From Candidatus Micrarchaeota archaeon (GTDB taxonomy: Archaea; B1Sed10-29; JAJRYS01): 35,449 nt of DNA. Made by a program: the position numbers and the translations under genes. The stretch lies in assembly GCA_964643685.1 (NCBI GenBank), contig CAZXTN010000005.1:27260-62708 (forward strand). The letters are read 5' to 3'. The notes beneath the pieces were generated by a model, which saw only the letters and a program-made list of their open reading frames with translations, did no database searches and was not told the origin of the DNA. Shown here piece after piece: positions 1 to 35,449 of this stretch (its first letter is position 1; every line of letters begins with the position of its first letter).

Positions 1-207
1 AAGAAAAAAACAACTGCAAAGAAAAAAACAGTCAAAAAAGTTGTAAAAAAGAAAACAGCAGCAAAAAAGAAAACAACAAAGAAAAAAGTGGTTAGAAAAA
101 AAGTAACTGCAAAGAAAAAAACAGTCAAGAAAAAGGCAACAACAAAAAAGAAAACAACAAAGAAAAAAAGCGGTTGCAAGAAAAAGAAGACAACAAAAAA
201 GAAATAA
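1..207 (+). CDS. 3' end of a Lys-rich, histone H1/Hc2-like low-complexity protein or protein tail (partial, runs off the window)
   Basis: Frame +1 is open from base 1 to TAA at 205-207 and reads KKKTTAKKKTVKKVVKKKTAAKKKTTKKKVVRKKVTAKKKTVKKKATTKKKTTKKKSGCKKKKTTKKK. Varied synonymous codons argue for a coding sequence. Not in the ORF track because it lacks a start. Confidence 0.8.
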   Translation, partial: KKKTTAKKKTVKKVVKKKTAAKKKTTKKKVVRKKVTAKKKTVKKKATTKKKTTKKKSGCKKKKTTKKK

Positions 208-218
208 AAAACCTTAAA

Positions 219-269
219 GCATTGAAAAAGACGCTAAAGAAATCAATGCCCTTCTCTTTTTATTTTTTT
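219..269 (+). terminator. Putative terminator (7-bp hairpin followed by T-rich tract)
   Basis: GCATTGA (219-225) / TCAATGC (243-249) inverted repeat followed by CTTCTCTTTTTATTTTTT just after the stop at 207. Confidence 0.4.
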
Positions 270-327
270 AAGAAAAGCAATAAATATACTCCTTGTTTTT
301 TAAATTTAATTGAAGGTGAGGTTGAAA

Positions 328-1677
328 ATGGTTTCAAAAAAATATGAAAAGTTATTTCTTAAGAAGAAAAGTTTCTGGGAAGAAGCAAACGCAAGAGAGG
401 TAAAAAAGGCATTTGAATTTGCAGAAGAATACAAGGAATTTTTAAGCAAAGCAAAAGTTGAAAGAGAAGCAGTCAAAGAAATTGAAAAAACCGCTAAGAA
501 AAGCAAGCTGAAAAATTACATAAACAACAGCAAGTCGATAGTTATTGTTAAAAAAGGAAAAGAAAAATTGTCAAAAGGAATTAAAATCATTGCCTCGCAT
601 ATTGACTCTCCTCGACTTGACTTAAAACCGCATCCCTTATACGAAGACAACAGCTTAGCGCTGCTGAAAACGCACTACTACGGAGGCATTAAAAAATACC
701 AATGGGTAAACCATCTCCTTGCCTTGCATGGAGTTGTAATCCTAAAAGGAGGAAAAAAAGTAGAAATAGCAATAGGTGAAAAGGAAAACGAGCCTGTTTT
801 CACAGTGCCTGATTTGCTGCCTCACCTGGCTGACAAAAAACAAGGAGAAAGGAAGCTGCTTAAAGGAGTAACAGGGGAAGAAATGAACATTTTATGCGGT
901 TCAATCCCAGTGAAAGAAAAAAAAGTAAAAGAAAAAGTAAAAACAGCTGTCCTTGAAAAACTAAACAAAGAATACGGGCTAACTGAAATTGATTTTGTTT
1001 CAGCTGAACTGCAAGCAGTGCCAGCTGGAAAACCAAGGGACTTGGGCTTTGACAAGTCAATGATAGCAGGCTACGGGCAAGATGACAAGGCATGCGCTTT
1101 TGCTTCATTAAAAGCAATTGAAAAAGCAAAAAACAAAAAAACAGTCATTGCCGTGTTTTATGACAAAGAGGAAATAGGAAGCACTGGTATAACAGGAGCT
1201 CAATCAAGGTTTGTTGAACACGTAATTGAAGAACTCATAAAAGAAACAAAAGAAAAAACAACAGTGCTGGAAGTCATGAGCAACTCGGAAGCAATTTCAG
1301 CTGACGTAACAGCAGGAGTAAACCCAACTTATAAGGACGTGATGGATTCAAAAAATTCAGTATTAATAGGATACGGAATAGGGTTGGAAAAAACAACAGG
1401 GTATGGAGGAAAATATGATGGAAGCGAAGCACCAGCTGAATACATGCGCAGACTAATTGATTTGCTTGATAAAAACAAGATAAAATGGCAGACAGGAGAA
1501 CTTGGAAAAGTCGATGAAGGAGGAGGAGGCACAATAGCAAAATACCTCGCTCACTACGGAGTTAAAGTGATAGATGCAGGCCCACCAGTACTAAGCATGC
1601 ACTCGCCACTTGAAATAACAAGTAAGGCAGATTTATATGAGACGTACAAGGCATACAAAACCTTTTTAGAAAACTAA
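328..1677 (+). CDS. M18 family aminopeptidase (aspartyl aminopeptidase / ApeA-like)
   Basis: Motifs SHIDSPRL, HYYGGIKKYQW, GQDD, DKEEIGS, SADV, GGGGTIA and SMHSP. ATG 328 is preceded by an RBS-like GGTGAGGT (the ORF track starts at TTG 310). Confidence 0.93.
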   Translation: MVSKKYEKLFLKKKSFWEEANAREVKKAFEFAEEYKEFLSKAKVEREAVKEIEKTAKKSKLKNYINNSKSIVIVKKGKEKLSKGIKIIASHIDSPRLDLKPHPLYEDNSLALLKTHYYGGIKKYQWVNHLLALHGVVILKGGKKVEIAIGEKENEPVFTVPDLLPHLADKKQGERKLLKGVTGEEMNILCGSIPVKEKKVKEKVKTAVLEKLNKEYGLTEIDFVSAELQAVPAGKPRDLGFDKSMIAGYGQDDKACAFASLKAIEKAKNKKTVIAVFYDKEEIGSTGITGAQSRFVEHVIEELIKETKEKTTVLEVMSNSEAISADVTAGVNPTYKDVMDSKNSVLIGYGIGLEKTTGYGGKYDGSEAPAEYMRRLIDLLDKNKIKWQTGELGKVDEGGGGTIAKYLAHYGVKVIDAGPPVLSMHSPLEITSKADLYETYKAYKTFLEN

Positions 1678-1695
1678 AAAAAAGCAAAGTAAAGG

Positions 1696-1753
1696 AGAGG
1701 AGGAAAAGGAAAAGAACAGACCTAACCGTTGAATTGGTTCCCTCTCCTCCTCT
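1696..1753 (-). terminator. 16-bp purine/pyrimidine stem-loop between convergent genes
   Basis: Arms at 1696-1711 and 1738-1753. In minus-strand RNA they pair fully (two G-U pairs) around a 26-nt loop, followed by U-rich sequence. Confidence 0.55.
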
Positions 1754-1777
1754 TTCTTTAAAAAAACAAAGTTAAAT

Positions 1778-1981
1778 TCACTCCATTTTCAAAGTTCTGA
1801 AATTAATTTCAGGCCTGTTTGTATCTGTTTTTTTATAAGATTCAATAAGCTTGCGTGAAGCATCGCGCAAAGCATCTGAAACATTAGAGTAATAGCCGTC
1901 AAGAACCAATTGCTTAAGCTGCTGTTCCAACCTCTTAGGGACACGAGTGTGTATCACAATCGTCTTCTTTTCATCACTCAT
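1778..1981 (-). CDS. Ribbon-helix-helix (CopG/Arc/MetJ-type) DNA-binding protein, 67 aa
   Basis: MSDEKKTIVIHTRVPKRLEQQLKQLVLDGYYSNVSDALRDASRKL has an alternating beta strand, helix A, the G-Y-S-x-x-S-D/E turn and helix B typical of archaeal RHH proteins. ATG at 1981 lies about 25 nt downstream of a TTTATAAA box. Confidence 0.88.
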   Translation of the reverse strand: MSDEKKTIVIHTRVPKRLEQQLKQLVLDGYYSNVSDALRDASRKLIESYKKTDTNRPEINFRTLKME

Positions 1982-1990
1982 AATATTACA

Positions 1991-2084
1991 AAAGTATACT
2001 TTATTTATAAAATTAACTAAAGATAAGAAAAACAGCAAAGTAAGGTATACAAGAGTATACAAGAGTATACTAATTATTTATATA
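1991..2084. promoter_or_regulatory. Divergent promoter region with GTATAC operator-like sites
   Basis: Perfect palindrome AAAGTATACTTT at 1991-2002, TATA TTTATAAA at 2004-2011, GTATAC at 2045, 2055 and 2065 (10-bp period), and TATA TTTATATA at 2077-2084. Confidence 0.7.
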
Positions 2085-2108
2085 ATTTAGTTGATTTAAA
2101 GAAAGAAA

Positions 2109-2771
2109 ATGGGAATTTTGTCAAAATTAGCTGCATTTAAAAAAAGAAAAGGAGAGAACAAGAATAAATGGAAGGCATTTAAAACTGTTCCTCCAAGCAA
2201 AGAGATAGAGGATATAATGAAGAATCCTAAAATGTTTGAATTGAAGATAAAAGAAGCTGCTGATGAAGCAGAAAAACATAACTATTTATTAAGTTTGGGG
2301 GACCCTGAAGTGGAAGTTTATAGGTCAGTTGGAGTTGCAACAAAAGTTTTCAATACAAAAAAGTTAGGAGATAAGATTGCTTTTAATCTTATGAGGAAGG
2401 GGGTTAATCCAAGAATTGCAACAGAAGAAATGCTTAAATTCAACAGGTTTATGGGTTTAAGAGTCATTGCAGAGAGAGTTGAAAAAGAAGGGCTTGAAGC
2501 TGACAAAGAATCAAAAGAGTTAATAGATAAACTGCTCAAACTACAGATTGAAAAAATGCATGAATTAGCAAAAATGAGTGAAAAACAAGGGAAAATAAAT
2601 GAGAAGGAAATTGAGAAGATAAGGGGATTGGAAGAAAAACAGCTGGAATTAATGCAACAAGGAATGGAAGAAGCTGCAAAAATAGATGAGTCAATTGAAA
2701 AAGAATTAAAAAGGATACAACAAGAGGAAAAGCAGAAAGAAAAAGACAAATTCAGTTCAATGTATGTTTAA
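2109..2771 (+). CDS. Hypothetical helical/coiled-coil protein with basic N-terminus and C-terminal MYV
   Basis: 220-aa ORF with a TATA box about 25 nt upstream and an E/K/Q-rich helical C-half; no family recognised. Confidence 0.75.
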   Translation: MGILSKLAAFKKRKGENKNKWKAFKTVPPSKEIEDIMKNPKMFELKIKEAADEAEKHNYLLSLGDPEVEVYRSVGVATKVFNTKKLGDKIAFNLMRKGVNPRIATEEMLKFNRFMGLRVIAERVEKEGLEADKESKELIDKLLKLQIEKMHELAKMSEKQGKINEKEIEKIRGLEEKQLELMQQGMEEAAKIDESIEKELKRIQQEEKQKEKDKFSSMYV

Positions 2772-2829
2772 TTAATAAAAAAATGCTGACAAAAGGCTTT
2801 AATAACTCACTTATTCTAAAACTTAATTA

Positions 2830-3723
2830 ATGGAAATCACTTTTTTAGGCACAAGCGCAGGCATACCAACCAAAGACAGAAACACAACAGCGATTCACTT
2901 GAAATTCCTAGGCAACAGCTTGCTATTCGACTGCGGAGAAGGCACTCAAAGGCAAATGATGAAAGCAGGGCTTTCAATTCAAAAAATAAGCCACATCTTC
3001 ATATCCCACATTCACGCAGACCACTTGCTCGGCTTAGCTGGATTAATACAAACAATGGGATTCAACAGCAGAACAAAAGAACTGCACATATACGCTCCAA
3101 AAGAAGCAAGAAAATACGTGAACTTCTTCAAAAAATGGGATTACTTAAACTTAGGATATGAAATAAAATTCCATTCATTAAAACAAGGAACAATTCTTGA
3201 AACACAAGAATTCAAAATAAAAGCAGTGGAATTAAAACATGGAATACCCTGCTACGGTTTTGTTTTTGAAGAAAAAGTGGAAGTGAACCTTGACAAGAAA
3301 AAGCTGAAAAAATACGGGTTGAAAGAAAGCCCTCTTTTAAAAGAACTGAAGAAAAAAGGCAAAATCAAATTCAAAGGAAAAACAGTTTACTTGAAAGACG
3401 TTTCAACACAAAGAAGAAAACCCAAGAAGATATCAATAATAATGGACACAAAGCCTTTTGAAAAACTAGCTGAAGAAGTTAAAGAAAGCGATGTGTTCAT
3501 ATGCGAAGCAACTCACATGGATGAATTGAAACAAAAAAGCCATGAATACGGGCACATGACAGCAAAAGACGCTGCAACAACAGCAAAAAAAGCAGGAGTC
3601 AAAAAACTCATAATAACCCACTTCAGTTCAAGATACAAAGACGCGAAAGAACTGCAAAAAGAAGCTAAAAAAATCTTTAAAGAAACAGAAGCAGCTGAAG
3701 ACTTTTACACAATACAATTATAA
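2830..3723 (+). CDS. rnz: Ribonuclease Z (tRNA 3' endonuclease)
   Basis: FLGTSAGIP, DCGEGTQRQ, SHIHADH metallo-beta-lactamase motif, exosite arm, DT, EAT, GHMT and THFSSRY. Confidence 0.96.
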   Translation: MEITFLGTSAGIPTKDRNTTAIHLKFLGNSLLFDCGEGTQRQMMKAGLSIQKISHIFISHIHADHLLGLAGLIQTMGFNSRTKELHIYAPKEARKYVNFFKKWDYLNLGYEIKFHSLKQGTILETQEFKIKAVELKHGIPCYGFVFEEKVEVNLDKKKLKKYGLKESPLLKELKKKGKIKFKGKTVYLKDVSTQRRKPKKISIIMDTKPFEKLAEEVKESDVFICEATHMDELKQKSHEYGHMTAKDAATTAKKAGVKKLIITHFSSRYKDAKELQKEAKKIFKETEAAEDFYTIQL

Positions 3724-5370
3724 CTTGAATTTTTTCTTCAAATCAGCTTCGTAAACTTTCAAGCAAGGAAAGCCAATTGAAGAAGCATAAGTATTGAACT
3801 CAACAACACTCTCTCCTCTTTTCCTAATCTTTTCCTGCATTGCCTTAAGCTTCATTCCAAAAATAGAGTAACTTGGAGCATAGCCAGGCATTTCCTGAAA
3901 CAAGAAAATCTGATTATACACTGTCTTAGGAGCCATTCCTGTTTCCCTGCTAGCCCATTCAACAAACTTGTAAAGCGACTGCTTGTCCATGTTTATCCTA
4001 ACATCCCCAATTGCTCTGAGGAACCTTATTATGCGCCACTTGTAAATCATGAACTCCTCAACAAGAAGAAAAGTATCCAAGTCAGAATACTTCTTAATCA
4101 ATTTAATAAGCTTCTGCTCCTGCTTTGTCTTCTTTTTCTTCGCAAACAATTTCTTGAAATAAAGAAGAACTTCATACTCCCTGTTAAAAGAAATGCCTTC
4201 TGTTATCGGAAGCTCGAAACCAGCACCGTGCTTCTCAACAAAACTTAATTTCCTGACAAACTCAGTTGCAGTGTTTGAAAAATTCACGCAATGCCCGTAC
4301 TCCTCATGAGACAATGTGTTGATTAAATCGCTTATATCGCTCACAGGAGAGCCTTTCGTGTCAGTAGTTACGAAAAAAATGTTAAAAGGCTTTTTAGTGA
4401 AAGAATCAAAGGAATTCATAGCAGCAGTAGGCAAAAACACAGTCAAGTAATCAGGGGTTTCAATCAACTTAGTGTCATACTTCTTGTTAATTCTAACAAA
4501 TTCTTTTTCAGCAATAGGCTGCAGAATTTTTCTCACTTCCCTATTCACCCTTAGCAAGTCTTTCGGATTTATTTTACCTCTTCTCTTTATCTCCTCTTCA
4601 ACTTTTTCAGCTGTCGGCTTGCACTTGTAAACCTTCGCAAGTTCAACTACTGATTTTTTAAAAACAGGAAGCTCGTTGTAAAACCACTTCAATGCCTTTT
4701 TTTCAATTTCAGAAGCTGATTCAGGATAACCATAAACAATCTTCAACAACTTAGAGTAAATCCTATTCCTACCAAGCTTGCCTCCTTTCTTTTTCAAAAG
4801 AGGATAAACCTCTGAAAAATCACCTTTTTTCAAGCCCCTTACTTCAAAAGCTTTCTTATACTCATTTACTTTGTCAATCAGTCTCTTAATTTTTAACTTA
4901 AGAATCTCAGCTGAAACATTTGATTCAATCATTTCAAGCAATTCAATCAAGCCAATGCACTCAGCATTAACCATTACCTTTATCTCAAAAGCAGTTTTCT
5001 TTTTTAAAAACTTTTTCAAATACAAGTCAAGCAATTCAACAGAATAATCAACAAGAGAAGACAAATGCTGTTCATTGAAACCTTCTTTTACAATATGAGC
5101 AAAAAACACTCCATTAATTTCAGAAGGAGCATGATGAGGCTCGTCAACAGCTTCTTCCTTCAGCAAAAACTCCTTTGACTTCAAATAACAAATCACTTTC
5201 TTATCCCTTGTCCTGCTTCTTATTTTCTTCAAATTCAAAAGAGCCTTTTTCTTATTCTCTTTAGTTGGAAGAAAAAGCTTGCCAGCGCATTCATTAAAGC
5301 CATCTGTAAAAGCAGAACCAGGCTCAAACTCCTTGTAATACTCCAAAAGCAAAGAATCAACACTTTTCAT
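3718..5370 (-). CDS. DUF885-like putative zinc metallopeptidase
   Basis: HEEYGH, TEG...E, RAIGDVRIN and PGYAPSY occur in the order of the DUF885 motifs (HExxPGH, EGW..YAE, R..D.GIH, PGQA..Y). Confidence 0.7.
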   Translation of the reverse strand: MKSVDSLLLEYYKEFEPGSAFTDGFNECAGKLFLPTKENKKKALLNLKKIRSRTRDKKVICYLKSKEFLLKEEAVDEPHHAPSEINGVFFAHIVKEGFNEQHLSSLVDYSVELLDLYLKKFLKKKTAFEIKVMVNAECIGLIELLEMIESNVSAEILKLKIKRLIDKVNEYKKAFEVRGLKKGDFSEVYPLLKKKGGKLGRNRIYSKLLKIVYGYPESASEIEKKALKWFYNELPVFKKSVVELAKVYKCKPTAEKVEEEIKRRGKINPKDLLRVNREVRKILQPIAEKEFVRINKKYDTKLIETPDYLTVFLPTAAMNSFDSFTKKPFNIFFVTTDTKGSPVSDISDLINTLSHEEYGHCVNFSNTATEFVRKLSFVEKHGAGFELPITEGISFNREYEVLLYFKKLFAKKKKTKQEQKLIKLIKKYSDLDTFLLVEEFMIYKWRIIRFLRAIGDVRINMDKQSLYKFVEWASRETGMAPKTVYNQIFLFQEMPGYAPSYSIFGMKLKAMQEKIRKRGESVVEFNTYASSIGFPCLKVYEADLKKKFKL

Positions 5371-5463
5371 TAAATAAACAAAAAGAAAAACAAGTTAAAA
5401 AAACTATGCAATGAAAAAGGAAACAAAATGTTTATAACCCACTTTCTTTTTAATAAAACAAGT

Positions 5464-6240
5464 ATGAAAAAAGCATTTCTAATCATTTTACTAATAAGCA
5501 TAATGGCAACAGGAACGCTTGCAAAAACCCTGCTTAACCACGACATAATAATAGATGTTTCAAAAAAAGGAGCAGCAAGCGTTACCGAAAGATTCGTGTT
5601 CGGACTAGAAGGAGATGAGATAAAGCAATTTGAAGACATATCAGCAACAAGAACCAATGACCTAAACTCATGGCATGAATTCGACACCAGAATAAACAAG
5701 TACGTCGTCGGAAACTCCTCAGCTGTAAAAATAAGCACTACAAAAATAAGCCAAGGGCAATTTGGCTATGAAATAAAACTCGAGTACACAGTCAGCGAAT
5801 TTGCAAAGGAAGTGAAAACACAGGGAAGATATGAAATTTATGAAATCAACAGCTCCTCATTCCTTCTTTACCACAATGGCATATTCAGCTTACCTAAAAA
5901 CACGGACTTGACAATTTCACTCGACCCCTCAGTAACCCCAAAAGACATACTGGAGATAACACCAACACCCTGGACAACAATAAACAAACAAAGCTTCAAA
6001 TGGATAAGCGGAACATACACCAACATCTTCGTAATAAGGTATCAAATTGAAACAAGCATAAGCGAGGGGCTTACCTTAAGCAACATACTCAATTTCTTCA
6101 TAAAAAAACCAGAATACGGCGTTTCACTCCTAGTCATCATACTCCTTACAATCACTTACAGGAGACAAATAAGCGAATTAATTTCAGAATCATTTACAGG
6201 AGAAGAGACAATAGTACTGCCTAAAAGAAAAAAAGACTAG
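5464..6240 (+). CDS. Secreted, C-terminally membrane-anchored hypothetical protein
   Basis: Sec-like signal MKKAFLIILLISIMATGTLA, a beta-rich body and a hydrophobic helix YGVSLLVIILLTITY near the C-terminus. The ORF track starts at 5428. Confidence 0.75.
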   Translation: MKKAFLIILLISIMATGTLAKTLLNHDIIIDVSKKGAASVTERFVFGLEGDEIKQFEDISATRTNDLNSWHEFDTRINKYVVGNSSAVKISTTKISQGQFGYEIKLEYTVSEFAKEVKTQGRYEIYEINSSSFLLYHNGIFSLPKNTDLTISLDPSVTPKDILEITPTPWTTINKQSFKWISGTYTNIFVIRYQIETSISEGLTLSNILNFFIKKPEYGVSLLVIILLTITYRRQISELISESFTGEETIVLPKRKKD

Positions 6241-6617
6241 AAAAACTTCTTCTTCTTAATTTCTCCTCTCAACACTCCTTCATAAGGCAGCCCAATATGA
6301 GCACATAAATTCTGAACAGTAAAATCATCACTAACTACCTTGGCATTCAACTGAACAGCAAGAGCAACAACCTTCAAATCAGCTTCAGACAAATGCTCCA
6401 AACTGCCAACCTCATCAGCAATATTCTCAACAATTTTCAAAGAAACAGGGTTAACAAAACTAATTTTAAGCTTGCCAGAAGCAACAGCAGCTTCAGCCAA
6501 CTGCTTTGACTTAAAATCCTTCAATTCATCAATAACCTCCTGCACAGTAAAGCAATCCTCATCCCTGCTGAAAACAGAGTCGTTAATAAAAGCAGCTGAA
6601 TCAAGAACCAAAGTCAT
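6237..6617 (-). CDS. nob1: NOB1-type PIN endonuclease (16S rRNA 3' maturation), lacking the zinc ribbon
   Basis: VLDSAAFI, TVQEVIDEL, LSEADLKVVALA and SDDFTVQN match the NOB1 PIN motifs; the ORF ends at EIKKKKFF. Confidence 0.85.
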   Translation of the reverse strand: MTLVLDSAAFINDSVFSRDEDCFTVQEVIDELKDFKSKQLAEAAVASGKLKISFVNPVSLKIVENIADEVGSLEHLSEADLKVVALAVQLNAKVVSDDFTVQNLCAHIGLPYEGVLRGEIKKKKFF

Positions 6618-6679
6618 CACCTTTTTTAATACACTTCAACATAAATAAAAGTAAAGGATAAGCAAATAAGTGAAAAAAA

Positions 6680-8170
6680 ATGAACTTGAATAACCAAGAA
6701 AAAAAAATGCTAATAGCACTTAAAAAACAGCCACAGCAAACAACAAAAGAACTCCTGAAAAACACTGGAATGAAAGAGGGAGGAGTGAACAAAGCAATAG
6801 CATGGCTGAAAGAGAAGGGATTAATTGAAACAACAGAATCAATCAATGAAAAATATGAACTAGACAAAGAAGGAAAACAATACTTAAAAGAAGGGCTTCC
6901 TGAAAGAAGAATACTTGAAAAAATAAAAAACAAGCCAATGAAAATAAAAGAACTCATAAAAGAGCTAGGAGCAAACACAGTAAAAATAGGAAGCACATGG
7001 CTGAGAAAACTAAATGCAGGAATGATAATACAAGGAGAAATACAAATAACCCCCACTGGAAAAAAATACCTTGAAGAAAAAATGCCCCTTGAAAAAGCGC
7101 TTGAAAAAATAAGCAAAGGAGAAAAACCAGCACAAGAGGAAATAAGCCAGCTGAAAAAAAGAGGAAAAACAATCAAAGTAATAGAAGAAAAAACAACAAC
7201 AATTGAACTCACAAAAAAAGGAACACAAGTAGCGTCAACTGACTTAAAAGTAACAGAAGAAATTTCAAAGATAACCCCTGAGATAATAAAAACAAAGCAA
7301 TGGAAAAACAAAAAAATAAGAAAATACGACGTATCAGCCCCTGCTCCGACAATTTATCCTGGAAAAAAGCAGATTTACTTCGATTACTTGGATGAAGTCC
7401 GCGAAAAAATGATAGCAATGGGCTTCAAAGAAATGAAAGGAAACATAGTGCAAACAGAATTCTGGAACTTCGACGTCTTATTCCAACCCCAGAGCCACCC
7501 AACAAGAACAACAAGAGACACTTACTACCTAAAAGCACCAAAGCAAGGGGAGATCTTTGAAAAAGAAGTTCTTGAAAAAGTCAAACAAGCTCATGAAAAA
7601 GGAATAGACGGAAGCGCAGGCAGAAGAGAAGAATGGAGCGAAACAAAAGCAAAAAACCTCATACTCAGAAGCCACACAACCTGCCTTTCCATGAAAACAC
7701 TTTACGAAAATAAAGAATACCCATTAAGATATTTCAGCATCGGAAGAAACTTCAGACGCGATGTAATAGACGCGTCCCACCTGCCTGAATTCAATCAGCT
7801 TGAAGGAATAGTAGCAGATGAAAGTTTAACATTAAGGGACTTGCTTGGACTGCTTGAAACATTCGCGACAGAAGTAGCAGGAATCAGGAACAAGAAGGAC
7901 ATAAAATTCAAAGCAGCTTACTTCCCATACACAGAACCTTCAGTTGAAATATTCGCAAGGCACCCGACAATAGGATGGATGGAACTAGGAGGAAGCGGAT
8001 TGTTCAGGCCAGAAGTGTTAAAACCAATAGGAGTAGAAGTACCTGTAATAGCCTGGGGACTAGGAGTAGGCAGGCTTGCAATGTTCGCCTTGGGACTAAA
8101 GCACATAAAAGACTTATACTCTCAGGATTTAAAATTGCTGCAGGAAAAAAATTACTTAAGGCAAATGTGA
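6680..8170 (+). CDS. pheS: Phenylalanine--tRNA ligase alpha subunit (archaeal type)
   Basis: N-terminal DNA-binding-fold extension; FWNFD.LFQPQ.HP, LRSHTT, FRRD..DASHLPEFNQ, YFPYTEPS and AWGLGVGRLAM. Confidence 0.97.
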   Translation: MNLNNQEKKMLIALKKQPQQTTKELLKNTGMKEGGVNKAIAWLKEKGLIETTESINEKYELDKEGKQYLKEGLPERRILEKIKNKPMKIKELIKELGANTVKIGSTWLRKLNAGMIIQGEIQITPTGKKYLEEKMPLEKALEKISKGEKPAQEEISQLKKRGKTIKVIEEKTTTIELTKKGTQVASTDLKVTEEISKITPEIIKTKQWKNKKIRKYDVSAPAPTIYPGKKQIYFDYLDEVREKMIAMGFKEMKGNIVQTEFWNFDVLFQPQSHPTRTTRDTYYLKAPKQGEIFEKEVLEKVKQAHEKGIDGSAGRREEWSETKAKNLILRSHTTCLSMKTLYENKEYPLRYFSIGRNFRRDVIDASHLPEFNQLEGIVADESLTLRDLLGLLETFATEVAGIRNKKDIKFKAAYFPYTEPSVEIFARHPTIGWMELGGSGLFRPEVLKPIGVEVPVIAWGLGVGRLAMFALGLKHIKDLYSQDLKLLQEKNYLRQM

Positions 8171-8177
8171 TGACAAA

Positions 8178-9806
8178 ATGGCTACAATAGAAGTAAACAA
8201 AAAAGACTTGGAAAAATTAGTTGGAAAAAAACTAGATGATAAAAAACTAGAAGACGAGTTATTCGACTTAAAGCTTGAGCTTGACAAGAAAGAAGAAGAC
8301 ACGCTATTCATTGAACTTGAATATGACAGGGCAGACCTGCTTACAACAGAAGGAATAGCAAGGCAAATGAGAGGGCACTACGGCATAGAAACAGGGTTAC
8401 AGGAATATGATTTTGAACAATCAGATACAGTCGTAGAAATGAGCAAGGAACTTGAAAAATACAGGCCTTACGCAGAATACTTCATTGCCTTAAGCTATCC
8501 AATGAATGAAGATTCAGTGAAGCAACTGATGCAAGTGCAGGAAAAACTACATGAAGTATATGCAAGGGAAAGAACACTTGCTTCAATAGGGATATACGAC
8601 CTTGACAAGACAAGCAAGCAATTCAAATACGAAGCAAGAAAGCCAAACGAAATAAAATTCATTCCGCTTGAGAAAACAAAAGAAATGACAGGAGAAGAGA
8701 TACTTGAAAAGCATGAAAAAGGAAAAGAATACAAGCACTTGATAGAACACTTAGACAAGTACCCTCTCCTAATGGATTCAAACGGAAAAGTGCTCTCAAT
8801 GCCCCCAATAATAAACTCAGAAAACACGAAAGTAGATGAAAAAACTGAAAACCTGTTCGTGGATGTCACAGGAACAAGCAAAAAAACAGTGTCAGAAATA
8901 ACAATTCTACTTGCAACTTTCTTCGCTGAAAGAGGAGCGAAAATAAAGAAAGTAAAAGTGAAACAGGAAAGCAAAGAAAGAATCACTCCAAAAATAGAAT
9001 ACAAGGAAATGAATTTGAAACCAGATGAAGCAAGAAGAACACTTGGCTTGAACTTAGACAACCTTGAAATGATAAGGCTTTTGAAAAAGCAGAGATTCGG
9101 AGCAAGACAAGAAGAAGGATTCATAAAAACAACAATACCCCCTTACAGGATAGACATAATCCACCCAATCGACTTGATTGAAGAAATTTCATGCGCATAC
9201 GGGTTGAACAACATGAAACCCTCGCTCCCTAACATTGCAACAATAGGAGAACTGCACAAGACAGAGAAAAAAACAAGAAAAGCAAGAGAAGCAATGATAG
9301 GACTAGGTTTTCAGGAGATAGCAAGCTTCATAACTTCAAACAAGGAGAGAATGTTTGAAAAGCCAATTGAACTGTTGAACCCAGTTACAGAGGAGCATAA
9401 TTGCCTAAGAAACTCCTTAATGCCTAAGCTAATGGAGTTCTTCCAAGCAAACAAGCATTACGAACTCCCTCAAAAAATATTTGAAGCAGGGGAAGCTGTA
9501 ACCCCCACAAACAAAGGAGAAGCAAAAACAAGAACCGAAACAAGAATAGCAGGGGCTGTAATTTCACGCGATGCAGGTTACACTGAAATCAAAAGCATAT
9601 GCGAAGCTCTTTTAAAAACAATGAACAAAAAAGCAGAATTCAAAGAAATTGAAAAACACTACTTCATACCAGGAAGAGCAGCTGAAATTATAATCAAAAA
9701 TAAAAAAATCGGTGAGTTAGGCGAAATTCATCCTGAGATTCTTGAAAAATTCCAGCTTGAAAACCCAGTTGCCTTGTTTGAAATAAACTTGGAGAAAATT
9801 GATTAA
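8178..9806 (+). CDS. pheT: Phenylalanine--tRNA ligase beta subunit
   Basis: RADLL..EG, QEKLH, LSMPPIINS, PPYR.DIIHP.D..EE, LRNSL.P and GEIHPE; directly follows pheS. Confidence 0.97.
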   Translation: MATIEVNKKDLEKLVGKKLDDKKLEDELFDLKLELDKKEEDTLFIELEYDRADLLTTEGIARQMRGHYGIETGLQEYDFEQSDTVVEMSKELEKYRPYAEYFIALSYPMNEDSVKQLMQVQEKLHEVYARERTLASIGIYDLDKTSKQFKYEARKPNEIKFIPLEKTKEMTGEEILEKHEKGKEYKHLIEHLDKYPLLMDSNGKVLSMPPIINSENTKVDEKTENLFVDVTGTSKKTVSEITILLATFFAERGAKIKKVKVKQESKERITPKIEYKEMNLKPDEARRTLGLNLDNLEMIRLLKKQRFGARQEEGFIKTTIPPYRIDIIHPIDLIEEISCAYGLNNMKPSLPNIATIGELHKTEKKTRKAREAMIGLGFQEIASFITSNKERMFEKPIELLNPVTEEHNCLRNSLMPKLMEFFQANKHYELPQKIFEAGEAVTPTNKGEAKTRTETRIAGAVISRDAGYTEIKSICEALLKTMNKKAEFKEIEKHYFIPGRAAEIIIKNKKIGELGEIHPEILEKFQLENPVALFEINLEKID

Positions 9807-9808
9807 AA

Positions 9809-10525
9809 ATGAACAAGAGCCTACAGAAGATAATAAGCGTGAAGAAAAAAAAGAAAGCCACTCCTCAGACAATAAAAGAAGCTAAAAAAACAGCAGAAGA
9901 AATGAAAAAAATAGAAGGAGTAAAAGAAGTTGCATTAATAGGCTCAATCGCAAAAGGAGTACCTTACTCAAACTTAAACTACCTCGTAGTAATTGACTCA
10001 TACTCAAACAAAAACCTTGAAAAAATAAAGAAACAAGTAGGCAAGGGAAATTCAGCCATATTCATAACAGAAAAAGATTTAATGAAAAAAGCGAAAAAAA
10101 CAAAAGCAGGGCCAGTAATAAAAGCAGTTGGAATAGCAGAGTACCTTCTTGACAAAAATTCAAAAACAGAAACAGGACTAAGGAAGATAATTGAAGAAAA
10201 GCTTCCGAGATTAAGAATAAAAACATCAGACCCCCGCTTGATACAAGTGCATATCCCACTTACAGAAGAGCAGGATATTCTGAGAAAAGCAAAAGAAAAG
10301 CAGGCAAGAAAAGGAATAAAAAACCCTATTTTTCAAGAAAAAGGGTTCATGAAAACAGTTGACGCTTACTTAAAAGGAGAATTGACAGAAAAGCAATTCA
10401 AAAGATACATCAGGGAAGAGCCAAAAGCAAGAGAATATTTATACAGGATAATAACTTATGAAAAAAATCCTGAAAGAAAAAAAGAACTTGAAAAAATCTT
10501 TGAAAAAATAAAAATAATCAAATGA
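9809..10525 (+). CDS. Nucleotidyltransferase (MNT/Pol-beta fold)-like protein with degenerate catalytic site
   Basis: VALIGSIAKG...SNLNYLVVID aligns to hhhFGS.A.G....SDhDhhhh, but with Asn in place of both Asp residues. Confidence 0.6.
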   Translation: MNKSLQKIISVKKKKKATPQTIKEAKKTAEEMKKIEGVKEVALIGSIAKGVPYSNLNYLVVIDSYSNKNLEKIKKQVGKGNSAIFITEKDLMKKAKKTKAGPVIKAVGIAEYLLDKNSKTETGLRKIIEEKLPRLRIKTSDPRLIQVHIPLTEEQDILRKAKEKQARKGIKNPIFQEKGFMKTVDAYLKGELTEKQFKRYIREEPKAREYLYRIITYEKNPERKKELEKIFEKIKIIK

Positions 10526-11828
10526 AAGAAGACAAACCTCTTTCTCTATGATGATGAACTGAATTTTTTTCGCTGATTTTTTTCAGCTTCAATTCCTCAG
10601 CTTCCTTAATCACTTTCTTAGGGCTCTTAACACCCAAAAACTTCAACTCGCTTTCATCAAAACCAAACTGAGCAGTCAGCTTAACAGCTTCGATTTTGTC
10701 TTTCATTAATTCTTTAAACATCGGCAAGTAATAACTCACAGCCCTTTTTGAAGACAAATGAACCTGCTCACCTACTTTCAAACCAAATGACTTGAAAAAA
10801 TTCCTAGTTGACTTAGTGGAAGACAGCTTCTTAATAAGAGAAGGATAAGCATACTTAGTCCAAGAAAGATACTTCTCTTTTTTAGCAAGCGCAACCCCTG
10901 CACTCATTAAAACACTCACATACCTCCACAAACCATAATCCATGCGCTTATAAACTCTTCCTAAAAAAACATCTGCTCTTGAAATCCTCTCAAATGCATT
11001 AAACAAATCCTCTTCCTTCTTATACTCATTTGGAATATTCTCCTCAATCCATTTTAAAATAAAATCAGGCTGTTCATTCACATCAATAATTGACTTCCTC
11101 GCCTCGTCAAAATCCATTGACTTAAAAATAGTCTGCACAGAATCATAAACACTGGCTTCCCTGTCCCTGCTTCCAATCAAACTCAAATCTGCTTCTGAAA
11201 AACCAGGCACAGCAGTAAGCAACTGCAAGTCATTAATAGCTGAACGCACATCACCTGCATTCAAAGCAATTTTCTTAGCCAATTCATAATCCAACTTAAT
11301 GCCTTCCCTTGCAGCTATCTTCTGAAGCAGCTTAGCAACAGTTGCATAATGCACTTTCTTGAAGTGAATTTTTTCGCAGTAATTCCTGATTGAAGAAATC
11401 TTCTGGCTCCACACATCATTAGCAGTCAAAACAATAGGGCAAGGATTTTCTTTAAGTATCTTAACAACAGCTCCTGCCCCTCCCCTGTCAACCCTGTACA
11501 AACCATCAATTTCATCAAACAAAACAAGCCTCATCTTTCCAGAAAAAGTTCTTGAAACACTAGCAAGCCCAGCTATCCTTTCAATTTTCTTAGCATCCCT
11601 GTCATCGCTTGCATTCAACTCAAGCAATTCAAAATCATATTCATTAACCAAAACATTCACAATAGCTGTTTTTCCAACACCAGTCGCGCCATACAGCAAC
11701 AAAGGCTTGCCTTTTTTTCCATCAAGCCAATTTTCAGCCCACTTTTTAATTTGTTCAACTGCAGTTGAATTGCCAATAAAATCCCCATACAATTCAGGCG
11801 CATACTTTTCAGTCCACAACTTACTCAT
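10518..11828 (-). CDS. rfcL: Replication factor C large subunit
   Basis: WTEKYAP, GATGVGKT, ELNASD.R, DEID, GDVRSAINDL, WIEEN and SRAD.FL.R. Confidence 0.95.
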   Translation of the reverse strand: MSKLWTEKYAPELYGDFIGNSTAVEQIKKWAENWLDGKKGKPLLLYGATGVGKTAIVNVLVNEYDFELLELNASDDRDAKKIERIAGLASVSRTFSGKMRLVLFDEIDGLYRVDRGGAGAVVKILKENPCPIVLTANDVWSQKISSIRNYCEKIHFKKVHYATVAKLLQKIAAREGIKLDYELAKKIALNAGDVRSAINDLQLLTAVPGFSEADLSLIGSRDREASVYDSVQTIFKSMDFDEARKSIIDVNEQPDFILKWIEENIPNEYKKEEDLFNAFERISRADVFLGRVYKRMDYGLWRYVSVLMSAGVALAKKEKYLSWTKYAYPSLIKKLSSTKSTRNFFKSFGLKVGEQVHLSSKRAVSYYLPMFKELMKDKIEAVKLTAQFGFDESELKFLGVKSPKKVIKEAEELKLKKISEKNSVHHHRERGLSSFI

Positions 11829-11912
11829 AAGTAATACTTAGAAAATCAAAGAATAAAAAAACAGAGGGAAAAAACAGACTCAACAAACTAAGCAACATTA
11901 ACCTTAAAAAAT

Positions 11913-12515
11913 CTAAACACAACCTGAATAACTTGAACAATCAGAATCTTCACAATCAACACTCCCATCATTGTCATTGTCTCTTTCATCAGTACAATTT
12001 TCCATACACTCCTCAGAAGAACCATAACATTCTTTTAATTCAAAGGAAACAATTTCACAAACGCTTTCATCATAACCACTGCAGTCGCTTAAACAAGGCG
12101 CCTGCGTGCCAGATTCATAATCACCTAAAACACTACAATCAACGCTTCCGCCATCGCAAACTTCGCCCTCTTCCAATTCCCCATTGCCACATCCTGAAAC
12201 TTTACGCTTGTAAATGCTTTCAGAATCCCCCTGTTTGCATAATTCAACAGCTGAAAAACCAGTTCCTTCAAGAATATCCTTGCCATTCACAGTGCATGCT
12301 TTTTCACAGAACAAGCAGGGGTCATTAGGAGCAAGCAAACGGCTTCCTTGACATTGATTAGCTGCTTTCTTGCATTCAGCAAAATTAGAGTCAGTGACAG
12401 ACTTGCCACTTGAATTAGCTACGAAATAAACAACAATACCAGCAACAGCAAGAATAACTGCAACAACCATCAAATACTCTAAAGAACCCTGCGCTCTGCT
12501 TTTCTTAAAAAACAT
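11913..12515 (-). CDS. Type IV pilin-like protein (class III signal) with Cys-rich extracellular repeats, 200 aa
   Basis: KKSRA/QGSLEYL followed by a hydrophobic helix, CGNG...GEVCDG (myxobacterial Cys-rich repeat-like) and C.D..DNDNDG.VDC.D.DC. Confidence 0.85.
   Translation of the reverse strand: MFFKKSRAQGSLEYLMVVAVILAVAGIVVYFVANSSGKSVTDSNFAECKKAANQCQGSRLLAPNDPCLFCEKACTVNGKDILEGTGFSAVELCKQGDSESIYKRKVSGCGNGELEEGEVCDGGSVDCSVLGDYESGTQAPCLSDCSGYDESVCEIVSFELKECYGSSEECMENCTDERDNDNDGSVDCEDSDCSSYSGCV
12073..12146. repeat. 74-bp exact direct repeat, copy 1
   Basis: Identical base for base to 13795-13868; encodes SVDCSVLGDYESGTQAPCLSDCSG(Y) on the minus strand. Confidence 0.95.
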
Positions 12516-12569
12516 CAATTAAAACAAAAAGAAAAACAGGTATATAAACAATTCAGCAGAAGATGAAAA

Positions 12570-14243
12570 TTAGCTGATTGGAGAATAAGGCCTGAACTTG
12601 GCAAACTTTAGCCCATGAGTAACATCATCATAATAAGAAAGATAAAGATAACCATCTGAACCTAATTTTAAACTAGCCCAACCATAAGCTCTTGAAGAGG
12701 GATCAATTGTCTTAGTCAACCACTCTGTTCCTTTTTTATACAAATAAGTTATATGATCCCCCTCTCCTCTATAAGCAATTGAAGGTTCATCATTATCTGT
12801 TTTATCAATTACATAATCAACAGACCAAGCACCATCTGCAAGGTATTCAGGAGAATTCCATGAATTACCCTTATAAACACGTCTTTTCAAATCGCCAGCA
12901 CAAGAATAAACAATAGAAGGCTGATCATTTGAATCCAATTGAACTCTTGAATTATACCCACATGAAGAATCAATACCATCCAAAGTTGTGATAGACCATG
13001 AACCCCCAGAAGGTTTGTAAGCATAACGCAAAGAGCAATAATGATTATGATAAGTTCCAGGCCCAAATGGCTGGCTTAAATTAGCATAACTAGCATAAAG
13101 GTTATTGCTTTTATCAACTGCCAATCTAATATAATGCCCTACATTGTAACTAACATCATCAACTTTTTCAGAATACCATGAAGAGCCAATTTTCCAGAAA
13201 TGAAATAAATGATATGCATTAATTGTATCCCCACTATCAGGGTCAGTATAAGTTCCGTCTTGCAATCCAATAACAAAATGAGGGTTATTATTAGAATCAA
13301 AAACAAGTGAAGGGTCATAACCAGCTGCATCCTTAACAATCTCCAAATTCCAGCCTGAAGCATCTTTCCAAGCATGCCTTATATACGCCTTAATAGAAGT
13401 AGTATAGTACATTCCAGTATAATCTTCAGTTAAGTCAGCAGAATAGAAAACAACATGAGGAAAACCTTGCTTGTCAAAAGCAAAATAAAAAGTGCCTACA
13501 ACTTCAGAAGAGTTATCATAAACAACTTCGGAAACCCAACTATCACCTGACTTATAAGCATATCTTAAAATCCGATAACCTGTTGACTCATTCTCTCTAT
13601 AAACAATATAAGGTTTATTATCTTTTAAATCAAGAACATTTAAACCCCCAACCAGGGCAGAAGAGGAAGAAGGTTCATCAACTACCTCAATCTGCAAGCA
13701 ATTTGAATCAGCATAATCAGCCACTCCATTGCCATCATTATCCACGCCATCATAGCAATTAACTTCACCTAAAGGAGTGCATACAAGAGTATTGTAACCA
13801 CTGCAGTCGCTTAAACAAGGCGCCTGCGTGCCAGATTCATAATCACCTAAAACACTACAATCAACGCTGTCACTGTCACAAACCTCATCACCCATTACAA
13901 TCCCATCACCACACTTCTGCTCAATCTTATAAATAGATTCAGGTTCACCTTGCTTGCATAAACCACAAGCTCCATTAACATCACAACCCTCAGCAAGAGT
14001 CATAATGTCCTTTCCATTAACAACACAAGCAGATTCACAATCAATACAAGGATCATCAGGCGAAAAAATCAAATTGGTTTTACACTGCCCAGCTGCCTTC
14101 TTGCATTCAGCAAAATTAGCACTTGAAATGCTTTTGCCACTGCTACCTACAACAAAATAAACAACAATAGCTGAAATCATAAGCACAGCTGCTACAATAA
14201 TCAAATACTCAAGACTCCCTTGAGCTTTAGTTTCTTTAAACAT
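12570..14243 (-). CDS. Type IV pilin-like adhesin: class III signal, Cys-rich stalk, C-terminal beta-propeller-like domain, 557 aa
   Basis: KETKA/QGSLEYL followed by a hydrophobic helix, Cys-rich repeats, then recurring SL..DS.G.PHI.Y...L.YA.....W..E.VD blades. ATG 14243 is preferred over the ORF-track start at 14291. Confidence 0.85.
   Translation of the reverse strand: MFKETKAQGSLEYLIIVAAVLMISAIVVYFVVGSSGKSISSANFAECKKAAGQCKTNLIFSPDDPCIDCESACVVNGKDIMTLAEGCDVNGACGLCKQGEPESIYKIEQKCGDGIVMGDEVCDSDSVDCSVLGDYESGTQAPCLSDCSGYNTLVCTPLGEVNCYDGVDNDGNGVADYADSNCLQIEVVDEPSSSSALVGGLNVLDLKDNKPYIVYRENESTGYRILRYAYKSGDSWVSEVVYDNSSEVVGTFYFAFDKQGFPHVVFYSADLTEDYTGMYYTTSIKAYIRHAWKDASGWNLEIVKDAAGYDPSLVFDSNNNPHFVIGLQDGTYTDPDSGDTINAYHLFHFWKIGSSWYSEKVDDVSYNVGHYIRLAVDKSNNLYASYANLSQPFGPGTYHNHYCSLRYAYKPSGGSWSITTLDGIDSSCGYNSRVQLDSNDQPSIVYSCAGDLKRRVYKGNSWNSPEYLADGAWSVDYVIDKTDNDEPSIAYRGEGDHITYLYKKGTEWLTKTIDPSSRAYGWASLKLGSDGYLYLSYYDDVTHGLKFAKFRPYSPIS
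13795..13868. repeat. 74-bp exact direct repeat, copy 2
   Basis: Identical to 12073-12146; the offset of 1722 bp is a multiple of 3. Confidence 0.95.
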
Positions 14244-14297
14244 CAAATAAAACAAAAGAAAAACCAGTATATAAAAGTTAGCTGAAAACAAAAATAA

Positions 14298-14798
14298 TTA
14301 AACAAAAGGAACACAAACCCCGTCAGTGCAAACACCAGGAGAGCCATTCAAATCACATGGAAGCCCTTCACACTCCTGCTCTTCACAGTCAATCAAGCCA
14401 TCGCCGTCATCATCAACTCCATTATCACAATGAGATTCCATTAAAACACATTCTGCCATTTCATTACATGTTCCTTTCTTGCCATCAGACAAAACACATT
14501 CCCCCCATACATTCACATTATTAACGCACTTGCCTTCATCGCATAAGTTGAAAGTGCATTGATTGCCGTCATCGCAGTCAGAATCAACTCTGCATTCAAC
14601 ATGAACACCTGAACTATTATTAACAATAATATTTGAACTGATTCCACCAGAAACAGTTGGCAAGGAAGAATAATCAGACAAGACTACTTCTTTTCCGGAA
14701 TTCAAAAAAACAAAAGCAACTGAAATCAAAATAACAAAAACTGCAACAAGCTTGAAATGAGACTTAATCAAACCAACTGCTTTATTCAATCCAATCAT
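14298..14798 (-). CDS. Membrane-anchored Cys-rich surface protein
   Basis: N-terminal TM helix, C..DSDCDDGNQCT...C...C repeat and CDNGVDDDGDGLIDC...C motif. Confidence 0.8.
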   Translation of the reverse strand: MIGLNKAVGLIKSHFKLVAVFVILISVAFVFLNSGKEVVLSDYSSLPTVSGGISSNIIVNNSSGVHVECRVDSDCDDGNQCTFNLCDEGKCVNNVNVWGECVLSDGKKGTCNEMAECVLMESHCDNGVDDDGDGLIDCEEQECEGLPCDLNGSPGVCTDGVCVPFV

Positions 14799-14861
14799 CA
14801 ACTTAAATAAAGCAAAAAAAAGAATATAAACCTTGCACTACAAAAAGGAAAAAGGGTAAAA

Positions 14862-14924
14862 ATGAAATCAATCGCATACGCTCAAACTTTTCATTTCACC
14901 TATAAGGAGTATGAAGTAAAATGA
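14862..14924 (+). CDS. Putative leader peptide uORF1 (MKSIAYAQTFHFTYKEYEVK)
   Basis: ATG 14862 to TGA 14922-14924; the stop overlaps the next ATG (ATGA). Translation is unproven. Confidence 0.3.
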   Translation: MKSIAYAQTFHFTYKEYEVK

Positions 14925-14986
14925 AAATCAATCACTCACCTTGCTCGCTCAAACTTTTCATTTCACCTATGAGGAGTATGAAGTAA
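14921..14986 (+). CDS. Putative leader peptide uORF2 (MKINHSPCSLKLFISPMRSMK)
   Basis: ATG 14921 has nearly the same AGGAG context as ychF; TAA 14984-14986 ends one base before the ychF ATG. Translation is unproven. Confidence 0.3.
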   Translation: MKINHSPCSLKLFISPMRSMK

Positions 14987-14987
14987 A

Positions 14988-16187
14988 ATGAAAATTGGAT
15001 TAGTTGGAAAACCGTCAGCAGGAAAAAGCACGTTCTTCAAAGCAGCCACGTTAATAGACATAGACATAGCAGCATACCCATTCACAACCATAAAACCAAA
15101 CAATGGCATGAGTTACATAAGAGTCGAATGCGTTGACAAGGAATTTGGAGTCCAATGCAACCCAAGGCAAGGATACTGCGAAAAAGGCACGAGATACGTG
15201 CCAGTGGAACTCGTTGACGTCGCAGGACTAGTTCCAGGCGCACATGAAGGAAAAGGACTCGGCAACCAATTCCTAAACGACTTGAACCAAGCAAATGTCT
15301 TAATACACGTAGTAGACGCGTCAGGCTCAGCAAACGAAAAAGGAGAAATAACTAAGCCAGGAACATACGACCCCTCAAACGACATAAAATTCCTAGAACA
15401 CGAGTTGAACATGTGGTACTTAGGGGTGCTGAAAAAAGGAATTGAAAAATTCGCAAGGAAAATAAAACAAGATTCAAAAATAGAAAACTTAGTCGCAGAG
15501 CAGTTATCAGCTTTCAACGTAAAACCAGAAATGGTTGAAGAAGCTCTTAAAAAAGCAAATGCATTAGGCACAAATCCAAAAGAATGGAGTGAAGAACAAT
15601 TAAAACAAATAGCAATAGATCTGAGGAAAAAAACAAAGCCAATACTAATTGCCTGCAATAAAATTGACTTGCCGCATGCCCATGAAAACTATGAAAAACT
15701 GAAAAAAGAATTTCCTGATTATTACTTCATGCCTTGTTCAGCTGCTTCTGAACTTGCCTTAAGAGAAGCAGCTAAAAAAGGAGTCATAAGATATCACCCG
15801 GGAGATTCTGATTTTGAGATACTGAAAAAAGATGAGCTTGATGAAAACCAGTTGAAAGGACTTGAGTTCATAAGAAAAAACGTGCTTGAGAAATACGGCT
15901 CCACTGGAATACAAAACATTCTTGACGCAGCTGTGTTTGATTTTTTAAAATACATTGCGGTATTTCCAGGTGGAGTGAACAAGCTAGAGGATAGCCAAGG
16001 GAGGGTGTTGCCTGACGTGTTCTTAATGCCTCCTGGCTCAACTGCACTTGACTTCGCAAACAAGATACACACTGACTTAGGAAAGCACTTTCTTTACGCC
16101 ATTGACGTGCGGAAAAAAATGAAAATAAGAAGAGATTATGAACTAAAAAACAGGGACGTTATAGAGATAGTGTCAGCAGCAAAATAA
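14988..16187 (+). CDS. ychF: Obg-family translation-associated NTPase (archaeal YchF/Ygr210 type) with TGS domain
   Basis: GKPSAGKST, YPFTTI.PN, DVAGLVPGA..G.GLGNQFL, NKID and a C-terminal TGS domain (IHTDL...F). Confidence 0.93.
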   Translation: MKIGLVGKPSAGKSTFFKAATLIDIDIAAYPFTTIKPNNGMSYIRVECVDKEFGVQCNPRQGYCEKGTRYVPVELVDVAGLVPGAHEGKGLGNQFLNDLNQANVLIHVVDASGSANEKGEITKPGTYDPSNDIKFLEHELNMWYLGVLKKGIEKFARKIKQDSKIENLVAEQLSAFNVKPEMVEEALKKANALGTNPKEWSEEQLKQIAIDLRKKTKPILIACNKIDLPHAHENYEKLKKEFPDYYFMPCSAASELALREAAKKGVIRYHPGDSDFEILKKDELDENQLKGLEFIRKNVLEKYGSTGIQNILDAAVFDFLKYIAVFPGGVNKLEDSQGRVLPDVFLMPPGSTALDFANKIHTDLGKHFLYAIDVRKKMKIRRDYELKNRDVIEIVSAAK

Positions 16188-16207
16188 AAAAAAGAGAAAA
16201 GGGGGTT

Positions 16208-16480
16208 TTAATCTCCGCTTAGGAAATCAAAAACGCCTGTTGAGTCTTCTTTTGGCTTCTCAAACTTGATTTGCTCCAAATCTTCTGTCAGATCCTCTTC
16301 TTCTTTTTCAACAGCTTCTTCAATTATATCAAGTTCTTTATCCTTATTTTTGAGCCTGCCAAGAGCATAAAAGTAAGCGTTCAAGATAGTGTCCAAGCCC
16401 ATCTGCCTTTTATCCCCTCTTTGAGACACGTCCCTGAAATACAATTCAACCATTTTAAAAGCCATTTCCTCATCATCCAT
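16208..16480 (-). CDS. Small acidic hypothetical protein, 90 aa
   Basis: ATG 16480 with a GAGGTGA RBS; last gene of a three-gene minus-strand operon. Confidence 0.75.
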   Translation of the reverse strand: MDDEEMAFKMVELYFRDVSQRGDKRQMGLDTILNAYFYALGRLKNKDKELDIIEEAVEKEEEDLTEDLEQIKFEKPKEDSTGVFDFLSGD

Positions 16481-16490
16481 ACAAATCACC

Positions 16491-17261
16491 TCATAAGCCA
16501 AACTCTTCAATTAAAGCAAGCTCTTCAATAGTTACTTTTTTTCCTTTCTTGAATTTTTCAAGAGCTTCAAGTGCTTTTTTCTTCAGTTTCTCCTTGTGCT
16601 TTTTATCTTTTTTCTTTTTATAATCACTCAACTCCTTTTTCGCCTGCATGCCTTCTTTTCTAATCTTAGCATACTCTTCATCAAGCTGAGATTTTATAGA
16701 ATCAATTTCAGCATCCAATTCTTTCAGTTTTTCTTTTGCAGAATCCTTGCTTGAATACAACTTCAAAAGCTCTTTATGGTGTTTTTCGCTTTCATTTGCA
16801 TGCTGCACCACAAGCTCATGGTAGTGGCTCGCTTCTTCTCTTGCTTTTTTTAACTGGCTTCTGATTTTTGAAAACTCCTTCCTTGCTTCTTTCACTTCTT
16901 TTGAAACAAGCATTCTCCTCTCTAATTCATCAAGTTCAGCGACAATTTTTTTCTCAACTCTAGGTGAAAAAACTTCTGTCTGGTACTTCCATTCAAGCTC
17001 TTCATACTGCTTTTTCAGCTTGAAATAATTAGAGTCATCTGATACGTTCAACTTGCTTTGAAAACTCCTTAATTTTTTTGAAAGAACAGAAACTTTTTTC
17101 AATGCCTCGCTCCTTTGTTTCTTATATTCCTTGACTTTTTCATTCTCCTTATCGCGCAGTACCCTTGCTTGTTTTATTTCCTCATTAAGCTTATTCAAAA
17201 CTGCTTTGTACTTTTTCTTTTTTTCAAAAAGCTTTTTCAACTGGTTCTTTAATTCTTTCAT
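16491..17261 (-). CDS. Archaeal coiled-coil protein (COG1340-like)
   Basis: Continuous heptads; LEW..QT..., A..YHE.V...A.E...HH and C-terminal A.E.LEKFK.G.K.T.EEL resemble that family. Confidence 0.75.
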   Translation of the reverse strand: MKELKNQLKKLFEKKKKYKAVLNKLNEEIKQARVLRDKENEKVKEYKKQRSEALKKVSVLSKKLRSFQSKLNVSDDSNYFKLKKQYEELEWKYQTEVFSPRVEKKIVAELDELERRMLVSKEVKEARKEFSKIRSQLKKAREEASHYHELVVQHANESEKHHKELLKLYSSKDSAKEKLKELDAEIDSIKSQLDEEYAKIRKEGMQAKKELSDYKKKKDKKHKEKLKKKALEALEKFKKGKKVTIEELALIEEFGL

Positions 17262-18016
17262 GCTAAATCGTCATCCTTAACCAAGTCTTGGATAGTCGGC
17301 TCTTCATCTTCTTTTTGTTTTTTAAGAAAATCAATTCCTGCTTCAGCCATCTTGCTTGAGCCAATAGAATAGACTTTAAAGCCAATGTTTAAGGCTACAA
17401 TGCCAGCTGCAAGAAGAATTAACAGGATAAAAATGCTGATTACAAGCCCTGTGTTCATTTCAGTTGATTCAAGAACAGCTGAAACAACTTTGCTTGATAA
17501 AAAAAGCCCCCCTGCAATAGAAGCAATGCCTCCAAGCATCAAAGCAGCTGACAGCATTCTCTGAGTTGAACCGCTTAATTTAAGCAAATCAATTGTCTTG
17601 TCAACAAGCTTAAGATGAGAATCAACTTCAAGTTTCATTGAAGAAAAATCAGATTTCAAGCCTTCAATTTCTTCAACAAGCTGCTGCTTCACGTCATCAA
17701 CGTACTTTTTATTTTCAGCAACTTTCAAGTCAAACAACAAGCTGCTTTTCTTTTCCTTCTGTTCAGCCCATTCATCCATTTTTTCATCTACAAGCTTTTC
17801 AACTGCAGAAGCAAGCTTGTTTTCAATATACTCCTCAAATTCTTTTTTTGCTTTTGACAAAACCTGCTTTGCCTTCTGTTCATCCAATCCAAGCTGCTGC
17901 AAGTTAACTAAAATCTGCTTGTCAGGCACATTTTCAACAAGCATTTGATAAACAATGTCAGATAAATTCTTGCCTTCAACAGGAGGCTTCTTCTCAGCTT
18001 TTCCAAAAACAGCCAT
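17258..18016 (-). CDS. Membrane protein with N-terminal helical bundle, coiled coil and two TM helices
   Basis: 252-aa ORF with hydrophobic segments MLSAALMLGGIASIAGGLFL and LVISIFILLILLAAGIVALNIGF; ATGA overlap with the next gene. Confidence 0.8.
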   Translation of the reverse strand: MAVFGKAEKKPPVEGKNLSDIVYQMLVENVPDKQILVNLQQLGLDEQKAKQVLSKAKKEFEEYIENKLASAVEKLVDEKMDEWAEQKEKKSSLLFDLKVAENKKYVDDVKQQLVEEIEGLKSDFSSMKLEVDSHLKLVDKTIDLLKLSGSTQRMLSAALMLGGIASIAGGLFLSSKVVSAVLESTEMNTGLVISIFILLILLAAGIVALNIGFKVYSIGSSKMAEAGIDFLKKQKEDEEPTIQDLVKDDDLA

Positions 18017-18154
18017 TGCTTAAACTAAACCACTCTGAATATTTAAAACTGATTGGATGAAAAAAACAAGCAAACCAGTTAAAACCAACAGCAGTTGCAA
18101 AATCTTTTTTTAAAAAAGCATGCAGAATAAAAGTGAAAAGGAGGCGATTTAAAA

Positions 18155-18343
18155 ATGAATTTATTTGAAAAAAACGAAAACAAGGGACAAATTTCAGCTG
18201 AAATGCTGATGATACTAGCAGCTCTTGTAGGGCTTGGAATTTTTGTAATAAAAAACCTTGGAAAAACAGCTCAGAACACTGCAAGCAAACTAAGTGAAAC
18301 AAGCTCTAAATTTAACGAAACAATAGATTACTTCCTTGAATAA
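18155..18343 (+). CDS. Short type IV pilin (class III signal, QxSxE type)
   Basis: NKG/QISAEML followed by a 20-aa hydrophobic helix; GGAGG RBS upstream. Confidence 0.85.
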   Translation: MNLFEKNENKGQISAEMLMILAALVGLGIFVIKNLGKTAQNTASKLSETSSKFNETIDYFLE

Positions 18344-18362
18344 AAGAAAAGGTGATAAGAAA

Positions 18363-18530
18363 ATGAATTTAAAAAGCAATAAAGCACAGGTGTCAGCAGA
18401 GCTTCTTGTAGTAATGGCAGCAGTAATCGCAGCTGCGTTAATAATCGCAAACAGTTACTTAAAGTCAATGAAAAAAATAAACACAAGATACAACTCCAAC
18501 GTAGCCAAAGCATTGAAAGCAGTGAAGTGA
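18363..18530 (+). CDS. Short type IV pilin (class III signal, QxSxE type), 55 aa
   Basis: NKA/QVSAELL followed by a hydrophobic helix; GGTGA RBS before ATG 18363. Confidence 0.85.
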   Translation: MNLKSNKAQVSAELLVVMAAVIAAALIIANSYLKSMKKINTRYNSNVAKALKAVK

Positions 18531-18532
18531 AA

Positions 18533-18871
18533 ATGAAAGCACAGGCTTCAATTGAAACATTAATGACTCTCGCAGCCAGCATTGCAGTTCTTTCACTACT
18601 TCTCGGGCAAATAAGCATGATTGAAAAAACAGGAGAAAAAGTGCTGTCAAAAAAAGAAACAAAAGAAGCTGAAACATTAATCAATTCAATATGCAAGGTA
18701 ACAGCTGCTTCTAATTCAAAACAAGAAGCAGTGATTTATTTTTTCAAAAACGCGTCAATTGAAGTTAGCAATGATTACTGTGAAAAGAAAAGCATTAATC
18801 TTTCAAAAGGAAAAAACAAGATAGTTTTTTACCCAAGCAAACCAGTTAAAATCATGTTAAAATTGCACTGA
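18533..18871 (+). CDS. Type IV pilin-like protein (class III signal)
   Basis: MKA/QASIETL followed by a hydrophobic helix; alternative GTG start at 18527. Confidence 0.8.
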   Translation: MKAQASIETLMTLAASIAVLSLLLGQISMIEKTGEKVLSKKETKEAETLINSICKVTAASNSKQEAVIYFFKNASIEVSNDYCEKKSINLSKGKNKIVFYPSKPVKIMLKLH

Positions 18872-19175
18872 CTTCAACATAACTCCTCTTAATAACAGGG
18901 TTCAAGCACTTTTCTTTTTTTGGATTAAATGAAATGCACGTGATTTTTATATGGGGATTGACTTCTTGAACTTGCTTAATGCATTGCTTTGAATAATCTT
19001 TTTTCAAAGAACATGATTCAACCACATCCTGTAATTGCATGAAAAGAAGCTCCTTGCTTAAACCAGGAGCTTGAGAATAATGAAAATTAAGGAACAAGTA
19101 AAACAAGGCAATGAGAACAAGCCCTGCTTCAACTGTAAACAAAAAACCCTTAGATTCTTGTAACTTTAATGACAC
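18852..19175 (-). CDS. Minor pilin-like protein (KG/FxFTxEA signal)
   Basis: ESKG/FLFTVEAGLVLIALFYLF; probable GTG start at 19175 after GGAAGTGA, start uncertain. Confidence 0.7.
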   Translation of the reverse strand: MSLKLQESKGFLFTVEAGLVLIALFYLFLNFHYSQAPGLSKELLFMQLQDVVESCSLKKDYSKQCIKQVQEVNPHIKITCISFNPKKEKCLNPVIKRSYVEVSAILT

Positions 19176-19542
19176 ACAAATCACTTCCGCATAAGGCAAT
19201 TCTTGAAACACCATCCCCTTCAAAAAAACCACTGCTTTTCAATCCCATTACTTCAACTCCATACTTTTTTCCATCGAACATGAAAACTTTTTTCAAATTA
19301 AAATTCTCTTCTTTTACTTCATGATGCTTTACTTCATTATTCTCATACTTCACAAGCCCCTTATCTGAACTTGAAACCATTAGCTCTGAAACCCTTATCA
19401 AATCAGCTTGCGTTGAAAAAGAAGAATGACTTTTTTTCTGAATTGAAAGAGTGTTTGCAAAAAAAGCAAATGAAAAAGAAAGAATGAAGACAATGATTAT
19501 GAAAGCAGTTATTGCATCCAAGCTAAAAAACAATCCCTTCAT
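19150..19542 (-). CDS. Minor pilin-like protein (KG/LFFSLDA signal)
   Basis: MKG/LFFSLDAITAFIIIVFIL; AAGGAGGTGG RBS and ATGA overlap with the upstream gene. Confidence 0.8.
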   Translation of the reverse strand: MKGLFFSLDAITAFIIIVFILSFSFAFFANTLSIQKKSHSSFSTQADLIRVSELMVSSSDKGLVKYENNEVKHHEVKEENFNLKKVFMFDGKKYGVEVMGLKSSGFFEGDGVSRIALCGSDLCVIKVTRI

Positions 19543-19832
19543 TTCAAAAACCACCTCCTTCTAGTCTTGACCGAACAGAGAAAAGAATTAACTTCTTCAT
19601 TGAACACAGTTAAATTAAGCCCTTTAATGCATTTTCCTTCTTCACTTACCTGCCCCCCTGTCAAGTAATACAAATGCAAGGCAGATGAAAGCTCTTCCCT
19701 CTGCTGTTTTTCAGAAAATTTTACAGAAGTAGTATTAAAAGTTTTTGGGAAAGAAGACAACATAATAGAAACTGCAAGTAACATTGCTGCAAAACTAACC
19801 AGCATTTCAATGGACATCTGCGCTTTTTTCAC
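19539..19832 (-). CDS. Type IV pilin-like protein (class III signal, QxSxE type)
   Basis: MKKA/QMSIEML followed by a hydrophobic helix; the GTG start overlaps the upstream stop (GTGA), with a GAGGAG RBS. Confidence 0.8.
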   Translation of the reverse strand: MKKAQMSIEMLVSFAAMLLAVSIMLSSFPKTFNTTSVKFSEKQQREELSSALHLYYLTGGQVSEEGKCIKGLNLTVFNEEVNSFLCSVKTRRRWFLK

Positions 19833-20482
19833 AACTCCTCTCCTCCAAGAATCAATGCTTTTACTTCCTGACTTCCTATCTTTGACTTAACTGAAAAAGC
19901 CATGGGTTTTGAAAGCAGTTCACTTGCTTCGCTGAAATCAAAAGGCAAGTCTTTATTGAATCCAACTTCAACAACTCTCTTATTCTTGTTTGAGTTTAGA
20001 AAAGCAGCGCACAGCAAGACATTTGAAAGAGAAAGTTTTCCATTAGTTTCTTTTATTACCTCTGAGTTAATTGAATTAAACTGCTTTCCTCTACTAATTA
20101 TTCTAGTAGTTGGCTTTTCTTCTGACAAATCAAAAGGACTCACAAGAACAGTGTTTGCTGAGTAATTGTTTTCAGCAGCCCATTCTTGTATTTTGTAGCA
20201 CATGTAAACTTCATCCAAGTAATCTGCTTTATCTCCTGTTGCAAGAGTAATTGCTTCTCCTGCCACGTCAAGAACCTTGTTTTCAACATCCTTGTTTGCA
20301 TCTTCAACTGTCTTTTTGAACCCATCTTGCATTGAGTAAATTCTTTCATTAGTTAACTGCATCAAATCAATACCCTGCTTTTGCAAAACCATTGAAGAAT
20401 AAGCCCTGTAATCCAAACCAGCAATTAAAATAAACACTGACAAAATAACTGCAAAAACAAGAGTTGAAACAAAGCCTTTCAT
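19829..20482 (-). CDS. Pilin-like or pilus-associated membrane protein
   Basis: MKG/FVSTLVFAVILSVFILIAGL; first gene of a four-gene translationally coupled operon. Confidence 0.7.
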   Translation of the reverse strand: MKGFVSTLVFAVILSVFILIAGLDYRAYSSMVLQKQGIDLMQLTNERIYSMQDGFKKTVEDANKDVENKVLDVAGEAITLATGDKADYLDEVYMCYKIQEWAAENNYSANTVLVSPFDLSEEKPTTRIISRGKQFNSINSEVIKETNGKLSLSNVLLCAAFLNSNKNKRVVEVGFNKDLPFDFSEASELLSKPMAFSVKSKIGSQEVKALILGGEEL

Positions 20483-20584
20483 AATTAACTGAAATGAATT
20501 TTTTCATTTAAATGAAATTTGCAACAATGAAAAGTTTTAACTAGTTAAATTAATAAACAAGTAACAAGAAAAAAGAAAAGTAAG

Positions 20585-21157
20585 GTGAGCAAAGAAATGA
20601 AGTTCTGCAAAAACGAATTAAGAGATATACTAATTTCAGTTGTGACTATCACTCTTGCTTTTTACTTCTTGCTGGCTAAAATGGGAAATTACCATTCTTT
20701 CATAGCAGTTTTTTTAGGAGTAGGTTTAGGCTTTGTATTGCATGAACTTGGGCACAAGTTCACTGCAATGCATTATGGCTGCGTGGCTTGCTACCGCGCC
20801 TGGACTCAAGGACTTGTAATTGCATTGCTTTTCGCTGTTTTCACTAATTTTGTTTTTGCTGCTCCTGGAGCTGTTTACATTTATAAGCCGAACTTGACTA
20901 GAAGAGAAGACGGCATCATTTCGCTTGCAGGGCCTTTGACTAACTTGTTTATTGCTTTTTTCTTCATGTTTTTGTTCATGGGAACAAATTACATGAACTT
21001 GGCTTACTGGATTTTTAAAGTAAACGTGTTCCTTGGATTGTTTAACATGGTTCCATTCGGGCCACTTGACGGCTCGAAAGTATTCAGGTGGAACACAGGA
21101 GTCTGGGGAGTAGTTTTCCTATTCTTGCTTGGATTGAACTTCTTCTTCCCATACTAA
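20585..21157 (+). CDS. Site-2 protease (peptidase M50)
   Basis: HELGH within a TM helix, AAPGAV, SLAGPLTN and FNMVPFGPLDG. Confidence 0.93.
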   Translation: MSKEMKFCKNELRDILISVVTITLAFYFLLAKMGNYHSFIAVFLGVGLGFVLHELGHKFTAMHYGCVACYRAWTQGLVIALLFAVFTNFVFAAPGAVYIYKPNLTRREDGIISLAGPLTNLFIAFFFMFLFMGTNYMNLAYWIFKVNVFLGLFNMVPFGPLDGSKVFRWNTGVWGVVFLFLLGLNFFFPY

Positions 21158-21178
21158 GAAAAGAAAAAAAGAGGAAGC

Positions 21179-23329
21179 TTATCTGTATTCTGCTCCTTTG
21201 TAGCTTCCTTTGAAGTCCTCGTATCTTTTAGCCACTTCTCCTTTTAACGAGGGGCTGACTTCCTCCAAAGCTTTTTCAAAGTGCTTCCATTTCACTTCTT
21301 TTGCCTGCTTGTTTTCCCTCAAGGCGTTCATTGCAGCTTCTCTTACAACTGCTTGTATGTCTGCTCCTGAGTAGCCTTCTGTCTTCTCAGCTAGTTTTTC
21401 TATTTTCACGTCTTTTGCTATTGGCACTTTTTTCAAATGCACTTCAAAGATTTTCTTCCTCGTGTCCTTGTCAGGTGCAGTTACTTCAATTAGCCTGTCA
21501 AACCTTCCCGGACGGAGAAGAGCTGGGTCTATCATGTCAGGCCTGTTCGTAGCTGCAATTACTACCACGTCTTTTAATTCCTCCAAGCCATCCATTTCAG
21601 TTAGTATTTGATTCACTACTGTTTCAGTTACAGCAGAGCCCATGTGAGTTCCTCTTCTCGGAGCAATGGAGTCAATTTCATCAAAGAAGATTATGCATGG
21701 CGCTGCTTGCCTTGCTTTTCTGAATGTTTCTCTTATTCCTTTTTCTGACTCGCCAACCCATTTTGAAAGCAGTTCTGGTCCGCGCACGGCTATGAAATTT
21801 GACTCTGACTCTGTTGCAACTGCTTTTGCCAGTAAAGTCTTACCTGTACCAGGTGGGCCGTATAGGAGTATTCCTCTTGGTGGTTTTATGCCCATTCTCT
21901 TAAACATGTGAGGGTATTTCAAAGGCCATTCAATTGCTTCTTTTAATTCCTTCTTGACTTTATCAAGTCCTCCAATGTCGTTCCATTTCACATTAGGCGA
22001 TTCAATTAAAACTTCTCTCATGGCGCTTGGCTGCACTTCCATGAACGCCTTGTTAAAGTCATCCCTAGTTACTTTCAGGCTTTCAATTATTTTCACTGGA
22101 ATAGTTTCTTCATCTAAGTTCATTTTAGGAAGGAATCTTCTCAGAGTCTTCATTGCAGCTTCTCTTGCAAGAGCAGCTAAGTCAGCTCCAACATAACCAT
22201 GAGTCTTAGCTGCAATTTCCTCCAAGTTTACATCCTTATCAAGAGGCATTCCTCTAGTATGTATTTTAAGAATTTCTAATCTGCCTTTTTTGTCAGGCAC
22301 TCCTAATTCAATTTCCCTATCAAACCTTCCAGGACGCCTCAAAGCAGGGTCAATTGCGTTCTGCCTATTCGTAGCAGCTATAACAACCACTTTTCCCCTT
22401 GACTTCAAACCATCCATCAAAGTAAGCAACTGCGCAACTACCCTTTTCTCAACTTCACCTGTTACTTCCTCTCTCTTAGGAGCAATTGAGTCAATCTCGT
22501 CAATGAAAATGATTGACGGCGCGTTCTTAGACGCTTCTTCAAAAATACCTCTTAATTTTTGTTCAGCTTCACCTACGAATTTTGAAATAATTTCAGGCCC
22601 CTGGATGGAATAAAAATTAGCATCAGCTTCATTAGCCACTGCTTTCGCTAATAGTGTTTTTCCTGTTCCAGGAGGACCGTAAAGCAAGACTCCTTTAGGC
22701 GCTTCAATTCCAAGCTTGGTGAACAATTCAGGGTGCCTTAAAGGCAATTCAATCATTTCCCTGACTTTCTTCACTTGATCGCCAAGCCCTCCAATGTCGT
22801 CATAAGTAACTTGTGGAACTCCTTCAACTTCTTTAGCAGGCTCTTCGCGAATACTGACAACAGTTGATTCTGTAATCTGAGTCAAGACATTCTTAGGGTT
22901 GACATTAACTGCTTTCAAAATAAGAGGCTGTCCGAACACAGGCATTAAAATGCTGTCTCCTTGAAAAATAGGGCGTCCAATTAATCTTTTTTTCACGTAC
23001 TCTTCAAAACCACTTGAGAACCTGACTGCTTGAGTAGGTGCAAAGATTATTTTCTTAGCAGGCTTCACTCTCTTCGGCTTGCTTACTTTAATAATATCCC
23101 CTGCTCCTACATTAGCATTTTGCCTAATTAAACCGTCGATTCTTGCAATGCCTTTTCCTTCATCCTGAGGATAAGCTTGCCACACAACAGCACCAGTCTT
23201 TCTCTTGCCTTCAATTTCAACAATATCCCCAGAAGTAACATCAAGTTTTCTTCTTGCAAGGGAATCCATTCTAATAATTCCCCTTCCAATGTCATCTTGC
23301 TGCGCTTCCTGAACCTTCAAATCAACCAT
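21179..23329 (-). CDS. cdc48: CDC48/VCP-family AAA+ ATPase
   Basis: N-domain plus two AAA modules (GPPGTGKT twice, DEID twice, [10 protein letters not shown] / [10 protein letters not shown]); AGGTGA RBS; start 23329 or 23332; ends GAEYR. Confidence 0.97.
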
Positions 23330-23344
23330 CATAATCACCTTCTT

Positions 23345-23587
23345 TTACAATTCCTTCATTTTTTTAAATATTATCTTGTTCCACTCATTCATCAGCTTGT
23401 CATTCAATTTCTTCTGCCTTTCAATTTCCTTGAAAAACTCCTCCTCGTAATCAGCGATGAAGTCGAACATGCAGTGCAGCAGCTCAGCCTGAGTCATTCT
23501 CTTGTGATGCAAGTCCAAAAGCGACTGCAGCTGCTTCATTATGAGAGCGTCCCTCTTAAATACCCTCATAGTTGTTTCATCATCCAT
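23345..23587 (-). CDS. Small RHH-like / antitoxin-like DNA-binding protein, 80 aa, first gene of the cdc48 operon
   Basis: MDDETTMRVFKRDALIMKQLQ...MTQAELLHCM has the strand-helix-helix pattern (TT.RV...TQ.ELL). A TATA box lies about 25-30 nt upstream. Confidence 0.6.
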   Translation of the reverse strand: MDDETTMRVFKRDALIMKQLQSLLDLHHKRMTQAELLHCMFDFIADYEEEFFKEIERQKKLNDKLMNEWNKIIFKKMKEL

Positions 23588-23590
23588 GTT

Positions 23591-23620
23591 GTATATTTGT
23601 ATACGAGCATATTTATATAC
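23591..23620 (-). promoter_or_regulatory. TATA box overlapped by four GTATAC-like hexamers at 8-bp period
   Basis: GTATAT 23591, GTATAC 23599, GCATAT 23607 and ATATAC 23615; minus-strand TATATAAA at 23612-23619. Confidence 0.55.
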
Positions 23621-23665
23621 TTTTTGGAAAGGGTTTAAAAGGAAAAGGAGGATAAAAGGTAAATT

Positions 23666-24265
23666 ATGAACAAGATTAACTTGCATTCACTTAAGCAAAA
23701 ACTAAAATCAGACAGCAGTTTGCAACTTCTTGTAGCCACAAACTTGGTCATTATAACAATTGCCTTGGCTCAGCAATGGAATGCTGTCCAGGTGCTTTTT
23801 ATTTATTGGGGACAGAGTGTTGCTTTAGGAGTAATAAACATTTTTAGAATTTTTACAATAAAAGTTGCAAGCAAAGAGAGGATAGGCAGAAGAGCAGGGA
23901 TTTCTGCTTTTTTCATTTTTCATTACGGCTTATTCCATTTAGTTTACTTGAAATTCATTTTTTTAATTGCTGAAATCACAAAAGCAGATTTAGATTATCA
24001 TCTTCTTTTTTATCCAATCCTATTACTTTTCATAAACCACTTATTTTCTTTCATTAAGAACAGAAAAAAAGACAACAAATTAAGAAAAAACCTGAAAGAA
24101 GTAATGATGTACCCTTACAAAAGAATCAAACCAATGCACATAACAATAGTTGTATTCCTTTTTATTCAGGTTTTCCTTCATAATTCAGGAGTGCTTGTCT
24201 TTTTCATGCTTTTAAAAACATACGCAGATGCAAAATCGCACATAATAGAACACAACCTAACTTAG
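23666..24265 (+). CDS. Multi-pass membrane protein (DUF6498-like)
   Basis: Five to six hydrophobic segments; YW.QS..LG, FF.FHYG.F, PYKR..PMH and LLKT..D...H recall that family. Confidence 0.6.
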   Translation: MNKINLHSLKQKLKSDSSLQLLVATNLVIITIALAQQWNAVQVLFIYWGQSVALGVINIFRIFTIKVASKERIGRRAGISAFFIFHYGLFHLVYLKFIFLIAEITKADLDYHLLFYPILLLFINHLFSFIKNRKKDNKLRKNLKEVMMYPYKRIKPMHITIVVFLFIQVFLHNSGVLVFFMLLKTYADAKSHIIEHNLT

Positions 24266-24311
24266 AAGAGTTTGAAAAAGCTTATTAAAATAAAAAACAA
24301 GAAATAATTTA

Positions 24312-24971
24312 ATGATTCCAATCGGCTGTTCTTCTATTGACAAGCTTCTCGGAGGAGGACTTCTTGAAGGAGTAATTACACAGGTTTACGGAAGCCCTGG
24401 AAGCGGAAAAACAAACATTGCGCTTTACACTTCTTATACTGCTTCTAAAATGAATAAAAAAATTGCTTTCATTGACACTGAAAACAGCTTTCATCATGAA
24501 AGAGTTAATCAGATTTTCATGGAAAATGAATTGCTGAATAACATTGACTTAATTAATGTTAAGAATTTCCAGGAGCAGGAGGAAGCAATTGAAGAAGTTG
24601 TTAATGAAAATTACGACTTGGTGATAATTGATTCAATGACTTCGCTTTACAGGGTTGAAAGAACAGATGATAACTACTATGACGTGAACAGGGTGCTTGG
24701 AAAACAAGCTTTGAAGTTGTTGAATTACGCGCGTGAAGAAAATATTCCTGTTTTAATCACTAACCAAGTTTATACTAATACTGACACTGGATTAATTGAA
24801 CCTGTTGGTGGAAGCATTTTGAAGTATTACTCGAAAGTGATTCTTGAAGTTATGAAAACAGAGGAAGGAAGAAAAGTTGTGTTGAAAAAGCATTTGAGCA
24901 GGAAAGACGGTGAAGAAGCAGAGTTTAAAATAGTTGAAAATGGTATAATAAGTCATGGGTTATATTCATAA
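24312..24971 (+). CDS. radB: DNA repair and recombination protein RadB
   Basis: RecA core without N-domain: IDKLLGGG, GSPGSGKT, FIDTE, IIDS, ITNQV, PVGG..LKY.SK and a basic LKKH patch. Confidence 0.92.
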   Translation: MIPIGCSSIDKLLGGGLLEGVITQVYGSPGSGKTNIALYTSYTASKMNKKIAFIDTENSFHHERVNQIFMENELLNNIDLINVKNFQEQEEAIEEVVNENYDLVIIDSMTSLYRVERTDDNYYDVNRVLGKQALKLLNYAREENIPVLITNQVYTNTDTGLIEPVGGSILKYYSKVILEVMKTEEGRKVVLKKHLSRKDGEEAEFKIVENGIISHGLYS

Positions 24972-25698
24972 GAAGTTTAAAAGAGTAGTTGAAGATTTGA
25001 AAAAAAGATATGATAAGCCTAAAAATAAAATAAAAGCAGTTATAGGTTATGGTTCAATAGCTTATAAAAAAAACCCTAGAGACTTAGATTTAATTATTAT
25101 AAGAGAAAAAGGAGGATTGCAATTAATAAAAGACACTAAAAGAGGGGAAGACATAGTAATTGCAAGTAATGAAAGCATTAAAGAAACAAAAGAGAAAGAA
25201 GCGCCAATTGCCGTAAAACCCCCATTAAGTTCAGCTACAACCCCAAATATCCTTTTATATGAAAAAAATAAGGGGGAATACAAAAAACTTAAAGAAGAAA
25301 CAACAAGAGAGTTAGTTAAATCTGTGATTGAAAGGATAAGAATAGCTTTTCCAGAAGCAGACAAAGAAATAATGATAAACCCTAAGCAATTAGTTTTAAT
25401 CAACAGAGTGCTGATAGAACCAAAAGTAAAAGAAGATGTAGGTTACTTGAATAAGTGGTTTGAATCAAAAAAAAGAGGAGAAGATCCTTTTGAAAAAATT
25501 GAAAATTTTCTAGATGAGAACATTATCAAGGGAATTTTAAAAGAACAAGGACTATTTATAAAAGAAGAAAGAATTCCAAAAACTAACGAAGTACTATTCA
25601 AAATAAGATTACCAAAACAAGTATCAGAAGAAAAAACAAGAGAACAAATAAAAAAAGGAAAAAAAAGATTAAAAAGATTAGTTGAAAAAAAAGATTAA
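24955..25698 (+). CDS. Nucleotidyltransferase (MNT/Pol-beta fold) domain protein with C-terminal extension
   Basis: VIGYGSIAYKKNPRDLDLIII has intact GS and DxD motifs; AT-rich; overlaps radB by 17 nt. Confidence 0.7.
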   Translation: MGYIHKKFKRVVEDLKKRYDKPKNKIKAVIGYGSIAYKKNPRDLDLIIIREKGGLQLIKDTKRGEDIVIASNESIKETKEKEAPIAVKPPLSSATTPNILLYEKNKGEYKKLKEETTRELVKSVIERIRIAFPEADKEIMINPKQLVLINRVLIEPKVKEDVGYLNKWFESKKRGEDPFEKIENFLDENIIKGILKEQGLFIKEERIPKTNEVLFKIRLPKQVSEEKTREQIKKGKKRLKRLVEKKD

Positions 25699-26477
25699 TA
25701 AACTTTACTTCCCCCGTTTGGCAGCAGTTCCTGCACCCAGTTTACATCAAATAACTTGTCTGGGTAAATTTCTTTCAATTTTTTGAAAATTAATTTAGCT
25801 GAGTTGCCTTTAGTTGACTTTAAATCAGGCTTTATTGCCACTCCTTTCCTTAAGACGCTTGGCGGGGCAATCATCAACTTGCCTTCTTCGTTGAAGCCTA
25901 TTTTCAATTCAAGCACAGTGTTCCTGAACCATCTCCTCTTGCCTTCAATCACAAAACTGCCTGCAGCCAAGTACTCCCCTGCTTTCGCAGCTGTCTTAAC
26001 CTGACTTTTTTCAACTGCATAAACATCAACTGCTCCTCTGCCTGCTTTCCAGGCGCGTGAAAAACTAGCTGCAAACTGCGCAACTTTCTCCAATTCCTCT
26101 TCTTTCATTTGCTTTCCTTTCTTGGCAATCACAACAGAAGCCCCTGTCACATCAGCATGGAAAAACAAGTCCTCTTCTTCAAAATAGTTCTTGACTAAGC
26201 GAGTGTTGCTTTTGGCATCGCGTCCTCCGATTACTAAGAAATTGCCCAGCTTCATCCAGTGGAAGCTTTCAAACCATTCTTTTTTCCTTTCTATTTTTTT
26301 CTCCAAGCCCCTCTGCTCTTCCTGTTTTTTCTCTTCTTTTGCAATAAGTTCTTCTGTTTTCTTAATTGCTTCTTCTATGCCTTTGAGTTTTCTTTTAAGT
26401 TTTTTAGCTTTGTCATAGTAAACAGTTGCGTTGTCCTGAACACTGAGTTTGGGGTCAAGTTCAATTTCAATTTTCAT
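25695..26477 (-). CDS. NFACT-R (DUF814) domain protein, short Rqc2/NEMF-like
   Basis: LDP.LS...NA..YY.KAKK coiled coil, WFE.F.W, GGRDA.SN, FFHAD..GA, FSRAWK and GEYL..GSF.I.GKR. Confidence 0.9.
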   Translation of the reverse strand: MKIEIELDPKLSVQDNATVYYDKAKKLKRKLKGIEEAIKKTEELIAKEEKKQEEQRGLEKKIERKKEWFESFHWMKLGNFLVIGGRDAKSNTRLVKNYFEEEDLFFHADVTGASVVIAKKGKQMKEEELEKVAQFAASFSRAWKAGRGAVDVYAVEKSQVKTAAKAGEYLAAGSFVIEGKRRWFRNTVLELKIGFNEEGKLMIAPPSVLRKGVAIKPDLKSTKGNSAKLIFKKLKEIYPDKLFDVNWVQELLPNGGSKVY

Positions 26478-26523
26478 CAAAGTAAATTAAACAAAAAGAA
26501 GTTTATTAAAACAAGCGTTCAGC

Positions 26524-28632
26524 TTAATTTTTTGATTTGGTTGCTGATTTTGTTTTTGTTACTTTTGCCTTTTTCTTGCTTTCAGCTGCTGCTTTTTTCT
26601 CTGCTTTTGCTTTGCTTGCTTTTTTCCAAGCATCTTTTGTAGGACAATTCATATCAAGGCACATTTCAAAAGGACGCATCTTCGCCCTAATTACCCTGAC
26701 TATTGGAGTGCCACATTTGTCGCACACCCTTCCAGTTGGAACAATCTTCGCTTTTTGAGGAAGAGGGTAACTGTTTGAACATCCTTTATTGTAATTAGAG
26801 CACCCTACAAACTGCTTCTTTGTTTTTCTCGAACGGAGTATTCGTAAATCTCCTCCGCATGACGGGCACTTGCCTACAATGTAATCGTCGCTGCTTGCTT
26901 GCCTTAAATCCTGTGAAACTTTTTCTCTGTTCTCCTGAAGTTTTTTCAGGACGCTGTGAAGCATTTTTCTAGAGTCATTCACTACCTCTTGTTTTGTCTT
27001 TTTGCCTTGCTCTACTTCATCCATTTCTTTTTCAATGTCCGCAGTCATCTTCGGCTTGGTAATGTCTTCGCCGTATTTTTCAAGAGCTTCGATTACAGCA
27101 AAAGCAATTTGAGAAGGAGTGAAATTCTGCTTTCCCTGTACATACCCTCTGTCAATTAGTTTTTGAAGAATTTCCGCTCTAGTCGCTTTTGTTCCTAAGT
27201 TGTTCTCATCCATTAACTTGATTAATCCTGAAGGAGTGTATCTTGGTTTTGGCTTTGTCTGTTTCTTTTCTTCTTTAACTTCAGATGCTTTGACTTTTTC
27301 TCCTTGCTCAAGTTTAGGAAGGAATTGTTCCTCCTGCTTTGAATAAGGATAAAATTCTTTCCATCCTCTTTCAATTATTGTCTTGCCTTTTGCTATGAAA
27401 TCCTCTCCTTTGTAATCAAGAGTGGCTTTCACTGTCTTCAGCTTGGCTTCGTCTGCAAGAGTGGCAAAAAATCTCCTTACTATTAATTCATACACTTTCC
27501 ATTCAGCTGGCTGCAGCTTCTTTTTGTTAGCAAGCTCGACTGGATGAATTGGAGGATGGTCTGTTGTTTTTTTCTTTCCCTTTGTTGGAACAAGTTTTTT
27601 CTTTTTCAATAACTTTGAAGCAAGTTCTCCGAATTCTTTTGTCTTTTCGAATTTTTTAAGAATATCCCTTAAATTCAATTCATCTGGGTAATGGGTGTTA
27701 TCTGTCCTCGGGTAAGAAGTAAGCCCTTCCATGTAAAGTTTTTCAGCTATGCTCATTGCCCTTTTCGGCTGAAGCCCAATGCTTGAAGCTGCTCTTAAAA
27801 ACTCAGTTGTGTTAAAAGGCACAGGCGGTTTCTGGTGAAGAACTCTTTCTTCTATTTTTTTAACTTCAGCTGTTTTAGAACTTAATTTTTTTATTTCATC
27901 TGCTTTTTTCTTGTCAAATAATTTTTCTTCTTTATAAACAGCTGTGAACTTGTCTTTGTTTTTTTCGCATTCAATTGACAAGACGTAATAGTTCTCTGGC
28001 TTGAATGCTCTTATTTCCTTTTCCCTGTCAACTACAAGCGCGAGAGTAGGGGTCTGCACTCTTCCAACTGACAAGAAATTTCTCCCTAATTTTCCTGAAG
28101 TAAGTGAAACATAACGAGTGAGAACAGCTCCCCATATTAAGTCAATTTCCCTGCGGGAATCAGCTGCATCAGCCAAGTTGTAGTTAAAATCAACAAGGTT
28201 CTCAAACGCTTTTTTAACTTCTGAAGGAACAAGTGAAGAGAATTTAGCTCTTTTGATTTTGATGTTTTTGTTCTTCTCTTTTATTATCTCAATTGCTTCT
28301 TTTCCAATTGACTCTCCTTCCCTGTCATAGTCAGTTGCTATTACCAACTCGTCTGCTGTTTTTGCAAAAGAATGAAGAGCCTTCTTAATTCCTCTCAGAG
28401 AGGGCTTGTATTCTATCCTGCCGTCAATCAAGTCATTTAATTCTGTCCTCTGCCAGTTGTTCAATTCTTTTGGAAAATCAACGTCAACAGCATGCCCTTT
28501 CAACGGAATAACCACATCGCCATTAAGCAGTTCAAAAACATCAATTGAACCAATTTTCCTATGCTTAGAAAGCCCTAGAATTGAAGCTATTCTCTTCGCT
28601 GCTATTGGCTTCTCTGCTATAATTAGTTTCAT
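26524..28632 (-). CDS. topA: DNA topoisomerase I (type IA) with zinc ribbons and Lys/Ala-rich tail
   Basis: IIAEKP, ATDYDREGE, SVGRVQTPTL, catalytic SYPRTD, GTKATR, and C-terminal CxxC pairs. Confidence 0.97.
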   Translation of the reverse strand: MKLIIAEKPIAAKRIASILGLSKHRKIGSIDVFELLNGDVVIPLKGHAVDVDFPKELNNWQRTELNDLIDGRIEYKPSLRGIKKALHSFAKTADELVIATDYDREGESIGKEAIEIIKEKNKNIKIKRAKFSSLVPSEVKKAFENLVDFNYNLADAADSRREIDLIWGAVLTRYVSLTSGKLGRNFLSVGRVQTPTLALVVDREKEIRAFKPENYYVLSIECEKNKDKFTAVYKEEKLFDKKKADEIKKLSSKTAEVKKIEERVLHQKPPVPFNTTEFLRAASSIGLQPKRAMSIAEKLYMEGLTSYPRTDNTHYPDELNLRDILKKFEKTKEFGELASKLLKKKKLVPTKGKKKTTDHPPIHPVELANKKKLQPAEWKVYELIVRRFFATLADEAKLKTVKATLDYKGEDFIAKGKTIIERGWKEFYPYSKQEEQFLPKLEQGEKVKASEVKEEKKQTKPKPRYTPSGLIKLMDENNLGTKATRAEILQKLIDRGYVQGKQNFTPSQIAFAVIEALEKYGEDITKPKMTADIEKEMDEVEQGKKTKQEVVNDSRKMLHSVLKKLQENREKVSQDLRQASSDDYIVGKCPSCGGDLRILRSRKTKKQFVGCSNYNKGCSNSYPLPQKAKIVPTGRVCDKCGTPIVRVIRAKMRPFEMCLDMNCPTKDAWKKASKAKAEKKAAAESKKKAKVTKTKSATKSKN

Positions 28633-28751
28633 TTTAAAAATCCTTCTTGAAGTTAAATTCGTTGAAAAAAACTAATATAAGTAATGGTATAAAAAACAAC
28701 TGGTTTTTGAATCAGAAGTTTTTTATAAAAAAATCACTTAGTTCTTGTTTA

Positions 28752-28868
28752 ATGAGCAAAGTTAAAATTCTTGAAGAAGACGAACTTCATTACGTAATAA
28801 GAGACAAGAAGGGAAGAGTTTTTTATTTAATTAAAAAAGAAGATGAAGAGATAGAGGAAGTGGAGTAA
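28752..28868 (+). pseudogene. N-terminal fragment (38 aa) of the pilus ATPase, cut off by an in-frame TAA
   Basis: ATG 28752 lies about 25 nt after TTTTATAAAA (28721-28730) and is in the same frame as 28881-30170. Only TAA 28866-28868 interrupts the frame, which continues VVEKMLK. Confidence 0.6.
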
Positions 28869-28880
28869 GTAGTTGAAAAG

Positions 28881-30170
28881 ATGCTGAAAAGGAGAGGAGT
28901 AATCAGCATAAAGAAAATGAAAGATGAGTATCCTGAGATAAAAAAAGAAATCAAAGAAGAATTTGCTAAGAAAAAAATTAAAAAAGACAGTCAGGCTCTT
29001 GTTCACGTGCTTTCAAAGATATGCGAGCCAATGGAATTAACACCTCTCATGCTTGATTACAACATTGAAGATATTCAAATAATGGGGTATGATAGGAACG
29101 TTGTTGTTTCTCACTCGCAATATGGTGTTTGCACTACAAACTTGATTTTCAGAAAAGAAAAGAAGAGGATAATGGCTATCCTTGACAGGATTCTTTTAGG
29201 AACCAACAGGCAGATAAGCCACTTGAATCCGATAATAGACGCGTCAATGACTGACGGTTCAAGAATAAACGCCACTTTACATTCAATCTCACCTGAAGGG
29301 CCTACAATAACTATAAGAAAATTCCTGCCAAAGCCAATAACAATAATAGATTTTGTAAGAAGAAAGCACATAACTCCTGAAGTAGCTGCCTTGCTGTGGC
29401 TTTACATGGATGGGTTTCAGACAATGCCTCTTAATTTCATAGTAGGGGGAGGAGTAGGAAGCGGAAAAACAACACTAGTAAATGCTTTAACTGCATTCAT
29501 TCCACCTGAAGAAGTGATGCTGACAATAGAAGACACTAAAGAATTAATTCCATTAAATGAAAACGTGATAAGCTTGCTGTCAAAACCACCTGTAATAGAA
29601 GGCACAGGGGGGATAACACAAGATTTCCTGCTTAAAGCAAGCTTGAGAAAAAATCCAGACAGGATAATAATAGGGGAAATGAGAGGAGAAGAAGCTGCTT
29701 CTCTTTTCTCAGCAATGAACATTGGAAGAAAATGCTTGACAACAATACACGCTAACTCAGCTGAAGAAGCAATAGACAGGCTGACAAACCCACCTATGAA
29801 CGTGCCTAAGGAGCTAACAAGCTTGATTGACGTTATAATAATGACAGCAAGGATAAACAAAGGAGAGAAGATAATTAGAAGAATTTTCCAAATAAGTGAA
29901 GTGATAAAAAAAGAAGGCTCAGATGAAGTTGAGATAAACCTTATTTATGAAAGAGACCCTGCAACAGATTCATTGAAAAAAGTAAATGAACTGAAAAAAG
30001 TAGAGGAGATTGCAAAAAATTCAGGCATGAGCGTTGAAGGAGTTTTGAAAGACCTTGAAAAAAGAAAAAAGATAATTGAGAAGCTTGCAGAGTCAAACGC
30101 TGACTTGATGAAAATAAAAGCAGTTATAGACAAGTATCACAGAGAAACAATCAAAAGCAGCTTAATGTAA
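28881..30170 (+). CDS. Type IV pilus / secretion ATPase (CpaF/TadA/VirB11 family)
   Basis: PIIDA...DGSRINA, ITIRKF, Walker A GGVGSGKTT, Asp box TIEDTKEL, R.NPDRIIIGEMRG.EA and TIHANSA. Confidence 0.92.
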   Translation: MLKRRGVISIKKMKDEYPEIKKEIKEEFAKKKIKKDSQALVHVLSKICEPMELTPLMLDYNIEDIQIMGYDRNVVVSHSQYGVCTTNLIFRKEKKRIMAILDRILLGTNRQISHLNPIIDASMTDGSRINATLHSISPEGPTITIRKFLPKPITIIDFVRRKHITPEVAALLWLYMDGFQTMPLNFIVGGGVGSGKTTLVNALTAFIPPEEVMLTIEDTKELIPLNENVISLLSKPPVIEGTGGITQDFLLKASLRKNPDRIIIGEMRGEEAASLFSAMNIGRKCLTTIHANSAEEAIDRLTNPPMNVPKELTSLIDVIIMTARINKGEKIIRRIFQISEVIKKEGSDEVEINLIYERDPATDSLKKVNELKKVEEIAKNSGMSVEGVLKDLEKRKKIIEKLAESNADLMKIKAVIDKYHRETIKSSLM

Positions 30171-30180
30171 AAAGAAAAGG

Positions 30181-30933
30181 TTAAAGGCGTGCAACAGCAT
30201 ACCTTCTTAAATACAATTCAGTTGCATACATTTGAATAAAAGGAAGAACAATAACAGACAAGAGAATGATTGAAACAATTTTATGCCCCCATACAAAATA
30301 CTGCCCAAGCCAAGTTTCAATTAAAAGAAGGGCAAAAAGAAGAACAGTGCTTACAACAAAGTAATATAAGAAAGAAACAGGGTATTTTTTCACAAAATTA
30401 AAAGCATCTTTCATAGAATCAATCAAATTAAAGTCTTCTATTATTAGAATCTGCGGAGTAAAAATAAACAAGCTCCAGAAAACAAGCAGGACAAACTGAG
30501 TGAAAATGTCTGAAAAGCCAAGCAAGTCAAAAACAAGTCCTAATGCAACTGAAACCAACCCCATTATAAGAAGAAAGACAAAAGTTTTGAAGATATATTT
30601 GCCAAAAGTGCTTACAACCCTTGAAAAAGCAACATGATCAAGAGTTTCCTTCAACTTGACAACGCTTACCAAAGAAGCTATGAAAAAAGACAATAGTAAA
30701 ATTGAAGCAATTGAAACAAGTAAAAAAATCACTGCTTGAAAAGCATTCAAATCATTAACAATTGAAGAAAACCTTATAAAACCAGCGCCTACATTAACAT
30801 AAGTTGAAACAAGAGGCATCAGAACCAAAGAAAACAGTATGAACAAGCTGAACAAAGCAACTAAATTCAAAGTGCTTAAATAAACTCTTGCAGTCCTTTT
30901 TAAAACATTGAACATACTGTTATTACAACTCAT
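30181..30933 (-). CDS. Multi-pass membrane protein of unknown function
   Basis: About six hydrophobic helices; ATGA overlap with mtaB. Confidence 0.8.
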   Translation of the reverse strand: MSCNNSMFNVLKRTARVYLSTLNLVALFSLFILFSLVLMPLVSTYVNVGAGFIRFSSIVNDLNAFQAVIFLLVSIASILLLSFFIASLVSVVKLKETLDHVAFSRVVSTFGKYIFKTFVFLLIMGLVSVALGLVFDLLGFSDIFTQFVLLVFWSLFIFTPQILIIEDFNLIDSMKDAFNFVKKYPVSFLYYFVVSTVLLFALLLIETWLGQYFVWGHKIVSIILLSVIVLPFIQMYATELYLRRYAVARL

Positions 30934-32186
30934 TTCTCATTTAATAAGTTTCCTAATAAGTAACCAGGCTCTGCTTTTTCAATTTTCACTTCAACAAAGC
31001 CACTTGCTTCCTGCGGAAAAATTACCTGCCTGTAATTATAGCTGCGGGAATGCATTTTTCCATCAGCAAGAGCATCTGTAACAAGGCACTTCACTTTCTC
31101 TCCAAGCATTTTCCTGTTGCTTTCCAACCTTATCTCCTCACATAACATAGTTAATTTTCTCGTCCTCTGTTTTGAAATTTTTGTAGGTACTTTTTTCATA
31201 GAAGCTGCTTTAGTATGAGGGCGAGGGTAAAACATTGAAATGTTAGTAACATCAGGCTTGGTTTGCTCAATTAATTCAACAGTCTTTTCAAAATCCTCTT
31301 CTTCTTCACCTGGAAAACCAACAATAACATCAGTCATTACAGCCAAGCCAGGCACTTCTTTCCTCAAATAATCAACTAATTCAACATACTGCTCTGCTGT
31401 GCCAACTCTGTTCATCAGCTTCAGAACCTTGTTTGAACCTGACTGAATTGGGATATGAATAAATTTAAAAACTTCTTTTTTATTCAGCATTTTAGCCCAT
31501 TCCTCTTTCCTGTCATAAACAAAATGAGGATTAGCCATGCCAACCCTGATCCAATAATCCCCTTTAACTTCTCCTGTTATTCTCTCAACAAGCTCGTAAA
31601 TGCTTGTTCCAATATCATACCCATAACAACCATTATCCTGTGAAGATAAGAGAATTTCTTTCTTGCCAAGTGAAACCAAGTCCTTAACATAAGAGATAAT
31701 ATCCTCTAATGGATAACTTGTCAAATTTCCCCTTGCATTTTTTGTTCCGCAAAAAGCACAGTTTCCGAGACAACCTTCGCTTAATTCAACAACAGCAGTA
31801 ACTGACTTATCCTGCAAATGAGGGCATTTGATTTTGTTAACATGCTCTTCTGAAAAGAATAACTTCTTTTCTTTTGATTCAACTGCTTCTTTAATTTTAT
31901 CAAGCGAGTTAGTGTCAACAACTGAAACACCTAAGCTCAATGCTCTTTTTTTATTGACTCTCGGAAGGCAGCCTGCTAAAATCACTTTTTTGCCTTTATT
32001 CTTATATTTTTCAACAAGCGAAACCATCTTGTTCTCAGTTGTAAGCTTCACAGCGCATGAATTGATGATTATAACCTCAGCTTCTTCAGGCGTTTTTGAA
32101 AAAGAGTAGTTTTTAAGACGGGCTTTGATTATCATCGAATCTGCCTTGTTGACAGTGCAACCGAAAGTATGCAAGTAAATTTTCAT
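30930..32186 (-). CDS. mtaB: tRNA (t6A37) methylthiotransferase, archaeal/eukaryotic MtaB (CDKAL1) type
   Basis: UPF0004 domain (FGC..N.ADS, NSCAVK, AGC), radical SAM CLGNCAFC.TK.ARG, HIPIQSGS, IVGFPGE and TRAM domain. Confidence 0.92.
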   Translation of the reverse strand: MKIYLHTFGCTVNKADSMIIKARLKNYSFSKTPEEAEVIIINSCAVKLTTENKMVSLVEKYKNKGKKVILAGCLPRVNKKRALSLGVSVVDTNSLDKIKEAVESKEKKLFFSEEHVNKIKCPHLQDKSVTAVVELSEGCLGNCAFCGTKNARGNLTSYPLEDIISYVKDLVSLGKKEILLSSQDNGCYGYDIGTSIYELVERITGEVKGDYWIRVGMANPHFVYDRKEEWAKMLNKKEVFKFIHIPIQSGSNKVLKLMNRVGTAEQYVELVDYLRKEVPGLAVMTDVIVGFPGEEEEDFEKTVELIEQTKPDVTNISMFYPRPHTKAASMKKVPTKISKQRTRKLTMLCEEIRLESNRKMLGEKVKCLVTDALADGKMHSRSYNYRQVIFPQEASGFVEVKIEKAEPGYLLGNLLNEK

Positions 32187-32188
32187 AA

Positions 32189-32482
32189 TTAGTTTTTGTT
32201 TATTTTGTCAAATATAAAACGAGCCAGTCCACCTACCAGTAAAGAAACTGAAAACCAGAAGTATATTGAACCATAAAACCCTCTTGTTTGCAAAACAAAA
32301 TTTCCTGAAAAAATAAGAGGAAAGAAAAGAAAACTAACCATATACAAAAAAGGAAGAAGCAGAAAAGAGTAGTACTGCTTGAAGAATTTTTTCCCAAACC
32401 CGAATTCAAGCGCAAGGCTTTCAAAAATAAAAGAAAACAAAAAACCTGAAATAATTATCAAAGCAAAGGAAAAATCATTCAT
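32189..32482 (-). CDS. Small membrane protein (about three TM helices)
   Basis: 97-aa hydrophobic ORF fitting tightly between two co-oriented genes. Confidence 0.65.
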   Translation of the reverse strand: MNDFSFALIIISGFLFSFIFESLALEFGFGKKFFKQYYSFLLLPFLYMVSFLFFPLIFSGNFVLQTRGFYGSIYFWFSVSLLVGGLARFIFDKINKN

Positions 32483-32492
32483 TTGAAAAACC

Positions 32493-32831
32493 TCATTTTT
32501 TCTTTTTTTTAACTTTCACTGCTGTGCCATAACAGCTTACTTCAACAGCTCCTGGCACCACTTGTGAAGGAGTTGAAAACCTAGCTCCTACAACTGCATT
32601 TGCTCCTAATGCTTTTGCATTCTTAAGTATTTTTGAAATCACTTCTCTTTTAGCTTTGTTTATCATGTCAGTGTATTCAGGAATTTCTCCACCTACAAAA
32701 ATCCTAAGCACTGCAATGATGTCCTTGCCTATGAATTTAGAACGAACAGAAGTAGCCCATACAAAGCCTTTAACTTCTTCTATCTCATACCCTGCAATTG
32801 TTTCTGTCGTTACAAAATGCATTCCTTTCAT
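32493..32831 (-). CDS. YbjQ / UPF0145 family protein
   Basis: TTETIAGYEI..VKG.V, VGGEI..YT, LGANAVVG.RF and YGTAVK; GAGGT RBS before ATG 32831. Confidence 0.92.
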   Translation of the reverse strand: MKGMHFVTTETIAGYEIEEVKGFVWATSVRSKFIGKDIIAVLRIFVGGEIPEYTDMINKAKREVISKILKNAKALGANAVVGARFSTPSQVVPGAVEVSCYGTAVKVKKKKK

Positions 32832-32883
32832 TCGATTAACCTCACTTATATTACAAGCCAAGTGTATTTAAACCTTGTTTTAT

Positions 32884-34407
32884 TCAATTAGCCATTCCGC
32901 TTATTGTAGGATGGACACAGTTCCAGTTTTTAATATTACAGACAACAGGAGAGGAATAAAATGAATTGCTTGTCGTAACATTCCATACTTGCTGATGAGT
33001 TGAAACATTCAAAGCATATAAAACCCCGTCATATGAACCAAAGTAAACAATTCCATTAACAACAACTGGCGAAGGATTGACATCCCCTCCTGTATGATAA
33101 GTCCACACTTCAGCACCAGTAGTTAAATTCAATACATGCAGGTAATCATCATCGCTTCCAACATACAACAAGCCTCCGCTATAAAAAGCAGATGAGGAAA
33201 TGGCATCTCCGAAAGAAGATGAAGTCCAAATCACCCTGTTAGCATCATCGCTGCTGACATTCAAAGCATAAGTCTGATTAGTATTGTTTCCATCTTCTGA
33301 CACAATCAAATAATCTCCAACAAGTAAAGGAGAAGATAAGACGTAACTATTCAATGACTTCTTCCATTTCACACTGCAATTGCTAGTGTAAAAAGCATAA
33401 GTATAATTGTAAGGAGAACCAACGCCAATGTAAGCAACATCATCTTTTACAAGAGCAGATGAAACATCATTACCTCCATCTTGAGCATAACTGCATACTT
33501 CAGAGCCATTATTGTTAATATCCAGCTTGTAAAAAGAACCGTTTCTAGTTTGTTCATAAGTACCTTCACCTACATACAAGTAGTCACCAACAATAACAGG
33601 GGAAGAGGAATAAGAATTAGCAGTGCTTAATTGAGGCTGTGAAATTGAATGATTCCATAACTGATTGCCATCAGATACATTCAAAGCATAGACATAGCCA
33701 CCCATGGCAAAATAAACAGCATCTCCTTTGATAAAAGGCGAGGAGCCAAGATAATAAATCCCTGCATTGTAAGGAGTAAACGTCCATAAAATGCTCCCAT
33801 TAGTTGCATTCAAACAGTATAACTTCCCAGCATCATTTCCAATAAATAACCTTCCATTGCTTATTCCAGGAGAAGATGTGATAGTATTAATGGATGAAAG
33901 AAGAGTAGACCAGTATTGAGTGCCATTTTCATAATAAGCGTAAACATTCCCATAATTCTTAGCAAAGAACACTACATAAACTGGCTTGATGTAATCTTCA
34001 TCAAGCTTGAAAGTAGTTTTAGGATACCCATTGCCTAAAACAAGATACTGCCCAGCAGACAATTCATCAACCAGCAAATGCAAGTCATAAAAACCAGCAT
34101 CATTAGGCTCTAAACTGGATTCATTTAATCCAAACCAGCCAACTAAAACCCCTGAACTGTTGTAAACCATGACACTCTTTTCAGCAGCAGCTCTACCTAA
34201 ATTCCTTAAAAAAGCAGCAGTGCCGTTAAAATCGCTTACAACAATATAAGGATTGTCATAATCAACACTTACAACGCTGTCCTTCTGAGTATAATCGCCA
34301 ACCCAGTACCACACGCCAATAGCTGCAATCACAGAAATTGCAATCAGCAAAACCACGCCAACAACAGGAGACAAGCCTTTCATGAACAACTTCACTTTTT
34401 TAAGCAT
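32884..34407 (-). CDS. Archaeal pilin/archaellin-type N-terminus fused to a PQQ/BamB-like beta-propeller
   Basis: MKG/LSPVVGVVLLIAISVIAAIGVW followed by repeated SSP....G.VYFGS.DG.LYALN..G...W blades; start 34407 or 34383. Confidence 0.88.
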   Translation of the reverse strand: MLKKVKLFMKGLSPVVGVVLLIAISVIAAIGVWYWVGDYTQKDSVVSVDYDNPYIVVSDFNGTAAFLRNLGRAAAEKSVMVYNSSGVLVGWFGLNESSLEPNDAGFYDLHLLVDELSAGQYLVLGNGYPKTTFKLDEDYIKPVYVVFFAKNYGNVYAYYENGTQYWSTLLSSINTITSSPGISNGRLFIGNDAGKLYCLNATNGSILWTFTPYNAGIYYLGSSPFIKGDAVYFAMGGYVYALNVSDGNQLWNHSISQPQLSTANSYSSSPVIVGDYLYVGEGTYEQTRNGSFYKLDINNNGSEVCSYAQDGGNDVSSALVKDDVAYIGVGSPYNYTYAFYTSNCSVKWKKSLNSYVLSSPLLVGDYLIVSEDGNNTNQTYALNVSSDDANRVIWTSSSFGDAISSSAFYSGGLLYVGSDDDYLHVLNLTTGAEVWTYHTGGDVNPSPVVVNGIVYFGSYDGVLYALNVSTHQQVWNVTTSNSFYSSPVVCNIKNWNCVHPTISGMAN

Positions 34408-34481
34408 TATAATTAATAAATGAAACAAATAAGTTATTTAAACACTGCGTTCATAAATGTTATAATCAGAGTTGGTTTTTA

Positions 34482-35447
34482 ATGATTGAAATTGAATTGC
34501 CTTGGACTGAAAAATACAGGCCAACAAAACTTGATGAAGTAAGTGGACATGAGCAGATAGTTGAAAGGCTTAAAGCTTATGTTGAAAAAAAGAACATGCC
34601 TAACATGCTGTTTGCAGGGCAACCTGGAATTGGAAAAACAGTATGCGCTGTCGCAATAGCACACGAGTTGTACGGTGAAAACTTCAAGCAGAATTTCCTG
34701 GAATTAAATGCAAGCGATGAAAGAGGCATTGACATAATAAGAGGCAAGATTAAGGATTTTGCAGCTTCGCTTCCATTCGGAGGAGCAAACTTTAAAATAA
34801 TATTCTTAGATGAAGCAGATGCCTTGACAAGAGATGCTCAGAATGCTTTGAGAAGAACAATGGAAAATTACGCCCGCACATGCAGGTTCATCTTATCATG
34901 CAACTATTCCTCTAAAATAATAGAGCCTATCCAGTCAAGATGCGCTTTGTTCAGATTCAAGCCACTACCAGAGGAGAAGATAATTAAAAGATTAAAGCAC
35001 ATTGCTAAAAAAGAAAATTTAAAAGTTGATGAAAAAGCATTTGAAGCACTTGTTTATGCGTCCGAAGGGGACATGAGGAAGGCAATTAATTACCTGCAGA
35101 CAGCAAGCGCATTAAACGACAAGATAACTGAAAAAGATGTTTACAAAGTAGCTGCAAGAGCAAAGCCAGATGAAATAAAAAAATTAATTGAAACTTCTAT
35201 GAAAGGAGACTTCAAAGAAGCAAGAAAATTGCTTGATTACTTGCTATTTGAGTATGGAATGAGCGGAGAAGAAGTAATGCTTCAAATATACAAAGAAGTT
35301 GTAAACAGCAAGGAACTGCTTGATTCTAAAAAAGTTGAAATCATTGACAAGCTAGGCGAATACAACTTCAGATTAACAGAAGGGGCAAACGAGAGGATAC
35401 AATTAGAATCACTAATAGCTTATCTAGTACTAACAAGCAAAAAATAA
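34482..35447 (+). CDS. rfcS: Replication factor C small subunit
   Basis: PWTEKYRP, GQPGIGKT, LELNASDERGID, DEADALT.DAQ.ALRRTME and IQSRC; no intein. Confidence 0.97.
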   Translation: MIEIELPWTEKYRPTKLDEVSGHEQIVERLKAYVEKKNMPNMLFAGQPGIGKTVCAVAIAHELYGENFKQNFLELNASDERGIDIIRGKIKDFAASLPFGGANFKIIFLDEADALTRDAQNALRRTMENYARTCRFILSCNYSSKIIEPIQSRCALFRFKPLPEEKIIKRLKHIAKKENLKVDEKAFEALVYASEGDMRKAINYLQTASALNDKITEKDVYKVAARAKPDEIKKLIETSMKGDFKEARKLLDYLLFEYGMSGEEVMLQIYKEVVNSKELLDSKKVEIIDKLGEYNFRLTEGANERIQLESLIAYLVLTSKK

Positions 35448-35449
35448 AA

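Follow-up and report, generated by a model that had tools for sequence, protein, structure and literature searches.

How do two tandem genes that have otherwise diverged come to share 74 nucleotides without a single difference? The question is raised by a locus in a 35,449-nt stretch of DNA (the window; the whole stretch that was analysed) from a Candidatus Micrarchaeota archaeon (assembly GCA_964643685.1, contig CAZXTN010000005.1, positions 27,260–62,708 of the forward strand). The source organism is a DPANN-type archaeon with a 0.7-Mb genome, represented by an assembly of 695 kb that is 91.75% complete (G000). An earlier note on the sequence had proposed that the repeat serves as a recombination or gene-conversion handle, by which receptor-binding tips are shuffled onto a constant pilin stalk.

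The two genes, A (11913–12518; ORF of 201 aa, probable ATG at 12515) and B (12570–14243; ORF of 557 aa), follow each other on the minus strand. Gene A encodes, in this order, a class III signal peptide, a Cys-containing pilin module of ~105 aa, the CGNG Cys-rich linker module (~aa 110–155; 12054–12191, minus strand) and an acidic double-disulfide motif, after which it stops. The stalk, the CGNG module (~aa 111–156; 13776–13913, minus strand) and the acidic motif are present in B as in A and are followed there by a 372-aa beta-propeller. That both genes are pilin-like, as had been suggested, is supported by Pfam PF04021 (class III signal), which B matches with 31.5 bits, above the cut-off of 23.7, and A with 20.8 bits, below it. 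The signal motif, as read from the sequence, is K/R-A-Q-G-S-L-E-Y-L, in which Glu is fifth among the residues that follow the A–Q bond; Q9, E13 and Y14 are invariant across 26 family members. The AF2 model of A consists of a helix at residues 11–61 and a small disulfide-rich head (pLDDT >90 for residues 11–100), and Foldseek found no match to it in the PDB at E≤0.001. Pfam and NCBIfam scans placed the stalk of A and B in no family beyond the signal peptide. The acidic motif corresponds to NF033662 at residues 173–200 of A (26.4 bits) and 160–185 of B, below the cut-off of 41. TIGR02232 aligns to the first 15 residues of B's CGNG module only (17.1 bits against a cut-off of 20.8) and gave no match in whole-protein scans, so that the module was not assigned to this family.

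The C-terminal propeller of roughly 370 aa previously proposed for B was borne out by AF2 (pLDDT 89, pTM 0.88) and Foldseek. It is predicted to occupy aa 186–557 (12573–13688, minus strand) as an extra, independently folding, lectin/sialidase-like module with blades of ~46 aa. Structurally it is matched best by the Photorhabdus PLL/PHL propeller lectins (TM 0.65–0.74) and next by sialidases; 7 of the 8 homologues scanned match Pfam BNR_4, and 5244 library proteins match at E≤0.001. Upstream of both genes a TATA-like box, TTTATATA, can be read on the minus strand, 26–33 nt before the ATG of A (12541–12548) and 25–32 nt before that of B (14268–14275), and the regions upstream of A (12510–12539) and B (14238–14267) are 87% alike. 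Gene A has a promoter-like signal of its own, the function of both boxes being putative. The upstream neighbour (14298–14801, minus strand; ORF of 167 aa) encodes a Cys-rich protein with an N-terminal membrane anchor that lacks the class III motif and with the same acidic double-disulfide motif as A and B (NF033662 at 122–146, 31.1 bits, below the cut-off); its belonging with A and B is uncertain.

A and B are members of a modular type IV pilin-like family, for which assembly into filaments is predicted. The family plan appears to be a class III signal peptide, a conserved ~105-aa Cys-containing pilin module, Cys-rich linkers and a variable C-terminal domain, and A and B would be old tandem paralogues within it. 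A prepilin peptidase, an assembly ATPase and a platform protein are all present in the genome: there are two Peptidase_A24 matches above the cut-off and ten T2SSF matches (two of them in the duplicated C1/C8 stretch), the C4 operon has the order T2SSE, T2SSF, T2SSF, a 112-aa pilin of the same stalk family and Peptidase_A24, and the window itself contains a T2SSE gene (28881–30170). Paralogues carry other C-terminal parts, namely PKD plus propeller, LVIVD repeats or a MopE-like motif. The pairing of stalk and tip differs by genus: in G000 the propeller is carried by stalks of types B and C, in the related genome G001 by one of type D.

The identity itself was confirmed in the assembly, synonymous positions included: 12073–12146 (A copy, codons 125–149, peptide SVDCSVLGDYESGTQAPCLSDCSGY) equals 13795–13868 (B copy, codons 126–150), both on the minus strand, over 74 nt, and the exact match goes no further in either direction. 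In read-derived contigs (Logan, k=31) of X1 and X2, two sequencing runs from different studies, the common stretch is 71 nt (13795–13865). The copies are tandem and in direct orientation, and both begin at codon phase 0; their spacing of 1722 nt equals 574 codons, so a crossover would stay in frame, as had been stated. The next longest A/B exact match is indeed the reported one of 22 nt (12367–12388, partner 14098–14119, minus strand), in the NFAECKKAA stretch of the stalk. Contrary to the earlier description, the proteins do not part shortly after the repeat; both continue to the common acidic double-disulfide motif, with homology extending ~35 codons downstream of the tract.

In order to describe the divergence around the tract, synonymous differences were expressed as Nei–Gojobori pS, and the significance of the longest exact run was estimated from 10000 codon-column shuffles. 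Over the 121 aligned codons before the tract, nucleotide identity is 61.2% and 36 of 69 identical residues are encoded by identical codons; over the 32 aligned codons after it, the corresponding values are 49.0% and 5 of 13. Within the tract, 24 of 25 codons are identical. Accordingly, pS is 0.71 before the tract, 0.03–0.07 inside and 0.87 after it, and the synonymous sites of A and B are saturated outside the tract. The drop is local; similarly low divergence along the whole shared region, which the earlier note had named as speaking against its reading, is not what is seen. None of the 10000 shuffles reached a run of 74 nt (median of the longest run 15, maximum 37).

The A/B tract is not the only one of its kind. 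Six paralogues of G000 were compared in 15 pairs, three of which share exact matches of at least 17 nt: A–B (74 and 22 nt), A–C (65 nt) and C–D (59 and 18 nt), with the tracts of the three pairs in three different gene regions. The A–C tract (12232–12296, minus strand, part of CEKACTVNGKDILEGTGFSAVELCKQG) equals G000 C5:238–302 in paralogue C, ~39 kb away; 55 nt of it (12232–12286) are found in read-derived contigs. In gene A, stretches that match two different paralogues form a mosaic: codons 71–95 match C (pS 0.06) and codons 125–149 match B (pS 0.03–0.07). In the control pairs B–C, A–D and B–D the longest runs were 12, 10 and 8 nt, lengths that were reached by 3425, 6923 and 9795 of 10000 shuffles, respectively.

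Similar tracts are present in related genomes. A pair of paralogues in G001 shares an exact tract of 111 nt in the same CGNG module, a pair in G004 one of 92 nt where signal peptide and helix are encoded, and a pair in G010 has tracts of 59 and 45 nt in the part of the stalk where the A–C tract also lies; the observed run was reached by 0 of 10000 shuffles in both G001 and G004 and by 0 of 3000, the number used for this genome, in G010. Tracts of at least 45 nt between different paralogues were found in five of the nine genomes examined, a count that would miss tracts further downstream in G002, G005, G006 and G008, where most genes were fetched for the first 0.6–1 kb only. A match of 334 nt in G008 covers almost the whole of a small tandem gene and may reflect recent duplication instead of conversion.

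Comparison between genera gives a different picture from that within genomes. Between B of G000 and gene 1 of G001, 22 of the 25 residues encoded by the tract are kept, while the codons are the same in only 7 of 22 cases and the nucleotides at 49 of 75 positions. Identical tract codons number 24/25 (G000) and 21/24 (G001) within genomes, as against 7/22, 4/21 and 8/22 between genera. Paralogues of one genome are thus closer to each other in the tract than orthologues of different genera, and since the peptide is kept between genera while codons differ, the tract is best ascribed to concerted evolution. In G001 the near-identical island extends over 141 of 147 nt, with no alignable DNA on either side. 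Among 18 genomes of the order, none but G000 and G001 had close copies of the CGNG module; distant copies were found in G003 and at G000 C6:43596–43739.

The metagenome searches returned 53 related loci, of which only L050–L053 are close (55–58%), and these represent the G001 organism. Two metagenome contig sets from that organism are identical over 2485 and 3549 nt around gene 1, save for four substitutions; these fall within 6 nt, inside the module, and one of the two versions equals the sequence of gene 2. This polymorphic cluster, suggestive of non-reciprocal transfer, was seen in the G001 organism only, with nothing comparable in G000. L055, which was also examined, was ruled out as donor of the AACGCT variant, as it reads otherwise at that site.

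We consider it probable that gene conversion over a short tract produced the 74-nt identity, through general homologous recombination and as a by-product of concerted evolution. The tract is read as gene conversion because synonymous divergence collapses sharply and locally between saturated flanks, the identity going well beyond what flank divergence would give. General recombination, either by strand exchange of the RadA type or by a switch of template in the course of repair or replication, would have copied part of the CGNG module between the genes, and copying between A and B would have been recent enough for no substitution to have accumulated since. The same process may account for the other patches, those of A–C and C–D and of the pairs in related genomes. 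Concerted evolution would act in the most conserved segments, and the tract would not be a purpose-built recombination site. RadA is present in the genome (301 bits), and a RadB-like gene lies at 24312–24971 of the window. What the data show directly is the tract with its statistics and its presence in reads, the other tracts, and the contrast in codons within genomes and between genera; how the copying took place, in which direction it went and what it does to the phenotype are inferred. A direct repeat of 71–74 nt could also support, as a side effect, rare deletion of the intervening 1722 bp, which would join B's stalk to A's tail with loss of the propeller.

Some observations count against conversion. 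Flanks that differ at 35–50% of nucleotides should strongly inhibit homologous recombination, and the G001 island, having no alignable flanks, requires that any conversion start and finish inside ~150 nt. In each of the two genera with a CGNG module, it is this module that has been homogenised. Such a recurrence may point to a preferred site, which would not be expected of an entirely random process, though strong conservation of the module's amino acids could account for it.

In the reading of the earlier note, the CGNG module would be a dedicated handle for tip swapping or phase variation, kept identical in nucleotides so that recombination can exchange, delete or amplify receptor-binding tips. 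Crossover in the in-frame tract would leave an intact hybrid, and stalk and tip types are combined differently in G000 and G001. What mainly gives this reading some small chance is that the same module forms the identical island in a second genus, in a pair of genes whose stalks cannot be aligned and whose tips differ. We nevertheless regard this as unlikely. Copies of the 74-mer joined to other C-terminal domains, which the earlier note had suggested looking for, did not turn up: the 695-kb genome has two copies only, and the 71-nt core has no exact match in the metagenome contig collection, from which records of the organism's own genome were possibly left out. With the copies direct and in tandem, a crossover would delete B's propeller and A's stalk and swap nothing; equivalent tracts occur at two other gene positions; and the tract lies within the common linker module, away from the end of the A/B homology. 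For G000, two runs show one and the same gene arrangement, as do two contig sets for G001. Recombination joints were absent from the k=31 contigs of X1–X4, a result that carries no weight for deletion or circles, because at this repeat the junction 31-mers across its 71 nt all exist in the parent. No site-specific recombinase was found: the earlier note had seen none in the window, and genome-wide neither the tyrosine (PF00589) nor the serine (PF00239) family gave a match at E≤0.01 in the 91.75%-complete genome, control searches being positive in 14/14 and 12/14 genomes, respectively. Of the original proposal, therefore, the repeat as a product of recombination stands, given the collapse in pS, while a dedicated tip-shuffling handle is not supported, with two direct copies and no recombinase found. 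We are just as doubtful of the broader idea that the CGNG module is a portable recombination joint of DPANN modular pilins, allowing recombinase-free exchange, deletion or duplication of tips among stalks.

Improbable, too, is a recent domain transfer, in which illegitimate or microhomology-mediated recombination (domain shuffling) brought all or part of the module into one of the genes anew, instead of conversion between homologous modules already in place. Several features of the relatives would agree with such an origin: the G001 island is flanked on both sides by non-homologous sequence, an unrelated ORF that encodes no pilin (L055, same contig set) also ends in the module, and the closest B-like pilin of G004 lacks it. 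In A and B, on the other hand, the first half of the module (CG[ND]G...EVCD) and the acidic motif are homologous but strongly diverged, which indicates that the module was present in both genes beforehand, with overwriting confined to its second half. Hairpin-insert elements as a source of short duplicates were rejected, since the tracts occupy homologous, in-frame positions of coding sequence.

Selection on the nucleic acid, through an embedded RNA or a protein-binding DNA site, could in principle keep the copies identical, and the plus-strand (antisense) 74-mer does fold somewhat more stably than its shuffles, with a z of −2.23 and 4 of 200 shuffles folding as well. The sense RNA has a z of +0.85, however, Rfam gave no match at E≤1 in 11800–14900, and between genera it is the nucleotides that vary (49/75; 7/22 codons) while the peptide is kept, which makes this explanation very improbable.

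The read-derived contigs bear on the exact extent of the tracts. Both X1 and X2 contain a separate 71-nt unitig (13795–13865), at a depth of 35.6 against 15–18 for the flanks in X1 and of 258.8 against 85–134 in X2, and the flanking unitigs end exactly 30 nt (k−1) into the repeat. In these contigs the B copy has the base A at 13866, which shortens the common stretch from 74 to 71 nt. Assembly and read-derived contigs differ at the first mismatch beyond each of two tracts (13866 and 12287), so that exact tract ends are uncertain by 3–10 nt. That an assembler homogenised two similar stretches, an artefact the earlier note had raised and to which those two differences, each lengthening an identity tract, would lend some colour, can be dismissed as extremely improbable, since independent k=31 contigs of two runs hold the 71 nt as one unitig at about double depth. 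Two further signals in the reads were dropped. The depth of the X2 contig spanning 12257–13824 (134, against ~85 for the long flanks) is an excess that is not bounded by the repeat and is absent from X1, and contig depth cannot rank parts of one gene. Variants in X3 at 12176, 12180 and 12192, two of the three with B's base, were too weak to indicate a longer tract (depth ~4.6).

Known systems for pilin variation were also considered. In Neisseria, conversion between one expressed locus, pilE, and many promoterless silent pilS cassettes, with a dedicated initiating structure, gives mosaic pilins. The A/B locus resembles this in that conversion between pilin gene copies would likewise yield mosaic pilins. 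Variation of the pilE/pilS type was rejected: start codon, signal peptide and TATA-like box are all present in A as well as in B, expression of both being predicted, only two tract copies exist, and no variation was seen. In shufflons such as that of R64 (Rci/PilV), a dedicated tyrosine recombinase acts on inverted short repeats to provide alternative C-terminal ends of one pilin, whereas the A/B repeats are only two and direct and no dedicated recombinase was found, so a switch of this type was discarded. A diversity-generating retroelement was excluded as well, the 91.75%-complete genome having no reverse transcriptase match (PF00078), the repeat copies being identical and the flank differences involving all bases.

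Gene conversion, our preferred reading, has closer parallels. Interlocus gene conversion is described as the non-reciprocal movement of short contiguous stretches between paralogues of the same chromosome by general recombination, for example between Salmonella tufA and tufB (PMC5485169; see also PMC6053082 and PMC8223754), which differ at 12 positions in 1185 nt (PMC5485169). As in such interlocus conversion and concerted evolution, A/B-family paralogues within a genome are closer to each other than orthologues are across genomes. Unlike tufA and tufB, the partners here are 35–50% diverged outside the patches, the tracts measure only 55–111 nt, and the genes, which code for surface proteins in an archaeon not yet in culture, are known from sequence comparison. 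Word searches of the open-access literature turned up no publication that deals with gene conversion between pilin paralogues in DPANN archaea. Modular type IV pilins were surveyed in bacteria (IPR012902) by Raynaud et al. 2021 (PMC8179133), and they resemble A and B in having a small N-terminal class III pilin module with a grafted functional module and several architectures for one pilin module. In comparison with those bacterial pilins, the present ones are archaeal, their Cys-rich stalk falls into no Pfam family apart from the signal peptide, and their role in adhesion is putative.

Gene conversion between paralogues is a textbook mechanism, and the A/B case is a modest addition to it. The example it adds is clean, is backed by reads and comes from an archaeon whose genome measures 0.7 Mb, and it comes together with a 50-aa linker module that was homogenised independently in two genera. 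The case also adds an archaeal modular pilin family in which one stalk family, linked to a compact pilus operon, bears lectin-like propeller, PKD, LVIVD or Cys-rich tips. It is plausible that pilins of the A/B type are host-attachment proteins of DPANN cells, and the propeller of B would then mediate adhesion. If the tract does drive loss or exchange of tips, it would provide a simple route to surface variation in organisms without site-specific recombinases, and if the CGNG module is indeed a portable joint, an episymbiont could vary the binding of its pili without a recombinase.

The tandem pilin-like genes A (11913–12518, minus strand, 201 aa) and B (12570–14243, minus strand, 557 aa) both encode a class III (prepilin-type) signal peptide at the N-terminus, with Glu as the fifth residue past the predicted Ala–Gln cleavage bond. 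The Pfam family PF04021 is matched by B at 31.5 bits, above the cut-off, and by A at 20.8 bits, below it. A TTTATATA box, read from the sequence, lies ~25–33 nt 5' of the ATG in each gene, and the upstream regions of the two genes are 87% alike. Directly upstream of the pair is a gene for a Cys-rich membrane protein (14298–14801, minus strand), and a 50-nt direct repeat (14879–14928 and 14946–14995; 98% identical) directly precedes a gene for an Obg-like GTPase; a 43-nt stretch related to this repeat links C2:4959 and C5:14452 (C1–C8 denote contigs of this genome, C5 being that of the window) in inverted orientation, at another place on C5. Genes for a second ATPase of the T2SSE family and for a beta-propeller protein of PQQ/BamB-like type lie 15–20 kb from the pilin pair (28881–30170 and 32884–34428). 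The remaining neighbours include archaeal housekeeping genes, namely those for both PheRS subunits (alpha and beta), RFC, Cdc48, a topoisomerase and a RadB-like protein (24312–24971).

The genome comprises 695,104 bp in 12 contigs (36% G+C) and is rated 91.75% complete; the window spans C5:27260–62708. Contig C8 exactly duplicates 25,448 nt of C1 (C1:75901–101348), and four 100-N scaffold gaps (C1:199936, C2:27969, C4:40577 and C5:27160–27259) are flanked by 55-nt duplicates. The last of these stops directly before the first base of the window and breaks a Lys-rich tandem repeat, a coding unit of which occupies window nucleotides 1–61 and recurs at C5:26970 and C5:27105.

In an alignment of 26 family members, the conserved pilin module ends near residue 103 of A (...CK.G....IY), and Q9, E13, Y14, C55, C74 and C93 are invariant. 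In the AF2 model of A, a confident helix (residues 11–61) is joined by a small head, rich in disulfides, that extends to residue 100; beyond it the prediction is poor, and the model matched no structure in the PDB. In both proteins the pilin module is followed by a CGNG...C module of ~50 aa, which has only a weak, sub-threshold match to TIGR02232, and then by an acidic double-disulfide motif, matched by NF033662 as single copies below the threshold (A 173–200, B 160–185 and residues 122–146 of the upstream gene product). Past the end of the A/B homology A stops, and B goes on into a 372-aa domain. The beta-propeller proposed for this domain in the earlier note is borne out by the AF2 model (pLDDT 89, pTM 0.88), which among PDB structures comes closest to the Photorhabdus PLL/PHL propeller lectins (TM 0.65–0.74) and next to sialidases. 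At E≤0.001 the library contains 5244 homologues of the propeller, and Pfam BNR_4 was found in seven of the eight scanned.

The exact repeat reported in the earlier note is present in the assembly: 12073–12146 equals 13795–13868 over 74 nt, at a spacing of 1722 nt, and both copies begin at codon phase 0. It had been placed at the junction of stalk and tip; it lies instead inside the CGNG module, spanning its second half, and the A/B homology runs ~35 codons further. Over the 121 aligned codons before the tract the genes share 61.2% of nucleotides, with identical codons at 36 of 69 identical residues; over the 32 codons after it the values are 49.0% and 5 of 13. Of the tract's own 25 codons, 24 are identical. 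The pS is 0.71 before, 0.07 inside and 0.87 after the tract, and in 25-codon sliding windows it falls to 0.03 exactly at the tract, so that the sliding-window test proposed in the earlier note favours a local event. Outside the tract, A and B are old paralogues. A 74-nt run was not reached in any of 10000 codon-column shuffles (median 15, maximum 37).

Besides A and B, the genome encodes four genes of the stalk family. Gene C starts at the beginning of C5 and runs on in C6, there being a 55-nt overlap between the end of C6 and the start of C5; besides a stalk the gene encodes three modules of the CGNG type, three PKD domains and a propeller. Gene D, with a MopE-like motif, is tandem to C, and gene E carries LVIVD repeats. 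Gene F encodes a 112-aa stalk-only pilin in a compact operon, T2SSE–T2SSF–T2SSF–F–Peptidase_A24 (C4:60500–65500), in which the peptidase has an archaeal PepC domain; this operon probably encodes the machinery assembling the A–F family. Exact matches of at least 17 nt occur in three of the 15 pairs of these six stalk genes: A–B (74 and 22 nt), A–C (65 nt, CEKACTVNGKDI..., in the stalk; the genes are 39 kb apart) and C–D (59 and 18 nt, at the 5' end). Neither the A–C run nor the 54 nt of the C–D run that fall inside the coding alignment was reached in 10000 shuffles, and the control pairs B–C, A–D and B–D were unremarkable. Patches resembling B and patches resembling C thus make gene A a mosaic. 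Genome-wide, 39 exact repeats of at least 35 nt were found after removal of N runs and the duplicated contig, many of them 55-nt contig-end overlaps. Five of the remaining repeats of at least 59 nt link paralogous surface or pilin genes (272, 213, 74, 65 and 59 nt), three of them within the A–F family. The 213-nt stretch (C2:55822–56034 and C2:56767–56979) covers the upstream region and first ~60 codons of a tandem gene pair for a different type of pilin (MKKGISPVVAVVLL...) and is a further homogenised patch among pilin genes. The 272-nt stretch (C1:229–500 and C2:86318–86589) is common to the genes of two secreted surface proteins that otherwise differ (...DTSPPSVSSKSPSGNNEP...), both copies near contig ends.

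Searches of 17 further genomes of the order found the stalk family in all of them, and paralogues were fetched from eight relatives (gene starts only for G002, G005, G006 and G008). Exact tracts between diverged paralogues reach 111 nt in G001, 92 nt in G004 (signal peptide and helix), and 59 and 45 nt in G010, in the stalk region matching the A–C tract. Among the gene starts, G008 shows a 334-nt match across nearly a whole small tandem gene, possibly a recent duplication; G005 and G006 have tracts of 39 and 27 nt, respectively, and G002 has intragenic repeats only. G003 yielded no exact tract of at least 20 nt. Of these cases, the G001 pair is the most informative. Its proteins, of 386 aa and 673 aa, the latter with a BNR_4-like propeller, can be aligned in the stalk only over the signal-peptide region, and the C-terminal parts are unlike; the common island of 147 nt (141 identical, 111 in a single exact run) is exactly the CGNG module. 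Between the present genome and G001, 22 of 25 tract residues are identical but only 7 of 22 codons (49 of 75 nt), whereas the copies within each genome agree in 24 of 25 and 21 of 24 codons; this pattern is concerted evolution within genomes. Two metagenome contig sets of the G001 organism are identical over 2485 and 3549 nt around gene 1, bar four substitutions within six bases inside this module, and one variant has the gene 2 sequence, as if a converted patch were segregating between populations. A further copy of the module, the third, was rejected as donor of the other variant. It closes a 498-aa ORF (L055:3–1496), from the contig set of the same organism, that is open at the contig start and has no class III signal in its visible part; the module is thus not confined to pilins.

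The probable explanation, in our view, is gene conversion over short tracts between paralogues that encode modular pilins. Conversion would recur in segments with the most constrained protein sequence, and the tract would result from recombination and only in second place be able to serve as a substrate for it. RadA (C4:16872–17588, 301 bits) is encoded besides the RadB-like protein; searches of the 91.75%-complete genome for tyrosine recombinases, serine recombinases and reverse transcriptases were negative, all controls being positive. A difficulty for conversion is that exchange must start between sequences 35–50% diverged outside the patches.

That the tract is a handle for swapping adhesin tips on a constant stalk, as proposed in the earlier note, is unlikely. 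In its favour, the CGNG module forms the identity island in this genus as well as in that of G001, and the two genera differ in which stalk type bears which tip type; domain shuffling near the module has therefore taken place over evolutionary time. However, the 74-mer has only two copies in the whole genome, not the further ones expected, its 71-nt core had no exact match in the metagenome collection, and tracts occur in other hot regions too: three distinct regions, each in two genomes, argue against one handle. The direct repeat could allow a rare in-frame deletion joining the B stalk to the A tail, so the predicted in-frame crossover is conceivable, but with loss of the propeller and A stalk rather than a tip swap. 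The k=31 contigs show no such joints; recombination across a 71-nt repeat yields only 31-mers that the parent already has, and these contigs are therefore blind to recombinants.

A recent transfer of the module is quite improbable. It is very doubtful that the tract is a nucleic-acid element: the codon differences between this genome and G001 exclude an element whose nucleotides are kept from one genus to the other. Rfam had no match within 11800–14900, and the tract RNA folds no better than shuffles in the sense and only modestly better in the antisense orientation. An assembly artefact is scarcely credible: in Logan k=31 contigs of two sequencing runs from different studies (X1, possibly the source run, and X2), 13795–13865 forms a separate 71-nt unitig with a depth of 35.6 and 258.8, respectively, ~2x that of its flanks, and flank unitigs stop exactly 30 nt inside the repeat, as expected of two true copies, so that homogenisation by the assembler is not borne out. 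These contigs have A at 13866 in the B copy and C at 12287 in gene A, so the published assembly slightly lengthens both tracts (common stretches of 71 nt, and 55 instead of 65 nt for A–C). At both positions, the first mismatch past each tract, the assembly has the base of the paralogue, pointing to errors in the consensus where repeats end. In X2, short contigs across 12257–14007 have ~1.5x the depth of the long flanking contigs, an excess not seen in X1, and adapter-like loose ends occur at 13924 and 14007.

Shufflons, pilE/pilS cassettes and DGRs were rejected as counterparts, as the A/B case lacks the defining features of each. The mechanism corresponds to interlocus conversion as studied for tufA/tufB (PMC5485169), although A and B differ far more from each other and the tracts are shorter, and bacterial modular pilins (PMC8179133) share the architecture. 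A survey from 2026 on type 4 filaments in archaea (PMC13705601) describes pilins with additional C-terminal domains and finds such filament systems widely, Asgard and DPANN archaea excepted. The A/B tract is a real feature, with an ordinary mechanism.
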